Part shown: one piece after another, positions 1-64,000 of the stretch | Layout of the letters: each line of letters starts with the position of its first letter | Position numbering within the stretch: the first letter of the stretch is position 1 | Source: Thermodesulfobacteriota bacterium | GTDB lineage: Bacteria; Desulfobacterota_D; UBA1144; Nemesobacterales; JAJCZQ01 | DNA length: 64,000 nucleotides | Assembly (NCBI GenBank): GCA_965215275.1 | Contig: OZ244044.1 | Location: forward strand, 1,664,001 to 1,728,000 | Direction of reading: 5' to 3' | Made by a program: the position numbers and the translations under genes | Notes under the pieces: generated by a model | The model's database searches: none | What the model was told of the DNA's origin: nothing | What the model saw: the letters and a program-made list of their open reading frames with translations, nothing else

Positions 1-1143
1 GACGTTGATGGGAACGAATACATTGATTATCTTGCATCCTGGGGACCGCTGATACTTGGACACGCGGATAAGGACGTATTAAAGGCCATAAAAACGTCCT
101 GTATGGCTGGTACCAGCTACGGAGCACCATGTGAACAGGAGATATCGCTGTCAAGTATAGTGGCTGACAGTGTTCCTTCAATTGAAAAGGTTCGTATGAC
201 AAGTTCAGGCACCGAGGCAACGATGAGTGCTGTAAGGCTGGCGAGGGCATACACAAAAAAAGATCATATAATCAAGTTTGAGGGATGCTACCATGGACAC
301 GCGGACCATCTTCTTGTCAAAGCGGGCTCAGGTGTGTCTACTTTCGGTTATCCCAACAGTCCGGGAGTTCCGATATCTTTTACCTCCAAAACCCTGGTCG
401 CCAGATATAACGACTTTGCTTCAGTGGAGAAGCTATACAGAAAATACGGCGAAAAGATAGCAGGTGTCATTATAGAACCGGTAGCAGGTAACATGGGCGT
501 CGTGCTGCCTGATCAGGGTTTTTTAAAAGACCTGAGGTCCATAACGAAAAAACACGACTCGCTTCTGATTTTCGATGAGGTCATTACCGGTTTCAGGCTT
601 GGACCCGGGGGAGCACAGTCCCTTTTTGACGTAATTCCCGATATTACCTGCCTTGGCAAGATCATAGGAGGAGGCCTGCCGGTCGGAGCCTATGGGGCCA
701 GCAGGGAAATAATGGGTCACATCTCTCCAGAGGGTCCCGTTTATCAGGCTGGTACACTTTCCGGTAATCCCATTGCGGTTGCCGCTGGAGTGGCTGGTCT
801 GAAAAAGATCATGAAAAAGGACTTTTTTACCAGGTTAGATCTCAAAACTGAAAAAATGGTAAAAGAGATCAGGACCTTCATAGACAGGCACGGTATCAGT
901 GCGTCTGTAAACCACATTGGCTCTATGTTCACGATCTTTTTCAGCTCCGACAGAGTGGTTGATCATGCAACTGCCTCAAAGTGTGATACGAAAACGTTCG
1001 CCAGATTTTTCACGATGCTTTTAAAGGGAGGCGTTATGTTCCCTCCTTCTCAGTTTGAAACTGCCTTTGTATCGTACTCTCATTCAAAAGAAGATATTGA
1101 AGAAACCCTGAAGGTGATTAAAAAAGCCTTAAAGGACCTGTAG
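1..1143 (+). CDS. hemL: Glutamate-1-semialdehyde 2,1-aminomutase (5'-truncated by window edge)
   Basis: Frame is open from base 1 (DVDGNEYIDYLASWGPLILG). Motifs SGTEATMSA, FEGCYHGH, FDEVITGFR, GKIIGGGLPVGA and YQAGTLSGNP. Confidence 0.96.
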   Translation, partial: DVDGNEYIDYLASWGPLILGHADKDVLKAIKTSCMAGTSYGAPCEQEISLSSIVADSVPSIEKVRMTSSGTEATMSAVRLARAYTKKDHIIKFEGCYHGHADHLLVKAGSGVSTFGYPNSPGVPISFTSKTLVARYNDFASVEKLYRKYGEKIAGVIIEPVAGNMGVVLPDQGFLKDLRSITKKHDSLLIFDEVITGFRLGPGGAQSLFDVIPDITCLGKIIGGGLPVGAYGASREIMGHISPEGPVYQAGTLSGNPIAVAAGVAGLKKIMKKDFFTRLDLKTEKMVKEIRTFIDRHGISASVNHIGSMFTIFFSSDRVVDHATASKCDTKTFARFFTMLLKGGVMFPPSQFETAFVSYSHSKEDIEETLKVIKKALKDL

Positions 1144-1148
1144 ACAGA

Positions 1149-1364
1149 ATGCCGAAAAGAGATAAGAGATGGGTTTACTTTGTTGTAGTCGGTACCAACT
1201 TTGGTTTCTCGGTCGCTGCGGGTTTATTGATCGGGAGCTATCTGGATGACAGGTCCGGTAATGAAACACCTTATTTTACGATCCTGGGACTTATTGCGGG
1301 TCTGGTTTCAGGGGTCGTATTCCTTGTGAGGCTGCTGAATCTTAAAAACAAAAATGACGGATAA
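1149..1364 (+). CDS. AtpZ/AtpI-family ATP synthase accessory membrane protein
   Basis: Two TM segments and a G..LD....T.P motif; first gene of the Fo cluster. Confidence 0.8.
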   Translation: MPKRDKRWVYFVVVGTNFGFSVAAGLLIGSYLDDRSGNETPYFTILGLIAGLVSGVVFLVRLLNLKNKNDG

Positions 1365-1734
1365 TAAAAGACCGAAGTTTGTAGTTTTTGGCGGGACGGA
1401 AAAAACTGCCATAGTGGTTATTCTGCTCCTTGTTCTTGGCAATCTGTTAATTGATCAAAGTCAGATAGCGGTTGGGGTAGGGGTAGGGGGATCGCTGTTT
1501 CTTCTTGACTTTATGGGTATAAAATTTATAGTAAATTCAGTATTAAGTAACAGGTATTCAACTGGTTTCAGCCTTTTTGTGTTCATAATTAAACTCACTG
1601 TTTTACTTGGGATATTATTCGCGTTACTGGTGTTTGCAAAATTAAATATTTATGGTTTTATTATAGCCCTTACAGCACTGGTACTTGTTATTATCGGAAG
1701 AGGCTTAAAGGGAAATCATAATGGAACATTCTAA
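1354..1734 (+). CDS. atpI: ATP synthase protein I-like membrane protein
   Basis: Four hydrophobic segments; lies directly upstream of atpB. Confidence 0.7.
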   Translation: MTDNKRPKFVVFGGTEKTAIVVILLLVLGNLLIDQSQIAVGVGVGGSLFLLDFMGIKFIVNSVLSNRYSTGFSLFVFIIKLTVLLGILFALLVFAKLNIYGFIIALTALVLVIIGRGLKGNHNGTF

Positions 1735-2431
1735 CTGGTTTATATTCTTGCTTGGAAAGCTTGGACTGGAGAATTATCACATACCGGACCACGTACTGGG
1801 TACCATTTTTGTTCTGGCACTGATCGCCGTTATCGGAGTAAGTTTAAAGAAGCGTCTTTCAAAAGAATCTGCCATAGTTCCGGATTCAAAGATATCACTA
1901 AATAATTTCCTTCAGGTCATATGTCTGGATTTTTTATTCAGCATTTTTGAAGATATTTTTCATTCAAGAGAGAAAGCGGAAAAATATTTTCCACTCCTTG
2001 GAGGGTCGTTCGTTTTTATTTTATTTTTAAATCTTCTCGGGATCGTTCCCGGTTTTACTCCTCCGACCGGTTCTCTGAGCACGACCCTTGCTTTTGGGGC
2101 GATCATTTTCGTTATGTACAACTATTATGGATTTAAGGAACACGGTATATCCTATTTAAAGCATTTTGCCGGTCCGGTCTTGTTTCTTGCTCCTTTGATG
2201 ATCATCATTGAGGTAATAAGTCATCTTGTAAGACCTGTGTCACTTTCCCTAAGGCTTTTTATGAACATCACGGGCGACCATATGGTACTGAGCGTATTTA
2301 CGAACCTGACCCATATTTTCTTACCGGCGATCTTTGTCGGGCTGGGTATATTCGTAGCCTTTTTGCAGGCGTTTATTTTCACTGTGCTTTCTGCCATTTA
2401 CATCGTTCTGGCAGAGTCACATGATCACTGA
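1721..2431 (+). CDS. atpB: F0F1 ATP synthase subunit a
   Basis: NLLGIVPG, RPVSLSLRLFMNI and LQAFIFTVLS motifs. Confidence 0.96.
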   Translation: MEHSNWFIFLLGKLGLENYHIPDHVLGTIFVLALIAVIGVSLKKRLSKESAIVPDSKISLNNFLQVICLDFLFSIFEDIFHSREKAEKYFPLLGGSFVFILFLNLLGIVPGFTPPTGSLSTTLAFGAIIFVMYNYYGFKEHGISYLKHFAGPVLFLAPLMIIIEVISHLVRPVSLSLRLFMNITGDHMVLSVFTNLTHIFLPAIFVGLGIFVAFLQAFIFTVLSAIYIVLAESHDH

Positions 2432-2481
2432 TTATAGAGATAAAATAACAACACTAACATATTTATAAGGAGGTTTTCTTA

Positions 2482-2814
2482 ATGAAAAAGTTATTTTCAT
2501 TATTCGTTTTGGTTGCGGCGGTGGTTGGAGTTTTTGTTCCAGAGGCTTTTGCGGAAGCAGGTGCGGAGGCGGGCAAGGTAGGTGATCTGGCAAAGCTGGG
2601 AATAGGACTTGGCGCAGGGCTGGGTATTGGGGTCGCAGCTGGTATTGCCGGTATGGGACAGGGACGTGCTACTGCAGCGGCACTTGATGGGATTGCAAGA
2701 AATCCTGGTGCTGCTTCTGCAATTCAGACCCCGATGATAATTGGTCTTGCACTTATTGAGTCCCTTGTAATATACGCTTTGCTGATCGCTTTCTTATTGC
2801 AGGGAAAGATATAA
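2482..2814 (+). CDS. atpE: F0F1 ATP synthase subunit c, with N-terminal extension
   Basis: GxGxGxG hairpin, IARNP loop, and LIESL carrying the ion-binding Glu. Confidence 0.96.
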
Positions 2815-2845
2815 AAGGTACATAGATCTTGATTTAGATATTTAG

Positions 2846-2880
2846 AGACATGGAGAGCGTTAAAGCTCTCCATGTCTGTT
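2846..2880 (+). terminator. Hairpin terminator after atpE
   Basis: 13-bp perfect stem AGACATGGAGAGC/GCTCTCCATGTCT with a 6-nt loop, between convergent genes. Confidence 0.7.
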
Positions 2881-3010
2881 ATGAGGGTCTGCAAGAGGTC
2901 TAATGTTTTATCGTTAACGGTATTTTTCCTTTGCGGACGTGACGGCGGAAGTAAAAAACCCTGTATGGTCCATTATACAGAAAAATTACCTGCTCCTGGT
3001 TCAGATATCT

Positions 3011-4369
3011 TTAAGGGCTGAAGTTATTTTTAACAAAGTTTAACGCTTCTTCCTTATCTTTTAACTTGCCTTCGAGTTGCTGCTCTTCTATTTTATTTAA
3101 AATCCTTGAGAACAGAGGTCCGGGTTTTAATCCACATCCGATCAGGTCGTTGCCATTTATAAGTGGAACGGGTTTTATGTCCTCTTCCTGAAAATTTTCC
3201 AGTTTGTGCTTTATAAAATCATAAGCGTCCCTGAGCCCATGGCTTCCCAGACAGTCTGCAAGGTGCATCGTTAAATGGTCGTTAAAATTCGGGATGGAAA
3301 TGAACCTTTTTAAAGTACTTTCTCTCATTTTCATGACGTCTTTGAACTTTAAATGTTCATTGATCAGCGAGGTGATATGATCGGTCTGTTTTCTGGAGAA
3401 CCTCAGCCGTTTACATATCTTCCTTGCCATTGCCGCACCAACTCTGTCATGTCCGTTAAAGCGTATCCTGTCAGTGACTTCAAAGGTCGGCGGTTTTCCC
3501 ACGTCATGGAGCAGTGCACCCATTGCTGTCTCAGGTGAGTATTTCCCTTCTGTAATTTCGTACAGCTTATCCAGAACGATGCAGGTGTGCGTGAATACAT
3601 CGCCTTCGGGGTGAAATTGTGGCGGCTGCTCAACCCCTGTCATATCGGAGACTTCAGGTAATATATGTTTCAGAAGTCCTGCTTCATCAAGCAGTTTAAG
3701 TCCATATCCTGGATTTTTCTGCGTTATTATCTTTAAAAGTTCATCCCTTATTCGCTCTTTGCTTACCTTGTTTATATCACCGCTTAATTTTTTAATGGCG
3801 TTAAAGGTCTTTTCCTCTATTTTAAACGACAGTCTTGCTGCAAATCTGGTGGCTCTTATCATCCTGAGCTTATCCTCTCCAAACCTTAGTTCAGGATCGC
3901 CGATCGTTCTGATTATTTTTTCCCTCAGGTCTTTTTCTCCCTCAACGTGGTCGTGAAGCTTTTTTTTCATCGGATCATAGAGCATTCCATTGATCGTGAA
4001 ATCCCTTCTTAGAACGTCCTCTACCTCACTTTTGCTGTACTTTACCTCTGAAGGATGTCTGCCGTCCTTATATTTGTTTTCTTTTCGGAAAGTTGCCACC
4101 TCGAACTCTCCATCGGTACCCTGCACCAGTATTACCCCGAATTGCCTGCCGATCGGTACGTTCCTGGGAAATATTTTCTGTATGTCTTCCGGAGGTGCAC
4201 TGGTAGCAATATCATACTCCTGCAGCTCTTTCTGACCCATCAGTGCATCTCTTAAGCATCCACCGACCAGAAAGGCCTTATGTCCATGGCCGCAAAGCGT
4301 CTCCACGATGGATCTTGCTTCATTGTAGCGTCTGCCGTTAAACTCTTCGATAACCTTACTTGTAATCAT
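3011..4369 (-). CDS. cca: CCA tRNA nucleotidyltransferase / poly(A) polymerase family protein with HD domain
   Basis: VGGCLRD..DIAT, EVATFR, RRDFTING, EDKLRMIRA and FHPEGDVFTHT...LLHDVGK motifs. Confidence 0.88.
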   Translation of the reverse strand: MITSKVIEEFNGRRYNEARSIVETLCGHGHKAFLVGGCLRDALMGQKELQEYDIATSAPPEDIQKIFPRNVPIGRQFGVILVQGTDGEFEVATFRKENKYKDGRHPSEVKYSKSEVEDVLRRDFTINGMLYDPMKKKLHDHVEGEKDLREKIIRTIGDPELRFGEDKLRMIRATRFAARLSFKIEEKTFNAIKKLSGDINKVSKERIRDELLKIITQKNPGYGLKLLDEAGLLKHILPEVSDMTGVEQPPQFHPEGDVFTHTCIVLDKLYEITEGKYSPETAMGALLHDVGKPPTFEVTDRIRFNGHDRVGAAMARKICKRLRFSRKQTDHITSLINEHLKFKDVMKMRESTLKRFISIPNFNDHLTMHLADCLGSHGLRDAYDFIKHKLENFQEEDIKPVPLINGNDLIGCGLKPGPLFSRILNKIEEQQLEGKLKDKEEALNFVKNNFSP

Positions 4370-4577
4370 CTGTTTGGATCTTTTTATCCTTGTATTTACA
4401 ACCCTTTTATTATACTATTACATTTGTTGCTTGACTATTTTACAGATTTTTTCAGGTATAGATAACTGCCGGTAACGAGAGTAACAGGATGCTCTTCTGA
4501 GCGTCTTTTTTAATGTCCTTGGTAATAAATATGACGATAAAAGATGGATTTATCTTAAAGTCTGAGAGATAGTCACA

Positions 4578-5606
4578 GTGACCTTAAATGGCGACTTCGG
4601 AGATCGTGTGAACGAATCAAAATTCTATAATTTTTTTCAGGGCAGAATCAAAAAAAACAGATCAAGGCTTCTTTTTCAAAAGCGCGACGGGTGGAGCTGG
4701 AAACAGATAACCTGGCTGGATTTTAATACTGACGTCAACAGCATAGCTGCGTTTTTATTAGATAGTGGTTTTCAAAAAGAGGACAAGGTGCTGATAGTTT
4801 CCTCTAATACACTTGAGAGATTGTTCGTTGAATCAGCGATACTTCTGCTGGGAGGCTGTACGGTTTCCATACCCTGCAACGTTCAGGTTGAGGAAGCTGC
4901 GAAAGTGCTGAACGGGGAAAGGATCAGGTTTGCCTTTGCAGGCAGTGCCGATATTTTAAGCGCTCTGAAACCGGCTTTACGATCAAGCCAGTTCATTGAA
5001 AAGATATTCCTGCTTTCCGATCACAGATTGGACATTAAGGATAATATTGTCAATTACGGTTCTGTTGTGAAGTTCGGATCTATGAAATTAAAGAAACTGA
5101 AAGACGACCTGACGAAGTTATCTGTATCCGTAAGTCCGGATACCCCGGCGATCAGCTTTTATGTCTTTGAAGATGGAAAGATGGAGAGTAAGGTCCTTAC
5201 CCAGGAGTTCGTTCTGAAGCTGCTTCGGCTGTCTTATAAAAAGCTGAGGTTTATAACCCCGGAAGATCAGTCTTTTTCTTATCTGAGTTCATCGGGGTTG
5301 TTCTCGGAACTTGCCAACTTTTTACCGTTCTTTATGGAAAACAGGGTAGCAATAGCCGGGAGCAAAGAGGACTTTTATACGGACGTACTGGAAATTATGC
5401 CGACGGTGCTGTTCTTGTCAGATGAATATTCAAAGCAGACGTTAAGCAGTTTTAATGAGAACAACGGTTCAGGGTCGTTGAGAAAATTTTTTGGCGGAAG
5501 ACTTAAATACGTTTTTACCAACAGAGAACCGGAATATTCGGTAAAGAACAGGTTCATTAAGGAAGGCATATCGGTTATTGCCCTGCCTGAACTCGCGTCA
5601 CTGTAA
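4578..5606 (+). CDS. AMP-binding (long-chain acyl-CoA synthetase-like) protein, short and with degenerate motifs
   Basis: N-terminus matches FACL (W..ITW, G...GDKV, FSYL, PTVL, FFGGRLKY). No YTSGTTG loop and no C-terminal subdomain. Confidence 0.6.
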   Translation: MTLNGDFGDRVNESKFYNFFQGRIKKNRSRLLFQKRDGWSWKQITWLDFNTDVNSIAAFLLDSGFQKEDKVLIVSSNTLERLFVESAILLLGGCTVSIPCNVQVEEAAKVLNGERIRFAFAGSADILSALKPALRSSQFIEKIFLLSDHRLDIKDNIVNYGSVVKFGSMKLKKLKDDLTKLSVSVSPDTPAISFYVFEDGKMESKVLTQEFVLKLLRLSYKKLRFITPEDQSFSYLSSSGLFSELANFLPFFMENRVAIAGSKEDFYTDVLEIMPTVLFLSDEYSKQTLSSFNENNGSGSLRKFFGGRLKYVFTNREPEYSVKNRFIKEGISVIALPELASL

Positions 5607-5747
5607 GGAAAAAGGGAATTTAAGCCAGAATTACCCTTTGCTGCCGCCGAGTACCTTGATATGGTTTCACGGACGATCGGTTAATGACAATAACGGCAGT
5701 GGCATAACTAATACGAACTTAATGTTCTTATAAGCGGTCCCGGCCGT

Positions 5748-6926
5748 TCAGCTTGTAACCTTGTCAACGGTGCAGTCGGCTTTACCGATGTGAAACTGTA
5801 TAGAGAGCTTATCTCCCGTTTTTATATCTTTTGAACTTTTTATAACATGTTCTTTCTTTCTATCCTGCACGATGCTGTAGCCTCTGCCAAGCACGTTCAG
5901 TGGACTTATACTGTTCAGCTTGGTAACCAGGACATTTAGCTGTGACCGACTTGTATCCCGTTTATTTTTAATGCTCCATATAAGTTCGCTTTTGACATGG
6001 TCCAGGTCTTTGGTCAGTATCCCTATGCGATTGCTCAGGGAAGAGTTGATCCTTCTGCTGAAGTTCTTTAACTCGTCTAAAAGCTCGTTCCTGTCTTTTA
6101 CGGCGAGTTCCGCCGCTGCAGATGGTGTTGCCGCTCTTAAGTCGGCGACCAGGTCTGCAATCGTCACATCCGTTTCGTGTCCTACCGCCGATATGGTAGG
6201 GAACGGAGATATACTTATTTCCCTTGCAACCAGTTCTTCATTAAATACCCACAGGTCTTCTGACGACCCACCGCCTCGGGCGACTATGATAAGGTCAAGG
6301 TCGTTTATTCTGTACAATAATCTCAGCGCCTTTGATATTTCCGAAGGTGCGTTCTTTCCCTGTACCCTTGCTGGAGAAACGATTATCTGCGTGTTAGAAG
6401 ATCTTCTTTGTGTTACTTTTATTATATCTCTTATCACTGCTCCGGTTGGAGAAGTGATCACTCCGATCTTTCTGCTTAAGAACGGTAGCTGTCGTTTACG
6501 ACCCGGATCAAAAAGTCCTTCTGATTTTAATTTTTCCTTTAGCTGTTCAAGGGCAAGCCTCTGAGCTCCGATACCTTTTGGTTCGATATAAGTGACGTTT
6601 ATCTGACAGGTGCCGCTCTTTTCGTAAATGCTGATCTGTCCGCAGCATATTACTTCCTGTCCATCTTTTGGTTTGAATTTGATATGCTGGTTATTTCCTC
6701 TGAAACATACTGCAGATATCAGGCTTTTCTCGTCTTTTAATGAAAAGTACCAATGTCCGCTTGAGTAATTTCCTTTGAAGTTAGATATTTCCCCTTCGAT
6801 CCACAGATATTCCTTTTTGAACTCTTTATCAAGGATCTTTTTGATCCTGGAGTTTAGCTCGGATACCTTCAGGATATTTTCACTGATCAGGTTTTTAAAT
6901 GAAGGATACTCTGTGGTGTCTGTCAT
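5748..6926 (-). CDS. xseA: Exodeoxyribonuclease VII large subunit
   Basis: GEISNF, SGHWYFSLKD, ITSPTGAVIRD, ARGGGS.EDL and SAVGHETD motifs. Confidence 0.96.
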   Translation of the reverse strand: MTDTTEYPSFKNLISENILKVSELNSRIKKILDKEFKKEYLWIEGEISNFKGNYSSGHWYFSLKDEKSLISAVCFRGNNQHIKFKPKDGQEVICCGQISIYEKSGTCQINVTYIEPKGIGAQRLALEQLKEKLKSEGLFDPGRKRQLPFLSRKIGVITSPTGAVIRDIIKVTQRRSSNTQIIVSPARVQGKNAPSEISKALRLLYRINDLDLIIVARGGGSSEDLWVFNEELVAREISISPFPTISAVGHETDVTIADLVADLRAATPSAAAELAVKDRNELLDELKNFSRRINSSLSNRIGILTKDLDHVKSELIWSIKNKRDTSRSQLNVLVTKLNSISPLNVLGRGYSIVQDRKKEHVIKSSKDIKTGDKLSIQFHIGKADCTVDKVTS

Positions 6927-7417
6927 ATCAGATCAGGAAAGGACCTTCTTATTTCGTCCAGGTAAGTTGGGTCCATCTTGGTATTCTTGAGGGTTTTAAC
7001 GTTCGAGAGCTGCTTCAGGGTGAGTTTTCTGACCCCGGATAGGTCTGCTCCATACAGATCGGCTCCATCCAGGTTGGTAAGTTTCATATTGCACCCTCTT
7101 AGATTTGCATTTCTGATGTTGGAATTTATCAAATGTGCGCCTTCCATGTTCGCACCTTCCATGTTCGCACCTTCCATGTTAGCGCCTTCCATGTTAGCAC
7201 CGTAAAGATTTGCATTTATGAATATGGAACTTTTAAGGTTGGAGCTTTTCAGATAGGCCAGCTTGAGATTAACCTCCTGGAAATTTACCGACATCAGGTC
7301 AAGACCTATAAGGTTTGCCCAGCTCAGATCGGGAGATCCACCCGTGTTGTCATCTCTCCACCTGTTCCATAAGACCACGCCTTGATTGATCAGTTTTAAG
7401 TGATTTGAGTTTGCCAT
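6923..7417 (-). CDS. Pentapeptide repeat protein
   Basis: MAN..HL...GV..WN.WR start followed by A(N/D)Lxx repeats, including four near-identical 15-nt units (NMEGA). Confidence 0.9.
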   Translation of the reverse strand: MANSNHLKLINQGVVLWNRWRDDNTGGSPDLSWANLIGLDLMSVNFQEVNLKLAYLKSSNLKSSIFINANLYGANMEGANMEGANMEGANMEGAHLINSNIRNANLRGCNMKLTNLDGADLYGADLSGVRKLTLKQLSNVKTLKNTKMDPTYLDEIRRSFPDLI

Positions 7418-7426
7418 CGTAGCCGT

Positions 7427-7606
7427 TCAGAAGATCTTTAGAGCCGTGAGAAGTATATAGATCGCAAAGAGTATGAAAGCCACTCTTCTGAAAAAACCCA
7501 TTATTCTGCTCTTTCCGGCCTTTGTCAGTTTTTCACCGCAGTTGAAGCACGTACTGGTCTTCATGGAAATTTCAAAACCACATTCTTCACACTTTATAAC
7601 GTTCAT
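7427..7606 (-). CDS. Small zinc-ribbon membrane protein (59 aa, not in the ORF track)
   Basis: Hand translation gives MNVIKCEECGFEISMKTSTCFNCGEKLTKAGKSRIMGFFRRVAFILFAIYILLTALKIF: two CxxC motifs plus a C-terminal TM helix. It fills the gap in a minus-strand operon and has GAGG upstream. Confidence 0.8.
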   Translation of the reverse strand: MNVIKCEECGFEISMKTSTCFNCGEKLTKAGKSRIMGFFRRVAFILFAIYILLTALKIF

Positions 7607-7615
7607 TTCTGCCTC

Positions 7616-9076
7616 TTAACTGTTCAGCCTTGACGAGGTGGCTTCTACGATAACGGGATGATATTTTCGTATTTCTTCCATAAGGTCCTGCATAACGGTC
7701 TTTATGTCCCACTGGGCTGCTTCTGACGTTCTTAGGTTTACAAGATGGAAAAGTTCCCACAGATCAAACTTACCGGTCACCCGTCTGTTATGGGCATTTG
7801 TTACCACGTAATGAGCGGCCGTGTCGAGTCCCTCGTTCATCAGTTTTTCAAACATATCTTCACTCCGTTCTGTTGCTTTAAGTAACAGCTCCTCGACCCC
7901 TGCTTCTTTGATCCTGGGGGGAACAGTTATGCCGTTATAAACGGAAGGTTCACCAAATATCCAGTTTACCTTTCTGTGTCTGAGAAGCTGATGCCAGCAA
8001 GCCTCACTTATTACAAGCTCTGCTTCGTAGTCTATGAGTTTAAACGCTTTTACCGGATTGTCATGTTTACCGAGATGTTTGACGGTTTCTTTAAATAACG
8101 ACGTTAGCTGCTCGGACGTAAGTGATTCTACAAGTCCTGATACTTTACTGTACTTACTGTCGTGACGTTCGAATATTACTGCTTTAATTATCTTTTTTAA
8201 TGCAATGTCCTGCGGGTTGTCCGAATTATCTCCCGTCCAGCTTATCAGGTTCACCCTTGCTGAGGGTCTGTTGTAAACTGATGTATCGCACATTTTGTCT
8301 GACAGCCTTTCAAATATACCGCGGGTTTTTGTTATATACCCCTTTTCGCTTGCGTATTTTATTAAAGTTGGTACAGAAAAACCTACCTCTTGCTTGATCT
8401 CGTTCGCCCTTGAACGAACTTCTGGGTATTTACTTGACAGAAGCACCGCAAGGGCATCTTCAACGGCTCTTGCGTTGGCTGTTATACCCAGGTTGGTATA
8501 AGTGGACAGATTAAGTGCGTACCTGGCGTCTTCAAATGCTATTTTCTCCAGTACTTTGTCGTCTGACGACGGGTCTTTTTTTTTCAGATAGCTTATCAAA
8601 GCATTGTATAAGTCGATATATAGGTCATACGTGTTCAGCGACAGCTTCTGAAACTCTTTGTTTAAGGATCTTTTACTGCTTACCTCCACTGGGGTGTAAA
8701 AACCACCCCTGACCGGTTTCTGGTACCTCTGCGAATACTCTGTAAAGGAAAGATATTCATTGGAAAGTTCAAGAAGGGAAGAGAACAGCCTTGATACTTT
8801 CTCTACACCTACGTGGACGCAGGCATGTTCGGCAACGGAAGAATGTCCATAGTTCAGGACCCATTTTTCGTGAAATTTACTGGCCCTTTCCTGCCCCATC
8901 TGTTCCTCTTTAATTACAGTGCTGATATTTTCCCTGAAGCTCTTCATACTTCTGCTTACGTAGGCGAAAATAACCGCAACGACTTCCTCGGGAATGTTGT
9001 TTACCGTGTAGATATCTTTGTCAAGGTTGGAAACGTACTGCTTTATTTTATCGTTTTCTTCTTTATTGTTGCTCAT
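7616..9076 (-). CDS. thyX: FAD-dependent thymidylate synthase, tandem two-domain form
   Basis: YGHSSVAEH, TEYSQRY, EDARY, QLLRHR and NLRTS.AAQWDI motifs; 486 aa. Confidence 0.85.
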   Translation of the reverse strand: MSNNKEENDKIKQYVSNLDKDIYTVNNIPEEVVAVIFAYVSRSMKSFRENISTVIKEEQMGQERASKFHEKWVLNYGHSSVAEHACVHVGVEKVSRLFSSLLELSNEYLSFTEYSQRYQKPVRGGFYTPVEVSSKRSLNKEFQKLSLNTYDLYIDLYNALISYLKKKDPSSDDKVLEKIAFEDARYALNLSTYTNLGITANARAVEDALAVLLSSKYPEVRSRANEIKQEVGFSVPTLIKYASEKGYITKTRGIFERLSDKMCDTSVYNRPSARVNLISWTGDNSDNPQDIALKKIIKAVIFERHDSKYSKVSGLVESLTSEQLTSLFKETVKHLGKHDNPVKAFKLIDYEAELVISEACWHQLLRHRKVNWIFGEPSVYNGITVPPRIKEAGVEELLLKATERSEDMFEKLMNEGLDTAAHYVVTNAHNRRVTGKFDLWELFHLVNLRTSEAAQWDIKTVMQDLMEEIRKYHPVIVEATSSRLNS

Positions 9077-9102
9077 TGTGACCGGTCTCTGCAGTAAGTT
9101 GT

Positions 9103-9861
9103 TTATGAGATTGGGATATGTTTTTTTACCTCTTCGGCTATGTAGGGTACGACCTGATCTGGCTTTCCATACAGGACCGCACTTACGTAATCATCAGCGG
9201 CGGTTTCCGTCTCGCTTATTATTACGACCTTATCTCCCTTGTTCATTATCTGAAACGGAAAAGATGCCACTGGTTCGTTTTCCAGATCGGCCCCGACTAT
9301 AATAAAAAGGTCACAGTTTTGGAGCTTGATCCATGACTCTCTTATATCCCAGTGTGGAAGGGGTTGTCCCGGAAACGATATGGGAGGCTTGATAAGGTCA
9401 CTGTTACAGACCGTGCAGGTAGGGACCTGCTTGCCTTTTTCAAGCTGACCCAGGGCTTCCGTCATTGGCTGGTCCTTGCCACAGTCCGGACAGGTTGCCC
9501 AGTGAACGTTAGCGTAGATCTCAATTACGTTGTTGTTGCCGGCTTTTTGATGAAGTCCGTCTCCGTTCTGAGTTATTATACAACTTACATTTGAAAACAT
9601 GCTAAGTTCATATATAGCCTCGTGGGCGGGTGTGGGTGTAGCAGAGGAGATCTGTGGATAATGTTCCTTTAGTTTATTCCAGTATTCCTGTCTGGTTTGA
9701 ACGTCGTTTTTAAATTTTCGTATATCAGGGTTGAAGCTTATATTTGTGACGTTCTGTATGCCGGAATCAAATAAGAGCTCCGGTCCAGTAAGAAATACTA
9801 TGTTTGCCGATAGACCGATCCAGTTTATAACGGCGGAGAGGGCGGTGTCTTCTTGTTTCAT
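9103..9861 (-). CDS. Sir2-family (sirtuin) fold protein with degenerate active site
   Basis: ITQNGDGLHQKAG, two CxxC Zn motifs, KPPISFPGQPLP and CDLFIIVG. The GAGxS and HG motifs are altered. Confidence 0.8.
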   Translation of the reverse strand: MKQEDTALSAVINWIGLSANIVFLTGPELLFDSGIQNVTNISFNPDIRKFKNDVQTRQEYWNKLKEHYPQISSATPTPAHEAIYELSMFSNVSCIITQNGDGLHQKAGNNNVIEIYANVHWATCPDCGKDQPMTEALGQLEKGKQVPTCTVCNSDLIKPPISFPGQPLPHWDIRESWIKLQNCDLFIIVGADLENEPVASFPFQIMNKGDKVVIISETETAADDYVSAVLYGKPDQVVPYIAEEVKKHIPIS

Positions 9862-9957
9862 TTGGATTTGATTATACTATCTGAACGCTTATTTATCAAT
9901 AAAGATGAAAGCTCGCTCTGCCAAAATGAAAGTCCTTAAGAGAGATAGGTAATATTA

Positions 9958-10305
9958 ATGCAATATAAAATAAAAGAACTTACTGAATTCAGTGATAACG
10001 CTCTCTATGTTCTTTGGGAAGATGGACATAAAAGTATATATCTGTATACGGACCTGAGGGATATATGTCCGTGCGCGGGTTGCGGCAAGCCAAGAAAGTC
10101 GGCCAGGGAAAGCGGCAGACCTCCGTTTAAAAAAAGAATTCAGGTTTCAGCCAAAGAAAGATCAGATATAAGACCCTTGAAAATAGAGAACATCGGCCAC
10201 TATGCTATAAGATTTTACTGGAGCGATGGACACAGCACCGGTATATACACCTTTGATCTGTTAAGAGATAACTGCTCCTGCGACTTATGTAACGTACAGG
10301 GATAG
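9958..10305 (+). CDS. DUF971 / gamma-butyrobetaine hydroxylase N-terminal-like protein
   Basis: W.DGH.S.Y...LR..CPCA.C and G.YAI...WSDGH.TGIY motifs. Confidence 0.85.
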   Translation: MQYKIKELTEFSDNALYVLWEDGHKSIYLYTDLRDICPCAGCGKPRKSARESGRPPFKKRIQVSAKERSDIRPLKIENIGHYAIRFYWSDGHSTGIYTFDLLRDNCSCDLCNVQG

Positions 10306-10311
10306 GGTCTG

Positions 10312-10334
10312 CAACTGACCTGATCGGTCAGTTG
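10312..10334. terminator. Hairpin between convergent genes
   Basis: CAACTGACC-tgatc-GGTCAGTTG, a 9-bp perfect stem. Confidence 0.5.
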
Positions 10335-10378
10335 ACCTTTCATCTCACTTACCGCATAGGCAGCACTTTAATTAAGCT

Positions 10379-11245
10379 CTAATTCGCCCGTGCACTTACT
10401 GCCAGCCAGTTCCTTATAACGAACAGTTTTCCATCCTTGTCTTTCTCGCCATGCAGTAATATGGAGGGAGCTACTGCGTTTTTCATGGCCGTGGAAGCAT
10501 CATCGGTCGGATAGCCGTGAAGGGCACCGGCGGCGTATTGCTGGAACTCACTTATATGTTCCCAGGCATCCTGGGTGAGACGTGCAGCAAACTCCTGGGC
10601 GTTGACCAGTTTGAACCCTGCTTTGCTCACCAGATCTTCATAGTATGACCTTGGATGGAATTTTGCTGCTTCTGCTTTCTTATTGTCCTTCCCCCGCTTA
10701 ATACCTTTTTCCCTTAACAACAGGACGGCGTTCTTTACCTGTGTTCTGTAAAAAGGGATAGTGTTTGCGGGTCTTGCTTCTTCGTAGAAGGCGGTATTGA
10801 AAAAAAGCCAGCCGTTTGGCGTCAGTGTTTCTTTTATCTTTATCAGACTTTCTATTTGTGCTTTCTCGTTCAGATAGTGTATACCGTTCCCCCAGACTGC
10901 GACGTCAACGCTCCCTTTCGGCAGGTTAATATCTTCAATTGGCGAATTGATGAACTTAAGCTTTTCTATGTGATTTTCGAGTTTGGACTGGGCTAATTTC
11001 AGAGCGTCTGAAGATTGGTCAAGGCACATTACGACCGACTCTCTCCACTTTGAAGGCAGGTGGTTAAAGAAAAGTTGCACCATTGTTCCCGCACCGGTCG
11101 CCACGTCCAGTATCTTGTCTATTTTCCCCATACCTTTATCTACCATAAGCTGTACCCAGCTAGCTATTATATCTCCGTTGACCTTTTTATAATCCTCGGT
11201 ATTAGCAAAAGGTTCATAATTATATGTTTCCTGCTTGTCTGACAT
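10379..11245 (-). CDS. Class I SAM-dependent methyltransferase
   Basis: ILDVATGAG motif I, followed by LDQS, SVD..VW.N.IHY and L.PNG. Confidence 0.85.
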   Translation of the reverse strand: MSDKQETYNYEPFANTEDYKKVNGDIIASWVQLMVDKGMGKIDKILDVATGAGTMVQLFFNHLPSKWRESVVMCLDQSSDALKLAQSKLENHIEKLKFINSPIEDINLPKGSVDVAVWGNGIHYLNEKAQIESLIKIKETLTPNGWLFFNTAFYEEARPANTIPFYRTQVKNAVLLLREKGIKRGKDNKKAEAAKFHPRSYYEDLVSKAGFKLVNAQEFAARLTQDAWEHISEFQQYAAGALHGYPTDDASTAMKNAVAPSILLHGEKDKDGKLFVIRNWLAVSARAN

Positions 11246-11496
11246 CTTGACCGTCTCCCTGAAACTTTATTTTAAAATCGAAATTAACTTTAGTAAAGTA
11301 TAGAACATTTAAGCAAACATTCAATTATCTAAACTATACTCTCTTTTTTTGATGTCTTTTAAGTGATTACTTTAATGAACTTTGGTTCAGAAAAACCAAT
11401 TCAGGTTCATATCTGGAAATTTCCGAGTATCATTACCTTGATGATATTTATGATCCGCGAAGGAACAACTATACTAATTTCAGGAAGGACTGGGAT

Positions 11497-12645
11497 ATGA
11501 TAAACAAAGAGCGTATGACCGAACATTTAATGGAACTTATAAGGATAGATAGTCCGTCCAGGCGTGAAAAGAGGGTTGCATTAAAACTTCAAAGGGAAAT
11601 GGAGGAGCTTGGAGGGAAGTGCATATACGATGAAGCGGGAGATGTAGTAGGGGGAGAAGTAGGCAATCTGTTGGTGAAGATAAAAGGTAATAAGAATGGA
11701 GTTCCAGCTTTTTTTCTCTCTTCTCACATGGACACGGTTGGTCCCGGAGAGGGTATAAGACCGGAAATAGAAGATGGAAGGATGAGAAGCGACGGCACGA
11801 CGATCTTAGGTGCTGATGATAAAAGCGGGGTTTCGATAATAGTGGAAATAATAAGAACGCTCAAGGAGCAAGATTTACCACATGGCGATATTGAGATTGC
11901 ATTTACGATATGTGAAGAGGTAGGACTTTTAGGAGCAAAGTACTTTGACGTATCAAGTCTGAATTCCCGTTATGGAATAGTTCTGGATAGCAGTACCCCG
12001 GACAGGCTTGTTCTTAAATGTCCGTCTTCTGATATTTTAACGATAAGAGTACACGGACTTGAAGCTCACGCGGGTCTTTGTCCAGAGAAAGGGATCAGTG
12101 CGATACAGTTAGCCTGTCGTGCAATATCCAATATTACAACTGGCAGGATAGATCATGAAACTACTTCAAATATTGGTATTATAGGAGGAGGGGTTGCTGC
12201 CAACATAGTTCCAAACTTCGCTGAGGTTGTCCTGGAAGTCAGGAGCCATGATAATGCAAAACTTGATGAACAGGTCAAGCATATATGTGACAGTTTTCAT
12301 CAGGAAGTAAAAAGCTGCTCGGTTATTGTAGATGGTCAGGAAAAGAGGCCAGTTGTAGATATTGACGTCGACCACGTTTATCGTAAGATGGACGTTCCTG
12401 CGACAGCCAGGGTCACTCAATTAGTGGACAAGGCCGTTTCAGACCTTGGGTATACAATAAAGCACCATACTACTGGAGGAGGTTGTGACGCGAACTATTT
12501 TAATAATAAAGGCGTGGAATGTGTAAACCTTGGAACGGGTATGTACGAACTGCATACGGTTAACGAGTATTTAGTACTGGATGAGTTTTACAGAAGTGCA
12601 GATATAGTTCTGGAGACGTTAAAACTGAACGCCGCTGATGGTTAA
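11497..12645 (+). CDS. M20 family metallopeptidase (peptidase T-like)
   Basis: SHMDTV, LGADDKSG, EEVGLLGA, AHAG..PE.G, GGCDAN and a C-terminal HT.NE. Confidence 0.9.
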   Translation: MINKERMTEHLMELIRIDSPSRREKRVALKLQREMEELGGKCIYDEAGDVVGGEVGNLLVKIKGNKNGVPAFFLSSHMDTVGPGEGIRPEIEDGRMRSDGTTILGADDKSGVSIIVEIIRTLKEQDLPHGDIEIAFTICEEVGLLGAKYFDVSSLNSRYGIVLDSSTPDRLVLKCPSSDILTIRVHGLEAHAGLCPEKGISAIQLACRAISNITTGRIDHETTSNIGIIGGGVAANIVPNFAEVVLEVRSHDNAKLDEQVKHICDSFHQEVKSCSVIVDGQEKRPVVDIDVDHVYRKMDVPATARVTQLVDKAVSDLGYTIKHHTTGGGCDANYFNNKGVECVNLGTGMYELHTVNEYLVLDEFYRSADIVLETLKLNAADG

Positions 12646-12923
12646 GAGAAAAAGGGGCGTTAATACTGATAGATCATGGCAGTAAAGTAAAAGAGGCTAA
12701 CGACCTGCTTGTAAAGGTCAGGGAAAAGCTGCAGAGCAGTCCGGACTGTAAATTCGATATTGTGGAACACTGCCACATGGAACTTGCCTCTCCCAGTTTG
12801 GAAGACGCGTTTTCCGTTTGCGTCAGTTCAGGTGCGGAGGAGATAGTGGTACATCCGTATTTTCTGGCACCGGGCAGGCATTCAAAGACTGATGTACTTG
12901 ACATTACAGCAAAGCAGAAGTAA
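12638..12923 (+). pseudogene. cbiX: Sirohydrochlorin chelatase CbiX/SirB remnant (frameshifted, 3'-truncated)
   Basis: The frame from 12657 reads ALILIDHGSKVKEAN...CHMELASPSL...VHPYFLAPGRHSKTDV. The ATG at 12638 is one base out of frame across AAAAAGGGG. Homology ends where the AT-rich island starts. Confidence 0.75.
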
Positions 12924-12984
12924 AATATAAATGTTATGAAAAATTTCATGAAAAGTTCAAACATAAAAACACGTAGTTCCATTA

Positions 12985-12995
12985 CCCCCCCCCCC
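12985..12995 (+). repeat. Poly-C tract (C11)
   Basis: Direct count, in an otherwise AT-rich region upstream of the S8-like gene. Confidence 0.9.
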
Positions 12996-13041
12996 GTGTA
13001 TACCTGACCTTTCAGTCTGGTATAAGTATTTTGTAAGAACA

Positions 13042-16000
13042 ATGTTTAAGATAATACCCCCCCCCATCTAAGTTAATCCTTTCTTTATTCTTATTTTTTC
13101 TGTTTATACTGGTAATAGCTGCAAAAGGGCAGAGCAGCTCAGAAGAAACATTATCTGAATGCAGAGGTATGAGTGCAGACACGGAAGATCCGTTATACGG
13201 ATGTCAGTGGCATCTGAAGAACACTGGGCAGTTAAGTTTTTCCGGAAAGGAAATAACGGCAGGAGAAGATATAAACATAGAGGGAGTGTGGAACGAAGAC
13301 GTATACGGTACCGGAATTAACATAGCAATAGTAAGTGACGGTATCGACCTTTCACATGAGGACCTTTCTGCTAACGTCCGTTCCGGACTGCACTATGATC
13401 ATTCATACGGTTCATCCTTTAGTGGAACACAAGCGGCAGGTGTTATTGCAGCAACTGGATATAACGGACTGGGAGTAAGAGGAACTGCACCTGGTGCGAG
13501 TATATACAGTTACAGGTTATCCGGTGATATCAGTGAAGCGGACGCGGTGGTCCGTAATAAGGAAATAACTGCAGTATCGGTTAACGGCCTGGGATCTGAG
13601 GACGGATATTATTTTCAGGAGGCTTCATCTTCCTGGGAAGAAGGAGTGGAACTTGGTATAAAGAAAGGGTTTTATGGTAAAGGGGTGTTTTACGTCTGGG
13701 GAGCAGGGGATGGGCATGAGAATAACGATCAGGCTAATTTTTCTGAATATTCTAATTACTACGGCGTAACTGCCGTGTGTTCAACAGACGGCTTTGGAAA
13801 GAAGAGTATATTTTCAGAAGAGGGAGTAAATCTATGGGTATGTGCACCTGGTTCTGATATTGTAACTACTGATAACAACAACGATTACATTGTAACTTCC
13901 GGAACATTTCTTTCAGCTTCACAGGTTGGAGGAGTGGCAGCACTGCTGAGAGAGATAAACGGACAGCTGAGCTGGAGGGATATAAAGCTTATACTTGCGG
14001 GTTCAGCACGGCAGAACGATTTTTTTGATATGAGCTGGGAGACTGGAGCTGTTAAATACGGTTCTGATACGGAAAGATATAATTATAATCCTAAGTATGG
14101 TTTTGGCGTGGTAGACGCAGAAGCAGCTGCAGAGCTTGCAAAAAGCTGGAAAGGCGTTGGTGAAATGAGGACCGTTACAGCTTCTTCAGATAATGAGATA
14201 ACAATTCCTGATGGAGAAGGAGATGGAGAAGGAGAAGCAGACGGGATCCTTGTTTCCAGACTTATGATACCGGACCTTGAAGAAATATTTACGGAATTCG
14301 TTGAAGTAGAACTTGTTTTTTCGTGTGACTGCTTACAGGACCTTGATATAAAAATAACCTCTCCTTCCGGGACAATATCGGAACTTGTAAGGGAGTCTGT
14401 AAGTGGATCTTCGGATGAAGAAAAAAACTGCGTCAGTTACCTGAGAAGAACACATCGTTTCGGGTCGGCTAAACACCTCGGAGAAGACCCTTCCGGAGAA
14501 TGGATTCTCAATATAGCCGATACTGCTTCCGGAGATGAAGAAAATGGAGAAAATACTTTTACCTTACACTCTTGGAGCATTAAGGTATACGGGAATTTTT
14601 ATCAGGGACCTGGCAGTGAGACAGGTCCCAAAGATCATAATGTAAGTTTTGGCAATGCAACGATAGCTGAACAATCGTATAAAGTAGGTGAAGCAATAAA
14701 ACCATTAGTGCTGCCTCTCCCAATAACAGGGGGTGGTTACAGTCTTTCATTGTCTCCTAAATTACCTGATGGATTGAGTCGTAGCTTCCGAACTATAAGT
14801 GGAACACCAACTACTGCAACACCTGAGACCCTTTATACATGGACCGCCAGAGATAGTAACAGTGGAGATACGGATGAGTTAACGTTCAATATTACGGTAG
14901 AATCTGACATACCAACCTTCGGCAGTGAGACGGTAGAGGATCAGACGTGGTTTAATGGCAGCGCAGTAACGTTAACTCTGCCTCAGGCTACCGGAGGTAA
15001 CGGAACTTTAAATTACAGTTTAACTCCTGCTGAACCAAGTGGACTTACCTTTACCGAAAGCACCAGAATGTTAAGTGGAACACCCAGCATTTCTGCACAT
15101 CTACTTCCTTTAACTGTTACTTATACTTACAAGGTAACTGATGATGACGGTGATTCTGACAGTATTACTTTCTCTATTACTATAACAACGGACCTGGCCT
15201 TTGACAGTGGGGATGGGTCTTTTACTGATTTTTATACACTAATAGCAAATGCATTATCATCAATACCCACTCTAACGAGTAATTCGTTGCCTGCTGCAAC
15301 GGGAGGTACTCCTCCATATATATACAGTGTTACTCCTGTATTACCAGACGGATTAGCAGCGTATAACTCTAATGACAGAGTTATACGCGGGACACCAACT
15401 ACTGCAACGCCCAGGACTACCTATACGTATACCGTTACTGACAATAACGGACATACGGCTGAATTGATGTTCGATATTGCTGTAAGAGCACTCTTCATAA
15501 GTGCTGCTGTGATAAATGATAAGGTGTATTTAACCGGTACAGAAGTAACAGAAGTGCTGCCTGCAGCAGATGGACATAATGGAACGTTAACGTACAGTTT
15601 AACTCCCAATTTACCTTCCGGACTGGATTTTACCCCTGCCACCCGAGAGATAAGTGGAACTCCAGATACTGCAACTTCCAGAAGCACTTATACTTATACG
15701 GTAACTGACACAGATGGATTTAAGAACTCAAAGACGTTCAGTATTACTGTAAGAGCAGAACCGAACACAATGCCGACCTTCGGCAGTGAAACTATAGATA
15801 ATAAAGTGTATATAAACGGAGAAGCAGTAAATGAAACACTGCCAGAAGCAACGGGAGGGAATGCTCCTTTAACTTACAGTTTAACTAGTCTTGGGTTAAT
15901 TGATCTTAATTTACCAACTGAATTGGGATTTAATCCTGATACCAGAGTGTTAAGTGGAACACCCAACCTTGATGCACGAATACTTCCTGTAACTCGTACA

Positions 16001-16501
16001 TATACATATACAGTAACGGACGCAGATAATGATACAGATGAACTGGAGTTCAGTATTACAGTGGAAGAAGACAGCGAACCGGACTTCAGCGTGACGACGA
16101 TAGAAGATCAGGTGTACATGGGGAGATCAATAAGTTTGCCGGTAGCAACGGGAGGGAATGCACCGTTAGTATACAGTATAACGCCTCCCTTACCTCCTGG
16201 GTTGAGATTGGACAGAGACACAGGGATAATAAGCGGGACGCCCGCGAGTGCGTCGTCTGAGAGGACCTACACGTACACGGTAACGGACAGGAATGGAGAC
16301 ATTAAAGAGTTGACCTTCAGGTTCAGTGCAGCGGCTCCGCCACCGACAGGTAGTGATTCAGGCGGAGGTGGTGGAGGATGTGCTGTCTCAGATCAGAGCA
16401 GCACTGCTTCTGATATTCTCGGAGTAATGGCATGTCTGATACTTATACCTGTATCAGTAGCTATCAGAAGGAAGAGAAGGTCTCAGGTAAAAAAGCAGTA
16501 A
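13042..16501 (+). CDS. Surface protein: S8/proprotein-convertase-like domain, P domain, six putative Ig (He_PIG-like) repeats and a C-terminal sorting signal; frameshifted at the C9 tract (ORF track 13169-16501)
   Basis: DPLY..QWHL, G.G..IAIV.DG, YGFG.VDA and the P-domain motif GEDPSGEW.L. Repeats follow LP.ATGG..L.YS..P.LP.GL...R.ISGTP...TYTYTVTD. The tail is GGGGGGC-TM-RRKRR. Confidence 0.85.
13057..13065 (+). repeat. Poly-C tract (C9) between the ATG and the signal-peptide coding sequence
   Basis: ATG(13042) TTT AAG ATA ATA C9 ATC TAA. A C8 or C11 tract would join it to the long ORF. Confidence 0.9.
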
Positions 16502-16542
16502 TGCAGTTCTTTCAAAGGCATTTATGAGAGAGCACTACAGCT

Positions 16543-17392
16543 TGGTTTTCTTTTATATCAGTTATCAGTTCTTTGAGGAGAACGGGTGTAGTATTACCGT
16601 GTATTGAACTATAGTATATAATTTCTTTAAATTGTGTTTAGCCTTGTTTATTAACTGTTATTTTCCCTGTGGCTACTAACTCGTTGAGCAATGCAGTCAA
16701 TTCTGCTTTTTGCTGAGCAAGTTTTTTGTCCATATAAGTTGTCTGAGCAGCAAGTTTTTTGTCCATATAAGTCGTCTGAGCAGCAAATTTATCAGTAAAA
16801 TATTTTTTAACTTCTTCGATCTTATCTGAATATTCTTTTAACATTTTCTTCTCTTTTATACTTAGCTGATTTTCCAAATATATTTTAATTGTAAAAAACA
16901 CAGCAGCAATTATCGAAGTTGCTGCAATTACTATTGGAGTTAAATTTTTAAAAGAAACATAGATAAGAGAATTGGGGTCTGGTTTTCTTTTAATCAGTTA
17001 TCAGTTCGTTGAAAAAATGGGTGTATTACCGTGTATTGAGCTATAGTATATAATTCCTTTAAATTGTGTTTAGCCTTGTTTATTAACTGTTATTTTCCCT
17101 GTGGCTACTAACTCATTGAGCAATGCAGTCAATTCTGCTTTTTGCTGAGCAAATTTTTTGTCCATATCAGTCATTTGAGCAGCAAGTTTTGTGTTCATAT
17201 CAGTCGTCTGAGCAGCAAATTTGTCAGTAAAATCTTTTTTAACTTCCTCAACCTTATCTGAATATTCTTTTAACATTTTCTTCTCCTTTATACTTAGCTG
17301 ATTTCCCAAATATATTTTAATCGTAAAAAACACAGCAGCAATTATTGAAGTTGCTGCAATTACTATTGGAGTTAAATTTTTAAAAGAAACAT
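16543..17392. repeat. Imperfect tandem duplication of ~415 bp (16543-16960 and 16980-17392)
   Basis: The two stretches align base by base from TGGTTTTCTTTTA to AAAGAAACAT. Confidence 0.9.
16638..16901 (-). pseudogene. 5'-truncated copy of the adjacent membrane/coiled-coil gene
   Basis: Near-identical to the C-terminal part of 17070-17504 but lacks the first TM segment and the original start. Confidence 0.6.
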
Positions 17393-17504
17393 GGTTATAA
17401 GCCCCTTTATGGAAAAATATACTACCATATATTAAAAAAATTATAAATAATATAATAAATGCAATTTCAAAAATGAGTTTGTAATTAGATAATCTATCGT
17501 TCAT
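17070..17504 (-). CDS. Hypothetical protein: two TM segments plus 11-aa coiled-coil repeats
   Basis: Hydrophobic N-terminus followed by DKKFAAQTTDM-type 11-residue repeats. Confidence 0.65.
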   Translation of the reverse strand: MNDRLSNYKLIFEIAFIILFIIFLIYGSIFFHKGAYNHVSFKNLTPIVIAATSIIAAVFFTIKIYLGNQLSIKEKKMLKEYSDKVEEVKKDFTDKFAAQTTDMNTKLAAQMTDMDKKFAQQKAELTALLNELVATGKITVNKQG

Positions 17505-17708
17505 CGTCTGCCTTTCTTAAATACAAAATCCATAATATATAGTAATAGAAAATGGATAAAAAAACAACAAAAAGAATACAGCCTATTAACGCTTCTATGA
17601 ATAAAGTAACAGACAAAACATCAGAGGTGTTTTTGAAAATGGTATCAATCCCGCATAAACGAACTGAAAACCTGCCAAATTAGTAATAAATCCTAATGGA
17701 AATCTTTT

Positions 17709-18350
17709 TTAAACACCTCTTTTTTCACCCCATATTATCTTATGTAGCTGCGGTAGCACCCTGATCGAATCCAAATTATCTGCAAGAATTTTTTCCGCCA
17801 GCCAGGTAGGGCTTTTGCCGTAGACGGGCTGGAATATTATTGAGGCTCTTATATCATAACGGCTTAATACATTTATAGCGTATGAATAGTCATTTTCATC
17901 GTTTATGACGAATTTAATTTGATCTTTTGGTTTCAGATCTTCAAATAAACTGAAGTCCATACGGTTGTCCATGCCGGAACTGGGACATTTACAGTCCATA
18001 CTGATCAGGCAGGAACTTTTTTCAAATATTTCTGGAGGCTTTTTATGACCGCTGGTCTCAAGTAAGATAAAGTATCCAGTGTCGAGCAGTTTCTCGGTAA
18101 GTGGTACCAGTTCCTTTTTTTGTATCAGAGGTTCTCCTCCGGTGATACATACCCTGCCACAGTTGTATTTGGCGATCTCTGCTATAATTTTATCGTTGGA
18201 TATCTCCGTAAAATCATTTCCTTCAACGGCGTACATGGTATCACACCAACTGCATCTCAGGTCGCAGGCAAAAAGCCTTAAAAACACAGTTGGCTGACCG
18301 ATTTGAACACCTTCACCTTGTATGGAATAGAAAATTTCACTAACCTTCAT
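17709..18350 (-). CDS. queE: 7-carboxy-7-deazaguanine synthase (radical SAM)
   Basis: EIFYSIQGEG, CDLRCSWCDT, ITGGEPL and PQLHK motifs. Confidence 0.93.
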   Translation of the reverse strand: MKVSEIFYSIQGEGVQIGQPTVFLRLFACDLRCSWCDTMYAVEGNDFTEISNDKIIAEIAKYNCGRVCITGGEPLIQKKELVPLTEKLLDTGYFILLETSGHKKPPEIFEKSSCLISMDCKCPSSGMDNRMDFSLFEDLKPKDQIKFVINDENDYSYAINVLSRYDIRASIIFQPVYGKSPTWLAEKILADNLDSIRVLPQLHKIIWGEKRGV

Positions 18351-18353
18351 AAT

Positions 18354-19028
18354 TTAGTTTTTGTACTGAGTGGGGTCTTTTATTCCGGATTCCAGAAATG
18401 CTCTTTTTCTCTCTTCGCAGGCACTGCACTTTCCGCAGTGGACCCTGTTCCCTTCGTAACACGTCCATGTCAACTCGAACGGGACCCCGAGTTCATTTCC
18501 CAGTTTTACGATCTCAGATTTATCCAGGTTGACAAAAGGAGCCTCCACTTTTAAGGCCGGATTATCGTTTGCCAGTCTTTCGGCGGTTTCAAAAGCCTCA
18601 ACGAACTCCTTTCTGCAGTCAGGGTAAACCCCTCTGTCTGAATGATGAGCTCCGAAGCAGACGCTGTTAGCTCCGATGCTCTGGGCATACCCTACTGCCA
18701 CTGATAAAAAGATCGCATTTCTGTTGGGAACGACAGTTACTTTGAGAGAATCAAAATACTCGGCCTTTTCAGGCACTTTAGGAACGTTCACGTCCGTATC
18801 TGTCAATGCTGACCCGGACAGGATATGCTTTAAAGAGGAAAGATCAACCACTTTATGATCGATCCCAAGGGCTTCTGCTATGTTCTTTGCGGAATTGACT
18901 TCTTTTATATGTCTTTGCCCGTAAATTATCGTCAGGGAATAAACGTCAAAAAACTCTCTTTTGTACTTATAGCAAAGGGTTGAACTGTCTATTCCGCCTG
19001 AAAGTACAATTACGGTCCTTTTGTTCAC
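18354..19028 (-). CDS. queC: 7-cyano-7-deazaguanine synthase
   Basis: SGGIDS, YGQRH, VVPNRN, YPDCR and TWTCY...HCGKCSAC motifs. Confidence 0.95.
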   Translation of the reverse strand: MNKRTVIVLSGGIDSSTLCYKYKREFFDVYSLTIIYGQRHIKEVNSAKNIAEALGIDHKVVDLSSLKHILSGSALTDTDVNVPKVPEKAEYFDSLKVTVVPNRNAIFLSVAVGYAQSIGANSVCFGAHHSDRGVYPDCRKEFVEAFETAERLANDNPALKVEAPFVNLDKSEIVKLGNELGVPFELTWTCYEGNRVHCGKCSACEERKRAFLESGIKDPTQYKN

Positions 19029-19086
19029 GACTATATGCTAATTGCTGTCTCAGGAGATTACAAATCCACGTTACAGGACGGGAAAA

Positions 19087-21252
19087 TCAGGTGGATTTTT
19101 GAGGACTGGAAACGTTCTGATAAAAATCGCCGAGCTTGTTCTGCAGCTGATCAACGTGGTCTATGACGTCATGTATCTGATGATCGAGTTCTTCTGCCTC
19201 AAGGTCAATATCTTCGCATTTTTTCCATTCCAGTATGTGTCCCTTGATATGATCAAAAGAGTCGTACATCGTTTTAAGTTCTTCGGATATGCGAGATACG
19301 TTCATTGCTATTTCCTTTCTTTCTTTTTCTCCTGAGACATTTGCGATCCAGAACGAGGCGAATATGAACGCTACTACTATAATGGATTGGGGAATGAGCG
19401 TTTCTAACGTTGGATAAATACCCAGGATATCGATCCGTGGAACGTAATCCACAATGGTCGTTCCGATCATACCGGCACTCTGAAGTTCATAAATACCCTT
19501 GCCCACGAGTATGAAGCAAAGGAAATACAGCAGCAGGCTCGTTGCAGAAAAGAAGTATCGTATAGGTATACTGATCGCGAGTTTAAATATTAAAAATCCC
19601 AGGATACCCGTAACTGCGACCCCTGCTACAAAACCCCATATTACCGGAGAGATATTGTTTTCTGCCTGATATCCCAGTGCCTGATAGAACAGCACGGTTT
19701 CAAATGCCTCTCTGTAAACCGCGAAGAACGAGACCGTGACCAGTGCCATGATGCTCTTTTTGTTCAGTGCGGTTTCTATTTTTGTTTTTATGAACTCTTT
19801 CCATTTTTCCACTTCTATCTTGGATATAAGCCAGTAGCTTACGTAAAACAGCACGGCAGCGGCAATTAACGAGGTTATTCCTTCGATCAGTTCCCGGTTC
19901 AGTCCGGATATAGAGATTATAGTCCTTGCGACGTACCACGTTATCAATCCTGCAACTATGGCGGAGACCCAGCCGACGTGAATGTACCTTATTACCCTTC
20001 TCGATCCGGTGTTAACTAAAAATGCGATAATTGCAGCAATTATCAGTATTGCTTCAAGACCTTCTCTTAAAATAATAGAAAAGGAACTCGTGAACAGCAC
20101 GGCGGAATTAAAAGTGTTCTTATCGTACAGCAGGTCTGATGCCTTGTTCAGGTCTTTGGAAATATCGCTTGTAAGTCGTTCGACCTCGTCTGCGGGAGCA
20201 CCTTTTTTTACTTCTGATCTGAATCTTGCCATGTTCTGCTCGATCTTCGAAGCCAGCAAGCCGTCTGCCAGAAAGATATCAGCTTCAACCAGCTCGTATC
20301 CGTTCAGATAGGCATCAATTGAACTGTCAAGGGCTTTTTCGTGCTCATTGTTCTTATAGTGTTTCAGTGCCGATCGTAGTTCTGCGATGGCAAACTCAAT
20401 GTACTTGTTCTTATCATTGCTATTGTTCGGGTCGTTATCTGGATCAGAATTCCTTATTGCCATTATGGAGGCGTAGGAACTGTTGTCATCCCGGTTGAGG
20501 TTGAGCCTCTCACTGATCTGCTGATTTGTTAATGAAGATAGAGCTTTGTAATCTGAAAGTTCTTCAGGAACCCTGACCTTCGTTGTATCGTTAAGGATAT
20601 GGTCGGGAAAACCAGCCGACAGGACGTAAAATGCCACGTCCCATTTTTCTTTATCCGTAAGAGTAACGAAAGCCGGCATCGCGGTGTCTTTGATACCGAA
20701 GTTCAGCGTATTGTAAACCTTGAGAGGGGACAGGGTTAACGAAACGTCCAGGGATTGAAAATTGGTAGGTTCAGGTATTAAGTTCTCTGCAAGTATACCC
20801 CTGCCGTTACCTCTTTCACCATGACACGCCGTGCAGTGCCTGGCAAACAGGACGGAACCGTTACTTAAACTCGGCATTGATGAAGGGTTTCTTGTAATAT
20901 TAAAGCCGGATATCAGATCCTTTTTTATCTCATTGGTTATATCCTTTACTTCCTGAACGGACGCTCTGGCATTTATCTTGTTACTCAACCTTGTTATTTT
21001 CCGTATCAGATCATCACTGGTTATCTCCAGCGTGCTGGATATCGCGACCGCGGACTCGGAAAAATCGAGCATCTCGGTATATTCATTATCGTTTATTATC
21101 CTGCCTTTGCTGACCGCGAACTGATAATCTCCACCGATATAGTCGATCAGGGAAAAAAGTCTTTGAGGATCATTGCTGCCAAAGGCATTTGAAGATATGA
21201 AAATTATCGGTAAAATAAATATCAGGGAAAGAAAAACTGTTTTCTGTTTCAT
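19087..21252 (-). CDS. Cytochrome c / FTR1 family iron permease (PbrT-like); start re-called at 21252
   Basis: Signal peptide MKQKTVFLSL..., LIDYIGGDY, CTACH heme motif, and REGLE and REAFE motifs. Confidence 0.9.
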   Translation of the reverse strand: MKQKTVFLSLIFILPIIFISSNAFGSNDPQRLFSLIDYIGGDYQFAVSKGRIINDNEYTEMLDFSESAVAISSTLEITSDDLIRKITRLSNKINARASVQEVKDITNEIKKDLISGFNITRNPSSMPSLSNGSVLFARHCTACHGERGNGRGILAENLIPEPTNFQSLDVSLTLSPLKVYNTLNFGIKDTAMPAFVTLTDKEKWDVAFYVLSAGFPDHILNDTTKVRVPEELSDYKALSSLTNQQISERLNLNRDDNSSYASIMAIRNSDPDNDPNNSNDKNKYIEFAIAELRSALKHYKNNEHEKALDSSIDAYLNGYELVEADIFLADGLLASKIEQNMARFRSEVKKGAPADEVERLTSDISKDLNKASDLLYDKNTFNSAVLFTSSFSIILREGLEAILIIAAIIAFLVNTGSRRVIRYIHVGWVSAIVAGLITWYVARTIISISGLNRELIEGITSLIAAAVLFYVSYWLISKIEVEKWKEFIKTKIETALNKKSIMALVTVSFFAVYREAFETVLFYQALGYQAENNISPVIWGFVAGVAVTGILGFLIFKLAISIPIRYFFSATSLLLYFLCFILVGKGIYELQSAGMIGTTIVDYVPRIDILGIYPTLETLIPQSIIVVAFIFASFWIANVSGEKERKEIAMNVSRISEELKTMYDSFDHIKGHILEWKKCEDIDLEAEELDHQIHDVIDHVDQLQNKLGDFYQNVSSPQKST

Positions 21253-21492
21253 GTTGATCTGATCTTCTTCTGAACCATCCGGGCTTCTGAATTTTATAAA
21301 GACATCAAAGCTACCATTATAGACCCATTTTGTCAAGGATACTTTTTCTTTCCAGCTACCGTTCAGGCGGCACTCTTTTACAGGTCTTAAGAATAAAAAG
21401 CAGGTAACGCTCACGAGGGACCGCCTTTATTCATAGCCTCTTAACGTGTATCCTGTTATATCAGAAAGTCAGATTTCAGAAAGGATACAGGC

Positions 21493-23388
21493 GTGAAAAG
21501 AACAGTCGATCTATTTAAAGAGTTTTCCTCTGTAAGTTATGAGGAATGGAACGAGCAGGTCGCAAAAGACGTTGACCGGTCCGGCTACAGAAGACCGCTG
21601 GTCTGGAAAACGGACGAGGGTTTTGAGGTAGCTCCGTTCTATACCGCTGAAAACGTTAAAGACCTTTTGCACCTGACGGACACTCTGCCCGGGGAATATC
21701 CATTTGTCAGGGGAAACAGCGGCAGAGGAAATGACTGGGATATATGCGTGAAGATCGCCAGAAAGGATATTTCGGACTCCAACGTATCAGCCAGGCAGGC
21801 ACTGAAAAACGGAGCTGACTCTGTTACCTTTTCCGAGGTCTCCGTTGATTCTGCCGCTGAGATGTCCGGTCTGCTGAAAGGTATATCCCTTTGCGATACA
21901 AAACTTAACTTTGAGTCCGTACCAAGCGATCTGAAGGTGCTCGACCTGCTTTTACAGGAGGCAAAGAACAGGGACGTCGACCCTTCAGAGATATCAGGAA
22001 CTTTATACTTCAGTCCCTTGAACGAACTTCTGTCGGATGGCTTTCTGCCTTTTGACAGCGAAGAATGTTTTTCAAGGGCAAAAGAGCTTATAGTCTTTGC
22101 TGATCGTAATGCTCCGAATTACAAAACGTTAGCAGTTAAAGGTGACGGCTTTTCCGAGGCAGGGTCAAGCGTGGTTCAGGAAGTCGCGTTCTCTTTGCTG
22201 GCAGGATGCGAATATCTGGTAAAGCTAAGGGAAAAAGGACTGAGCGTAGACGCTGTCTCGGACAGGATGGTCTTTCAGTTCTCTGCCGGTTCAAGCTACT
22301 TTATGGAAACTGCGAAGTTAAGAGCTGCCAGGAATTTGTGGGCGAAGATCGTAAGCAGGTTCGAACCTGAACGTTATTCTTCCTGCAAAATGACCATTCA
22401 CTGTATAACTTCACTGCGAAATAAAACCCTTTACGACCCTTATGTGAACGTTTTAAGAGGCACGGTTGAATCAATGGCCGCGGTCATGGGAGGTTGCAGC
22501 TCGCTCTGTGTTCTTCCTTTTGATCACAGAAGCGGGTCCGAAGACGATGACCCCGTCAGGCTGGCACGTAATACGCAGCTGATATTAAAAGAAGAAGCAT
22601 ATTTACACGAAGTTACGGATCCCTGTGCCGGTTCTTACTACGTTGAAAAACTGACCGATCTTATATCTGCCGAGGCCCTCAGGCTTTTTCAAAGTGCTGA
22701 AAAGAACGGGGGATTTATACAGTGCGTAAACAGTTCGTACGTTCAGGACCGGATAATGGAGACCGGCAGTTCAAAGATGGATAAAATAAGCCTGGGAAAG
22801 CGGTGCATTGTGGGGATAACCCGATCTCCGAACCTTGAAGAAAAGATAATCGACCAGGTGGATACAGCGGACGAGGGCCTTTCCGGTGACGATCAGGATA
22901 ATGGTAACGGGGATGCAGGTCCCTGGAGGGTCAGGAAACTGGATAAGGTCAACTGGGCAAGTCTGTATGAAGACCTTAGGCTGAGGACGGAAAAGTTTGA
23001 AAGGCTAACGGGCAGGTCCGTCAGGGTGTTCTTGCTCAAGACGGGTGATCCCGTCTCCGGAAGTGCCAGAGCCGTGTTCTCTGCAAATTTCTTTGGTTGT
23101 GCGGGGTACAGCATAACGGAAGGTGCGGGGTCTGAAAGTATTGACGAGGGGGTAAGCGGTGCGGATATAGTGGTGCTGTGTAGCGGAGACAGGGATTATG
23201 CAGAGATCGGCACGGATATTGTGGGACGGATAAGGTCTGCCCACCCGGAAGCCATCGTCGTTGTTGCGGGGTATCCCGTAGATACTATAGATGAACTTAT
23301 AAAGTCCGGCGTTGATGATTTTGTTCACGTGGGTTCTGAACTGTATGAGACGCTCTCGAAATATCATAAGAAACTCGGAATAATGTGA
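21493..23388 (+). CDS. mutA: Methylmalonyl-CoA mutase small (beta) subunit
   Basis: [38 protein letters not shown] and [10 protein letters not shown]. The B12 domain lacks DxHxxG. Confidence 0.9.
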
Positions 23389-25550
23389 GACATTCCATGA
23401 GACATTCCATGAGACCTGATTTTTCAGATATTAACGTAAAGCCGCGGAACTTCCCGGAGGGTGCTGCTGACCTGTGTCCGACGGGTAATGAATGGCTGAC
23501 GGCGGAGGGGATCCCCTTAAAGCACGTTTACACAAAGGAGGACGTAAAGGATTTAAGGCACTTGGGCTATGGTGCTGGAGTACCTCCATATTTAAGAGGT
23601 CCATATTCCACGATGTACGTAACGAGGCCGTGGACCATCAGACAGTACGCGGGTTTTTCCACCGCTGAAGAGTCAAATGCGTTTTACAGACGCAACCTTG
23701 CTTCAGGACAGAAGGGGCTTTCCGTTGCCTTCGACCTTGCAACTCACAGAGGGTACGACTCTGATCACGAAAGGGTTTTCGGCGACGTTGGCAAGGCGGG
23801 AGTAGCCGTTGATTCGGTTGAAGATATGAAGATACTCTTTGATCAGATACCCCTTGACGAGATTTCCGTTTCGATGACCATGAACGGTGCCGTTCTTCCA
23901 GTTATGGCCTTTTATATCGTTGCTGCGGAAGAGCAGGGCGTGGTCCCTGATAAATTAAATGGAACTATTCAGAATGATATTCTCAAGGAGTTCATGGTCA
24001 GAAATACCTATATTTATCCCCCTGAATTCTCAATGAGGATAATAGCGGATATCTTTGAATACACCTCACGGCACGTGCCAAAGTTCAATTCGATCAGCGT
24101 CAGCGGATATCACATGCAGGAAGCCGGAGCAACTGCCGACGTTGAACTTGCCTATACGCTTGCAAATGGACTTGAATACGTGCGCACTGGCATTAACGCT
24201 GGTCTGAACGTGGATGATTTTGCTCCCAGGATCTCGTTCTTCTGGGGAATTGGGATGAACCATTTCATGGAGGTCGCTAAAATGAGGGCAGGCAGGATGC
24301 TCTGGGCAAAGATCGTTCGCAGGTTCGGTCCTGAAAATCCCAGGTCACTGGCACTGCGTGCACATTGCCAGACGTCCGGATGGAGCCTCACCGAACGCGA
24401 TCCTTTTAATAACGTCGTCAGGACCTGCGTGGAAGCCATGGCCGCCGTTCTTGGAGGTACTCAGTCTCTTCATACCAACGCACTTGATGAAGCTATTGCC
24501 CTGCCGACGGATTTTTCAGCCCGGATAGCAAGGAACACGCAGATATATATCCAGGAAGAAACCGACGTGTGCAGATCGGTTGATCCACTGGCAGGTTCCT
24601 ACTACGTTGAATATCTTACGGACCGGATAGCAAGAAAGGCATGGGAACTGATCGAGGAAGTTGAACAGCTCGGAGGGATCACAAAAGCGATCGAAGCAGG
24701 ACTTCCGAAAATGAGAATAGAGGAAGCCGCTGCCAGAAGGCAGGCAAGGATCGATTCGGGAAAGGATATAATAGTCGGGGTCAATAAATATGAGACCGGC
24801 CGGGACGTTAATATAGATATTTTAGAAGTGGACAACAGCGCGGTCAGGCAGGTTCAGATCGAGCGTATAAAGAGCATAAAGGAAAAGCGCAGTGACAAAG
24901 CCGTCAGAAGCTCACTTGACGGGATAACCCGGTGTGCGGGATCGGGTGAGGGAAATCTTCTTACCCTTGCCATTGAAGCCGCCAGGCACAGAGCTACCCT
25001 TGGAGAGATATCAGACGCCTGTGAAAAGGTGTGCGGGAGATATAAAGCGGTGATCAGATCGATTTCTGGTGTATATTCTTCTGAAATGGCAGAAGATAAT
25101 GACTTTAAAAAAGTAAGGATGCTTGCAGATGAGTTTGCAAGGGCTGATGGAAGAAGGCCCAGGATGATCGTTGTAAAGATGGGACAGGACGGCCACGACA
25201 GGGGAGCAAAGGTAATTGCGACCAGTTTTGCTGACCTCGGATTTGACGTTGACGTAGGCACTCTTTTTCAGACTCCGGCTGAAGCGGCAAAGCAGGCGGT
25301 GGAGAGCGACGTGCATATACTGGGTATCTCCAGTCTTGCGGGTGGACATAAGACGCTTGTTCCGAAACTTATGGATGAACTGAAGAAACTGAAACGTGAG
25401 GATATGGTAATTATCGTCGGAGGGGTAGTTCCCAGAAAGGACCACGGGTTTTTATACGAAGCAGGCGTGGACGAGATATTCGGTCCCGGGACCGTTATCC
25501 CTCACGCTGCGGAAAAAATACTGAAACTCCTTATAAAGAGATTATCGTAA
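23385..25550 (+). CDS. scpA: Methylmalonyl-CoA mutase large subunit (true start may be 23409)
   Basis: [17 protein letters not shown] and the [11 protein letters not shown]12-binding motif. Confidence 0.96.
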
Positions 25551-25580
25551 TTGTCGTCACAAGGTCTTGTGGCTTGATCA

Positions 25581-26591
25581 ATGGTGAAGGTCGCTAAAAA
25601 AGCAAGGAACTCGTTAAGCGTCGAGCAGTACACGGACGGAATAATGAATTCCGACGTTAAGGTCCTCAGCAAGGCCATAACCGTTGTGGAGAGCACTTTA
25701 AGGTCTGATGCTGATACTGCCCGTCAGGTCGTTGAAAAATGCCTTCCCAGGTCCGGGAACTCCATACGCATAGGTATATCAGGAGTTCCCGGGGTTGGAA
25801 AGAGCACGTTCATTGACGCGTTTGGCACCTACCTGACCGATCAGGTCGGCAGGAAGGTGGCGGTGCTTACCGTTGATCCCTCAAGTCAGATCACAAAGGG
25901 CAGTATACTTGGGGACAAGATCAGGATGACACGGCTTTCAAAGGATCCGAACGCATATATAAGAACCTCGCCGTCTTCGGGATTTCTGGGCGGCGTTGCG
26001 GCAAGAACGAGAGAGATCATCGTTTTATGCGAAGCCGCCGGGTTTGATACCGTGATCGTGGAGACCGTTGGAGTGGGACAGTCGGAAACGACCGTTCATC
26101 GTATCGTTGATTTTTTTCTGCTGTTACATCTTGCCGGAGCCGGTGATGAGATACAGGGTATAAAAAGAGGGATAATGGAGCTTGCCGACGCGGTCGTTGT
26201 AAACAAGTGCGACGGACCGGACGTGCAGAGGTCCAGACTGGCAAGAAAGCAGATCGAAGGTGCCTTGAGCCTCTTCCCGGTTGACGGTTCAGGATGGAAG
26301 CCTCGTGCACTGACCTGCTCCTCCCTTGATGGCACGGGTATTGATGAGGTGTGGAGCGTTATAAAAGAGAAGAACTCTCTTGCCATGAGATCAGGATATT
26401 TCGAAAGTAACAGACGGGATCAGGCGGTATACTGGATACATGAAACGGTGACGAGGATGCTGAAGGACAGCTTTTATGCCTGTGAAGAAATTCAGCGGTC
26501 CATCGATAGGATGAAAAAAGACGTTGCGGACGGAAAGATCAGTCCTTTTCACGCGGCGGAAAAGCTGATGGGATCATACAGGGTGGAGTAA
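25581..26591 (+). CDS. meaB: Methylmalonyl-CoA mutase-associated GTPase
   Basis: GVPGVGKST, DPSS, GSILGDK.RM, ETVGVGQSE and NKCD motifs. Confidence 0.95.
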   Translation: MVKVAKKARNSLSVEQYTDGIMNSDVKVLSKAITVVESTLRSDADTARQVVEKCLPRSGNSIRIGISGVPGVGKSTFIDAFGTYLTDQVGRKVAVLTVDPSSQITKGSILGDKIRMTRLSKDPNAYIRTSPSSGFLGGVAARTREIIVLCEAAGFDTVIVETVGVGQSETTVHRIVDFFLLLHLAGAGDEIQGIKRGIMELADAVVVNKCDGPDVQRSRLARKQIEGALSLFPVDGSGWKPRALTCSSLDGTGIDEVWSVIKEKNSLAMRSGYFESNRRDQAVYWIHETVTRMLKDSFYACEEIQRSIDRMKKDVADGKISPFHAAEKLMGSYRVE

Positions 26592-27104
26592 ATGGTGCAT
26601 TCATATGGTGCTGGTGCGGTGGACACTTCAGTAAATTACCGTATAGAAGAGCTGTCGGAGGAAAATATAAGCAGGGTCCTGGAGATCGAGAACGCTTCGT
26701 TCAGGTCCCCCTGGCATCGAGCTTTATTTGAAGCGGAACTGAAGAACAGAAGGTCCTACAATATAGCCTGTATAGATGAAAGCGATGAAAATCGTGACCT
26801 GATAGGATACTGTCTGTCGTGGCTTATCTACGATGAGATACACATTTTGAAAGTTGCAGTTGATGAAAAATTCAGAAATCAGGGTATCGGCAGTGAGATG
26901 ATCGTTAAAACCCTGGAGCATTTTATTCCCAGGGGAGCGACCCATGCAGTTCTGGAGGTCAGGCTGGATAACTATGGGGCAAGGAGCCTTTACGAAAAAC
27001 TGGGATTTGAAGACCTGAGGATAAGAAGGAACTATTACAGTGAGACGGGGGAAGACGCTTTGGTAATGGGGCTTGACCTGAACGGCTACAGAGGTGACCC
27101 GTAA
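26592..27104 (+). CDS. rimI: Ribosomal protein S18 alanine N-acetyltransferase
   Basis: IE..SF..PW, EIHI..VAV..FR.QGIG, LEVR..N and RRNYY...EDA motifs. Confidence 0.88.
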   Translation: MVHSYGAGAVDTSVNYRIEELSEENISRVLEIENASFRSPWHRALFEAELKNRRSYNIACIDESDENRDLIGYCLSWLIYDEIHILKVAVDEKFRNQGIGSEMIVKTLEHFIPRGATHAVLEVRLDNYGARSLYEKLGFEDLRIRRNYYSETGEDALVMGLDLNGYRGDP

Positions 27105-27237
27105 AAGGGAACAAAAGGGTCAGAGAGTTCAGTTTCACCCCCTCCCTTTTTTTGTCCGCAAGGGTCTTTATATTTGCATGGGTTAGCGTGTATCATATAT
27201 TAACGGACGACGGTCTTTACAGGGTGGTATCTCAGAT

Positions 27238-27468
27238 ATGTTTGGCGTTGGAACAGGCGAACTTATAGTAATAATCCTTATTGCGATCCTTATACTGGGA
27301 CCTAAGGAGATACCGAAAGTGGCTCGTACTATCGGCAGGGGAATGAGAGAGATCAGGCGGGTAAAGGATGACCTGACAAAAAATATAGAGTTTGAAGACG
27401 ATGCTCATTCTGAAAAGAAAGCGGAGAAGGTGAACGGACCGGCCAAGGATACCGACCTTGACGTTTAA
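27238..27468 (+). CDS. Twin-arginine translocase TatA/TatB family subunit
   Basis: MFGVGTGELIVI...LGPKEIP..ARTIGR. Confidence 0.88.
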   Translation: MFGVGTGELIVIILIAILILGPKEIPKVARTIGRGMREIRRVKDDLTKNIEFEDDAHSEKKAEKVNGPAKDTDLDV

Positions 27469-27552
27469 AGGCGTTTTTTTGGTCCATTCAGTCCTTGCCT
27501 TTGACTTTCAATAAGGTAAACTCACAGCGACTTTTAACAGGAGTACCGACTT

Positions 27553-29133
27553 TTGCCAAAGATCACGATAGATAATACAGAAATAGAGGTAGAAGGTGGT
27601 ATAAACGTTATTCAGGCTGCTTCAAAGATAGGCATAGAGATCCCGCATTTCTGCTATCATCCTTCCCTGAGCGTTGTGGCACAGTGCAGACAATGCCTCG
27701 TTGAAGTGGAAGGCGTTCCGAAGGTGCTGCCGGCCTGCAACATCATGGTGAGGGACGGGCTTGTCGTCAGAACGAATACCGAAAAGGCCGTTAAAGCGAG
27801 AGAGGCGACCCTGGAGTTCACACTGATAAACCACCCTCTTGACTGTCCTATCTGTGACAAAGGGGGTGAGTGTCCGCTGCAGCTTATCACTTTTGACCAT
27901 GGACCTGGATACAGCCGCGTCAGCGGTCCGGAAGAGAAGAAGGTACGCCAGAAGTATTACCTGAGCGACAGGATACTTTACGACCCCAATCGGTGCATAA
28001 TGTGCACCAGATGTATAAGGTTCACCGATGAGGTAACACGGACCTCGGAACTTGGGACGAGCGGAAGGGGATTTAGAAAAAAAATAGTTGTTTTTCCGGG
28101 AAGGGAACTTAATAACAAACTTGCCAGCAACGTTATAGACATCTGTCCCGTGGGTGCACTTCTGGATAAGGATACTCTTCATGAAGAAAGGGTATGGTAC
28201 TACAAGTTTACCGACAGCGTGTGCTCGCTCTGCAGTAACGGATGCAGTATTACAGTAGGTGCCGATGAGCGAAAGGGTAAAGTCTCAAGGATACGTCCCA
28301 GACCCAACCCGGACGTTAACGATTTCTGGATCTGTGATAAGGGAAGATACGGATTTAAAAAGGTTCAGGAAGACAAAAGATTAAGGGACCCCATTGTCAG
28401 AAATGGAAGCGGGTATGAAATAACGAGCTGGAAAACGGCTATAGACGTCATTTATGAGCGGCTTTGCGAGGCTGGAAAGTTCTCACATAAGAACACGGCG
28501 TTCATTGCCTCTCCGAAGTTAACGAACGAGGAGCTTTACCTTTTCCGTAAGATCTATGAAAAGGCAGATGCCGACCACATCGTATCCGGCGTCGGATTTG
28601 CGTCAGGGGCTAAGGAGTACGGCATAATAAGTTCAGATCCCTATCCTAATTCCTGCGGCGTCAGGCATCTGGGACTGCCCGTGAACCTGAGAGAAACAGT
28701 TCAGAAGATCATTGATAAAAAGATAGACGTACTGTTCATAGCAGGGGAGGACCTGCTTGGCCAGGTGGAAGAGCCGAACAGGTCTAAACTGAAAGAAGCA
28801 CTTGATGATATGGATTTTATCGCGGTCATGGACTATAAGTTGTCCGACACGGCACATTTTGCGGACGTGATAATTCCCGGTGCTACTCCCTACGAGAAAG
28901 ATGGAACGTTCATCAACGACGAGGGACGAGTGCAGAGGATCCAAAAGGCAATATCGCCCCCCGGGAACGCCAAGGCGGACTGGGAGGCTTTAAGTCTGAT
29001 AGGTAAGAGATTTGACGGTCTGGCCTTTAATTACGTTCATCCAAAGGACATAATGTCGGAGATCGCCGCCTGTACGCCGCCTTATAATGGCATCAGCTAT
29101 GAACGAATAGGTGTTTTAGGAGTAAAGACCTGA
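27553..29133 (+). CDS. nuoG: NADH-quinone oxidoreductase subunit G-like (short form)
   Basis: IPHFCYH, CRQCLVE, NHPLDCPICDKGGEC, CIMCTRC, CPVGAL and WICDKGR motifs. Confidence 0.88.
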   Translation: MPKITIDNTEIEVEGGINVIQAASKIGIEIPHFCYHPSLSVVAQCRQCLVEVEGVPKVLPACNIMVRDGLVVRTNTEKAVKAREATLEFTLINHPLDCPICDKGGECPLQLITFDHGPGYSRVSGPEEKKVRQKYYLSDRILYDPNRCIMCTRCIRFTDEVTRTSELGTSGRGFRKKIVVFPGRELNNKLASNVIDICPVGALLDKDTLHEERVWYYKFTDSVCSLCSNGCSITVGADERKGKVSRIRPRPNPDVNDFWICDKGRYGFKKVQEDKRLRDPIVRNGSGYEITSWKTAIDVIYERLCEAGKFSHKNTAFIASPKLTNEELYLFRKIYEKADADHIVSGVGFASGAKEYGIISSDPYPNSCGVRHLGLPVNLRETVQKIIDKKIDVLFIAGEDLLGQVEEPNRSKLKEALDDMDFIAVMDYKLSDTAHFADVIIPGATPYEKDGTFINDEGRVQRIQKAISPPGNAKADWEALSLIGKRFDGLAFNYVHPKDIMSEIAACTPPYNGISYERIGVLGVKT

Positions 29134-29152
29134 CCCCAGCTGAACTGATAAC

Positions 29153-30208
29153 TTGCAAATGACCGGAATTGAAACAGCTGTAGTATTGATAAAGATCGCC
29201 CTGGTTTTCTTTGTTGTCCTTACGGCGGTTGCGTACCTTACTTACGCGGAAAGACGGATAAGTGCAATTATTCAGGACAGGATCGGTCCGAACAGGGTCG
29301 GTCCGTTCGGTCTGCTCCAGCCCCTGGCCGATGGTATAAAGTTCATATTCAAGGAAGATATAGTCCCCGACAGCTCAAGCAGACTTCTTTACGTGGCCGC
29401 TCCGATGTTCGCACTTGTAACCGCTCTTGTTGCACTTGTGGTTATACCCATAGGGGAGGGGTTTGAGACGTCGCTCCTGGGCCTTGTTGACGAGCCCGTC
29501 AGGGTTGATCTTCACATCGCCGATATTAATGTGGGTTTGTTGTACGTTCTTGCAATAGGTTCTCTGGGTGTTTACGGCGTGGTTCTTGGGGGCTGGGCGT
29601 CGAACAGTAAATACTCCCTGCTCGGAGGTCTTAGAGGGGCTGCACAGATGATCAGCTATGAACTGGCGCTTGGACTGTCAATAATAGGCGTGATCGCGAT
29701 CGTGGGTTCATTAAGGCTCGGGGACGTGATAGAGGCACAGCAGGCCTACTGGTTTATCTTTCTCCAGCCCATAGGGTTTTTAGTTTTTATAATTGCTGCA
29801 TTTGCAGAGACCAACAGGCTTCCCTTTGACCTTCCCGAGGCAGAAACGGAGATAGTTGCCGGTTACCACACGGAATACAGCAGTATGAAATTTGCAATGT
29901 TCTTTATGGCCGAGTACACGCACATGATCGTTGCTTCCTGCATGATAACGGCGATCTTTCTTGGAGGCTGGTATCCTCTTCCCTTTGTGGGCTGGTTCGG
30001 GGTCGATACTGTCCAGCACTGGTACCTGCCGCCGCTCGTGTTCCTGGGCAAAGTCGTTTTTCTGCTCTTTCTTTTTATCTGGATAAGATGGACGTTACCG
30101 AGGTTCAGGTACGATCAGATAATGAAACTTGGATGGAAAGTACTGTTCCCTCTTGCGGTTCTCAATCTTGTTATCACAAGTATCCTGATACTCTCGGGGG
30201 TTCTGTAA
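29153..30208 (+). CDS. nuoH: NADH-quinone oxidoreductase subunit H
   Basis: QDRIGPNRVG, DGIKFIFKE, AQMISYE, ETNRLPFDLPEAE and LPRFRYDQ motifs. Confidence 0.96.
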   Translation: MQMTGIETAVVLIKIALVFFVVLTAVAYLTYAERRISAIIQDRIGPNRVGPFGLLQPLADGIKFIFKEDIVPDSSSRLLYVAAPMFALVTALVALVVIPIGEGFETSLLGLVDEPVRVDLHIADINVGLLYVLAIGSLGVYGVVLGGWASNSKYSLLGGLRGAAQMISYELALGLSIIGVIAIVGSLRLGDVIEAQQAYWFIFLQPIGFLVFIIAAFAETNRLPFDLPEAETEIVAGYHTEYSSMKFAMFFMAEYTHMIVASCMITAIFLGGWYPLPFVGWFGVDTVQHWYLPPLVFLGKVVFLLFLFIWIRWTLPRFRYDQIMKLGWKVLFPLAVLNLVITSILILSGVL

Positions 30209-30218
30209 AAACGGTCTG

Positions 30219-31043
30219 CTAAGGTCCTTCCTGGATGGTTTTGCCTTCTGCCTTTCTGTCAAATGCCTTTTGCATTCGGTCAAGAATATCCTTGGTCGTT
30301 CGAACAGGGTCGTCGGATTTGTAGATCGGTCTTCCGATAACCAGGTAGTCGGAACCGTTCTCAACTGCTTCCTCCGGGGTGGTTGTGCGTTTATGATCGT
30401 CAGGACTTTCATTTAATCTGATACCGGGAGATACAACTACAAACTCCTCGTCTTTTTTTCCTTCCAGGTCAGTTCCGATAGCTTTTTTTATCAAACCGGC
30501 ATGTTTTCCTGATGCTACTACGCCGTCCGATCCGTGATCGTACGCTTGCCTTGCTCTGCGGATAACGTGGTCCTTGATGGACCGGGAACCTTCAATGTTG
30601 TAAATATCCTTGAGATCTTTTTCATCAAGGCTCGTCAGCAGGGTAACGACGAGTATTCTGGGTTTTCGTCTGCCGTTCTTTCCTCGCAGTGCGGCCTCTA
30701 TAAGGGAAGAACTCCCGTGTATGGTGCAGAATCGGACGTTCTCTGTTTTGGACAGTGCCCGTATGTAAGATTCAACGGTGTTTCGAATGTCGTAAAACTT
30801 AAGATCAAAAAAGACGTCGATGTCCCGTTGTGCTAAAAAGCTTAAAAAATCCCTTACGTTCGGTTCCGTACGGGTTGAGATCTCAAGAAAGTGTAAGTAG
30901 TTTATCTTTACCACACGGACCAGATCACCGAGCTTTCTGACCAGCTCCCTGCTTTCTGACACCGGCATGTCAAGTGAAAGGATCAGGCGGTCCTGGGCAA
31001 GGGGCCTTATGGCCCGTCCGTCTTTTTGAGCGGTTTTTGTCAT
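30219..31043 (-). CDS. pyrF: Orotidine-5'-phosphate decarboxylase
   Basis: LILSLD, DLKFYDI.NTV, VTLLTS, SPGIR and LVIGRPI motifs. Confidence 0.92.
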   Translation of the reverse strand: MTKTAQKDGRAIRPLAQDRLILSLDMPVSESRELVRKLGDLVRVVKINYLHFLEISTRTEPNVRDFLSFLAQRDIDVFFDLKFYDIRNTVESYIRALSKTENVRFCTIHGSSSLIEAALRGKNGRRKPRILVVTLLTSLDEKDLKDIYNIEGSRSIKDHVIRRARQAYDHGSDGVVASGKHAGLIKKAIGTDLEGKKDEEFVVVSPGIRLNESPDDHKRTTTPEEAVENGSDYLVIGRPIYKSDDPVRTTKDILDRMQKAFDRKAEGKTIQEGP

Positions 31044-31279
31044 TTTCTTTTGCCTGATAGGCAGGGCAGCAGCATGGAACTGAAACTGCCTGCGGTTTGC
31101 TGGTCTTGCTTTCAGATTAGCGTAACGAAAGCAAAGAAGTTATATTTCTGTTGTAACCAACCTGCCGTGATCTGCACTGTATTTTAACAGGCAAACAAAA
31201 TTTAACGGTTTTTTATAATTGTACAAGGGATTTATATACTTTAGTACCCAACAAAGGAGTTAATAGAAAAGTGTGATCG

Positions 31280-31288
31280 TGTTATAAT
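31280..31288 (+). promoter_or_regulatory. Extended -10 promoter for tnpB (near-leaderless)
   Basis: TGTTATAAT lies 9 nt upstream of the ATG at 31298, with no obvious SD between them. Confidence 0.5.
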
Positions 31289-31297
31289 TACAGAGTA

Positions 31298-32689
31298 ATG
31301 GATAGTGAAAAGAGGATAATTAAGCAGACGAGGACGGAACGCAGAGTGACTGGATTGAATCACCCTTCAACTCATAAGGGTTTGGAAAGGACTTTGGACC
31401 AGCTTACCTATCTGTATAACAGCGCTCTGGAAGAAAGGAAAGAAGCGTACAAAAAATACAAGAAGCTGAAGAAGTGGGGTTTGTCAGAAGAAAGGTTACA
31501 GATGTATTTCTACCCACAATGGGAGTTTGGTATTTCTTACAACAAGAAGAACAGAGTTAAATATCTGGATACAGTTTATGAAGCAGTTAACAGGTTAGTA
31601 AGTAATATCAGACCTTGTGATGATCCTGTTAACTGGAGAGAGTTATCAAAAGAAGAGCTAAAGAAGAAGTCAGTAAGTTATGAAGATCAGGCGAAGTCAC
31701 TGACGGAGATAAGGAATGATGTTTTATTGAAAGGATTCAGCAAGGTAGGTGTTCAGGCACAGCAAAGGACGTTAAAGAGAGTGGATAAGGCTTACAGTGA
31801 TTATATTAAAGGATTGAGAGGCAGTCCTAGATATAAGAACAGCAGCAGAAAGGTAAGAAGTTTTGAAACATATACATGGGGAAATGTAAAGAAAGGAGAG
31901 AGAAGGACATATTTAACGGTAAAGGGAGCAGGCAGGATCTCATTCAGGGGAAGAATACCGGAAGGAACAAAATACATAAGGATATTAAGAACAGCTTTAA
32001 GAGTGGAGGTTCAGTTTGTTTACGAGAAGATAGCTGGAGAGGACAGAGGACTGGACAGAGCGATAGGAATGGATCTTGGAGTAAGGAACAGGATTGCTTT
32101 ATCAGATGGGTCGTTTTACAAGGGAACTGAAGTAAGCAGAAAGAAAGACAAAAGAAAGCAGAGAGCAGTTTCAAGAGCTGAAAAAGGTTCCAACGGCAGA
32201 AAGAAGAAGGTAAAGCTGCTTGGGAAGGAACGAGCAAGAACAGCAATAAAGGAACATAACAAAATACACAGGTTAACTACAGAACTGTCAAGAGCGTATA
32301 ATTTTGTTATATCAGAAGATCTGAGATTAAAGGATATGAGCAGATCGGCAAAGGGGAACGTGGGAGATCCGGGTAAGAAAGTAAAGCAGAAATCAGGATT
32401 AAACAGGTCTTTACGGGAACAGCAGTTGGGCAAGGTATTAGATCAGCTTGAATACAAGGTTAAAAGCACTGGTGGCAAGCTGAGCAGGACTCCGGCTCAA
32501 TATACGTCACAGACCTGTTCTGAGTGCGGATACAGAGATAAAAGGAACAGAAAAGGAGAAGTATTTAAGTGTGTGTTTTGCGGTCATAAAGACCATGCAG
32601 ACACGAATGCAGCTATAAACATTTGCAATAGTGAAAACACGCTATGTCGGGTGGGACAGCCAGACTTGAGCTCCCGATGCAAGCTGTAA
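31298..32689 (+). CDS. tnpB: RNA-guided endonuclease TnpB
   Basis: RuvC motifs GMDLG, SEDL and ADTNAAINI; QKSGLNRS; YTSQTCSECG...CVFCG Zn finger. Confidence 0.93.
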   Translation: MDSEKRIIKQTRTERRVTGLNHPSTHKGLERTLDQLTYLYNSALEERKEAYKKYKKLKKWGLSEERLQMYFYPQWEFGISYNKKNRVKYLDTVYEAVNRLVSNIRPCDDPVNWRELSKEELKKKSVSYEDQAKSLTEIRNDVLLKGFSKVGVQAQQRTLKRVDKAYSDYIKGLRGSPRYKNSSRKVRSFETYTWGNVKKGERRTYLTVKGAGRISFRGRIPEGTKYIRILRTALRVEVQFVYEKIAGEDRGLDRAIGMDLGVRNRIALSDGSFYKGTEVSRKKDKRKQRAVSRAEKGSNGRKKKVKLLGKERARTAIKEHNKIHRLTTELSRAYNFVISEDLRLKDMSRSAKGNVGDPGKKVKQKSGLNRSLREQQLGKVLDQLEYKVKSTGGKLSRTPAQYTSQTCSECGYRDKRNRKGEVFKCVFCGHKDHADTNAAINICNSENTLCRVGQPDLSSRCKL

Positions 32690-32779
32690 ATGTTTTATCA
32701 AAAGAGAACGGGGAATTAAGAGGGACTCTGCTTGCAGAACAGTATGTTTAGTACTTGTGTATTAAAGTATATAAGTCCC
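32640..32779 (+). ncRNA. Probable omegaRNA/reRNA scaffold of element 1 (boundaries approximate)
   Basis: Expected position at the 3' end of tnpB. Stems: TCGGG/CCCGA (32647-77), TGCAAGC/GCTTGCA (32678-736) and TTTAGTAC/GTATTAAA (32747-66). Confidence 0.5.
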
Positions 32780-32795
32780 TAAACTGTTAGGAACA

Positions 32796-35210
32796 ATGAG
32801 CCTGCCCGTTAAAGTTTCCGTACCGTTACCGACCGACCGAACTTATCACTATACCGTTCCAGACAGTTTTATGAGGACCGTGGAGATCGGAAAGAGGGTA
32901 CTGGTACCTTTAAGGAACAGATTGACCATGGGTTTTGTCGTCGGGTTCGGGGACCCTCCCGAGGGTATTGAACTGAAACAGGTCATAGACGTGATAGATG
33001 ACAAGCCCCTTTTTGATGAGAACAGGTTGAAATTTTTCACATGGATATCCGGTTATTATCTATCCTCTCTGGGCACCGTGCTGAAAGCCGCCTATCCAGG
33101 GGGTATGGGAATTTCCCTGAACCGCCGTTTAAAAGTCACTTCAAAAGGCCTGAACAGCCTGGAACAGGGCTCAGGCGGTAAAAAACAAGGTAAAATACTG
33201 AACGTCGTTCACATATCTGAAAGCATCACTCCAAAAAAGCTGTTTGAACTTGTGGACGGCGTGAAATTTGCGGACCTGAACCGCCTTGTTAACAAAGGAC
33301 TTCTGGAATATAACTACCGTCTGAAAAAGCTGAAGCCCAGGTACAGTAAATTTGTAAGTCCGAACGAACGAACTGCCAAGGCACTTGAAGAACTGAAGAA
33401 AAAAATGCCTGCTAAAGCGTCGGTCCTTGAGTTCGTTAAAACCCATGGCAGGATGGAAGCCGATGAACTGAAGGTGATCTCCTCCGGTATCACTTCACAT
33501 ATTAAATGGCTTGAGGAAAGGGGCTTTATCGACGTGGAAACGAAAGAGGTCATAAGGGACCCTTTCAGAGGCATGGAGCACACGCCCGAGGCCTTGCCTG
33601 ATCTGACGATCGAGCAGAAAACCGCTTTAGCCAGTATAGATAAGGCGACCGGTGAGGGTGTACATTCAACGTTCCTGCTTCACGGGGTTACCGGGAGCGG
33701 TAAGACGGAAGTATACATGAGGGCGATCGATTCCGTTTTAAAAAAGGGTAAGGAAGCAATAGTCCTGGTTCCTGAAATATCTCTGACACCACAGCTGGTC
33801 AAGAGGTTCAGAAGCCGGTTCGGGGACAAGGTTGCAGTTATACACAGCCTTTTGAACGACGCTGAAAGGTCTGACGCGTGGAAGGCGGCAATTAATGGGG
33901 ACGTTAAGATAATTATCGGTGCAAGGTCAGCCGTCTTTGCTCCATTTAAGCATCTGGGAATTATCGTCGTTGACGAGGAGCACGAGAATACCTACAAACA
34001 GGAGGACAGGCTTTGCTACAATGCAAGGGACGTTGCAGTTGTTCTTGGCCGTGATATGGGTTCCGTTGTGATACTCGGGTCTGCAACGCCGTCCGTGGAA
34101 TCATACTCGAACTGCCAGAGACGTAAGTTCGAGTATCTCACTCTGCCTCTCAGGATGGGATGCGGCAGCCTTCCTGAAGTTGAGGTCGTGGACATGAGAA
34201 AGCAGAGCGGTCCTGTCTTTTCCAGTATCCTTAAGAGAGAAATAGCAGAGAACTTTGAAAGAAAAGACCAGACCGTTCTTTTTCTGAACAGAAGGGGTTT
34301 TTCCACCTTCCTGATCTATGAGGACAGTGGGGAGATATTTTACTGTCCTAACTGCAGTATCCCTTTTACCTTTCACAGGGCCGACAACAAGATAAAGTGT
34401 CATTACTGCGGAACGTCAGAAGATTTCGGTTTTATGCAGAAAACCGCAAAGTCACCGCTCAGGGGATTAGGTATCGGAACGCAGATGATAGAACACGAGC
34501 TGAAAAACCTGCTCCCTGACGCCAGGATAGAGAGAATGGACAGTGACTCAACGGGAGGAAAGAACAAGTTCCTGGAACTGTATAAAAGACTGGAAAGAAA
34601 GGAAATTGACGTTCTGATCGGTACGCAGATGGTTGCAAAAGGACATGACCTGCCAGGCGTAACGCTCGTGGGAGTGATATCGGCTGATACCTCGCTGAGC
34701 ATTCCGGACTTCAGATCGGGAGAAAGGACCTTTCAGCTTATAACCCAGGTGGCAGGAAGGGCCGGAAGGGGCAGGTCCCAGGGCAGGGTGATCGTGCAGA
34801 CGTATAATCCGGATCATCCGAGCATCCGCTTTGCCAGGTCGCATGATAGTAACGCATTTTTACAGAAAGAGATGGACATAAGGCAGGCTGCGGACTATCC
34901 ACCGTTTTGCAGGCTCGTCGGTTTTAGGTTCAGCGGTACTGATGAGAACGTGCTTATTGAAACGGTGAAAAAGATCGATAAAATAGTAAAAACGGCGATT
35001 TCCGGACTTACGCCGGGAGCAGTGGTAATGCTCGGGCCTTCCCAGTGTCCTGTGTACAAGATAAAAAACAGGTTCAGGTGGCAGATGATACTGAAAGCAA
35101 AACAAATAAAACTTCTGCATGCTTTTTCCAAAAACCTGTATGATGACCTTTTGGTCCATAAGAACAGGATCAGGATCACGATGGACGTTGATCCCGTGAA
35201 CTTCAGTTAG
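32796..35210 (+). CDS. priA: Primosomal protein N' (replication restart helicase)
   Basis: GVTGSGKTEVY, PEISLTPQ, DEEHE, GSATPS, LNRRG and QVAGRAGR motifs. Confidence 0.96.
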   Translation: MSLPVKVSVPLPTDRTYHYTVPDSFMRTVEIGKRVLVPLRNRLTMGFVVGFGDPPEGIELKQVIDVIDDKPLFDENRLKFFTWISGYYLSSLGTVLKAAYPGGMGISLNRRLKVTSKGLNSLEQGSGGKKQGKILNVVHISESITPKKLFELVDGVKFADLNRLVNKGLLEYNYRLKKLKPRYSKFVSPNERTAKALEELKKKMPAKASVLEFVKTHGRMEADELKVISSGITSHIKWLEERGFIDVETKEVIRDPFRGMEHTPEALPDLTIEQKTALASIDKATGEGVHSTFLLHGVTGSGKTEVYMRAIDSVLKKGKEAIVLVPEISLTPQLVKRFRSRFGDKVAVIHSLLNDAERSDAWKAAINGDVKIIIGARSAVFAPFKHLGIIVVDEEHENTYKQEDRLCYNARDVAVVLGRDMGSVVILGSATPSVESYSNCQRRKFEYLTLPLRMGCGSLPEVEVVDMRKQSGPVFSSILKREIAENFERKDQTVLFLNRRGFSTFLIYEDSGEIFYCPNCSIPFTFHRADNKIKCHYCGTSEDFGFMQKTAKSPLRGLGIGTQMIEHELKNLLPDARIERMDSDSTGGKNKFLELYKRLERKEIDVLIGTQMVAKGHDLPGVTLVGVISADTSLSIPDFRSGERTFQLITQVAGRAGRGRSQGRVIVQTYNPDHPSIRFARSHDSNAFLQKEMDIRQAADYPPFCRLVGFRFSGTDENVLIETVKKIDKIVKTAISGLTPGAVVMLGPSQCPVYKIKNRFRWQMILKAKQIKLLHAFSKNLYDDLLVHKNRIRITMDVDPVNFS

Positions 35211-35217
35211 GCTGATC

Positions 35218-38004
35218 ATGAGCAAGATACTTTATCCCGACAGGGTGGCGGCTGAATCCAGCGTTGAAAGGTACCTGGAGACCAACGGCAAGATAAGTAG
35301 AAAAGGCAGAGAAATACTGTATCTGCTTGCCTCGCACAGCAGATTTCTCGGCAGAGCGGCGATAAACGACCCGGAACTGATCCCATATCTTGTAAATAAT
35401 GAACATTTAAGATCAGAAAAGCTGCTTCAGGTTTATCAGAACGAGGCACGGAAGATAGCGAGCGAGGCGGACGGCAGGGACGACCTGGCAAAAAACCTGA
35501 GGGTCTATAAATACAGAGAACTTGCACTGATAATATACAAAAGCGTTGCAATGTCATCTGATTTTCTTGTTCTGCTCAGAGAGCTTTCAAACCTTTCCGA
35601 ATCCATTATCGGGTCCGTCTACAGCTATTATGCAAATGAACTGAAAGTCGATAAATATGGAAGTTTTGTCGTGCTTGCAATGGGAAAGCTTGGTGGACGT
35701 CTTTTAAATTTAAGCTCGGACGTTGACCTGATATATATATATGAAGAGAAGAAGGACAGTGAGGTATTCTTCAGGCTGGCGGAAAGTATCACAAAGGCAA
35801 TAAGCGTTGCCACGGACTGGGGCTTTTTATACAGAGTGGACCTGGGATTGAGGCCTGGAGGTAATAAAAGTACGATCGCGATCCCGTATGAAGGTGCCGT
35901 GGAGCATTACTACTACTGGGGAGACACATGGGAAAGGGCCGCTCTTATTCAGGCAAGACCGGTTGCCGGGGACCTGAAACTCGGACGGAGGTTCATCAGG
36001 GACCTTGACAGGTTCGTTTACAGAAAATACCTGGATTATGAATCGATCGAGGACCTGAAGGACATGAAGCTGAAGATAGATAAGCTTGAGAAGAAGAACG
36101 ACGTAAAGCTCGGAAGAGGTGGAATAAGGGAGATCGAGTTCTTTGTTCAGGCAAATCAGCTCGTTAACGCGGGGCAGTTCAATGAACTGAAAGGCAGGAA
36201 CGTTCTGGAAGGACTTGATCTTCTGGCAAAGAAAAATATCGTAAGTAAAGACACCCAGGCGGCTCTGGGGTCCGCGTATATTTTTTTGAGAAAGGTAGAG
36301 CATAACATTCAGCTCGTGGACGAGGTTCAGACGCAGAGGATTCCCTCCGGTGGAGAGGACCTTTTAAAGCTGGCCAGGCGCACCGGTTTTGAAACGGCGA
36401 AGCCTTTCAGTGAGCAGCTTGCGATGAGCATGGACAATGTGGCGACCGAATATAACCAGCTGTTCTATGAACCTTCAAAAAGGACGGAGGAATACGCGAA
36501 CGAGTTCTGGCAGCTTGCCGATTTTCTCACCGAGGGCAACGTGAGGGAGGAAGAGGCAATAAACCTTCTGGGTGAACTGGGGTTCAAGCGTCCGGCCGAG
36601 GACCTCGACGTTATATACTCCCTTATAAACGCCGAGCGCTCCGGACTGACGCAGAAAGGTCGTCAGCTTGCAAGACGCGTTATTCCGGCCTTCTTGTCCG
36701 CGGTGCTTAAATCTTACGACAGTGGCACGGCGTTGAGAAATATGGAAAGGTTTATCTCCTCCACGGGTTGCAAGACCTCCGTTTATGCGGCTTTATCCGA
36801 GAACCCTGATATTCTCAATCTTCTTTCCATGCTTTTTTCCACAAGCGGAATGCTGTCAAACTTCCTGATCCGCTATCCGGAGTATCTTAACGTACTTACC
36901 ATCAAGTCTTCCGAGAGCCAGTATTCCTCGGAGGATCAGATGTTGAAATATCTGCGCTCTCTGGTCGATGCTGAAAAGGACTACGAGGGTAAGCTGAACG
37001 CTCTGAGACACTTTAAACACGTTGAGACTCTGAAATTATGTCTCAGGGACCTGAGCCATGAGGTCGACCCGGTATACGTTGGCAGACATCTGTCAATGAT
37101 AGCGGCCGCGGTCGTAAAAGTCGCAATGGACATTGCGATAAGCGAGGTAAGGAGCAGCGTGAGGTCCAGGGCAGGCCTTAAAAAGATGCTGATACTTGCA
37201 ATGGGTAAATTCGCATCTGGGGAAATGAGCTATAATTCGGACCTTGACGTGATATTTATATACGAGGGGGACGATCATGAGGCTTTTTCCAGACTTGGGC
37301 AGAGGCTGATCTCCATCCTGTCCGTTCCAACGGCTGAGGGGTTCTGCTACAAGATAGATCTTGACCTGAGACCATCGGGCAGGTCAGGGACGCTGGTTAC
37401 CTCTCTTGATTCATTTGAAAGATATCATGAAAAAAGTGCTCATTTATGGGAACGGCAGTCGTTGATAAAGTCCTTTCCTGTAACGGGAGATAAACTGCTT
37501 TCCAGAAAGATCGTAAAGGCCATTACGGAGTTTGTGTATTTAAAGCCCCTTGCACCGGACTTCCACGGTGAGATCAACGGACTGAGACACAGGATGGAAA
37601 GCGAACTTGCAAAAGAGACCGTAAATAAGGTAAACGTGAAAACGGGCAGAGGAGGCCTGGTAGATATTGAATTTATAGTCCAGATGCTTCAGCTGCGACA
37701 CGGAAAGGATAATAAAAAGATCAGACAGGCGAACACGCTCGAGGCAATTGACGCCATGAGGTCAGCGGACATCCTGTCAGAGGAAAGTGCAGCTGTATTG
37801 AGCGATGGATATATGTTTTTGAAAAGTATTGAGAACCTTTTAAGATTGCTGAAAGATAAATCCATCAGTGATATTACGGATTACGACTTTGACGTACTGT
37901 CTGCCGAGTCGGTTAAATACGGCTCCGGTGCGGAACTGAAGTCGGAATACATGGAGAGAACGGAGCAGATAAGACGGACTTACAAGGACCACTTCGAACT
38001 ATGA
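35218..38004 (+). CDS. glnE: Bifunctional glutamine synthetase adenylyltransferase/adenylyl-removing enzyme
   Basis: Two nucleotidyltransferase domains (MGKLGG..LN.SSDVD and MGKF...EMSYNSDLD), plus GRGGIREIEF and GRGGLVDIEF. Confidence 0.93.
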   Translation: MSKILYPDRVAAESSVERYLETNGKISRKGREILYLLASHSRFLGRAAINDPELIPYLVNNEHLRSEKLLQVYQNEARKIASEADGRDDLAKNLRVYKYRELALIIYKSVAMSSDFLVLLRELSNLSESIIGSVYSYYANELKVDKYGSFVVLAMGKLGGRLLNLSSDVDLIYIYEEKKDSEVFFRLAESITKAISVATDWGFLYRVDLGLRPGGNKSTIAIPYEGAVEHYYYWGDTWERAALIQARPVAGDLKLGRRFIRDLDRFVYRKYLDYESIEDLKDMKLKIDKLEKKNDVKLGRGGIREIEFFVQANQLVNAGQFNELKGRNVLEGLDLLAKKNIVSKDTQAALGSAYIFLRKVEHNIQLVDEVQTQRIPSGGEDLLKLARRTGFETAKPFSEQLAMSMDNVATEYNQLFYEPSKRTEEYANEFWQLADFLTEGNVREEEAINLLGELGFKRPAEDLDVIYSLINAERSGLTQKGRQLARRVIPAFLSAVLKSYDSGTALRNMERFISSTGCKTSVYAALSENPDILNLLSMLFSTSGMLSNFLIRYPEYLNVLTIKSSESQYSSEDQMLKYLRSLVDAEKDYEGKLNALRHFKHVETLKLCLRDLSHEVDPVYVGRHLSMIAAAVVKVAMDIAISEVRSSVRSRAGLKKMLILAMGKFASGEMSYNSDLDVIFIYEGDDHEAFSRLGQRLISILSVPTAEGFCYKIDLDLRPSGRSGTLVTSLDSFERYHEKSAHLWERQSLIKSFPVTGDKLLSRKIVKAITEFVYLKPLAPDFHGEINGLRHRMESELAKETVNKVNVKTGRGGLVDIEFIVQMLQLRHGKDNKKIRQANTLEAIDAMRSADILSEESAAVLSDGYMFLKSIENLLRLLKDKSISDITDYDFDVLSAESVKYGSGAELKSEYMERTEQIRRTYKDHFEL

Positions 38005-39413
38005 CCGAAAAACGATGCCTGTTCCTGCTGGCCGATGGAGCCAGAGCGGATATCTTTGAGCACCTTTTAAACAAGGGTGATCTTCCAAACATATCAAAGT
38101 ACATCGTTGAAAGAGGTACGTATAAGAACGCGGTTACCGCGTTCCCTTCAACTACTGGTCCTGCGTATATTCCTTACTTGCTCGGTAAGTACCCCGGACG
38201 CTGTAATATGCCGGGTATAAGGTGGTTCGACAGGTACGAGTTCAGTAAGAACATGTTCTCTCTGAAGGGATTCAGGAGCTATATCGGACCCGAAGCATAT
38301 CTTATGAACAAGGATATAAGCGCCAATGGAACCCCTACGATATTTGAGCAGGTACCGAGAAGCGTAAGTATATTGAACGAAGTTACAAAGGGTCTGTCCT
38401 TAAAAGGCGATAAGACAAAGCTTTCAAAGATCTTTTACAAGATCAAGAGCCATTTTACGGACAGCTGTGACGAGGTTGACGAGGCAGCGGGCAGAATGCT
38501 GCTTAAATGCCTTGATGAAGACCCGCAACTGGTGTTCTGTGTTTTTCTGGGCATTGATACCTACTCACATCAGAATCATCCATTTCATAAGAACGTTATA
38601 AGGTCCTACTATCTTCTGGACCGCTACGTTGAACTTGTCGGCAGTCGTCTTGCACGTGAAAACAGACTGGAAGACACGCTTATAATTATTGCGAGCGACC
38701 ATGGGCTTACTTCCACGCATTCACATTTTGATTCATCGGGTTTTATGGACCGGCTTGGTTATAAGACCCTGTGTCATACGAACGTTTTTAATCACCTTCT
38801 TGATGCCAATGCGTCCGTGATGGTCTCGGGGAATTCAATGGCACATATTTACGTTAAGAACAAAGACGGCTGGACAAGGAGCACGTCCGCTGAAGAGATG
38901 GACGGCTTAATACAGAAATTACTGGACCGCTCGGAAATAGATATAATAGCGAGCAGGAACTGCAATGGGAACCTGATCGTTCAGAACGCCGTGGGCAAGG
39001 CGTCAATATCCGCTGAAGGAAACTCACTTACCTATAAGGTAATAAGCGGGAACGACCCGTTTGGTTACGGGAGGTTTCCCACTACGATGAGCTTTGACGA
39101 GTCTTTAAAACTGACCATGGATACGGGTTATCCGGATGCTCTGGTTCAGATCCTACAGCTGTTCGAGTCCGACCGGACGGGGGACCTTGTCATAAGTGCC
39201 AAACCGGGCGTTGATCTTCGTGCGTGGAATGAAAATCCTGAACATAATGCTTCGCATGGTTCGCTCGTGCGGGAGCATATGCTGGTACCTCTGTCCATAA
39301 GTATCAACTCCGGTAAGAAATACGTCAGAACGACGGACGTTTACCCGACGATCCTTGATTTTTTTGAACTGACGACCCCGTCGGGAATTGACGGGAGTTC
39401 TTTAATTAACTGA
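38001..39413 (+). CDS. Alkaline phosphatase superfamily protein (nucleotide pyrophosphatase/phosphodiesterase-type)
   Basis: LADG, FPSTTGP, D..SH, SDHG and SHGSL motifs. Confidence 0.85.
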   Translation: MTEKRCLFLLADGARADIFEHLLNKGDLPNISKYIVERGTYKNAVTAFPSTTGPAYIPYLLGKYPGRCNMPGIRWFDRYEFSKNMFSLKGFRSYIGPEAYLMNKDISANGTPTIFEQVPRSVSILNEVTKGLSLKGDKTKLSKIFYKIKSHFTDSCDEVDEAAGRMLLKCLDEDPQLVFCVFLGIDTYSHQNHPFHKNVIRSYYLLDRYVELVGSRLARENRLEDTLIIIASDHGLTSTHSHFDSSGFMDRLGYKTLCHTNVFNHLLDANASVMVSGNSMAHIYVKNKDGWTRSTSAEEMDGLIQKLLDRSEIDIIASRNCNGNLIVQNAVGKASISAEGNSLTYKVISGNDPFGYGRFPTTMSFDESLKLTMDTGYPDALVQILQLFESDRTGDLVISAKPGVDLRAWNENPEHNASHGSLVREHMLVPLSISINSGKKYVRTTDVYPTILDFFELTTPSGIDGSSLIN

Positions 39414-39920
39414 GGAATCGAGAAGTTTTTCGACCTTGTCAGCAATGACCTCTTCCGTTTCTCCCTTTGCCGTGGCAAGCTCGGTGATCAGAAGTTTAAA
39501 AGCGTTGTCCATAAGTTTCTTCTCTCCAAAGGAAAGGGATTTGCTTTTGCGAATACGGTGAATTTTCTGAAACACTTCGGCGATCTCAAAGATATCACCG
39601 CTTTTAAGTTTTTCGTTGTACTCCTTGTATCTTTTGTTCCAGCTCTGTTGTCCACCGCCACCGTGAGTGTGATTGTTCTTGCTTTTTTTACCCAGGATCT
39701 TTAATATCTTCGGAACTTCTTTCTTGGAAATTATTGGCCTTAATCCAACCTTTGAAGCGTTATCGGTAGGTACCATCAGGGTCATGTTGCTTCCAACGGT
39801 CTTTAGAATGTAAAAAGATTCCTTAATACCGTATATCTCTTTCTCTTCTATCTTCTGGACCTCCACCACCCCGTGAGTGGGATATACTACTTTTCCCCCG
39901 ATTGTCAGTTTATCAGTCAT
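39402..39920 (-). CDS. carD: CarD family transcriptional regulator (start re-called at 39920)
   Basis: VVYPTHGV, MVP, GLRPI, WNKRY, SGDIFEIAEV and LSFGEK motifs. Confidence 0.92.
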   Translation of the reverse strand: MTDKLTIGGKVVYPTHGVVEVQKIEEKEIYGIKESFYILKTVGSNMTLMVPTDNASKVGLRPIISKKEVPKILKILGKKSKNNHTHGGGGQQSWNKRYKEYNEKLKSGDIFEIAEVFQKIHRIRKSKSLSFGEKKLMDNAFKLLITELATAKGETEEVIADKVEKLLDSSVN

Positions 39921-40088
39921 TTTTCTGCTATCGGTTTTAATAATACCACATAACTGGCACAAGGTCAATTTTAAGGGTTGGGAATTGCATAAGGGATGCT
40001 TTAAAATAGATCAGATATTTTAAGATTAGCGGTTTTAAAGAAAGATTCTGCACGACGTTGTATTTGAACATCAAGAGGCTTTGCCGAT

Positions 40089-41288
40089 ATGGAAAAATAT
40101 GAGTACCTGATAATTGGAGCGGGTATAACGGGACTTACGATCGCGAGGGAACTGGTAAATAGTGGGGAGAGGCATATATGTATCATTGATAAGGAAAAGC
40201 AGCTTGGAGTGCACGCGAGCGGCAGGAACAGCGGCGTCTTGCATTCGGGGATCTACTATCAGCCGGGTTCGCTGAAAGCCAGGTTCTGTGCCGAAGGGAA
40301 CAGACTTCTGTCCGAGTACTGTGACAGGAATGGGCTGAGCATAAAAAGGTGGGGAAAGGTAATAGTGGCTTCGGACGAGAAGCAGCTTGTGGAACTTTTT
40401 AAACTGCAGGAGCGTGCTGAGAAAAACGGGGTTAACTCCAGGATCATCTCTGCGGATGAGTTAAGGGACATAGAACCGTATGCACGGACGTTCAAAAACG
40501 CCATATTTTCACCTGATACCTCGGCGTTCGACCCAGAAGAGGTTCTTGACCGTTTGTATAATGAACTGCTGGGTTCAGGCCGTGTTGATATCCTTCTCGG
40601 CACGGAGTTTATTGGTCAGCACGGCGGTTCTGCCGTAAGAACGAGCGAGGGGAATATCAGATTTAAAAAGCTGATCAACTGTTCAGGTGTCTTTTCTGAT
40701 AAAGTCGCACACCAGTTCGGTATCGCCATGGAGTACAAAATACTGCCGTTCATAGGCACGTACTGCAGACTGGCTGATAATTGCTCCAGATACGTAAAAG
40801 GAAATATATATCCCGTTCCTGACCCAAGGTCTCCCTTTCTCGGAGTTCATTTCAGCAGGTCCACGGACGGCGACGTATATCTTGGTCCAACGGCAATTCC
40901 TGCTGTCGGCAGAGAAAGCTATAATATCACCACCGGAATTTCATTTGAAAGTTTGTCAATTATTTACAGAGATATGATAATGTTCTTCAGAGATCCTGCT
41001 TTCAGGGATAATGCAATATCCGAGATCAGGAAGTGTATGAGTTCTTACGTGTTTGAGGAAGCGAAAAAGATGATACCGGACCTTAAAAAAGAAGACGTTT
41101 TACGGTCGTCAAGAGCGGGGATCAGGGCTCAGCTTGTTAACTGGGATAAAAAACGTATGGTAATGGACTTTCTGGTGTTAAGACAGGATAATACAGTCCA
41201 CATTTTAAATGCCGTTTCTCCGGCGTTCACGTCTTCGATGTCATTTGCCAGATACGTTGTCGGTAATTTTACGGCTGGAAACAAATAG
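40089..41288 (+). CDS. lhgO: L-2-hydroxyglutarate oxidase-like FAD oxidoreductase
   Basis: GAGITG, HASGRNSGVLHSGIYY, IYPVPD..PFLGVH, GIRAQ and NAVSPAFTSS motifs. Confidence 0.88.
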   Translation: MEKYEYLIIGAGITGLTIARELVNSGERHICIIDKEKQLGVHASGRNSGVLHSGIYYQPGSLKARFCAEGNRLLSEYCDRNGLSIKRWGKVIVASDEKQLVELFKLQERAEKNGVNSRIISADELRDIEPYARTFKNAIFSPDTSAFDPEEVLDRLYNELLGSGRVDILLGTEFIGQHGGSAVRTSEGNIRFKKLINCSGVFSDKVAHQFGIAMEYKILPFIGTYCRLADNCSRYVKGNIYPVPDPRSPFLGVHFSRSTDGDVYLGPTAIPAVGRESYNITTGISFESLSIIYRDMIMFFRDPAFRDNAISEIRKCMSSYVFEEAKKMIPDLKKEDVLRSSRAGIRAQLVNWDKKRMVMDFLVLRQDNTVHILNAVSPAFTSSMSFARYVVGNFTAGNK

Positions 41289-41316
41289 TATAAGTGCTGA
41301 ACTATAGAACGGTTTA

Positions 41317-41862
41317 ATGAATAATAAAAAAACAAGACTTATAGAAATACTTAAGAAAAAGTCAATTTTAAAAGGCAGGTTCAAGCTATCATCGGGGAAG
41401 ATAACGGATCATTACATAGATGGCAGGCTTACCACGCTTGATGCAGAAGGATTGTCCCTGATAGGAGAGATATTCCTCCAGGAAATTTTAAAGGACCCCG
41501 TAATTTCCGCGGTTGGTGGTCCGACAATGGGAGCCGACCCCATAGTCGGTTCGGTGCTGACCCATGGCGTTTTGGCAAATAAAAAACTCAATGGTTTTTT
41601 AGTCAGGAAAGAGGAAAAACGTTATGGTACCGGGAAACTGATAGAAGGTAACCTGAGAGAAAGGGACACGGCTGCTATAGTGGAGGACGTAGTAACAACG
41701 GGTGGTTCGGTAATCAGGTCCATAAAAGCCGTGGAAAAAACTGGAGCGAAGATATCCAAGGTACTGGTCGTTCTGGACAGGGAAGAGGGTGCTGATAAAA
41801 GATTTATGGAGCTTGGATATGAGTTTTATTCAATATTCAAGTTCTCTGACCTGAACAGGTAA
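41317..41862 (+). CDS. pyrE: Orotate phosphoribosyltransferase
   Basis: F.LSSG, VRKE.K.YG and the VEDVVTTGGS PRPP motif. Confidence 0.93.
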   Translation: MNNKKTRLIEILKKKSILKGRFKLSSGKITDHYIDGRLTTLDAEGLSLIGEIFLQEILKDPVISAVGGPTMGADPIVGSVLTHGVLANKKLNGFLVRKEEKRYGTGKLIEGNLRERDTAAIVEDVVTTGGSVIRSIKAVEKTGAKISKVLVVLDREEGADKRFMELGYEFYSIFKFSDLNR

Positions 41863-41902
41863 ATTATGGTAATCATATACCTGTTTACACTGAATAAGAT
41901 CG

Positions 41903-42087
41903 TTATTTAGTAGTGAGTTTCAATTTCCGACAGAGATTCTTTGGAGATTTTTCCGATCAACTTTTTTAAGGAGCTTCACCATTTGTGCCTTGCTAAATCG
42001 TTGTCTCTTCACCTGATTTTCCTATGTAATAGCTAAATGACACATCTAGGCTGATCAGGCAAGAGAGCGGGAAATTGGGGAAAGTAA
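41903..42087 (-). mobile_element. Decayed IS3-family left end with orfA fragment
   Basis: GTG at 42012 reads MKRQRFSKAQMVKLLKK, then after a frameshift LCRKLKLT (compare IS3 OrfA MKK.RF...ELCRK). An upstream TTACTTTCCCCAATTT resembles an IS3 IR. Confidence 0.5.
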
Positions 42088-42138
42088 TTATTGAATACTT
42101 TTTTGTTTTTCTTTTCTTGTTTGGATTTATACGAATCT

Positions 42139-42969
42139 TCAATTTTTTAAAGAACCTAGAAATTCAATTAAAAAGTCTAAGAACTCAATTAAGTCGTTAG
42201 TTGCACTTGTAATTACATAAAATAAAATAATAATTACATAAATTCCCGGAATACCAACAGCTTTTCCTGCTGTAGCAAGCCCAAAATTACCAACAAGACT
42301 ACCAATTCCAAAAACATGAATTAAAACTCCAGCAGTAGAAACAGCAGCAGGCAATAGTAAGGCAACTTGCAATTTTTGCTTAAAAGTTAATTGATCCCAA
42401 ATTTTTGGAATCTCATCTTTTATAGATTTAATTGCAGACTCTATAATTTTTAAACTAGAAAGAGTCTTTCCCAGTTCTTTAAACCATTTTCCTTTTTCAG
42501 ATAAGCTTGCGTTATCCTCGGGAACAGTTTCTCTATGTTTTTTTAAGTCTCTTAAGATGTCTTCAAGATTATCAGCATCAGCAAACTTATCCTTCGATCT
42601 TATAATCGCATCCTTTAAGATGTTAAGAAGCAAACTTTTGTCTGTATTATTCTTGTCTTCATTAGCTCTTTGGTTTTTTTCAGGCTTTCTGAACAGTTCA
42701 GAAAAATCGCTATAATAAATAATTCGTTGACCTGCCGGTATCTCAATAGTTGTTCCTGCCTTTCCCTCTCTGTCGACTAAAACACTTAATCTTACTTCCT
42801 TAATCTCACTTGGTAAATCTGGCTTTTTTTTCAGGCGATCTTCAAGGTTTTTAATATTCTTGCTGATCCTATCAAGTACTTCTGACCACTCAGGTGTTCC
42901 CTGTGGGCACGAGTTGACAGTATCAATTCGGTAATTGATTAGGTCAATTAGGTCAACGATGTCATTCAT
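42139..42969 (-). CDS. Hypothetical helical protein with C-terminal Gly-rich hydrophobic hairpin (paralog 1)
   Basis: High identity to 42966-43751; AT-rich sequence. Confidence 0.75.
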   Translation of the reverse strand: MNDIVDLIDLINYRIDTVNSCPQGTPEWSEVLDRISKNIKNLEDRLKKKPDLPSEIKEVRLSVLVDREGKAGTTIEIPAGQRIIYYSDFSELFRKPEKNQRANEDKNNTDKSLLLNILKDAIIRSKDKFADADNLEDILRDLKKHRETVPEDNASLSEKGKWFKELGKTLSSLKIIESAIKSIKDEIPKIWDQLTFKQKLQVALLLPAAVSTAGVLIHVFGIGSLVGNFGLATAGKAVGIPGIYVIIILFYVITSATNDLIEFLDFLIEFLGSLKN

Positions 42970-43751
42970 TTCTTTTCTCTAAAGAATGCAATTAAAAAGT
43001 CTAAGAATTCAATTAATCCGCCAGTTACAAATAATAAGATAAGAATTACAAGAATAGCCGGAACACCAACAGCTGTTCCTAATCCAGCAACCCCAATATT
43101 ACCAATCAAAATACCAACTCCAACAACAGGCCCTAGTAAGGCAACTTGGATTTTTTGCTTAAAAGTTAAGTGCTTCCAAATTTTTGGAATCTCATCCTTT
43201 ATAGATTGAATTGCAGGTTCTATAATTTTTAAACTATACAGAGTCTTTGCCAACTCTTTAAACCATTGTACTTTTTCAGATAAACTTGCGTTATCCTCAG
43301 GAACAGTTTTTCTATGTTCTTCTAAGTTGCTTAAGATTTCTTCAGAATTGCCAGCATCAGCAAATTTATCCTTCAATCTTATAACTGCATCCTTTAAGAT
43401 ACTAAGGAGCGAACTTTTGTCTGTATTCTTCTTGTTATCATTAGTTCTTTGGCTTTCTTCAGGTTTTCTGAGCAGTTCAGAAAAATCACTATAAGAAATA
43501 ATTCGTTGACCTGCCGGTATCTCAATGGTTGTTTGTGCCTTTCCTTCTCTGTCGACTGAAACACCTAATCTTACATCATTAGTCTCACTTGGTAAATCTG
43601 GATTTTTTTTCAGATGACCTTCAAGGTCTTCAATATCCTTCCTGATTCTATCAAGTGCTTCTGACCACTCAGGTGTTCCCTGTGGATGTGATGAGTTAAT
43701 AATATTGATTTGGTCATTGATTTGTTTGATTAGGTCGACTATATCATTCAT
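42966..43751 (-). CDS. Hypothetical protein (paralog 2)
   Basis: Shares MNDIVDLI, PQGTPEWSE, TTIEIPAGQRII and LTFKQK.QV with paralog 1; its stop overlaps the start of paralog 1. Confidence 0.75.
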   Translation of the reverse strand: MNDIVDLIKQINDQINIINSSHPQGTPEWSEALDRIRKDIEDLEGHLKKNPDLPSETNDVRLGVSVDREGKAQTTIEIPAGQRIISYSDFSELLRKPEESQRTNDNKKNTDKSSLLSILKDAVIRLKDKFADAGNSEEILSNLEEHRKTVPEDNASLSEKVQWFKELAKTLYSLKIIEPAIQSIKDEIPKIWKHLTFKQKIQVALLGPVVGVGILIGNIGVAGLGTAVGVPAILVILILLFVTGGLIEFLDFLIAFFREKK

Positions 43752-43766
43752 TTCGTTTCTCCAAGT

Positions 43767-44246
43767 CTATTTTTTGAAAGAACTTGATAATTTAATTAAG
43801 CAGTCTAAGAATTCAATTAATCCTTTAGTTACAAATAATAAAATAAGAATTACAAAAATAACCGGAATACCAACAGCTGTTCCTAATAAAGCAACCCCAA
43901 TATTACCAACAAAAATACCAATTCCAATAACAGGCCCTAGTAAGACAACTTGCAATTTTTGCTTAAAAGTTAATTGATCCCAAGTCTTTGAAATCTCATC
44001 TATTATAGCTTTAATTGCAATTGCGGGCTTTATAATTTTTAAAAAACTTGACAGAATCTTTGCCAGTTTAATAAGCCATTTTACTGTTCGGAATAAGCTT
44101 GCATTATCCTTGGTAAAAGTGTTTCTATGCTTTTTTAAGTCTCTTAAGACATCTTCAAAATCACCATCATTAACACACTTATCCTTCAATCTTCTACACA
44201 TATTCTTTAAGATGTTAAGGAGTGAACTTTTGTCCGTATTTTTCAT
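43767..44246 (-). CDS. Hypothetical protein (paralog 3, lacks the N-terminal domain)
   Basis: Begins at NTDKS and matches the C-terminal part of the other two. Confidence 0.65.
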   Translation of the reverse strand: MKNTDKSSLLNILKNMCRRLKDKCVNDGDFEDVLRDLKKHRNTFTKDNASLFRTVKWLIKLAKILSSFLKIIKPAIAIKAIIDEISKTWDQLTFKQKLQVVLLGPVIGIGIFVGNIGVALLGTAVGIPVIFVILILLFVTKGLIEFLDCLIKLSSSFKK

Positions 44247-44416
44247 CTTGTCATCATTTTAAACATTGCCAAGAAATTTAGTGTAAATGAGTATACTATT
44301 ATTTGAATTATTATAGGCAAATAATAGAAAAGACAGATATTCCGAACAGTGATTATTTACAAGGAACGGAAATCTGCCTTCTATAAAAACTTGTAACTCG
44401 TTAGGTGTCCCAACAA

Positions 44417-45184
44417 CTAATTTGCGACCCAGCCGCCGTCGACCGACAGCATTGACCCGGTCATAAATCCGACGTTCTCACTGTCGCAGAGAAACTTTAC
44501 TGAATGTGCAATTTCGTCTGCTTGTCCATAACGTCCCAAGTGAGCGGTGGCAGGTTGTTGTTGCTTTAAGAACTGGTCCACCTCTGGTGACTCTTTCAGG
44601 AAAGTTTCTACCATAGGGGTCCAGATCGTTCCCGGACAGATGCAGTTTACCCTTATGCCTTTATCTGCGTATTCAAGTGCCATGCTCCTTGTGAACTGAA
44701 CTATTGCTCCTTTTGTGGAATTGTAAGCCGACGCACCGGGGATTGCTTTTAGTCCCAATATTGAAGCGTTGTTTACGATAGTTCCGCCTCCTTGTTTGAT
44801 CATATGGGGGATAACGTACTTTGCCATCATAAAAGAACCTTTTACATTGATATCGAAGGCATAGTCCCAGTCCTCAATAGATGTTTCATGTGTAATACCA
44901 AGAGGCAGAACCCCAGCGTTGTTGAATAGTATGTCAATTTTGCCGTGCATATTTATGGTCTGATCCACCAGATCCTTGCAGTCTTCCTCTTTTGACACGT
45001 CGCTGACAATGTATTCTATCTTTTCAGAATCCTTGTCCGCTTCATTAATGGCTTCTTTTAGTGGTTCCTCGTTTCTTCCACTTATAACGACTTTCGCTCC
45101 CTCTTTGGCAAAAAGATGAGCCGTTGACTTTCCTATGCCAAGGCTTCCACCTGTAATAATTGCTACTTTACCTTTTAAACTCAT
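44417..45184 (-). CDS. Short-chain dehydrogenase/reductase (start re-called at 45184)
   Basis: TGGSLGIG, NNAG, YNSTK, RVNCICPG and VDGGW motifs. Confidence 0.92.
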   Translation of the reverse strand: MSLKGKVAIITGGSLGIGKSTAHLFAKEGAKVVISGRNEEPLKEAINEADKDSEKIEYIVSDVSKEEDCKDLVDQTINMHGKIDILFNNAGVLPLGITHETSIEDWDYAFDINVKGSFMMAKYVIPHMIKQGGGTIVNNASILGLKAIPGASAYNSTKGAIVQFTRSMALEYADKGIRVNCICPGTIWTPMVETFLKESPEVDQFLKQQQPATAHLGRYGQADEIAHSVKFLCDSENVGFMTGSMLSVDGGWVAN

Positions 45185-45419
45185 AACATAAACCTCCTGT
45201 ATAAAATTGATTAAACCTACTGACAATACTTCCTAATTCTTTCATAAACTTCTGATCCACTTAAACACCTGTTTTAGACAGGCATAGGTAACTGAACCTT
45301 TTCTATCATTTAATTAAGAAGGAATAGAGCTAAAATATCATTATTCTTAATATAGTTTCATAGTTACATAATTATATATTTCAAGGTTTATACTTGTCAA
45401 AATCAGTATTCAAGAATGG

Positions 45420-45551
45420 TTGGTTTCTACAGAACATAGTTCTATTACAAAACACATCAATAACATCATAAAGACCAAAGAGTTACAAAAGAGTTCAGTA
45501 TGTGCAAAATCTGCACATACTGCTGAAAGCGGAAAAACATACAAGGAGTAA
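45420..45551 (+). pseudogene. RhuM-family (virulence protein RhuM / Fic-associated) gene fragment
   Basis: Translates to SITKHINNIIKTKELQKSSVCAKSAHTAESGKTY, matching the RhuM signature I.KH..NI....EL...SVCAKFA.TA.DGKTY. Confidence 0.65.
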
Positions 45552-45785
45552 ATAATAGTGCCAAGACTTGCAACAGAAAAAAAACAGTATAAGGTTTTTT
45601 TGAAATATGCTAAAAAAAAACAAGGTGAAACTTCATTTCACAAGAAGAAAACCTTTCTTATAGAGAAGGAGAAGAAGGTAAATTTTTCTATGAACTATTA
45701 GAAAAAATCTTATAAAACTCAAAGAGTGTATAAATTTTATTCTTAAGGGTAAGAGTTTTATGGATTTTTCAAAAGATCGGGGGAA

Positions 45786-46673
45786 ATGAAAAACAGTTTG
45801 TTTTATAGAAGAAAAGGACTTTTGTTATTATTGGAGGAGTTTGGTCCTCGGATAGGAAGGATTGAATTTCAAAAGTACCTCTTCCTTTGGACAGTTCGTC
45901 AAGAAAAACCTATTTATGATTTTGTTCCATATAAATACGGTTGTTTTTCTTTTCAATCTTATCACGATTTAGGTGTTTTAAAAAATCTTGGATATGTTGA
46001 CGAAAAAAAGAAAAGCTGGATTTTAAAAAAGAAAACTAGTAAAGATAAATTTAAAAAAGAAGACCTAATATCTTTAAAAGATATTAAAAATGAATACAAA
46101 TCTGTAAAAGGAAATCAGTTATTGAAAGCTGTTTATCTAAAATATCCATACTATGCTATAAACAGTGAGTTAGCTAAAGATATATTAACAAGATCTGAAT
46201 TAAAAAGTATCTATGCTGAAAAACCAACAAGAAATCAAGAGGTTCTTTTTACGATCGGATATGAAGGTCGGTCTATTGATTCTTTTATGAATTCTTTAAT
46301 AGAAAATAATGTACATATCCTTTGCGATGTAAGAAAAAACCCACTCAGCCGTAAATATGGTTTTTCTAAAAACCAACTCAAGAATATATGCGAGAAACTT
46401 AAGATTGAATACATAAGTATTCCAAAATTGGGGATTAAATCAGAGCTTAGATACAACTTAAGTTCTGTAAATGACTATAAAAACCTCTTTAAGGACTATA
46501 AAAAAGATGTTATAAGAAGAGAAAAAAACAGTTTAGAACTTATCATCAGTCTTTTAAAGAATAAAAAGCGCGTTGCCATTACTTGTTTTGAAAAAAAACC
46601 AGAAATGTGCCATAGGCATTGCGTAGCTGACGCTGTTTACAAAAAAACAGGTCAAGAGATAAAGAATTTATAG
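45786..46673 (+). CDS. DUF488 domain protein with N-terminal winged-helix-like domain
   Basis: N-terminal FQKYLF..YDFVPYKYG; C-terminal LFTIGYEG, DVR.NP.SRK.GFSK and CFE..P..CHR. Confidence 0.85.
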   Translation: MKNSLFYRRKGLLLLLEEFGPRIGRIEFQKYLFLWTVRQEKPIYDFVPYKYGCFSFQSYHDLGVLKNLGYVDEKKKSWILKKKTSKDKFKKEDLISLKDIKNEYKSVKGNQLLKAVYLKYPYYAINSELAKDILTRSELKSIYAEKPTRNQEVLFTIGYEGRSIDSFMNSLIENNVHILCDVRKNPLSRKYGFSKNQLKNICEKLKIEYISIPKLGIKSELRYNLSSVNDYKNLFKDYKKDVIRREKNSLELIISLLKNKKRVAITCFEKKPEMCHRHCVADAVYKKTGQEIKNL

Positions 46674-47501
46674 ATGCAAGAACAAAAAGAAAAAATTTTA
46701 ATTACTGTAAAGACTTATCCTAACCTTTCAAAGAAGTACGATGAGCTTGTATGTACAGCAGGATTAAAAGATGACGGAACTTGGATTAGGCTTTACCCTA
46801 TACCGTTTAGAAGGTTAGATTATGACCAGCAATATAAAAAATATCAATGGATAGAGTTAGATGTCAAGCGAAGAACTGAAGATTTCAGGGTGGAAAGCTA
46901 TTCTCCCGTCGATATACAATCAATGAAAATTATTGGAGAACCTCTTGATACAAGCAATAACTGGAGAAAAAGAAAAGACATTGTTTTTAAGTCAAAAAAG
47001 TATGAGAACTTAGATGAACTCATTTCTAAGGCCAAAAATAAGAAACATCCCATATCTTTAGCCTTATTTAAGCCCAAGGAAATTTTAGATTTTATCATTG
47101 AGCCTGCTGATAAGCAATGGGACGAAAGCACATTAAAGGAAATTAAAACTGAAAGGAATCAGTTAAAGCTTTTTAAAGACGACTTAAACGATCTTGTAGA
47201 ATTAGCTGAGAAACTCCCGTTTAAATTTTCTTACCGATTAAAAGACATAAAGGGAAAAGAAAGCACAATGATGATTGAAGACTGGGAGATTGGGGCTCTT
47301 TATCGGAATTGCATTAAACAATCCTCTGAAAAAGAAGCTAAGGAAAAAGTTAGAGATAAATACATGGAACTTGCCGAAAAAGACATTCATCTTTTTTTAG
47401 GAACCACTTTTAAATACCATTATATAGCACCTAATCCATTTGTTATTGTTGGTGTGTTTTATCCTCCTATAGCTATAGAGAAACAGCACGGTCTTTTGTA
47501 A
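46674..47501 (+). CDS. Conserved hypothetical partner of DUF488
   Basis: Abuts the DUF488 stop. Motifs VKTYP..S.KY.E.VCTAG, WIRLYP, R.ESY, IEDWE, FLGT and GVFYP. Confidence 0.8.
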   Translation: MQEQKEKILITVKTYPNLSKKYDELVCTAGLKDDGTWIRLYPIPFRRLDYDQQYKKYQWIELDVKRRTEDFRVESYSPVDIQSMKIIGEPLDTSNNWRKRKDIVFKSKKYENLDELISKAKNKKHPISLALFKPKEILDFIIEPADKQWDESTLKEIKTERNQLKLFKDDLNDLVELAEKLPFKFSYRLKDIKGKESTMMIEDWEIGALYRNCIKQSSEKEAKEKVRDKYMELAEKDIHLFLGTTFKYHYIAPNPFVIVGVFYPPIAIEKQHGLL

Positions 47502-47623
47502 TTTTTGAACATTAAACGGGTTGAGGTTTTTATATCTTTATTCCCCTCAAAAAACCACATTCATTCAAAGACAAACCCAGACTCTTATGCTTTAAACTAT
47601 TAGACCTGCTCTTTTCTCTGTGT

Positions 47624-47701
47624 TGGTCGGGGTGACTGGATTTGAACCAGCGACCTCTGCGTCCCGAACGCAGCACTCTAGCCAGGCTGAGCTACACCCC
47701 G
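47624..47701 (-). tRNA. tRNA-Pro(CGG)
   Basis: CGGGGTGTAGCTCAGCCTGG...CTGCG-TTCGGGA-CGCAG...GGTTCAAATCC...CACCCCGACCA; cloverleaf with encoded CCA. Confidence 0.96.
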
Positions 47702-47783
47702 ATCAAAAAACTATCTTAACAATTTACTGTTAATTGGCGTGTAAACCAATTTTTTATGGATTTATGTATATAATAATCTTAAA

Positions 47784-48683
47784 ATGCCCAGATTTCGCGA
47801 AACCGGTCATTTACTCACGGAAAAGGTAAATTCCAACACTTTGGATATAGATACCTGTTCACCTTCCGAGATCGTTGAAACTATGATCGCGGAAGACCGT
47901 ATTATTACCGAGGCGGTGTTTTCCCAAAAAGAGAATATCTCCCGAGCGGTGGAGATGATAACGGACAGCCTGAAGAACGAGGGACGGCTTTTTTTCGTTG
48001 GTGCTGGAACAAGTGGACGGCTTGGCGTGCTGGAAGCTGCCGAGTGTCCTCCTACTTTTGGGACCGACCCGGAAATGATACAAGGGATAATTGCAGGGGG
48101 CAGTGAAGCTATGATCAGATCGGTTGAAGGTGCTGAAGATACAGATGAAGATGTTGCTGAAAAGTTGAAAGAAGCGGACCTTAACGAGAGGGACGTTGTC
48201 GTGGGAATTGCCGCCAGTTTGTCAACTCCGTTTGTTATAGGTGCTTTGAGATACGCTGGTAAGATCGGAAGCAGAACGGTACTGATTACCTGCAATCCGG
48301 TAAGCGAGCCGGTATCTGACGTTGGCATTGTTCTTCTTGTGGGACCTGAGGTCATCGTGGGTTCCACAAGGCTGAAATCCGCAACTGCAACAAAAATGGT
48401 GCTGAACATGCTTACAACCGCCTCAATGGTCCTTCTGGGTAAAACTTATGGCAATCTCATGGTAGACGTTCAGCCGTCGTCTTCAAAGCTGAAGGACAGG
48501 GCAGTTCGAATAGTTATGGAGATCTGCAAGGTGGAGCGTTCAGAGGCGATAAAGCTGCTGGAAAATTCAGGATGGAGCGTGAAGTCTGCGGTCCTGATGT
48601 ACAAGATGAAAGTGTCTTTTGAAGAGTCTTTAAGGATGTTGAAGAAAAACGGGGGATTTCTTAAAAAGGCACTTATAAATTGA
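47784..48683 (+). CDS. murQ: N-acetylmuramic acid 6-phosphate etherase
   Basis: GAGTSGRLGVLEAAECPPTFG, GAED, GPEVI.GSTRLK and GNLMVDV motifs. Confidence 0.95.
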   Translation: MPRFRETGHLLTEKVNSNTLDIDTCSPSEIVETMIAEDRIITEAVFSQKENISRAVEMITDSLKNEGRLFFVGAGTSGRLGVLEAAECPPTFGTDPEMIQGIIAGGSEAMIRSVEGAEDTDEDVAEKLKEADLNERDVVVGIAASLSTPFVIGALRYAGKIGSRTVLITCNPVSEPVSDVGIVLLVGPEVIVGSTRLKSATATKMVLNMLTTASMVLLGKTYGNLMVDVQPSSSKLKDRAVRIVMEICKVERSEAIKLLENSGWSVKSAVLMYKMKVSFEESLRMLKKNGGFLKKALIN

Positions 48684-48701
48684 AGGAGTGGGGGCTTTTT
48701 C

Positions 48702-49895
48702 ATGAACTGGCTGGATCCCATAATTAACAAAAAAGAAAGGATAGTCGTAGGACTTATGTCCGGAACGTCAATGGATGGGGTTGATGCCGCTCTGGTACGC
48801 GTTAATGGTAATGGTATTGATACCAGAGCTGAACTTATGGATTTTCAGACCTGTCCCTACGAGAGTTTTTTGAGGAATAAGCTGGATAACGTGCTGGACG
48901 CGTCCGTTGCGGAACTGTCCGACCTGAACTTTGCAGTGGGAGAGGTTTTTGCTGATGCGTGTTTTTCCGTAATGGAAAAAGCAGGATTAAAACCCGAGGA
49001 AGCCGATCTGATAGGTACTCATGGACAGACCGTTTTTCATAATCCGCCCTCAAGCGGGTCCAGGATTTCTTCCACGCTTCAGATCGGGGAGCCCGACGTG
49101 ATAGCGGAAAGGACAGGAATAACTACGGTGTCGGATTTCAGACCGAGGGATATATCTGCAAAGGGAGAAGGGTCTCCGCTTGTTCCATACGTTGATTATA
49201 TTCTTTTCAGGCAGCCGGAAAAGGTCAGGATATTGCAGAATATAGGGGGTATAGCGAGCTGCACGGTAGTTACCCCGGATATAAATGACGTGATAGCTTT
49301 TGATTCAGGTCCCGGGAACCTTTTGCTTGACGGAGTTATAAAAATACATTCCGGTGGTGAGAAGAGCTACGACAAAGACGGCGGGCTGGCTAAAACGGGT
49401 ACGGTGAACCATGAACTTCTGCAGAAGCTTATGAGCAATGAATATTTTAAAAGACCTCTTCCTAAAACTGCAGGGAGAGAGGTATTTGGAGGGGATAAGG
49501 CGGAACAGCTGTACGATCTGGTTAAAAGCGGTTACATCAGAGTTCCTGATCTGCTTGCTACCCTTGTTCAGTTCACAGTTGATACCATATACAACGCTTA
49601 TGAGAACTACGTTCCTGCCAAATGGAAAATAGACGAAGTTATTTTAAGTGGTGGTGGAGCGGTCAATCCCGTTATAGCTGAGAAACTCCTCTGTAAGTTA
49701 AGCCCGGTCACGGTTTGTTTATCAGATAAATACGGTATCCCCTTTGATTCAAAGGAGGCATTGTCGTTTGCCGTGCTGGCGAACGAGACCATCTTTGCCA
49801 ATCATTCAAACCTTCCCTGCGTTACCGGGGCGACTTGCAGTTCACCGCTTGGCAAGATATCAATTGGAAAAAACGTTAAAGGTGGAGGATCTTGA
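48702..49895 (+). CDS. anmK: Anhydro-N-acetylmuramic acid kinase
   Basis: GLMSGTSMDGVD, HGQT, NIGGI, FDSGPGN and KEA..FA motifs. Confidence 0.95.
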   Translation: MNWLDPIINKKERIVVGLMSGTSMDGVDAALVRVNGNGIDTRAELMDFQTCPYESFLRNKLDNVLDASVAELSDLNFAVGEVFADACFSVMEKAGLKPEEADLIGTHGQTVFHNPPSSGSRISSTLQIGEPDVIAERTGITTVSDFRPRDISAKGEGSPLVPYVDYILFRQPEKVRILQNIGGIASCTVVTPDINDVIAFDSGPGNLLLDGVIKIHSGGEKSYDKDGGLAKTGTVNHELLQKLMSNEYFKRPLPKTAGREVFGGDKAEQLYDLVKSGYIRVPDLLATLVQFTVDTIYNAYENYVPAKWKIDEVILSGGGAVNPVIAEKLLCKLSPVTVCLSDKYGIPFDSKEALSFAVLANETIFANHSNLPCVTGATCSSPLGKISIGKNVKGGGS

Positions 49896-51418
49896 GTAAT
49901 TCAAGTCAAAGCATGATCGAAGCCGAACAGCTTGCCGGGCAGGTCGTAATGCCCAGGATTGATTTTAACGACAGTGGGAGCATACAAGATTCCATAGAAC
50001 TGGTCGAAAAATATAAAGTAGGGGGATTTATTATATTCAATGGGGAACTGGAGAAGGTCAGGCGTCATACAGACCGGCTTCAGGCATCTTCTGATCGCCT
50101 GCTGCTTTTTGGGTGCGACGCGGAGAGGGGACTGGGTCAGATCGTAAAAGGAGGCACTGTATTTCCGTTCTTAATGGCACAGGGGGCCGCCGGCAGTGAT
50201 GAACTGATCGGTAAACAGGCGGAGATTACCGCGGAAGAGATGAAGTACTGCGGAATGAACCTTATTTTTGCTCCCGTGCTTGACATAAATACAAATCCTG
50301 ACAACCCGATCGTTAATATAAGGTCATTTGGTGATGATCCTGAAACAGTGGCTGAACTGGCCGGAACGTTCATACGTAAGATCAGAGAAAGCAGAGTGCT
50401 TTCCTGTGGCAAGCATTTTCCAGGTCATGGGTCCACTGATCTTGATTCTCACGTTATCCTGCCTGAATTAAACAGAAGTCTGAAAGAACTCAGAGAGCTT
50501 GAGTTTATACCTTTTATAAAGGCAATAGGGTCTGGCGTTGATCTTATAATGGTTGGACACATTGCAACGCCTGAAGTGAAAAACTCTCAAGGTCCCGCAA
50601 TAACTTCCAGGGTTTTAATTCAGGATATCCTGAGAACGAAAATGGGTTTTAAAAAGGTCGTCATATCGGATTCGTTCAGAATGGACCCATTAAAAGACCT
50701 CGGTTCTGAACTTGAAGTCGCCGTCAGGTCTTTGCAGGCGGGATGTAACGTTATTCTTGACCCTGAAAGACCACGCGAATTGACAGAAGGTATAAGGTCG
50801 GAAATTAAAACCAACAAAGCCCTGATGTATGAGGTTAAAAGGTCTTTTAAGTCTGTATTGGAGATAAAAAGGGACTTGGACCATAACGATGTTGAGCGTG
50901 TGAAGAAACCAGACCGGCAGCTTACGGATGAACTTATAAAAGAAATATCTGACAGATCCGTCTGCGTGATAAGGGGTGGTGGGATCAGTTCTGAAAAAGT
51001 GGATATTAACCTGCTGGACGCCACGGGCAGCAAGGAAGTGGAGGTCATAACCCCTTTTACGGACCGTCTGGAAAGAAATGGAATTGAGGTTAACTCGGTT
51101 AACCGTATTTCTGAACGTGGATTTTCGTCCGTTTACAGTTCTTCGTTCAACGTTATAAATCTGATACTTACCTCAGTGGCAGGGTGGTCGAACTATTCTC
51201 GTATAAGTTCGGGTTTTAAGCTGTTTCTGAACGAAATGTCCAGTGCCGGAAGCAGGAACATTGCTGTTTCGTTCGGATCTCCATACGTGATAGAACATCT
51301 GGACAAGTTCGACACCGTTCTTTGCTCTTTCAGTTTCATGCCGGAGTGCCAGGTCGCAACTGCTGAAAGTTTACTGGGAAAGCTCAGTGCCGAAGGGAAA
51401 TTACCAGTGAGTATATGA
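49892..51418 (+). CDS. nagZ: GH3 beta-N-acetylhexosaminidase
   Basis: FAPVLD, RSFG, KHFPGHG...DSH and ISD motifs; in an operon with murQ-anmK. Confidence 0.88.
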   Translation: MSNSSQSMIEAEQLAGQVVMPRIDFNDSGSIQDSIELVEKYKVGGFIIFNGELEKVRRHTDRLQASSDRLLLFGCDAERGLGQIVKGGTVFPFLMAQGAAGSDELIGKQAEITAEEMKYCGMNLIFAPVLDINTNPDNPIVNIRSFGDDPETVAELAGTFIRKIRESRVLSCGKHFPGHGSTDLDSHVILPELNRSLKELRELEFIPFIKAIGSGVDLIMVGHIATPEVKNSQGPAITSRVLIQDILRTKMGFKKVVISDSFRMDPLKDLGSELEVAVRSLQAGCNVILDPERPRELTEGIRSEIKTNKALMYEVKRSFKSVLEIKRDLDHNDVERVKKPDRQLTDELIKEISDRSVCVIRGGGISSEKVDINLLDATGSKEVEVITPFTDRLERNGIEVNSVNRISERGFSSVYSSSFNVINLILTSVAGWSNYSRISSGFKLFLNEMSSAGSRNIAVSFGSPYVIEHLDKFDTVLCSFSFMPECQVATAESLLGKLSAEGKLPVSI

Positions 51419-51460
51419 TCTACGTAAAGACCCTCTCGGTCTTACGGTCTGCAGGAAAGA

Positions 51461-52762
51461 TCAGAACATTTTTCCACGTTCATACCGTCTTGCCATTTTT
51501 ATTCTCTGCTCACAGACGTGGATCTTGCTGTGTATGTAGGCTTGCTCAAAGCTGTTTTCTGATATATCTGCCGCTTTCCTGAAGTGGTTTTCTGCCTTTT
51601 TGTATTTGTGCAGTTGCAGATTAAGGTCGCCAAGGGTCAGTGAAAGCAAGGCACTCTGTTCGATCTCATCCACGTTACAAATATTATTGATCGATCTCAA
51701 CCCCTCTTCGGGTCCGCGGAGTTTTGATACCGCAATAGCTCTCTCCAGTTCGATCGGGGTGCTGTGGTTGATCTCAAGATATCTGTCGTATAATGAAATT
51801 ATCTGTTTCCAGTCGGTCAGTTTATAGTCGGAACAGGTTGAATGTACGGCGGCTACTCCGGCTTTCAGATGGTAGATAGATACCTCTTTTCCGTCTGCCG
51901 ATGAGTAAAGGTGCTTTATCCCTTTTCTGATCATTTCCGGGTTCCATAACGATCTGTCCTGCTCTTTCAGGCTCAGGATATTTCCGTACCTGTCTTTCAT
52001 TGCACCTATCCTTGAGGCACACAGTAACATGTATGCAAGCAGTGCCCGGGATTTTGGACGGTTCGTTTTGGGGTGTGATGTAAGGAACTGTAAGAGATTA
52101 ACTGCAGTATAACAAAGCTGGGGGAGTATCTTTGATCTGTCCTTAGGGTGATTGAAACCCAGTTCGAAGATCGAGAAAAGCGATCCTAATATTCTGTTCA
52201 GCCCTTCATCTATCGTGTATTTCCCGGGTATGCTGAATGGAGCATTACTGGATATTATATGCGTTTTAGCCTTGTTGATATCGTTAAGGACGCTGGTTTC
52301 GTTCTTTGAAAGTGCTCTTGCTATATCGGATAAAGTATACCCTCCGAGTATTTTCAGTATCAGTGCCATCCTGGTATCTGAATCTGTGCTTTCATGACAG
52401 CAGAAAAACATCATTGCTACGTTGTTCGAGACCGCTTCGTCGCTGTCAGGGTAGTTCAGCTTTGATAAATGCCCGCTTTTTATAATTCCGGCAGAACTGC
52501 GATATTTGACTTTGGTACAGAAAAGGTCGCTGGAGTTATCAGTGATAAACCGCCAGACCATATCTTTTGCATCATATAGAGCGGTTTTATGGGACCAGCT
52601 GGACTTTGCCTGCCTGAAGGACCTTGCAACAAGGTCATCTATTACCATCAGGTTTTCAATACCAAGGCGTCTGGCCAGTGTAGAGGTGATCGTGCCGTAG
52701 TACCTTTTTGAAACCTGATCTATTTTTCTGTCTGCTTCAGGGGAGTTATTAATTAGCGTCAT
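51461..52762 (-). CDS. ECF sigma factor-like protein with long C-terminal TPR-type extension (ECF42-like)
   Basis: MMFFCCH, L.LK.LGG....IA.A, L.EQDRSLW, YHL.A..AA.H and TDW..I..LY motifs. Confidence 0.75.
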   Translation of the reverse strand: MTLINNSPEADRKIDQVSKRYYGTITSTLARRLGIENLMVIDDLVARSFRQAKSSWSHKTALYDAKDMVWRFITDNSSDLFCTKVKYRSSAGIIKSGHLSKLNYPDSDEAVSNNVAMMFFCCHESTDSDTRMALILKILGGYTLSDIARALSKNETSVLNDINKAKTHIISSNAPFSIPGKYTIDEGLNRILGSLFSIFELGFNHPKDRSKILPQLCYTAVNLLQFLTSHPKTNRPKSRALLAYMLLCASRIGAMKDRYGNILSLKEQDRSLWNPEMIRKGIKHLYSSADGKEVSIYHLKAGVAAVHSTCSDYKLTDWKQIISLYDRYLEINHSTPIELERAIAVSKLRGPEEGLRSINNICNVDEIEQSALLSLTLGDLNLQLHKYKKAENHFRKAADISENSFEQAYIHSKIHVCEQRIKMARRYERGKMF

Positions 52763-52886
52763 CGTTTAAAGCGGGGAATTGTAACACAAAATATCAAATG
52801 TCAAAATTTTCAGGATTTTATTTAAACTGGTCGTAACGACTGCGGACCGACCTGCAGGGATATTCAGCCCATTCAGGGTCCGCTTT

Positions 52887-53882
52887 TTATTTTGCTTCAA
52901 AGAAGCAGACGGCAAATCTCTTCATCCCGTCCGTCCAGTAATTCTTTAAAACGTAAAGATCTTCTATCAGCTTTTCAAATTCCTTTATTGAGAACTTATA
53001 AGAGTTCTCGGTGTGAATGGTTTCGCCCTTTTCAAATCTGATCGCCGTTCCGTTTACCCTTACGGTCTGGTCTTCAGTACTTCTTAAGTGCATTTCTATA
53101 CGTCCCTTGTCCTCGTTGTAAAAAGCTTTGTGCCGCCACTTGTTCAGATCGAAATCCGTGTTGAGAACGTCGTTCAGATTGTTCAGTATATTCAGGTTGA
53201 ACTCGGCGGTCAGTCCTTTTTTATCGTTGTAGGCTCTTTCGATCGTTGCCTTGTCCTTCTTCAGATCGATCCCGATCAGCAGGCCGCTTTTTCTGCCGCA
53301 GAGAGAAGCGATGTTCTTTAAAAACTCCACGCATTTTTCCGGAAGGAAGTTTCCGACCGTCGCTCCCGGATAATAACAGATCATATTATCGCAGTTCAGA
53401 CCGGTCTCGGGAATTGAAAATGGCTTTGTGTAATCGGCAGCTATCGGAACGACCTTCAGACCGTTGAACCTGCTGGACAGCTTTTTTGCTGTTTCGATCA
53501 GCAGACAGCTTGAAATATCAACCGGGATATACCCTGCCGGTCTTTTAAGATTTTCGAGTATGATACGGACCTTTTTGCTGCTTCCGCTTCCCGGTTCAAG
53601 TATAACGGCGTTTTCACCAATGCACTGAACGATCTTCTCCACGTTGTCGTTAAGGATGGAAGTTTCGGTTCTGGTCAAGTAGTACTCTTCTGACCTTGAT
53701 ATTTCTTCGAACAGCTTAGAACCCTGGTCGTTATAGAACAGTTTGCACGGAAGTTCCTTCTGCTCTTTTGTCAGGGAGTTCAGTACTTCCCTGGATATTT
53801 CATCTTTATATCTGTTCTGCGTTTGCTGGGTATCGGGGTTCATACTTAAGTGGTCTGATCTTCCTGAAGGACTATACTGCAT
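52887..53882 (-). CDS. egtD: L-histidine N-alpha-methyltransferase
   Basis: EYYLTRTE, E.GSGS..K, G.T.GN, AYND..G.TA.FN.N and IHTENSYK motifs. Confidence 0.93.
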   Translation of the reverse strand: MQYSPSGRSDHLSMNPDTQQTQNRYKDEISREVLNSLTKEQKELPCKLFYNDQGSKLFEEISRSEEYYLTRTETSILNDNVEKIVQCIGENAVILEPGSGSSKKVRIILENLKRPAGYIPVDISSCLLIETAKKLSSRFNGLKVVPIAADYTKPFSIPETGLNCDNMICYYPGATVGNFLPEKCVEFLKNIASLCGRKSGLLIGIDLKKDKATIERAYNDKKGLTAEFNLNILNNLNDVLNTDFDLNKWRHKAFYNEDKGRIEMHLRSTEDQTVRVNGTAIRFEKGETIHTENSYKFSIKEFEKLIEDLYVLKNYWTDGMKRFAVCFFEAK

Positions 53883-55161
53883 CTTTAGCTAACCTTATTC
53901 CCGTAAACTGCCATCGGGAATCCGGAGGAAAGAAGTTCCTGTAACAGCTTCTTACGTGAGACCTTGACGTGGCACAGGAACCACCTCTGAGAACCATCTG
54001 ATTACACATGAATTTACCGTTGTATTCTCCCAGTGCCCCAGGGGGAGTTCTGTAACCGGGGTATGGAGAGTACGGACTTCTTGTCCACTCCCATAAGTCG
54101 CCGTACATCTGTCCCGGTTTTCCGTTGCTGCTTATCAGTGGTACGGGATGGAAGTTCTTATCGTCCACGAAATTCCCTTTTATTTTCACACCTTCTGAGG
54201 CCACTTCCCATTCAAACTCGCTGGGAAGTCTTGCTCCTGCCCATCTTGAATAAGCCTCGGCTTCGTAAAAGCTTACATGGCACACTGGTTCAGCCGGGTT
54301 GACCTCGGTAAATCCATGAAGCGTAAAACTGTACCATTTTCCATCTGCTTTTTCCCAGTAAAGAGGTGCACTCCATCCGTTCGTCTGAACGGCGTTCCAT
54401 CCATCCGAGAGCCACAGCTCAGGCTTTAGGTACGCCCCGTCGTCCATGAACTCCATATACTCGGCGTTGGTGACCAGTCTGGAGGACAGGGAAAAGGGTT
54501 CGATGTAAGTCTTATGTCTTGGGAATTCGTTGTCATAGCCAAAATCCCGTCCGTCGTTGCCGATCTCGTGAACTCCGCCGTCAAAGTCCGTCCAGAACTG
54601 CTCGATATCAGCTTTGTTCCCGGTTTTGTTTCTGGGTTTTTTCCTGGACCTTCTGTAAACCGGACGAAGTGGATTTTGTGAGAACACGTGCTTAATGTCG
54701 GTGAGGATCAGTTCCTGGTGCTGCTGCTCATGATTTATACCTATATGGATCACAGGTGCTGTCTCCGAGAATTTTTCACTTTTTATATTTTTGAAAAGAG
54801 ACCTCATTGAGTCATCAACGTACGATCTGTAGCTGTAGACCTCTTCGACCGTGGGTCTTGAGATCAGCCCTCTTTTCGGTCGGCAGTGCCTTTGTCCGGC
54901 TTGAACGTAGTACGAGTTGAACAGAAAACTGTACTGCGGATGAAACGGTCTGTACCGCGGATATATCTTTGACAGAACGAATTCCTCAAAGAACCAGCTT
55001 GTATGAGCGAGGTGCCATTTGGTAGGACTGACGTCCGGCATGGACTGGACAACGTAGTCTTCAGTTGAAAGCGGTGAAGCCAGTTCACGGGAAAGTTCCC
55101 TTACTTTCTTATATGCTTCTGAAAGCTTCTTTCTGACGGTTTTACTTTCTTTTTTTGTCAT
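53872..55161 (-). CDS. egtB: Ergothioneine biosynthesis sulfoxide synthase
   Basis: QSMPDVSP.KWHLAHTSWFFE, HEQQHQEL and an FGE-sulfatase-like C-terminus. Confidence 0.95.
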   Translation of the reverse strand: MTKKESKTVRKKLSEAYKKVRELSRELASPLSTEDYVVQSMPDVSPTKWHLAHTSWFFEEFVLSKIYPRYRPFHPQYSFLFNSYYVQAGQRHCRPKRGLISRPTVEEVYSYRSYVDDSMRSLFKNIKSEKFSETAPVIHIGINHEQQHQELILTDIKHVFSQNPLRPVYRRSRKKPRNKTGNKADIEQFWTDFDGGVHEIGNDGRDFGYDNEFPRHKTYIEPFSLSSRLVTNAEYMEFMDDGAYLKPELWLSDGWNAVQTNGWSAPLYWEKADGKWYSFTLHGFTEVNPAEPVCHVSFYEAEAYSRWAGARLPSEFEWEVASEGVKIKGNFVDDKNFHPVPLISSNGKPGQMYGDLWEWTRSPYSPYPGYRTPPGALGEYNGKFMCNQMVLRGGSCATSRSHVRSCYRNFFPPDSRWQFTGIRLAKDAV

Positions 55162-55181
55162 GATCCTTTCTCGGCAGCAAA

Positions 55182-56753
55182 TTATATATCAGAAGGTTCA
55201 GGAGATACGATCCTGTCAAATATGTTCCTGCCTTTACTTACGGACGTGCCGGGTTCCAGCCAGTCTTCCAGAAGTCCCCACTTCTTGGCATCGTTGTAAT
55301 TTATCAAGCCCGTAAGGTTTTCGTCAAAATTGAATTTATTCCAGATCTCTTTTGAAGTTTCAGGCATGAAAGGCATGATCAGGACGTTGATGATCCTGAT
55401 GCTTTCTGCCATTACCCAGAGCGTTGTTGCCACGTCCTCTTTTCGTTCCGCTTCCTTTACGAGCACCCAGGGTTTTGCCTCATCAACGTACCTGTTGAGT
55501 TCCGCGATAAACTCCCAAACCGCTGTAAGTGCTTTGCTGTATTCAACGTTGTTCATATCGGTTTCTACTTTTTTTGCCGTTTCGGTCGCCAGTTCCGCTG
55601 TTTTTTTATCCTGGCCCGTCAGCTTACGGCCCTCCGGTACCTTTCCGTCAAAATACTTCTCGATCATTCCGAACGTTCTGCTCACCAGATTGCCAAGACC
55701 ATTGGCCAGGTCGCCGTTTATTCTGCCTATCAGTGAGGCCTTTGAGTAATCTCCATCTTCTCCAAAAGGGATCTCTCTTAAAAGAAAATACCTGAATATA
55801 TCCACGCCGAACTCATCCACTACCTTATAGGGGTCCACCACGTTCCCCAGGGATTTGGACATTTTTTCTCCTTCGACCGTCCACCATCCGTGTGCAAAAA
55901 TGGACCCTGGAACCGGCAGACCCGCGGACATTAAAAAAGCCGGCCAGTACACGGCGTGAAATCTCAGTATATCCTTTCCTACGATGTGCAGGTCAGCCGG
56001 CCATAAGGATTTAAATCTGTTCTGGTCCGCCGAGTAGCCACACGCGGTCAGATAATTCGTCAGGGCGTCAAACCACACGTAAAGCACGTGCTCTTTTTTT
56101 TCAGGAACGGGTATTCCCCAGGAGAAGGTCGTGCGGCTTATACTGAGGTCCTTTAAACCACCCTCCACGAAACTGATCACTTCGTTCCTCCTGCTGACAG
56201 GTCTGATAAAATCAGGGTTTGACCTGTACAGTTCCAGCAGTGGTTCCTGATACTTTGAAAGTCTGAAGAAATAACTGTCCTCTTTGATCTTATCTATCCT
56301 GGGTCTTTTCTCCGGAGGCAGTTTGTTTATCTCGTCAAGCTGGGTCTGCGTGATAAAGGCCTCTTCGCTTACGTTGTACCATCCTTCGTATTTCCCCAGA
56401 TATATATCTCCCTGTTCCTGTATCTTTTTAAAAAGTTCGTGTACGGCCTTTCTGTGTCTTTTCTCCGTGGTTCTTATAAAATCTGAATTTGTAATGTCCA
56501 GAATGTTCCATAAGTTCTGAAAACGCTTTACGACCCTGTTGGCAAGTTCGATCGGCTCTTCACCGTTTGATGCTGCCGCGCTTTCGATCTTCTGTCCGTG
56601 CTCGTCAGTTCCGGTCAAAAAGAACACCTCTTTTCCCTGAAGACGCCTGAACCTTGCAACTACGTCGGCTGCAATGGTGGTATAAGCGTGACCGATGTGA
56701 GGAACGTCGTTAACGTAGTATATAGGGGTTGTTACGTAGAAGGTATCTTTCAT
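55182..56753 (-). CDS. metG: Methionine--tRNA ligase (short form; start re-called at 56753)
   Basis: TTPIYYVN..PHIGH, TGTDEHG, YVWFDAL and KMSKS motifs. Confidence 0.96.
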   Translation of the reverse strand: MKDTFYVTTPIYYVNDVPHIGHAYTTIAADVVARFRRLQGKEVFFLTGTDEHGQKIESAAASNGEEPIELANRVVKRFQNLWNILDITNSDFIRTTEKRHRKAVHELFKKIQEQGDIYLGKYEGWYNVSEEAFITQTQLDEINKLPPEKRPRIDKIKEDSYFFRLSKYQEPLLELYRSNPDFIRPVSRRNEVISFVEGGLKDLSISRTTFSWGIPVPEKKEHVLYVWFDALTNYLTACGYSADQNRFKSLWPADLHIVGKDILRFHAVYWPAFLMSAGLPVPGSIFAHGWWTVEGEKMSKSLGNVVDPYKVVDEFGVDIFRYFLLREIPFGEDGDYSKASLIGRINGDLANGLGNLVSRTFGMIEKYFDGKVPEGRKLTGQDKKTAELATETAKKVETDMNNVEYSKALTAVWEFIAELNRYVDEAKPWVLVKEAERKEDVATTLWVMAESIRIINVLIMPFMPETSKEIWNKFNFDENLTGLINYNDAKKWGLLEDWLEPGTSVSKGRNIFDRIVSPEPSDI

Positions 56754-56844
56754 GTCGTTTACAGCCGTAGTGATACTGGACCAGAAAACTACCCAAAACA
56801 CACAAAATTACAACGACCCGTCGAGCAAGCGGCGGGACGGACCT

Positions 56845-57474
56845 TCATATAATAACGATCAGCGCAGTTGCCGCCATGCCGAAGTCCTCTATAAGCGTTA
56901 CGTAGGTCAGAGGCACTTTAAGGAACGTGCCAAGGCATACACACGTGAACGGTTCTTTTTTTAAGACCTTTACAGCAACGCCGATACCACTGAAGGTCAT
57001 AAGGGCAAACTCTGTCCACAGCAGCCAGTCGGGATGAAAACCGGCAAGCATGATGAACCCGAAAGCCGTTTCAATAAAAGGGTATATGTAGCCATATCCG
57101 TGCCACCGCGCGGCAAGCAGGTCATAGTCTGAATACCCGTCAGCAAAACCTTTCAGCTCTAACAGCTTAAAACCTCCGAAGACAAGAAAAAATCCCGTCA
57201 TGAAACGCAACAGGAACGCTTTATAGTGAGTTCCTTCAAAGCTGTCCCCGGTGCCCGTAACGGCGGCAGCTATGACCAGAAGGACAAGAATAACGAGCAG
57301 CGGTATATAGCTTTGCCATCCGGCGTCAGGACCTGTGCCGCCCGTAAAGTGATGTCCGCTTTTATACCGTTCTCCTTCCCTTACCAGTGCCATCCCGCAT
57401 ACGCTGCATTTATCCTCCCTGTCGGACGTGATCTCGGGATGCATGGGGCATACGTATGTCTGGTCAGTGGTCAT
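56845..57474 (-). CDS. Heavy-metal-binding-domain plus MauE/DoxX-like membrane protein
   Basis: YVCPMHPE....C..CGM.L, then F..YD.LA, YPF.E and C.CLG....P...VT..ED. Confidence 0.8.
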   Translation of the reverse strand: MTTDQTYVCPMHPEITSDREDKCSVCGMALVREGERYKSGHHFTGGTGPDAGWQSYIPLLVILVLLVIAAAVTGTGDSFEGTHYKAFLLRFMTGFFLVFGGFKLLELKGFADGYSDYDLLAARWHGYGYIYPFIETAFGFIMLAGFHPDWLLWTEFALMTFSGIGVAVKVLKKEPFTCVCLGTFLKVPLTYVTLIEDFGMAATALIVII

Positions 57475-58499
57475 CTGGACAACTTCAGCAGCAGGTCCTC
57501 GTAAGCGATGATTTTATTGGCATTGAGGCGGTAAAGTCCGTACCAGCTGTCTTCAAGCTGGCTTGTCTTTGTCAGCAGGTCTTCGACAGATCTGCCTTTA
57601 ACGTATTCCGAAAGTTCGGGATAAAGGTCCGAGTTGACTATCTGCTCCCTGTCGTAGTTCAGCTTTACGAGCAGAAGGTCCCTGAGCCATAAGGATATTA
57701 TATCGAACAGGTCCCTGTGTTTAGTGGTATCAGCGTCTTTTGCACCTACCTTCATATATTCGCACAGCCTGGAGATCTTTGATGGCCTGCGGTAATTTAT
57801 CTCCATGAGACGTTTTATTATCTCTTTTCTGAAGTCCAGGTAGTCTTTGTCAGTACTTACCGCCTTTCCGATGCTCCCGCCGGCTATCTTTGATGCGATC
57901 TTGATGTACTGCTCGTCAAGAACTGCCATCTCCCTGAGCTTGTTTACGACCGTGTCGTAAGGCAGTGGGTGGAAGTTTATTAACTGACATCTTGATCTTA
58001 TCGTTGGCACGATAAAGTTTAAAGAGCTTGTTATAAGGATAATAATGCAGAATTCAGGAGGTTCCTCCAGTGTTTTTAAAAATGCGTTCTGAGCGCTGCG
58101 GTTCATTCTTTCCGCGTTATCGACAATAAAGACCTTGTAACGGGATTCAAATGGATGAAAGTAGATCTTTTTCTCAATGTCCTCCTTTATACTTCCCACC
58201 TTGATTTCTTTCTCGTTCTCATATGATAACAGCGTTACATCGGGATGAACGTTCGTGTCGATCTTAAGACACGATTGACACTTGCAGCAGACCTCTTTAT
58301 CGCCTGGGTCCTGAGATGAGGATGAACGGGCGTCCTTACTTATGCAGTTCACCAGCTTTGAGAACTCCAGAGCGAACAGCTTTTTACCGATACGGTCAAT
58401 ACCTGAAAAGATGTAGGCATGACCGATCCTGTTCTTTCTCACGGCGTTCAGTAAAAATTTCTTCTGAGGTTCGTTACCCAGCAATTTTTCAAAGTACAT
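57471..58499 (-). CDS. holB: DNA polymerase III subunit delta'
   Basis: HAYIF.G, C..C..C...HPD, NAFLKTLEEPP and TIRSRC motifs. Confidence 0.93.
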   Translation of the reverse strand: MYFEKLLGNEPQKKFLLNAVRKNRIGHAYIFSGIDRIGKKLFALEFSKLVNCISKDARSSSSQDPGDKEVCCKCQSCLKIDTNVHPDVTLLSYENEKEIKVGSIKEDIEKKIYFHPFESRYKVFIVDNAERMNRSAQNAFLKTLEEPPEFCIIILITSSLNFIVPTIRSRCQLINFHPLPYDTVVNKLREMAVLDEQYIKIASKIAGGSIGKAVSTDKDYLDFRKEIIKRLMEINYRRPSKISRLCEYMKVGAKDADTTKHRDLFDIISLWLRDLLLVKLNYDREQIVNSDLYPELSEYVKGRSVEDLLTKTSQLEDSWYGLYRLNANKIIAYEDLLLKLSR

Positions 58500-58510
58500 G
58501 GCCTGTTATA

Positions 58511-59218
58511 TCAAAAGGACGGATTTTCAACTGCCGACGTCTGCACAACTTTATCGATCACGTCCCTTATCTGTTTATGAAGGATTTCCCTGTCAAGCGA
58601 GGCATCTAGGACTTTAATCCTTTCAGTATCTGAGCGGGCTTCTGATATATATCCCTGCCGGATAGATTCATGGAACTCGGCCGATTCATCATCGAGCCGG
58701 TTCGTTTCACCTTCCCTTACCTGTAATCGCCTGAGCCCTTCTTTTACGGGCAGGTCCATAAGGAAGGTCACGTCCGGTTTAACGTCCAGGGTCGAATCTG
58801 ACGCGAGTTTCCTTATCGTGTCAAGGTCCAGTTTTCTGCCGTACCCCTGATACGCTATCGTGGAGTCAAAATATCTGTCGCAGATTATATCTTCCTTATT
58901 GTCCAGTTTTGGCTTTATGAAGTTCTGCACGTGCTGAACCCTGTCGGCACAGAAAAGGTAAAGCTCCGTGTATGGATTTACCAGAACGTCCTCCTTGTTC
59001 AGTGAAGCTATACCGTTGAACTGTTTAAGTTCACCGGGTGAGCGTGTAAGTCCGTCATCTGGTTCAACTATCAGATGTCTGATCAGACTGCCCACCGCGC
59101 CCCATCCTGGTTCTCGCGTCAGCGAGACCATGCGGCCTTTTTTCTCCAGGTATTCCTTGATCAGTCTGGCCTGCGTTGATTTGCCGCTTCCTTCAATGCC
59201 TTCAAAAGTTATGAACAA
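58511..59218 (-). CDS. tmk: dTMP kinase
   Basis: FITFEGIEGSGKST, REPG and CDRY.DST.AYQG motifs. Confidence 0.95.
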   Translation of the reverse strand: MFITFEGIEGSGKSTQARLIKEYLEKKGRMVSLTREPGWGAVGSLIRHLIVEPDDGLTRSPGELKQFNGIASLNKEDVLVNPYTELYLFCADRVQHVQNFIKPKLDNKEDIICDRYFDSTIAYQGYGRKLDLDTIRKLASDSTLDVKPDVTFLMDLPVKEGLRRLQVREGETNRLDDESAEFHESIRQGYISEARSDTERIKVLDASLDREILHKQIRDVIDKVVQTSAVENPSF

Positions 59219-59234
59219 TTTTTCCCTTTAAACG

Positions 59235-59981
59235 TTAGTTAATTTTGCCGTCAGAACCGGCAATACCCGTTTTACTCTTCAGCAGTTCAAGTTCATGATG
59301 GGTCAGATCTCTCCAGCTTCCACGTGCAAGACCGCCGAGCTTCAGGTTTCCGACCTGCACTCTTTTTAACCTTTCAACTTTCAGTCCGAAGTAACGTAAA
59401 TAGTTTTTCACCAGGTGCTTTCTTCCTTCGTGGAACGTTATTGTAAGCAGGAGTTTTCCGTTCCTTAGGCGTCTGACCTTCAGGGAATCGGGTTTTATGA
59501 ACCTTGCGTCCATGAACGCTCCATCCTCGACTTTTTTTATTGTTGTATCCTGTATTAATTCCCTGATGATCACCTGGTATGTCTTTTTAACGCCGTACCT
59601 TGGATGATGTATTCTGTTTGCAAGTTCCCCGTCGTTGGTCAGAAAGACAAGACCTTCAGAATCATAGTCCAGTCTGCCTGCCGGATATACTCTTTCCCGT
59701 ATATCCCTGATCAGGTCGGCTACCGTCGGTTTGCCGTCCTCGTTATTTATCAGCGTCGTGAGATACAGTCTCGGTTTATTCAGTATAATATATCTTTTCT
59801 TCTCCTGCCTTGCTTTCCTGTTGTTAACCAGTATCAGGTCCATGCCCGGATCTATGGACCTGCCCGGTTTTTTTACGATGTCGTCATTAACCCTGATCTT
59901 TCCACTGATTATAAGCTGATCGGCTTTTCTTCGGGAAGCTATCCCGCATTGCGATAAGTATTTATTTAACCTGACTTTCAT
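59235..59981 (-). CDS. rluB: RsuA/RluB-family rRNA pseudouridine synthase
   Basis: S4 domain RLNKYL...SRR.AD, then LNKP, GRLDYDSEGL..LTNDG and EGR. Confidence 0.85.
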   Translation of the reverse strand: MKVRLNKYLSQCGIASRRKADQLIISGKIRVNDDIVKKPGRSIDPGMDLILVNNRKARQEKKRYIILNKPRLYLTTLINNEDGKPTVADLIRDIRERVYPAGRLDYDSEGLVFLTNDGELANRIHHPRYGVKKTYQVIIRELIQDTTIKKVEDGAFMDARFIKPDSLKVRRLRNGKLLLTITFHEGRKHLVKNYLRYFGLKVERLKRVQVGNLKLGGLARGSWRDLTHHELELLKSKTGIAGSDGKIN

Positions 59982-60034
59982 AATTTATTAAATCCTTAAA
60001 GCAAAAAATTCAAGAATACTGTACAATTCTATAT

Positions 60035-61337
60035 GGGAACTATATACTTAAGTATCCAGTGGATACTAAAAGTTCTCTTTGACGAGTCATAGACCAGTTC
60101 CTGTCCCCAACCCCTCTGCAGTCTCCCCGTCCAATCACCCCTTTCCCTGAGGCTATAATTTGTTTTATTCCAGTTTCCAACTGGTTAAATGCAGCATTTA
60201 AGTCAGCATTAACTTCATAACCGCAAGATATACACTTAAATCTGGATTGCGATATTCTGTTGTCAGGAGATCTGTGTCCGCATTCAGAACAGGTTTGACT
60301 GGTATATGGAGCTGGAACTTCTTCAGTAGCATTACATTTATAATCCAGCATCCTTTTCATATCAAACCAGCCAGTAGCACGAATGTTCCTGTTCATCTTG
60401 CGAAAGTTCTTCCATTTCTTTCTGGCTGTCATCCCTTGTGTATTAAGTCTCTCAAGTATAGGAACATCATAAAGATCGGAGATCTTTCTTGTAACCTGAT
60501 GTCTCCAGTCCTTCTGTCTGTTTGCCAGCTTCCTGTGAAGTTTCTGCAACCTTTCCTTAGTAATTCTCCACCTGTTACTTCCCTCTTCCTGACGTGCAAG
60601 TTTCTTTTGGTATCTGCGTATCTTTGCTTCTGTAAGTTCATCATCAGATAACTTAAAAACCTGTCCGTCAGACAGCGTAACCTGTCTTGAATTCCTGTCC
60701 ATTGCTACAACTCTTACTTCTTTCTTTTCCTCTTTAGTTTCATCTATCTCATAGTTAAGGTACGCATACCACTTACCGCATTCCTTCTTGATCCTGCCAG
60801 AAAGGAACTTTCCATCAGGATAAGGATTCTTACCTGCCAACCTGAACCATCCAACCTGAACCATCCAACCTTTAAAATACGGACCCAGTTATTGTCTGAC
60901 AGTTTAGCTGACTGATAATTTACCGGAAACGAAGGAGTAGTTTTTAATTTACTCTTGAATTTAGGTTGTCCCGATTTTCCATTCCTGTATCTCTTACAGG
61001 CATTTGTAAGGTCCAGTAAATAATGCTGAAGTATGTAAGCAGATGCTTCTTTCAGAAAGTAGTTCTTTTCTTCTTTCTTAAACTCTCTTAAAAAATTCCC
61101 TAAACTCTCATGACTATAACCATCATTAAAATCGTTATCCCTTAAAATCCCTGTAAAGTGATTCCATACAAACCTGCAACAGCCAGCAGTAGAGGAAAGT
61201 TTATGAAACTTCTCCCTGTTGTTTGATCTCAACCTCTGCCTTACCGTTCTTATTGTCTTACCTTCTTTCATATTTGTAATTTTATCTTATTCCCTTGCTT
61301 TTTTTAAGTAGTTTGGATACTTAAGTATATAGTTCCC
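60035..61337 (-). mobile_element. TIR-bounded, non-autonomous tnpB element 2 (1303 bp) with 8-bp TSD
   Basis: Perfect 24-bp IR GGGAACTATATACTTAAGTATCCA (60035-58 and 61314-37). The direct repeat TTCTATAT flanks it at 60027-34 and 61338-45. Confidence 0.93.
60040..61271 (-). pseudogene. tnpB: TnpB split by a 14-bp tandem duplication (405 aa if repaired)
   Basis: The N-half has CRFVWN and PKFKSK; the C-half has AMDRN, LERL, TSQTCSECG and NADLNAA. CCAACCTGAACCAT is repeated at 60837-50 and 60851-64. Confidence 0.9.
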
Positions 61338-61464
61338 TTCTATATTATATCACTCTGACTTGACAACCAGCGTTGAAATATGACAAGATAGTTTGAAAAA
61401 GTCAGGTTCTGTATTCTTACGGTCTGGCTGTGATAAGTTACGGATAAGGTGCTTGGTATTTACA

Positions 61465-62727
61465 ATGCAGGGTAATTTTAACGAATGGATCAATGCTTTC
61501 GACGGTTCAAGGACCCACAGGTTCTTCAGTGCCTTGGAGATGGGTAAAAGTGCTGTTTTCAACCCACCGTCAAAACTGTCCGCGATCCTGGAAAGGGTTC
61601 TCGGTGGCAGAACGATAAACAGGGACGAGTCCCTTTATCTGACCGAACTTGAACCAAAGGACGTTCCGTATCTTTTATACGCGGCATCCGAGGTAAGGGA
61701 TGAGGGAAAAGGGAACGAACTTTCCTACACAAAGAATATATTCGTCCCTCTGACGCGGGTCTGCAGGGACCGCTGCGGATACTGCACGTTCAGGATAGAA
61801 CCTGGTGAAGCTGAACTGTTCGTTACCATGGAAGAGGTCCTTGCAATGGCCGACAAGGGAGCCGCTCTTGGGTGTAAGGAACTGCTGTTCGTTCTGGGTG
61901 ATAAACCTGAGCTTAAGTACGAAGAATACAGAAAGGCACTGAACGGCATCGGCTACCGGACCACTGCGGAGTATTTAATAGACGTCTGTAATGCAAGTCT
62001 GGAAAGAAATATTTATCCTCACTCCAATCTCGGACTGTCAGACCCGCAGGAACTGTCGGCATTAAGGCGGTCCAATCCGAGTATGGGGCTTATGCTTGAA
62101 AATATCAGCGAACGATTACTGAAGAAAGGACAGGCACATCATGGATGTGCCGATAAGGTACCGAAACTGAGAATGCAGACGATGAGACACGCGGGTGAGT
62201 TGAGAATTCCCTGGACGTCTGGAATACTTGTCGGAATAGGGGAGACTTGGGAAGAAAGAGTGGATTCGCTCTTCGCTCTGAAGCAGCTTAACGATGAGTA
62301 TGGGCATATTCAGGAGATCATCGTTCAGAATTTCAGTCCCAAGAGCGGAATAAGAATGGAAAAGTTCCCTCCTCCTTCTTTTAACGATATGTTGAAGACG
62401 GTGGCAATATCGCGGCTGATCTTCGGAAAGGATATGAACGTCCAGATACCTCCTAATCTGAACGGAGAGAGCTATGCCCTTTATCTGCTTGCAGGAATAA
62501 ACGACCTTGGGGGCGTTTCACCTCTTACGATCGATTATGTAAATCCCGAGTGTCTGTGGCCTCAGGTCGATGAGATGACGGAAGAGGTCGAGGCAATGGG
62601 ATTTGAGCTGAGGGAGAGACTGCCCGTTTATCCTGAGTTCATAAGTGAAGAATTTATTGACCCCGATGTACTTCAGAGGATCAGAGGTGAGACCGACGGA
62701 TCAGGATTTATCCACAAGGAGACCTAG
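61465..62727 (+). CDS. cofG: FO synthase subunit 1 (start uncertain: 61393 or 61465)
   Basis: F.PLT..CRDRCGYCTF, SMGLMLE, TSGILVGIGET, Q.PPNL and D.GGVSP.T.D.VNPE motifs. Confidence 0.93.
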   Translation: MQGNFNEWINAFDGSRTHRFFSALEMGKSAVFNPPSKLSAILERVLGGRTINRDESLYLTELEPKDVPYLLYAASEVRDEGKGNELSYTKNIFVPLTRVCRDRCGYCTFRIEPGEAELFVTMEEVLAMADKGAALGCKELLFVLGDKPELKYEEYRKALNGIGYRTTAEYLIDVCNASLERNIYPHSNLGLSDPQELSALRRSNPSMGLMLENISERLLKKGQAHHGCADKVPKLRMQTMRHAGELRIPWTSGILVGIGETWEERVDSLFALKQLNDEYGHIQEIIVQNFSPKSGIRMEKFPPPSFNDMLKTVAISRLIFGKDMNVQIPPNLNGESYALYLLAGINDLGGVSPLTIDYVNPECLWPQVDEMTEEVEAMGFELRERLPVYPEFISEEFIDPDVLQRIRGETDGSGFIHKET

Positions 62728-62730
62728 TCA

Positions 62731-63948
62731 ATGGAAGATATAAAGGATCTAATGCCTGTTATGGAAGAAAACCGTGCTGCCGGGCTTGATAGTGCCTTAT
62801 CGAAAGTCAACGGTATGACGGGCGCCATAATTGATAAGGCCCTGTGTGGCGGTGAAATAACCGTCAAGGAAGGAGAGCACCTGTTCTATATCGATGATCC
62901 GAGGGAGATCTCCACTCTGGCACTTGCCGCTGACCGTATAAGGAAGGACGACGTCGGGGACGTGGTTACTTACGTTGTGAACAGAAATATCAACTTTACT
63001 AATATCTGCAACGTTTACTGTGGTTTTTGTAACTTTATGGCACCGGAGGGGGACGAAAGAGCGTACTTTCTCTCCATGGACGAAGTTGCTGAAAGGACCA
63101 GGGAGGCCTGGGAGATCGGAGCAACAGAGGTCTGCATGCAGGGGGGAATGCATCCCGAGATCGATGGTAACTACTACGTTGATCTGATCAGAACCGTAAA
63201 GAAAGCCGTACCGGAGATGCATACTCATTCCTTCTCACCCTACGAGGTATGGTATGGAGCGGATACCCTTAACGTTCCGGAAGAGGATTTCATTGAGATG
63301 CTCAAAGACGTTGGTCACAATACTTTTCCCGGCACGGCAGCAGAAGTCTTGGTTGAAGACGTAAGAAAACTGATAGCACCGCGGAAGATCCCGACCCACG
63401 TCTGGATAAGGGTGGTGAAAAAGGCACACATGGCAGGGGTAAGAACTACTTCCACTATAATGTACGGTCATCTTGACGAACCTCATCACTGGGCTGTACA
63501 TCTTGGTATACTCAGGGACATCCAGAAGGAAACAGGTGGATTTACAGAGTTTGTACCGCTTAGGTTCATACCCTGGAACACGAGACTTTATACCCATTCA
63601 AAGGGTAAGGTCCAGAAGGGGCCTACGGATGTAGATCAGCTCAAGATGTACGCGGTTTCCAGACTTATGCTCAGGGGCTGGATAAATAATATTCAAGTCT
63701 CCTGGGTCAAGCAGGGTCCGGAATTTGCTCAGTTTTCCCTGACAGCGGGAGCTAACGACTTTGGAGGCACGCTAATGGAGGAGCAGATATCAAGATTTGC
63801 CGGTGCAAGCTACGGTCAGTATTTTCCACCGGAGGAATTTAGAAAGCTCACTCGTGAGATCGGAAGAGTTCCGGTGGAGAGGAGTACTACTTACGGTATT
63901 CTCAAGACTTTTGATGATAATGACAACGTTATTTCTGCAGTTTCCTGA
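62731..63948 (+). CDS. cofH: FO synthase subunit 2
   Basis: VVNRNINFTNIC...C.FC, EVCMQGG, PGTAAE, TSTIMYGH, IQVSWVK and GGTLMEE motifs; follows cofG. Confidence 0.92.
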   Translation: MEDIKDLMPVMEENRAAGLDSALSKVNGMTGAIIDKALCGGEITVKEGEHLFYIDDPREISTLALAADRIRKDDVGDVVTYVVNRNINFTNICNVYCGFCNFMAPEGDERAYFLSMDEVAERTREAWEIGATEVCMQGGMHPEIDGNYYVDLIRTVKKAVPEMHTHSFSPYEVWYGADTLNVPEEDFIEMLKDVGHNTFPGTAAEVLVEDVRKLIAPRKIPTHVWIRVVKKAHMAGVRTTSTIMYGHLDEPHHWAVHLGILRDIQKETGGFTEFVPLRFIPWNTRLYTHSKGKVQKGPTDVDQLKMYAVSRLMLRGWINNIQVSWVKQGPEFAQFSLTAGANDFGGTLMEEQISRFAGASYGQYFPPEEFRKLTREIGRVPVERSTTYGILKTFDDNDNVISAVS

Positions 63949-64000
63949 TCGACACACGGTTTTATTAGAGAATAATTCCTCCATCCCGAATATCATTGTC

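Follow-up and report, generated by a model that had tools for sequence, protein, structure and literature searches.

Duplicated promoter-start-poly-C cassettes as likely phase-variation switches of a predicted pseudo-protease surface family in an uncultured bacterium

Phase variation by homopolymer tracts is known mainly from animal pathogens. The opa genes of Neisseria are unlinked paralogues, about a dozen copies at most, that encode beta-barrel surface proteins, and each is switched by a single tract of a pentamer repeat located in the signal-peptide coding region. In porA-type systems, also from Neisseria, the tract lies in the spacer between the -35 and -10 promoter elements. Contingency loci are defined in one account by expression that switches reversibly and at a high rate (PMC11868660). 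Genes with repeat tracts in the 5′ coding region are subject to on/off control, and in Helicobacter pylori sabA a CT repeat within the coding sequence turns expression on or off and a T-tract beside the -35 box tunes transcription (PMC4081817). In Campylobacter, G/C runs of at least 8 nt drive switching, according to a genome survey (PMC6321876).

The window analysed here is a 64,000-nt stretch of a 99.87% complete genome, designated G000, that was assembled as one contig of 1,990,023 bp. Two poly-C runs precede one of its open reading frames (ORFs; Table 1), and the initial annotation had described them as a candidate phase-variation switch in the OFF position. On re-reading, the frames agree with that description. 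The frame that encodes the signal peptide has no start codon: no in-frame ATG, GTG or TTG is present between the TAA at 13052 and the ATG at 13169, which is the first usable start in the open frame and lies downstream of the signal peptide. The frame from the ATG at 13042 (ATG2) encodes MFKIIPPPI and then a stop; C8 or C11 at tract 2 would fuse this ATG to SKLILSLFLFFLFILVIAAKG-QSS and the remainder of the ORF (stop at 16499-16501). Similarly, the ATGs at 12936 (ATG1) and 12948 direct peptides of 23 and 19 residues that end in SITPPPVYT, and C10 or C13 at tract 1 would place them in the frame of ATG2. The state of the locus in the assembly is therefore +1/+1 (tract 1/tract 2), with both runs one base too long. 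As every route to the signal peptide crosses tract 2, which is out of frame from both starts, the gene is OFF as assembled under all models but recoding. A G/C run of at least 8 nt in the 5′ coding region sets the frame of this gene, with stops in the other frames, as at contingency loci.

Slippage at the poly-C runs, the mechanism named in the initial annotation, is well supported by a genome-wide excess of runs, by length differences at single-copy tracts and by the paralogue comparison that the annotation had called for, in which the same two-run cassette was found on 28 paralogues. The annotation had left it undecided whether the switch has one tier or two; two tiers are favoured here, and they look arranged as a predicted master switch with a nested level control more than as a strict AND. 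The annotation did not record the consensus promoter at 12898-12926, the degenerate second module at 13004-13032 or the absence of a catalytic triad.

Table 1. Positions, within the window, of the elements of the two-run cassette and of the gene that follows it
Feature	Position	Strand	Description
P1, predicted main sigma70-type promoter	12898..12926	+	TTGACA (12898-903), 17 nt, TAAAAT (12921-26)
ATG1 (12936; in-frame ATG 12948) and leader 1	12936..12984	+	9 nt after the -10 box
Tract 1, C11	12985..12995	+	+1 state; upstream ORF ends at TGA 13005-07
P2, degenerate promoter-module copy, candidate promoter	13004..13032	+	CTGACC (13004-09), 17 nt, TATTTT (13027-32)
TAA ending the upstream ORF at tract 1 C9/C12	13034..13036	+	candidate site of re-initiation, 5 nt short of ATG2
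ATG2 and short leader 2 (MFKII)	13042..13056	+	9 nt after the P2 -10 box
Tract 2, C9	13057..13065	+	+1 state, stop TAA 13069-71; predicted master switch
Rest of signal peptide (SKLILSLFLFFLFILVIAAKG)	13067..13129	+	predicted cleavage before Q at 13130; read from sequence
Kexin/furin-like S8 domain and P-domain	13307..14584	+	Pfam PF00082, PF01483
Ig-like stalk, 6 He_PIG stretches	14640..16330 (bounds approximate)	+	Pfam PF05345, E 2e-48
C-terminal GGGGGC, hydrophobic helix, basic tail	16364..16501	+	predicted membrane anchor or sorting signal; read from sequence

The encoded protein has the domain order, S8 then P-domain, of the kexin/furin-like subtilases (PDB furin and kexin, E about 1e-29), from which it differs by loss of the catalytic triad and oxyanion Asn and by the addition of the Ig stalk and C-terminal anchor. 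Alignments to furin and within the family identify the replacements as Asp to Ser (13334), His to Ser (13421) and Ser to Phe (13907) in the triad, and Asn to Asp (13709) at the oxyanion position. The product is predicted to be a pseudo-protease homologue and is not filed here as an active peptidase. The paralogues have a homologous hydrophobic stretch 3′ of their last tract, and the GGGGGC-helix-basic tail is conserved in most of them. Assignment of this tail as a GlyGly-CTERM/rhombosortase target was considered and rejected: an NCBIfam search with the last 100 amino acids gave no CTERM hit at E 0.01, and a search of the genome for rhombosortase (TIGR03902) gave no match.

P1 has 11 of 12 consensus matches and is the sole promoter site called by a promoter scan of positions 12500-13300. 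Its motif, TTGACA-17/18-TARAAT, is present upstream of 50 of the 51 paralogues with a 5′ run, and a start codon follows the -10 box by 8-10 nt in all 50, by 9 nt in 38. With this spacing, ATG1 is predicted to be a near-leaderless start, lacking a Shine-Dalgarno motif, and tract 1 to lie inside the transcript. The distance from ATG1 to the tract is 28, 37, 43, 49 or 55 nt in 24 of the 28 cassettes, lengths that differ by multiples of 3; the tract edges are altered in the remaining four. In four paralogues with one run, a tract-1-type left flank is fused directly to the signal peptide, and P1 precedes three of the four, an arrangement that favours genuine initiation at ATG1.

Immediately upstream of ATG2, 46 nt repeat the first promoter and ATG module in degenerate form. 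Aligned without gaps, CTGACC-17-TATTTT-9-ATG (P2) and TTGACA-17-TAAAAT-9-ATG (P1) are identical at 24 of 44 bases, and divergent P2 copies have TTGACC and TACAAT boxes. For every one of 24 distinct P2 modules there is a P1 with 24-32 of 44 bases identical, a score of 24 being reached by 0.23% of 20,000 random ATG windows. From this excess the sequence of the cassette is read as a promoter-ATG-leader-C-run unit, present twice and then followed by the signal peptide. P2 scores 8/12 and is not called by the scan that calls P1, and TG is present at the TA positions of the P2 -10 box in 5 of the 28 copies. Counted from the C-run, the P2 -35 box follows after 8 nt in 25 of the 28 cassettes. Tract 1 was rejected as a porA-type spacer tract, since the -35/-10 spacers of P1 and P2 are 17 nt without a run and the consensus promoter is located 60-90 nt upstream. 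The ATG of ATG2 is kept in all 28 cassettes, and in 27 of them the first stop in the -1 frame ends at -5 to +1 relative to ATG2, including TAATG and TGACAATG arrangements in divergent copies.

In total, 59 ORFs match the N-terminal half of the protein, about 9% of the genome. The family alignment contains 57 ORFs with at least 250 aligned residues, and the frame analysis covers 51 loci that have a 5′ run (two runs in 28, a single run in 23), two of which have the common N-terminus and no S8 part. The full triad is missing in 49 of the 50 aligned copies that have a 5′ run. Of the seven paralogues that have no 5′ run, six keep Asp, His, Ser and Asn; in the other, an internal run interrupts the gene. 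As the gated, catalytically dead copies form one clade (SH-aLRT 99 in a quick tree), gating plus triad loss is counted on these sequences as one evolutionary event, not 50, and a Fisher test of tract against dead triad (P 1e-6) is not valid. Nearly every copy has an open frame of 560-1,570 codons behind the runs and an intact promoter, signal peptide and anchor; internal stops or a missing C-terminal anchor occur in a few.

Runs of C or G are unusually distributed throughout the genome. There are 787 of 5 nt, 78 of 6, none of 7, 6 of 8, 68 of 9, 32 of 10, 18 of 11 and 15 that are longer, so that 139 runs of at least 8 nt are present where geometric extrapolation predicts 1-2. Runs of A or T fall off smoothly and end at 9. 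The coding strand carries C in 100 of the 116 runs that could be assigned, the other 23 of the 139 being left out of this count. There are 82 runs near S8-family ORFs. In 20 other run regions, 18 of 26 scanned ORFs have Pfam hits, mostly to DNA methylases and restriction-modification (R-M) enzymes, with TPR, sulfotransferase, SAM-methyltransferase and GT-D (glycosyltransferase-like) also represented. This excess, and the placement of the runs on surface or R-M genes, are the features of contingency loci. ORFs with MutS and MutL motifs are present, so a general mutator state is probably not behind the runs.

Length variation was evaluated by comparing contigs from four sequencing runs (X1, X2, X3 and X5, the last very shallow) with a 20-kb region that contains five single-copy C-runs. 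The X1-X3 contigs come from one study, of a library type not known, and one of these may be the source of the assembly. The C13 at G000 828763 is C12 in X1 at full depth (455.6 of 455.6, in a 7,349-bp contig without a substitution) and C13 in X2, and the X3 contigs break there; C12 puts a methylase gene in frame. At 834720, the assembled C9 is matched in X3, is C10 in X1 and is a mixture in X2, where the form with the extra C has a depth of 207.9. No length change between the sequencing runs was seen at the remaining three C-runs. The three long X1 contigs (14,960 bp) are free of substitutions, and of indels at 13 A/T runs of at least 7 nt; two further one-base insertions (7794 and 12358) are accompanied by substitutions and located away from C-runs. 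At the locus in the window, contigs from X1-X4 match the flank and P1 exactly but cannot be separated from the paralogues at the runs; 15 tracts share the tract-1 flanks, and contig indels at 12985 and 13056 may all derive from paralogues. For the family as a whole, the contigs of four sequencing runs contain several tract-1 lengths. Alleles in other assemblies, compared by called N-termini only, have the same state at four of five clear orthologous loci, two full-length in both and two called short in both, and a different state at one, locus 1482199, which is in frame in G000 and called short in two other records. Shared states at four of five loci are not the most likely outcome of free random switching.

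In the assembly, tract 1 is in frame in 8 of the 28 cassettes (the lengths of the 60 other runs predict 7.9), tract 2 in 5 (9.5 expected, P 0.04, with copies that are not independent) and both in one (2.7 expected, P 0.24). Only tract 2 is in frame at four loci (G000 1007934, 1102278, 1486584 and 1496660). Across the cassettes, tract 2 is at +1 in 20 of 28 (chi-square P about 1e-4) and tract 1 mostly at -1. Among 22 one-run copies, 4 are in frame, 5 at +1 and 13 at -1; the number in frame is 6 of 24 if any upstream ATG is allowed.

The spacer between the runs also has features that are suggestive of selection, with significance overstated by simulations that take related sequences as independent. 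With random substitution, 17.3 of 24 distinct spacers would be expected to keep ATG2, 18.2 to have an open read-through frame and 18.1 to have the -1-frame stop next to ATG2; the observed numbers are 24, 24 and 23. Six spacers depart from the consensus at 16-21 of 57 sites, and these, too, have ATG2 unchanged. Amino-acid constraint on the read-through leader and spacer peptide was not detected, with 12 of 32 synonymous and 47 of 127 non-synonymous changes. A Shine-Dalgarno motif is used at 182 of 625 starts in the genome, compared with 44 controls, and ATG2 is without one; both ATG2 and the TAA close to it may have been left over from the duplication.

That the family undergoes phase variation we regard as highly probable. 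For the two-run cassette, we lean towards a nested logic in which slipped-strand mispairing likely switches the gene for this surface pseudo-protease/Ig-repeat protein. Because all routes to the signal peptide pass through tract 2, this tract would be the master switch for all expression. Tract 1 would matter only for translation initiated at ATG1 on the strong transcript from P1, with three predicted outcomes. With C10 or C13, read-through would give a high level of expression. With C9 or C12, translation would stop 5 nt before ATG2, possibly followed by ribosome restart and an intermediate level. With C8 or C11, the stop would lie about 35 nt earlier and only the weak transcript from P2, which is predicted to be independent of tract 1, would remain and give a low level. 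Termination-reinitiation at overlapping stop/start pairs is known in bacteria (PMC6728339); re-initiation across a 5-nt gap in the absence of a Shine-Dalgarno motif would be an extrapolation from such pairs. The overall logic would then be OFF/low/high. With a modal length of 9 that is out of frame at most tracts, a given cell would leave most of the about 50 paralogues unexpressed, and the subset of catalytically dead surface proteins on display would vary across the population. More tentatively, and as a possibility short of probable, the duplicated module may set translation stochastically to one of three states for 28 of about 50 dead furin-like surface proteins, giving a graded repertoire larger than in the phase-variable pathogens compared, with the active proteases mostly ungated at their 5′ ends.

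The main rival to this nested logic is a strict AND gate, in which ATG1 is the sole start, P2 and ATG2 are dead relics and both runs must be in frame, so that the second run lowers the chance of being ON from about 1/3 to about 1/9. It keeps a minor but appreciable share of our belief. Both other frames are stopped in all 28 spacers, so that the runs cannot compensate each other, the read-through frame is open in 28 of 28, P2 is weak, ATG2 has no Shine-Dalgarno motif in a genome that uses one, and cassettes with both runs in frame are rare. Dead relics, however, do not readily explain why ATG2 is invariant in divergent spacers, with no indel between the P2 boxes and ATG2, nor why in-frame lengths are depleted at tract 2 and not at tract 1, which is the pattern expected if tract 2 alone can turn expression on, although the copies are not independent. 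Tract 1 might instead be a transcriptional rheostat for P2, as is the T-tract of sabA. The 8-nt distance to the P2 -35 box and an A-rich stretch upstream, a possible UP element, are consistent with this, but the consensus P1 with an ATG at fixed distance, leader indels in multiples of 3 and the open read-through frame point to translation across tract 1, and we consider a rheostat quite improbable.

Three further explanations were considered. If +1 ribosomal frameshifting or RNA-polymerase slippage gave constant low expression, +1 would be the working state, as the prevalence of +1 at tract 2 and the extra base in both window runs might suggest; this recoding seems improbable, as the one-run paralogues have no such bias, tract 1 is mostly at -1, the modal length of 9 accounts for much of the bias and length changes are present at the DNA level. 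The family might consist of dying pseudogenes, their C-runs copied with the duplications and slipping neutrally. The loss of the triad in nearly all tract-bearing copies, the few copies with internal stops or no anchor and the states shared between strains fit such one-way decay, which is nevertheless hard to reconcile with long frames still open behind intact promoters and signal peptides, or with the complete lack of runs of 7, which neutral decay would generate; we give it little credence. Lastly, long C-runs are prone to sequencing error and, with contigs inseparable from the paralogues at the window runs, the true gene might be in frame. Given the completeness of the assembly, the out-of-frame lengths repeated in independent contigs (C13 in X2, C9 in X3) and the several tract-1 lengths of the family in four sequencing runs, error is largely refuted genome-wide; it would explain neither the existence nor the placement of the runs, and is very improbable here.

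The cassette DNA was not found in 40 related genomes, nor the S8 part in 4 genomes of the family that are 80-99% complete, and the cassette pattern had 0 hits in JGI metagenomes. A JGI protein scan identified 4 distant loci at 39-43%, and the long read-through leader was matched only in the in-frame copy of G000 itself. In GTDB, most relatives of the S8 part are proteins of Dehalococcoidia (38-49%); at 25 such loci there is no C/G run of at least 7 nt in the 1.5 kb upstream of the match, although the starts could be more distant than that. G000 has 28 pairs of C-runs separated by 45-75 nt, and such pairs are present in 4 of 96 other genomes of the order, mostly in low-complexity sequence. One of the genomes compared, G083, has a different two-run layout on two secreted-protein genes. 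Hits to C9 are equally many in several genomes of the order, so the size of the G000 repertoire is not unique. The sister species (G001) has expanded He_PIG proteins, with 41 matches, and four of these, with a lipobox-like motif, have G9-10 in the spacer of the same promoter motif. Together with the cassettes, these spacer runs make it look as if the genus varies its display of Ig-stalk proteins by two mechanisms.

A single uncultured bacterium with a 2-Mb genome thus devotes about 9% of it to one surface family, with about 50 members gated by poly-C. As the cassette suggests, duplicating a promoter-start-tract module could be a simple way to turn a binary switch into one with graded or rarer expression. 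Gating is linked to loss of catalysis, which suggests an adhesin or decoy, not an enzyme, as the variable product. The length changes between samples include one that sets a DNA methylase in frame. Gene callers label such OFF loci as N-terminally truncated proteins, and the phenomenon is therefore easily overlooked in metagenome-assembled genomes. A search of a mostly open-access full-text collection, limited to main texts, turned up no description of a duplicated promoter-start module with two poly-C runs in coding frames, and the surface pseudo-protease/Ig-repeat family was not found described in the same search. New here are the duplicated-promoter anatomy, the three predicted outcomes at tract 1, the length variation between sequencing runs and the tie to catalytic death.

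Compared with opa, the family has about 50 copies of a single-anchor pseudo-protease. A likeness to the porA-type arrangement is present in the sister species, with G9-10 between the -35 and -10 boxes; neither run in the window is in a spacer. The runs of G000 resemble the Campylobacter phasome described in PMC6321876, with G/C runs that peak at 9 and 10, mostly in ORFs, and that are associated with surface-related and R-M genes, and exceed it in number, with 139 compared with a highest value of 81 in that 77-genome survey. Beside that phasome, G000 has the strong bias to C on the coding strand and the MutS- and MutL-motif ORFs noted above. By analogy, the mechanism would work like that of simple sequence repeat (SSR) contingency loci, with slipped-strand phase variation, and sabA is the closest two-tier case found. 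Like sabA as described in PMC4081817, the window locus has two 5′ repeat tracts on a gene for a predicted surface protein, one for frameshift on/off control and one predicted to tune level. Tract 2 corresponds to the coding-region on/off tract. Tract 1, 8 nt upstream of the P2 -35 box, might be placed to act on transcription as the second tract of sabA does, but it also lies inside the ORF from ATG1. The window locus differs from sabA as described there in that both tracts are poly-C, both are located in reading frames, the promoter-ATG module is duplicated and the arrangement is repeated on 28 paralogues.

A truncated copy of CbiX continues without a break into P1, the predicted sigma70-type promoter of the surface gene. 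Its full-length counterpart, with which it shares 94% identity, is located at about 1645937-1646400 in the source genome (G000), preceded there by a 3′-end fragment of pepT. The site of the surface gene seems to be a duplication or insertion breakpoint. Elsewhere in the window, two small ORFs in tandem are 93% identical to each other and contain short internal repeats, with more partial copies present in the genome; a Pfam search of this pair returned no match.

Features located in the window and in the source genome
Feature	Location	Strand	Remarks
CbiX copy, no start, truncated 3′	window 12639-12920	+	Pfam E 8e-17
Small ORF, one of tandem pair	window 16638-16901	-	
Small ORF, other of tandem pair	window 17070-17504	-	
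TnpB-family RNA-guided nuclease gene	window 31298-32689	+	NCBIfam match exceeding cut-off
DNA methylase gene with 5′ C-run	L016:4564 = G000:828763		run length varies among sequencing runs X1, X2 and X3
DNA methylase gene with 5′ C-run	L016:10521 = G000:834720		run length varies among X1, X2 and X3
TPR-repeat genes with internal C9-11 run	G000 19539, 20737, 31545, 1068992, 1899949, 1901573, 1914729, 1964984		

Four paralogues of the surface gene (G000 421717, 436326, 633539 and 652456) have a single run in which the left flank of tract 1 is fused to the right flank of tract 2, as if the spacer had been deleted between the runs or had never been gained. Within the paralogue groups 404523/397722, 421709/432800 and 137735/1744628/1028816, identities of at least 99.7% extend over 1.2-1.9 kb, a degree of sequence identity that suggests recent gene conversion or duplication. 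Three S8 paralogues, at 518332, 605571 and 668426, have no 5′ run but have internal G13, C9 and C17 runs, respectively, that split or could shorten these genes. An internal run is also present in every member of a second family, the eight TPR-repeat genes.

The two methylase genes with 5′ C-runs constitute a candidate phasevarion. The gene at G000:828763, encoding N6_N4_Mtase and Mrr domains, is in frame when the run is C12, and its orthologue in the sister species (G001), 65% identical, has C9 in the same position.

In this sister species, G9-10 runs lie inside the -35/-10 spacers (16, 16, 17 and 16 nt at L096, L097, L100 and L102, respectively) of four TTGACA..TARAAT-type promoters, and the genes behind them encode He_PIG proteins with a lipobox-like motif. 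Gating of these related surface proteins is predicted to be transcriptional rather than translational. Counted with overlaps, C9 matches number 274 in the source genome and 288, 207, 552 and 203 in G005, G011, G025 and G056 of the same order, with zero in 6 of 61 genomes; parts of the order may share large poly-C/G repertoires as a trait. In G083, two secreted-protein genes (L127 and L132) have a G9 immediately 5′ of the ATG and another within the signal peptide, both in frame. This genome belongs to a different family of the order, and its arrangement of two runs is an independent one.

Follow-up and report, generated by a model that had tools for sequence, protein, structure and literature searches.

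A tnpB gene between IS1595-type transposon ends and a TAM-like motif beside the insertion sites of its relatives

What reason could a DDE transposon have to keep an RNA-guided nuclease when its target duplication cannot encode a TAM? A tnpB element in the window, the 64-kb stretch of DNA analysed here, opens this question to test. Coordinates are positions in this window unless marked 'genome', and features lie on the plus strand unless stated otherwise.

IS1595-type ends around a solitary tnpB

The element spans 31227..32779 (1,553 bp) and sits between two divergent host genes, pyrF on its left (30219..31043, minus strand) and priA on its right (32796..35210), which starts 17 bp past the element. 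Its G+C content is 40%, compared with 48% in the flanks. The left (31227..31251) and right (32755..32779, minus strand) terminal inverted repeats (TIRs) are identical at 22 of 25 positions, as an earlier note on this DNA had read them. The core GGGA-nn-TATATACTT, which the note described as common to both ends and to a second element of the window (element 2), is present in all three places, the left end of element 2 being alike at 21/25. That these repeats mark the true boundaries is supported by three sister copies (genome 82022, 772121 and 1041602), whose homology ceases exactly at the ends of the element. DNA identity was 95.5–96% for the two of the three sisters compared, and the sister at genome 772121 has an additional second, outer left end. 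A contig of another run, X9 (32718–32904), crosses the right junction without differences, which rules out an assembly error there; the left junction is unbridged.

The left TIR is of the IS1595 type: in this genome most transposase elements of that family have ends that agree with it at 19–20 of 25 positions. The right TIR agrees at 22 of 25 with one end of an intact IS1595 element (genome 675417–678070). A TIR profile returned 163 sites in the 1.99-Mb genome and 2 in a locally shuffled copy, so the similarity of the ends is not due to chance. PF12762, the IS1595 DDE domain, has 28 hits in the genome. Both of the transposase proteins tested passed the NF033547 model, and clean TIRs of this end family together with a 7–8/8 duplication were found at 8 of the 27 transposase loci examined. 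Between the ends of our element lies tnpB alone, without a gene for a Zn-finger DDE transposase. Given the common ends and the presence of IS1595 transposases in the same genome, the element is a non-autonomous derivative with IS1595 ends and not a member of the IS1595 family proper. Its ends may fit the ISNwi1 subgroup pattern of IS1595. Common ends and duplication length suggest that the element is likely mobilized in trans by an IS1595 transposase.

An IS1595 transposase in cis with tnpB was found neither among the 27 transposase loci of the genome nor among the TnpB loci examined. The candidate autonomous tnpB element L092 (2,505 bp) was rejected, as its IS630-like transposase (family assigned by eye) is merely nested at a CTAG near the left end. 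This nested element (L092:1211–2470), just inside the left TIR, gives a false impression of DDE–TnpB linkage.

Several clean IS1595 elements of the genome carry methylase or nuclease cargo. Transporters with DNA methylase and restriction-like genes lie at genome C1 675417–678070, 1002026–1005187, 1304051–1307389, 1516018–1519071 and 1812584–1815955; one IS1595 transporter has an 11-fold AEQSR-coding tandem repeat ahead of a methylase-HNH-like gene.

Just inside the left end of our element is a candidate sigma-70 promoter of tnpB (31260..31288; 10/12 consensus positions with a TG extension), predicted by a consensus scan that found 5 sites compared with 3.0 expected in shuffles. Element 2 (60035..61337, minus strand) combines the same TIR family and a perfect 8-bp duplication with a TnpB of a distant lineage, clade C. 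In the assembly its tnpB is frameshifted into pieces of 175 and 274 amino acids; the element is 14 bp longer than its intact sister, and an apparent 14-bp tandem duplication causes the frameshift. Intact sisters are located at genome 202418 and 714634. Elsewhere, the window contains a repeat-rich region with a subtilase bearing a P-domain and six He_PIG repeats (13169–16501), and three tandem paralogous repeats ~800 bp apart, with two long ORFs lacking a Pfam match (42139–44233).

A probably eroded target duplication in the priA promoter

The 8-mers flanking the element, TTGTACAA and TAAACTGT, agree at 1 of 8 positions and are thus not duplicated. The earlier note had suggested age or an adjacent deletion as a possible cause of the missing duplication, which fits an empty-site alignment with four relatives (G001–G004). 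In these the priA promoter consists of a -35 box, a spacer and a TAAACT-like -10 box ~10 bases before the start. The joined flanks of the element align to these promoters with a net excess of three bases, as would result from an 8-bp duplication minus five bases lost on the right, with one substitution on the left. From this one alignment with species-level relatives we infer that the duplication was eroded by a single left substitution and a 5-bp loss on the right. The left copy of the former duplication would lie at 31219..31226 and carry the substitution; the left flank bearing the motif discussed below is intact.

A -35-like box at 31201..31206, which aligns with TTGGAC/TTGAAC of the four relatives, appears to be the stranded part of the interrupted priA promoter. 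This copy is apparently an older one whose insertion split the priA promoter from its -35 box, and transcription of priA may now start from the tnpB promoter. No terminator was found between that promoter and priA.

Copies of clade A, the group of this element and its sisters, have diverged by ~4%, and erosion of the duplication is at least as frequent in transposase elements. Age therefore suffices to account for the lost duplication, and its selective loss against self-cutting was rejected. Flank swapping between copies was also rejected, as no other TIR end has the left 8-mer of this copy as its partner. An empty-allele joint was not seen in the contigs of four runs; contigs show presence, not absence.

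Copies and distribution

The earlier note had taken the association of these TIRs with TnpB for a family rather than an accident. The genome supports this with 19 full-length TIR-flanked tnpB copies, and relatives occur elsewhere. Its copies form four groups: A (this copy and its three sisters, 93–95% protein identity), D (67%), B (43%) and C (29%, including element 2). Target duplications are 8/8 in nine copies, 7/8 in three, 6/8 in four and 4/8 or fewer in three, so that 12/19 keep 7–8 matching bases. At genome C1 1616480–1619604 two clade D elements stand back to back with 16 bp between them, and both have a duplication of their own.

Internally deleted miniatures of 257–326 bp (genome C1 1742864–1743187; L192; L203) retain both TIRs, the RNA region, a 7–8/8 duplication and a G at −1, the base 5′ of the left duplication; they could provide guides to TnpB supplied in trans. 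Orphan remnants of the guide RNA that lack tnpB are numerous and lie at genome C1 292708, 376692, 494676, 522451, 655990, 794444, 890742, 1113557, 1484858, 1790311 and 1886807, and four such remnants end in a CCG-type TIR variant.

When searched with this protein, 9/41 genomes contained relatives, and TIR-flanked relatives were present in 5/5 genomes of f8, another family of the order. A right-end pattern matched in 24/120 genomes of the phylum, and in 19/37 within f8. Its reversed control gave 8 matches in 6 genomes, so single right-end hits outside f8 may be chance. Homologues enclosed by these ends and 8-bp duplications occur in MAGs labelled Hyphomonadaceae, Rhodobacteraceae, Gammaproteobacteria, Binatia, Poriferihabitaceae and Ca. 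Dadabacteria, with ~23 TIR-flanked copies in one Hyphomonadaceae-labelled MAG. TIR pairs were found at 11/16 phage loci, one with a perfect duplication. Plasmid searches returned distant TnpBs only (~30–35% identity).

A separate TnpB lineage with the same TIR family is found on viral contigs L217–L221 and L223–L228. This phage lineage has a G just outside the left 8-mer at 4/4 distinct sites and a perfect duplication at one only, and in two cases (L219:2050–2130 and L221:3083–3163) a second right end follows in tandem ~40 bases on, like a two-unit proto-array. At L118, L132, L133 and L136, TnpBs lie between other inverted repeats (GGGTAG, GGGTAC and GGGTGC starts) with no clear duplication; these are possibly further captures of transposon ends.

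TnpB is intact and conserved between copies

The tnpB gene (31298..32689) encodes 463 amino acids, with RuvC residues D259, E340 and D435 and a C4 zinc finger (C407/C410/C425/C428). The earlier reading of an intact catalytic triad and zinc finger holds in a 59-sequence alignment, where D259, E340 and the four cysteines are invariant and D435 nearly so. The protein scores 164 bits on NF040570 (cut-off 100) and falls far below the cut-offs of the IS200 and IS607 TnpB models (106.8 of 425 and 76.4 of 350). The best fold matches of its predicted structure include ISDra2 and ISFba1 TnpB. As had been noted, the two TnpBs of the window are very different: the motif is GMDLG here and AMDRN in the element 2 lineage, and identity to the intact sister of element 2 is 28% over 296 amino acids.

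Alignment places a ~68-residue insertion in the REC lobe (31451..31660, approximate limits) that is restricted to clades A and D; between N41 and Y128 there are 87 residues here compared with a median of 19. The region is poorly modelled (pLDDT <50 for residues 64–122), and among the best 150 hits of a search of 1.84 billion representatives the insert had no match outside its own lineage.

With the last 75 codons excluded, dN/dS of this tnpB against its sister copies was 0.20–0.27. Values of 0.20–0.37 were obtained within clade A and of 0.12–0.44 elsewhere, with 0.72 for one near-identical pair. These ratios indicate that tnpB is under purifying selection between copies.

A predicted guide-RNA scaffold that ends in the right TIR

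Among clades A, B and D conservation runs from the end of tnpB through the last C of the TIR and then ceases. Alignment and pair counts predict an omegaRNA scaffold that includes 32646..32779. It would comprise two stems (32646–32651/32673–32678 and 32679–32684/32730–32735), a terminal hairpin whose 3′ arm is the inner TIR (32747–32754/32759–32766), and a loop GGGAC (32653..32657) predicted to form a pseudoknot with the TIR tip GTCCC (32775–32779). In this four-helix structure 92% of cells are paired and 37 cells show two-sided change, a number reached by 0/500 shuffles and by no slid control, although the rows are kin. The single-strand fold is no better than shuffles (z −0.31).

Of 70 elements scanned, 67 have a GGGA-type loop, mostly 80–135 bases upstream, that is able to pair with the TIR tip. 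The fifth position of this pseudoknot is unpaired in 10 of the 67; where it pairs, it is A-U in 53 (the state of clades B and D), C-G in 3 clade A elements, of which this copy is one, and G-C in 1. This fifth pair is the one that covaries, the GGGA core varying too little for a test. A search of Rfam gave no relevant match, only three chance-level eukaryotic hits. The predicted pairing matches the 3′ pseudoknot described for TnpB RNAs (PMC10711439).

In this model the TIR tip is probably where the scaffold ends, and the pseudoknot predicted there would put the start of the guide at the tip or one base after. Counted from this scaffold boundary, the predicted guide is 32780..32799, which covers the remnant of the right duplication, the priA -10 box, the ribosome-binding site and the start. 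No second full match to it was found in the genome. Several elements lie just upstream of a host start codon, and their predicted guide overlaps the ribosome-binding site; in the present copy this is the site of priA. The right flank begins with T in 15/15 elements of clades A, B and D, with A in 10/10 of the L048 group and with A in 14/19 of the Hyphomonadaceae set; this first base may be part of the TAM or of the scaffold.

These results bear on the possibility that tnpB is passive cargo, like the methylase genes of IS1595 elements, or that the guide is a fixed internal sequence following a conserved GAACAG. The IS1595 elements of this genome do carry much unrelated cargo, and several tnpB copies are frameshifted or deleted, as the first version would have it. 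It is opposed by a dN/dS of ~0.2 between copies and by the one-sided flanking motif described below, which is not expected from a passive gene. A fixed internal guide is at odds with the stretch that follows GAACAG, which covaries with the inner TIR as its pairing partner. We consider either version very improbable.

A lineage-specific base outside the left duplication

A guide that starts in the duplication requires the TAM to lie just outside the left copy. In a larger group of 44 elements, which was defined after seeing the data and has 19 rows from one genome, the base 5′ of the left duplication is G in 43/44 and the dinucleotide is TG in 34/44. The mirror position on the right has G in 13/43 and TG in 4/43, and the control ends of 15 transposase elements have G in 1/30 and TG in 0/30. 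Rows with unclear or shared ends (L051, L060, L061, L088, L105, L113, L114 and three in this genome) were left out. In a held-out set of 27 fetched loci, all 11 elements with an intact duplication had the G (10 distinct sites), compared with 1/11 at the mirror position.

The motif differs between lineages, including those that share this genome: clade B has G in 8/8 (TG), clade C has TA in 3/3, and the L048 group has purine-purine in 9/10. TG was present in 5/5 of the youngest copies (<0.5% diverged), and decayed element remnants were mixed. A one-sided, lineage-specific base of this kind looks like a TAM, and the aligned flanks suggest that this TAM is TG in the parent clade.

Clade A/D, which is nested in the TG clade, has G at −1 in 0/7 and A in 7/7. 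At the present copy the candidate TAM position outside the left duplication reads ATAA (31215..31218). An A at −1 is also found in 15/30 control ends (p 0.028) and 5/7 mirror positions, and the four-base pattern found in 7/7 clade A/D sites compared with 3/16 was chosen after the fact. Weak as this motif evidence is, the lineage probably has an A/T-rich TAM ending in A. The switch from G to A coincides with the 68-residue REC insert of clades A and D; that the insert caused it is a guess.

Target sites were no more alike than column-shuffled ones (p 0.38–0.67; held-out set p 0.55), and relatedness of copies was not linked to similarity of targets (Mantel p 0.18–1.0). Sites are therefore not chosen by guide pairing, and guide-directed site choice was rejected.

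The motif might instead reflect the one-sided target preference of an unsampled cognate transposase, to which the TnpB lineages adapted their TAM as in IS200/IS605. Such co-adaptation of TAM and transposase is a pattern reported in PMC10711439; TIR subtypes do vary between TnpB clades, and our control consists of only 15 elements, three of them with the CGT end type. Those controls nevertheless have G at −1 in only 1/30 ends, and two lineages of the same genus with near-identical TIRs differ in motif (TG and purine-purine). Both observations make this explanation distinctly improbable.

Proposed drive at empty sites or coupling to the transposase

The insertion sites record the putative TAM almost without exception, for which the only explanations are a chromosomal gene drive of great strength or a coupling of TnpB to the transposase. 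We think it probable, without being confident, that a trans-mobilized element spread because TnpB cuts alleles that lack it. An IS1595 transposase encoded at another locus would move the element in trans into AT-rich 8-mers, with little regard to the TAM motif. The TnpB RNA would end at the right TIR tip and continue into the new flank as guide, and TnpB would then cut alleles having both the TAM and the uninterrupted site. Repair of the cut empty allele would copy the element back in, restoring or spreading it. Insertions without a TAM would gain nothing, so fixed copies would be mostly TAM-adjacent, the drive acting as a filter that leaves almost no others fixed. Cutting by IS200/IS605 TnpB is reportedly a precedent for such restoration or spread in the work of Meers et al. 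Cutting of empty sites by TnpB is described in PMC11870625 (for IS200/IS605) and PMC13565253.

As the youngest copies already conform and transposase-only elements become fixed without a drive, such a filter would need both speed and great strength. This also fits direct coupling. In that case TnpB and its TIR-containing RNA would bind TAMs and steer the IS1595 transposase into starting its 8-bp staggered cut next to the TAM, and nuclease drive would be secondary. Coupling would be in line with a bias that is near-absolute (43/44; 11/11 held out), is found in 5/5 of the youngest copies and follows the TnpB lineage, and with the lack of the motif at the most similar-ended transposase elements (L071, L145, L146 and L148). 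It accords poorly with a TnpB that keeps every catalytic residue. Transposon-targeting relatives such as Cas12k are nuclease-dead. Nor is there guide-like similarity among the sites, or an element joining IS1595 transposase and tnpB in cis among the loci examined. We therefore regard coupling as unlikely and retain the spread by cutting of empty alleles as the preferred account.

Probable captures of IS1595 ends

In a 52-row TnpB tree this element falls in a clade with support 100/99, in which these TIRs are present in every one of the 15 rows whose context is known. The clade of element 2 is a separate one (100/99), and the Poriferihabitaceae copies are in a third place. Monophyly of all TIR-flanked TnpBs gave p values of 0.069, 0.019, 0.032 (mixture model) and 0.00012 (phage rows added) in AU tests and was thus rejected in 3/4; branches were long, and the comparison rows with other ends were few and classed by eye. 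The earlier proposal that the association is old or arose more than once gains support on both counts, from the deep clade and from the rejected monophyly. At least two captures of IS1595 ends by TnpB is the likelier reading, and one old capture with later escapes would break monophyly too. A more elaborate account has several lineages take IS1595 ends independently, rebuild their RNA on the TIR and steer the transposase beside the TAM with the nuclease still active, the change here from TG to an A-ending TAM accompanying the REC insert; we give this account little credence.

At L007:385–660 (G019:C4, minus strand), three 39-base repeats with 66-base spacing, of which the third is partial, come after a TnpB that is sister to the TIR-flanked L048 group and for which no left TIR was found. 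The repeats end TATTCCCAAG like a TIR tip, and the upstream RNA region is still homologous to that of L048. The repeats are a candidate CRISPR mini-array born from the right end of a TIR–TnpB element. The repeat was found in 1/5 genomes of its genus.

Comparison with known systems

The general arrangement, a TnpB within DDE transposon ends, is already published. Altae-Tran et al. (2023) described six DDE-associated TnpB branches with inverted ends, DDE-1 to DDE-6, as well as solo TnpBs between the same ends, for which trans movement was proposed (PMC10691335). What we add is an explanation from empty sites, a held-out test of the motif, a motif switch between lineages, an estimate of selection and a test for multiple origins. 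These TnpBs and ours share the position between inverted terminal repeats and a 3′ end near the transposon end. In contrast to the DDE branches, the present family showed no cis transposase at the loci examined, and it has several TnpB lineages on one end family and a motif that varies by lineage. The supplement describes DDE-5 systems as having a TA motif that precedes the predicted end by 8 bp (PMC10691335), a geometry identical to that seen here. Clade C has TA as its motif (3/3), and TA also occurs in 3/7 of clade A/D, with AA at this copy and TG in the parent clade. As compared by the supplement text only, DDE-5 could be the same family.

IS1595 is unnamed in the main text of PMC10691335, in the sections consulted, and in those of its supplement it appears only within a list of transposase models. 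The DDE partners given for TnpB in the corresponding part of a 2026 review are ISL2, IS630 and IS1031 (PMC13565253). In the open-access literature searched, a scope outside which ISfinder/TnCentral entries and most subscription papers fall, IS1595 is not named as a carrier of TnpB.

IS1595 elements have GG-starting TIRs and usually 8-bp flanking duplications (PMC8101967). Both features recur here, and IS1595 transporters and non-autonomous elements likewise hold passenger genes between the same ends. The difference is that no transposase is present here and that an RNA-guided nuclease takes the place of the passenger, its RNA apparently having absorbed the right TIR. With IS1341/IS605/IS607 elements (ISDra2, ISFba1 and ISXfa1) the element shares the protein fold and catalytic residues and, as predicted, the right-flank guide and 3′ pseudoknot (PMC10711439). 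Unlike it, those elements are described as having neither TIRs nor duplications (PMC13565253), and their transposase fixes the TAM. Membership of IS200/IS605 (IS1341), which needs hairpin ends and no TIR or duplication, was rejected given the TIRs and 8-bp duplications of this family; membership of IS607 was rejected for the same features and for the absence of a serine recombinase.

The family is a source of compact TnpBs whose predicted TAMs (TG) are very short and, as predicted, of a natural change of TAM that goes with a REC insertion. It also parallels, in bacteria, the capture of Fanzors by TIR transposons; Merlin is related to IS1595, its bacterial counterpart. The Fanzors of eukaryotic DDE transposons are likewise RNA-guided nucleases within TIRs and a duplication, and TIR bases form part of their RNA (PMC10711439). 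In Fanzors, the 5′ duplication is described as part of the TAM and the 3′ copy as part of the scaffold (PMC13565253). Here, in contrast, the 8-bp duplication is variable and the motif lies outside it, which leaves the duplication unable to provide the motif.

Follow-up and report, generated by a model that had tools for sequence, protein, structure and literature searches.

How does a gene for an RNA-guided nuclease travel when it lies between perfect inverted repeats, inside a target-site duplication, and has no transposase beside it? This question is raised by a tnpB element in the window, by which we mean the whole 64,000-nucleotide stretch of DNA that was analyzed. The element occupies 60035-61337 (1303 bp; G+C 39%, compared with 42.5% for the genome), and tnpB is its only gene, with the stop codon 5 nt from the element end. 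Its first and last 24 nt are reverse complements at all positions (24/24), and pairing ends at position 25. The repeat at the tnpB 3' end lies at 60035-60058 on the plus strand, and its outermost bases are the predicted 3' strand of a guide-RNA pseudoknot; the repeat at the tnpB 5' end lies at 61314-61337 on the minus strand. The 8-bp duplication TTCTATAT stands on both sides, at 60027-60034 beside the tnpB 3' end, where its minus strand is predicted to supply the guide's first 8 nt, and at 61338-61345 beside the tnpB 5' end. A first-pass annotation of this DNA had described the same anatomy, and it held in every part.

The inverted repeats and the duplication are not products of chance, since a profile of the ends gave 190 sites in the source genome (G000; one contig, 99.87% complete) and 1 in a shuffled genome, and since exact flanking duplications among 84 repeat pairs of G000 peaked at 8 bp (18 pairs, with one of 9 bp, two of 4 bp and none of 5-7 or 10-12 bp). 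Two features of the IS1595 family are present in the window element, namely inverted repeats of about 25 bp beginning with GG (24/24) and an AT-rich 8-bp target duplication, while an IS1595 transposase gene is absent inside it. Having inverted repeats and a duplication, it differs from IS200/IS605 and IS607 elements, and the corresponding profiles scored below their cut-offs (NF038281 for IS200/IS605, 163 with a cut-off of 425; NF038280 for IS607, 82 with a cut-off of 350). The window element is a transposase-less element with IS1595-type inverted ends, an 8-bp target duplication and tnpB as its sole cargo.

The first-pass annotation had proposed looking for empty alleles with a single duplication, and runs X6 and X8, both from one other study, contain them. 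Their contigs of 4.6 kb and 15 kb skip exactly 1311 nt, which is the element plus one copy of the 8-mer (60029 to 61341, with 5 letters of slide). The flanks of these contigs are ~97% identical to the window, and none of the differences listed for them falls between 59999 and 60029. In both runs the depth of the element is several times that of the flanks and loose ends occur at the element borders, indicating that this strain carries the element at other sites. In the window, the element lies between two divergent genes, one for an S4 and pseudouridine synthase protein and the other for a radical-SAM protein (named rluB and cofG in the first-pass annotation). The same two genes are adjacent without the element in G002 and G003, the two of four same-family genomes in which the gene was found. 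Within window positions 61360-61390, a TTGACA box and the bases downstream of it are conserved in G002 and G003; as the box is 15-20 nt from the insertion, the element adjoins the likely radical-SAM promoter without breaking it.

What, then, moves the element? The TnpB zinc finger has 23 matches in G000, comprising 17 open frames of 400-485 aa, two frameshifted genes and four fragments. Each of the 19 near-full-length tnpB genes in G000 is enclosed by a pair of these repeats, nine of them with an exact 8-bp duplication. The 18 pairs with an exact 8-bp duplication contain tnpB in nine cases, an IS1595 transposase in seven and neither in two; seven IS1595 transposase elements, from a total of 28 IS1595 matches, thereby share both the end family and the exact duplications. 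The serine resolvase profile PF00239 had no match in the 99.87% complete G000, and Y1 had one weak match, ~49 kb from the nearest tnpB match, in a protein that we take to resemble the REP-associated type. Each of the two sister copies of the element in G000 is flanked by an exact 8-bp duplication of its own, and neither a Y1 nor a serine tnpA was found with them, which is what the first-pass annotation had expected of other copies.

That annotation had also read the element as a non-autonomous, IS1595-like DDE vehicle, and a transposase element with closely matching ends is indeed present. Among 20 IS1595 elements of G000 that were compared, the one at G000:C1:1516018-1519071 (L011:1001-4054) has the closest ends, with 1 and 3 mismatches of 24 to the window repeat, together with an exact 8-bp duplication and an open 326-aa transposase (193.8 bits against NF033547, cut-off 75). 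This would be the best candidate helper element. It also carries two passengers, a 381-aa methyltransferase-like protein and a 200-aa unknown protein, and its transposase has a threefold 5-residue repeat at the C-terminal end. The shared ends and duplication length make movement in trans by a resident IS1595 DDE transposase very probable. We saw no element containing both tnpB and a transposase.

Four tnpB families occur in G000, and the window family (A) is only ~30% identical to families B, C and D. Within the class, 25 of the 120 genomes have relatives of family A, and 23 of these belong to one genus; outside the class, relatives were found in 19 of 53 genomes, in the order of Ca. Oxydemutator. 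A first set of 139 loci (27 without a repeat pair, 9 duplicates) yielded 103 insertions, 46 with exact duplications, distributed as 46 in family A, 50 in B, 4 in C and 3 in D. The outside-class set of 64 loci (5 without a pair, 3 duplicates) yielded 56 insertions, 24 of them exact and a few likely to be false pairs, so that 159 repeat-bounded insertions at different sites are available. IS1595 transposases are present in 26/36 and 4/5 of the genomes checked, and within a genome the ends of IS1595 elements and of tnpB shells agree, as at L434 and L382. A metagenome scan of 80 loci gave two in this clade with these ends (L196, L197), most others being 27-36% relatives without them, and the plasmid collection gave no match at E 1e-40.

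Several further loci deserve mention. A second tnpB element, of family C, lies on the plus strand of the window at 31227-32779 (1553 bp, 463 aa, same end family); its flanks have no matching duplication (1/8), perhaps through recombination between copies. Thirteen identically scoring IS1595 copies in G059 (L322-L334) have duplications swapped between copies, a sign of rearrangement. In different genomes, elements of families A and B occupy the start of one and the same host gene, at identical sites or at sites 1 nt apart (L163/L190 and L123/L295), either because the spot was hit repeatedly or because shells exchanged their cargo. Outside-class genomes also hold a distant TnpB group (L429-L432; ~470-codon frames, 33-35% to P0009), for which no convincing repeat pair was found. 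Two apparent composites were rejected: an 886-codon frame in G113 is not a transposase fusion, being tnpB read through past a lost 3' end, and tnpB and IS1595 lying 2 kb apart in G102 are separate elements.

The window copy cannot encode full-length TnpB. Its 5' frame (60744-61271, minus strand; 175 aa, PF12323) is out of frame past about residue 140, and its 3' frame (60040-60864, minus strand; 274 aa, PF01385 and PF07282) contains the RuvC D-E-D residues and the C4 zinc finger; the frame is broken, and the catalytic residues are present. The shift is caused by a 14-nt tandem duplication at 60840-60867 (units 60840-60853 and 60854-60867), which is missing from both sister copies and from the contigs of runs X4 and X5. 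A 293-nt contig of the independent run X10 covers 60654-60946 with zero differences, the duplication included, and the duplication is thus real and no assembly slip. The sister copies are 97.0% and 95.5% identical to the window copy, and their tnpB genes are open (400 and 405 aa), with the RuvC D-E-D and C4 zinc finger in one frame; the two sister genes differ from each other at 21 codons synonymously and at 15 by replacement. They lie at G000:C1:202426-203640 and 714700-715899. The intact sister P0001 scores 219.8 bits against the TnpB profile NF040570 (cut-off 100), and the ISDra2 TnpB chains match TnpB at E 2e-24. Across homologues, D187, E269, D352 and the four cysteines are invariant (30/30). 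The first-pass annotation was right that the window gene is broken; the repair that it had envisaged for a cleavage assay is unnecessary, as two intact sisters exist.

Next to the gene, the predicted omegaRNA scaffold core lies at 60035-60156 on the minus strand and consists of a hairpin (60137-60153) and a second conserved helix (alignment A3). The hairpin loop of the window copy, at 60143-60147, is complementary to the last 5 nt of the element; throughout family A, a hairpin ~105 nt before the end has a loop complementary to the last 5-6 nt. In 48 aligned ends, the three helices were paired in 98.2% of 768 cells, compared with 86.0% in shuffles (0/500 as high), a control that preserves column make-up and not kinship, with the pseudoknot columns mostly invariant; slid partners in the same alignment were paired in 30-51%. 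Changes on both sides were seen in 8/16 pairs, three in the hairpin, three in the second helix and two of the six in the helix between loop and repeat. This pseudoknot helix is paired in 95.5% of cells, with a mismatch at the fifth pair in 6/48 rows, and the lineages that contribute its compensatory changes are few. The loop-end match recurs in families B, C and D, with C and G exchanged in family C, in loops chosen with a purine filter; the counts to trust are those from the 48 rows, in which no purine filter was used and stems were required. Rfam gave no matches to E 1. The single-sequence fold of the window RNA, in a model without pseudoknots, had no energy support (z -0.85), and a promoter scan was uninformative (5 sites, 3.9 in shuffles). 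Together, the alignment supports, without proving, a fold conserved into the terminal repeat, with a predicted pseudoknot at the 3' end of the element.

In ISDra2, the pseudoknot pairs positions -102 to -106 with -6 to -2, and ~12 TAM-proximal matches are needed (PMC10097598). From this layout and the loop-end pairing, the guide is predicted to start at the duplication, or 1-2 nt into it. The predicted 20-nt guide is ATATAGAATTGTACAGTATT (60015-60034, minus strand), formed by the duplication and the adjoining flank and deduced from the flank bias, the fold and the ISDra2 layout; this guide and the bases upstream of the duplication agree with those named in the first-pass annotation. At the filled site, the 5' junction matches the guide over 8 nt only, and the 3' junction has CCC at the place of the TAM. 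A 12-nt seed of each copy's own guide has no second site except one per sister, and none at 14 nt.

The flanks of the insertions bear on the TAM, predicted at 61346-61349 on the minus strand, where, read in the direction of tnpB, it directly precedes the duplication. The three copies of the window subfamily all have A next to the duplication, preceded by T. The motif was counted in tnpB orientation over 100 insertions whose duplications agree in at least 6/8 positions, drawn from two bacterial groups, omitting 58 of the 159 (no clear duplication or repeat match) and one more shared by both sets; one counted pair (own 772277) is probably mis-paired. A purine stands directly 5' of the duplication (-1) in 98/100 tnpB insertions, and C in 0/100, compared with a purine in 44/100 at the mirror position. 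The values by set are 32/33 for family A, 31/31 for B (all G), 4/4 for C/D and 31/32 for the outside-class set, which was collected once the purine pattern was known. In contrast, the control IS1595 transposase elements, 32 drawn from 96 loci of which many have no clear pair, have a purine in 20/32 on each side and a symmetric AA...TT target. The difference at -1 has a Fisher p of 1e-9, a value overstated because the insertions are separate events but the elements are kin. G occupies -1 in 31/31 insertions of family B and in 15/33 of family A, indicating that the bias follows the nuclease and not the shared ends. An initial rule that the first duplication base is A was rejected, since it applied to 31/33 family A insertions of the first set, but outside the class the base was A in 17, C in 12 and T in 4 of 33.

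The TAM is predicted to be a short purine-ending motif outside the duplication, on its 5' side, and the one-sided purine at -1 backs the first-pass annotation, which had placed any TAM upstream of the duplication. With one strong position only, the motif is short, and weak for a TAM. RNA-guided, TAM-dependent cleavage by TnpB is a prediction, and this one-sided flank bias is the observation that bears on it.

We hypothesize that a tnpB element with IS1595 ends is moved in trans, and that its nuclease cuts empty sites, into which repair copies the element back. This reading, in which the RNA boundaries, cleavage of the empty allele and homing as a filter are taken together, has in our judgment a probability of about two in three (0.68). 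In our model, the transposase would bind both repeats and insert the element at an AT-rich 8-mer through staggered cuts. The tnpB transcript would then read through the 3' repeat into the flank, the last 5-6 nt of the repeat would close the pseudoknot, and the guide would begin at the duplication or 1-2 nt into it. The TAM would be the short purine-ending motif directly 5' of the duplication. The filled site would be safe: where the guide matches in full, at the 3' junction, CCC stands instead of the TAM, and where the TAM is present, at the 5' junction, the match covers only 8 nt. Finally, TAM-adjacent insertions would spread or persist by homing, which would explain why almost only these are seen. 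IS1595 elements form circles (PMC12561309, PMC5704250) and may leave the donor copy in place, as a review suggests (PMC5704250). If the donor copy is retained, no empty targets would arise by excision, and alleles that were never filled would be the only ones open to homing. Consequently, the main targets may be never-filled alleles, on sister chromosomes or incoming DNA, more than excision sites.

The same flank pattern could arise at integration, if TnpB or its RNA helped to choose the site, as a TAM-reading helper of the IS1595 transposase. The exact-duplication insertions of families A and B follow the purine pattern without exception (22/22 each), and a slow survival filter explains this absence of exceptions less easily than biased integration does. 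The motif is also specific to the family although the ends are common, and plain IS1595 elements persist without any such motif. On the other hand, rare jumps followed by strong homing would yield the same picture. Each insertion takes a new guide from its own flank, and a guide obtained in this way cannot point to the next site. Moreover, the catalytic residues of TnpB are kept; to our knowledge, they are not kept in the known guide-directed transposons. We regard site choice by TnpB as unlikely.

A different explanation would make tnpB a passive passenger and the flank purine a product of host selection: elements would survive mainly at the starts of genes, the purine beside the duplication belonging there to a start codon or ribosome-binding site. 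In genus g10 (for example L016, L019, L024, L025, L036, L121, L125 and L164), an ATG within the last 45 nt of the element continues in frame into a downstream host frame of at least 100 codons in 21/46 insertions of family A and 13/50 of family B, compared with 0 and 2 at the other end, and with 1/36 for IS1595 elements. Many of these downstream frames look like housekeeping genes, presumably argC, queA, argB, leuS, smpB and alaS. By providing a start codon, these g10 elements seem to persist where genes begin. That IS1595 elements carry many passenger genes, as also noted in PMC5704250, fits a passenger role as well. However, the purine bias remains once start-codon sites are removed (21/22 and 21/21); in-frame starts are rare in the outside-class set (5/56), yet a purine is found there in 31/32, and the source genome has none (0/11). 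The bias also differs between tnpB families within the same genomes, and the RNA fold is conserved into the repeat with compensatory changes. Selection at gene starts acting on a mere passenger is about as unlikely as site choice by TnpB.

The tree of 61 proteins speaks to the origin of the cargo. Family A forms one branch and families B, C and D another, with support of 100 each, and both lie among relatives without these ends, several of which have Y1-like genes beside them. Two separate captures of tnpB by IS1595 ends are favored by this topology, although the test did not reject a single origin (p-AU 0.051, from 61 of the 123 rows). That an ordinary IS605- or IS607-type tnpB element landed in an IS1595 MITE, or that the repeats arose by chance, is very improbable: the nearest non-repeat relatives are IS605-type, some with a Y1-like tnpA adjacent, and are the source of the gene, but neither an IS605 end nor a remnant of a host MITE is present, the tnpB stop reaches almost to the element end, G000 has no resolvase or tnpB-linked Y1, 159 repeat-bounded insertions occupy different sites, and the empty allele, which lacks the entire unit plus one duplication, already refutes the boundaries that such an origin requires.

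Returning to homing by a trans-moved element, one genome departs from the common plan. In G019:C4, a family A TnpB of 400 aa with its catalytic residues kept (L020; L362:380-1753) has no IS1595 repeats, and tnpB is followed by a CRISPR-like mini-array of three 36-nt repeats at 66-nt spacing with two 30-nt spacers. Two of these repeats end in TATTCCC, like the element end, and the cas1 of G019 lies on another contig with a different repeat. The mini-array repeat occurs in 1/5 genomes of its genus and in 0 viral contigs. It is a possible step from TnpB to Cas12 within this clade. A much broader reading would combine these observations: IS1595 ends would have captured TnpB at least twice and made the repeat part of the guide RNA, TnpB would bias DDE insertion while keeping its nuclease, some elements would anchor in the first codons of housekeeping genes by giving the start codon, and one branch would have swapped the repeat for a CRISPR mini-array, a new origin of a Cas12 out of an IS1595 element. 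Taken as a whole, this combination is doubtful.

How does this system compare with those already known? The first-pass annotation could not judge how novel the arrangement is. Its general form, a DDE-borne TnpB with inverted ends and movement in trans, has already been published in outline (PMC10691335). Altae-Tran et al. 2023 described six DDE-associated TnpB branches (DDE-1 to DDE-6) with inverted repeats, and solo TnpBs that share the ends and were suggested to move in trans; as here, prokaryotic TnpB lies between DDE inverted terminal repeats, with its 3' end at most 250 bp from the end. The text of that study names IS630, not IS1595, as a partner; IS1595 occurs 0 times in its main text, and its supplement has the name once, in a list of profiles. 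A 2026 review gives ISL2, IS630 and IS1031 as the partners of those branches (PMC13565253). One of the six branches may nevertheless be IS1595. The text of PMC10691335 examined here also has no TAM, guide-boundary or duplication analysis. In the literature searched, no TnpB with IS1595 or ISXO2 as partner was found (judged for IS1595 by title and start of abstract), and nothing related to TnpB at start codons or essential genes.

The IS1595 family and its transporter IS (MTnSag1/tISSag10, tISCpe8 and ISApl4; PMC5704250 and PMC12561309) share with the window element inverted repeats of ~25 bp starting with GG, 8-bp AT-rich direct repeats and passengers. The window element differs in having no transposase and in carrying as passenger an RNA-guided nuclease, the RNA of which is predicted to make use of the repeat itself. 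With IS200/IS605, IS607 and the solo IS1341 group it shares TnpB, an RNA overlapping the 3' end of the gene and a guide from the flank, and with ISDra2 a pseudoknot loop ~105 nt from the end (PMC10097598). Those elements have hairpin ends and scarless excision, whereas the window element has inverted repeats and a target duplication; in addition, the predicted TAM is not the target motif of the transposase, and the one-sided bias lies atop a symmetric target. Fanzors in eukaryotic DDE transposons are likewise repeat-bounded TnpB-family nucleases with a target duplication, but in the account given in PMC13565253 their 5' duplication is part of the TAM and their 3' copy part of the scaffold. In the window system, the duplication varies freely and lies in the predicted guide, and the motif lies outside it.

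According to the same review, prokaryotic TnpB with DDE transposases is rare, and its benefit is unexplained, as excision is not scarless. Our model suggests a testable answer, in which the duplication would be the seed of the guide, the TAM would lie outside it and the CCC of the repeat would protect the filled site. An abundant natural series is available for this purpose, with 159 insertions, an empty allele of the same site and, within a single genome, both intact nucleases and a transposase that matches. It also directs attention to compact nucleases whose TAM is predicted to be very short and to end in a purine. Compared with the known systems, the window element likely works like the homing of an IS605-type TnpB and travels as a non-autonomous derivative of IS1595.
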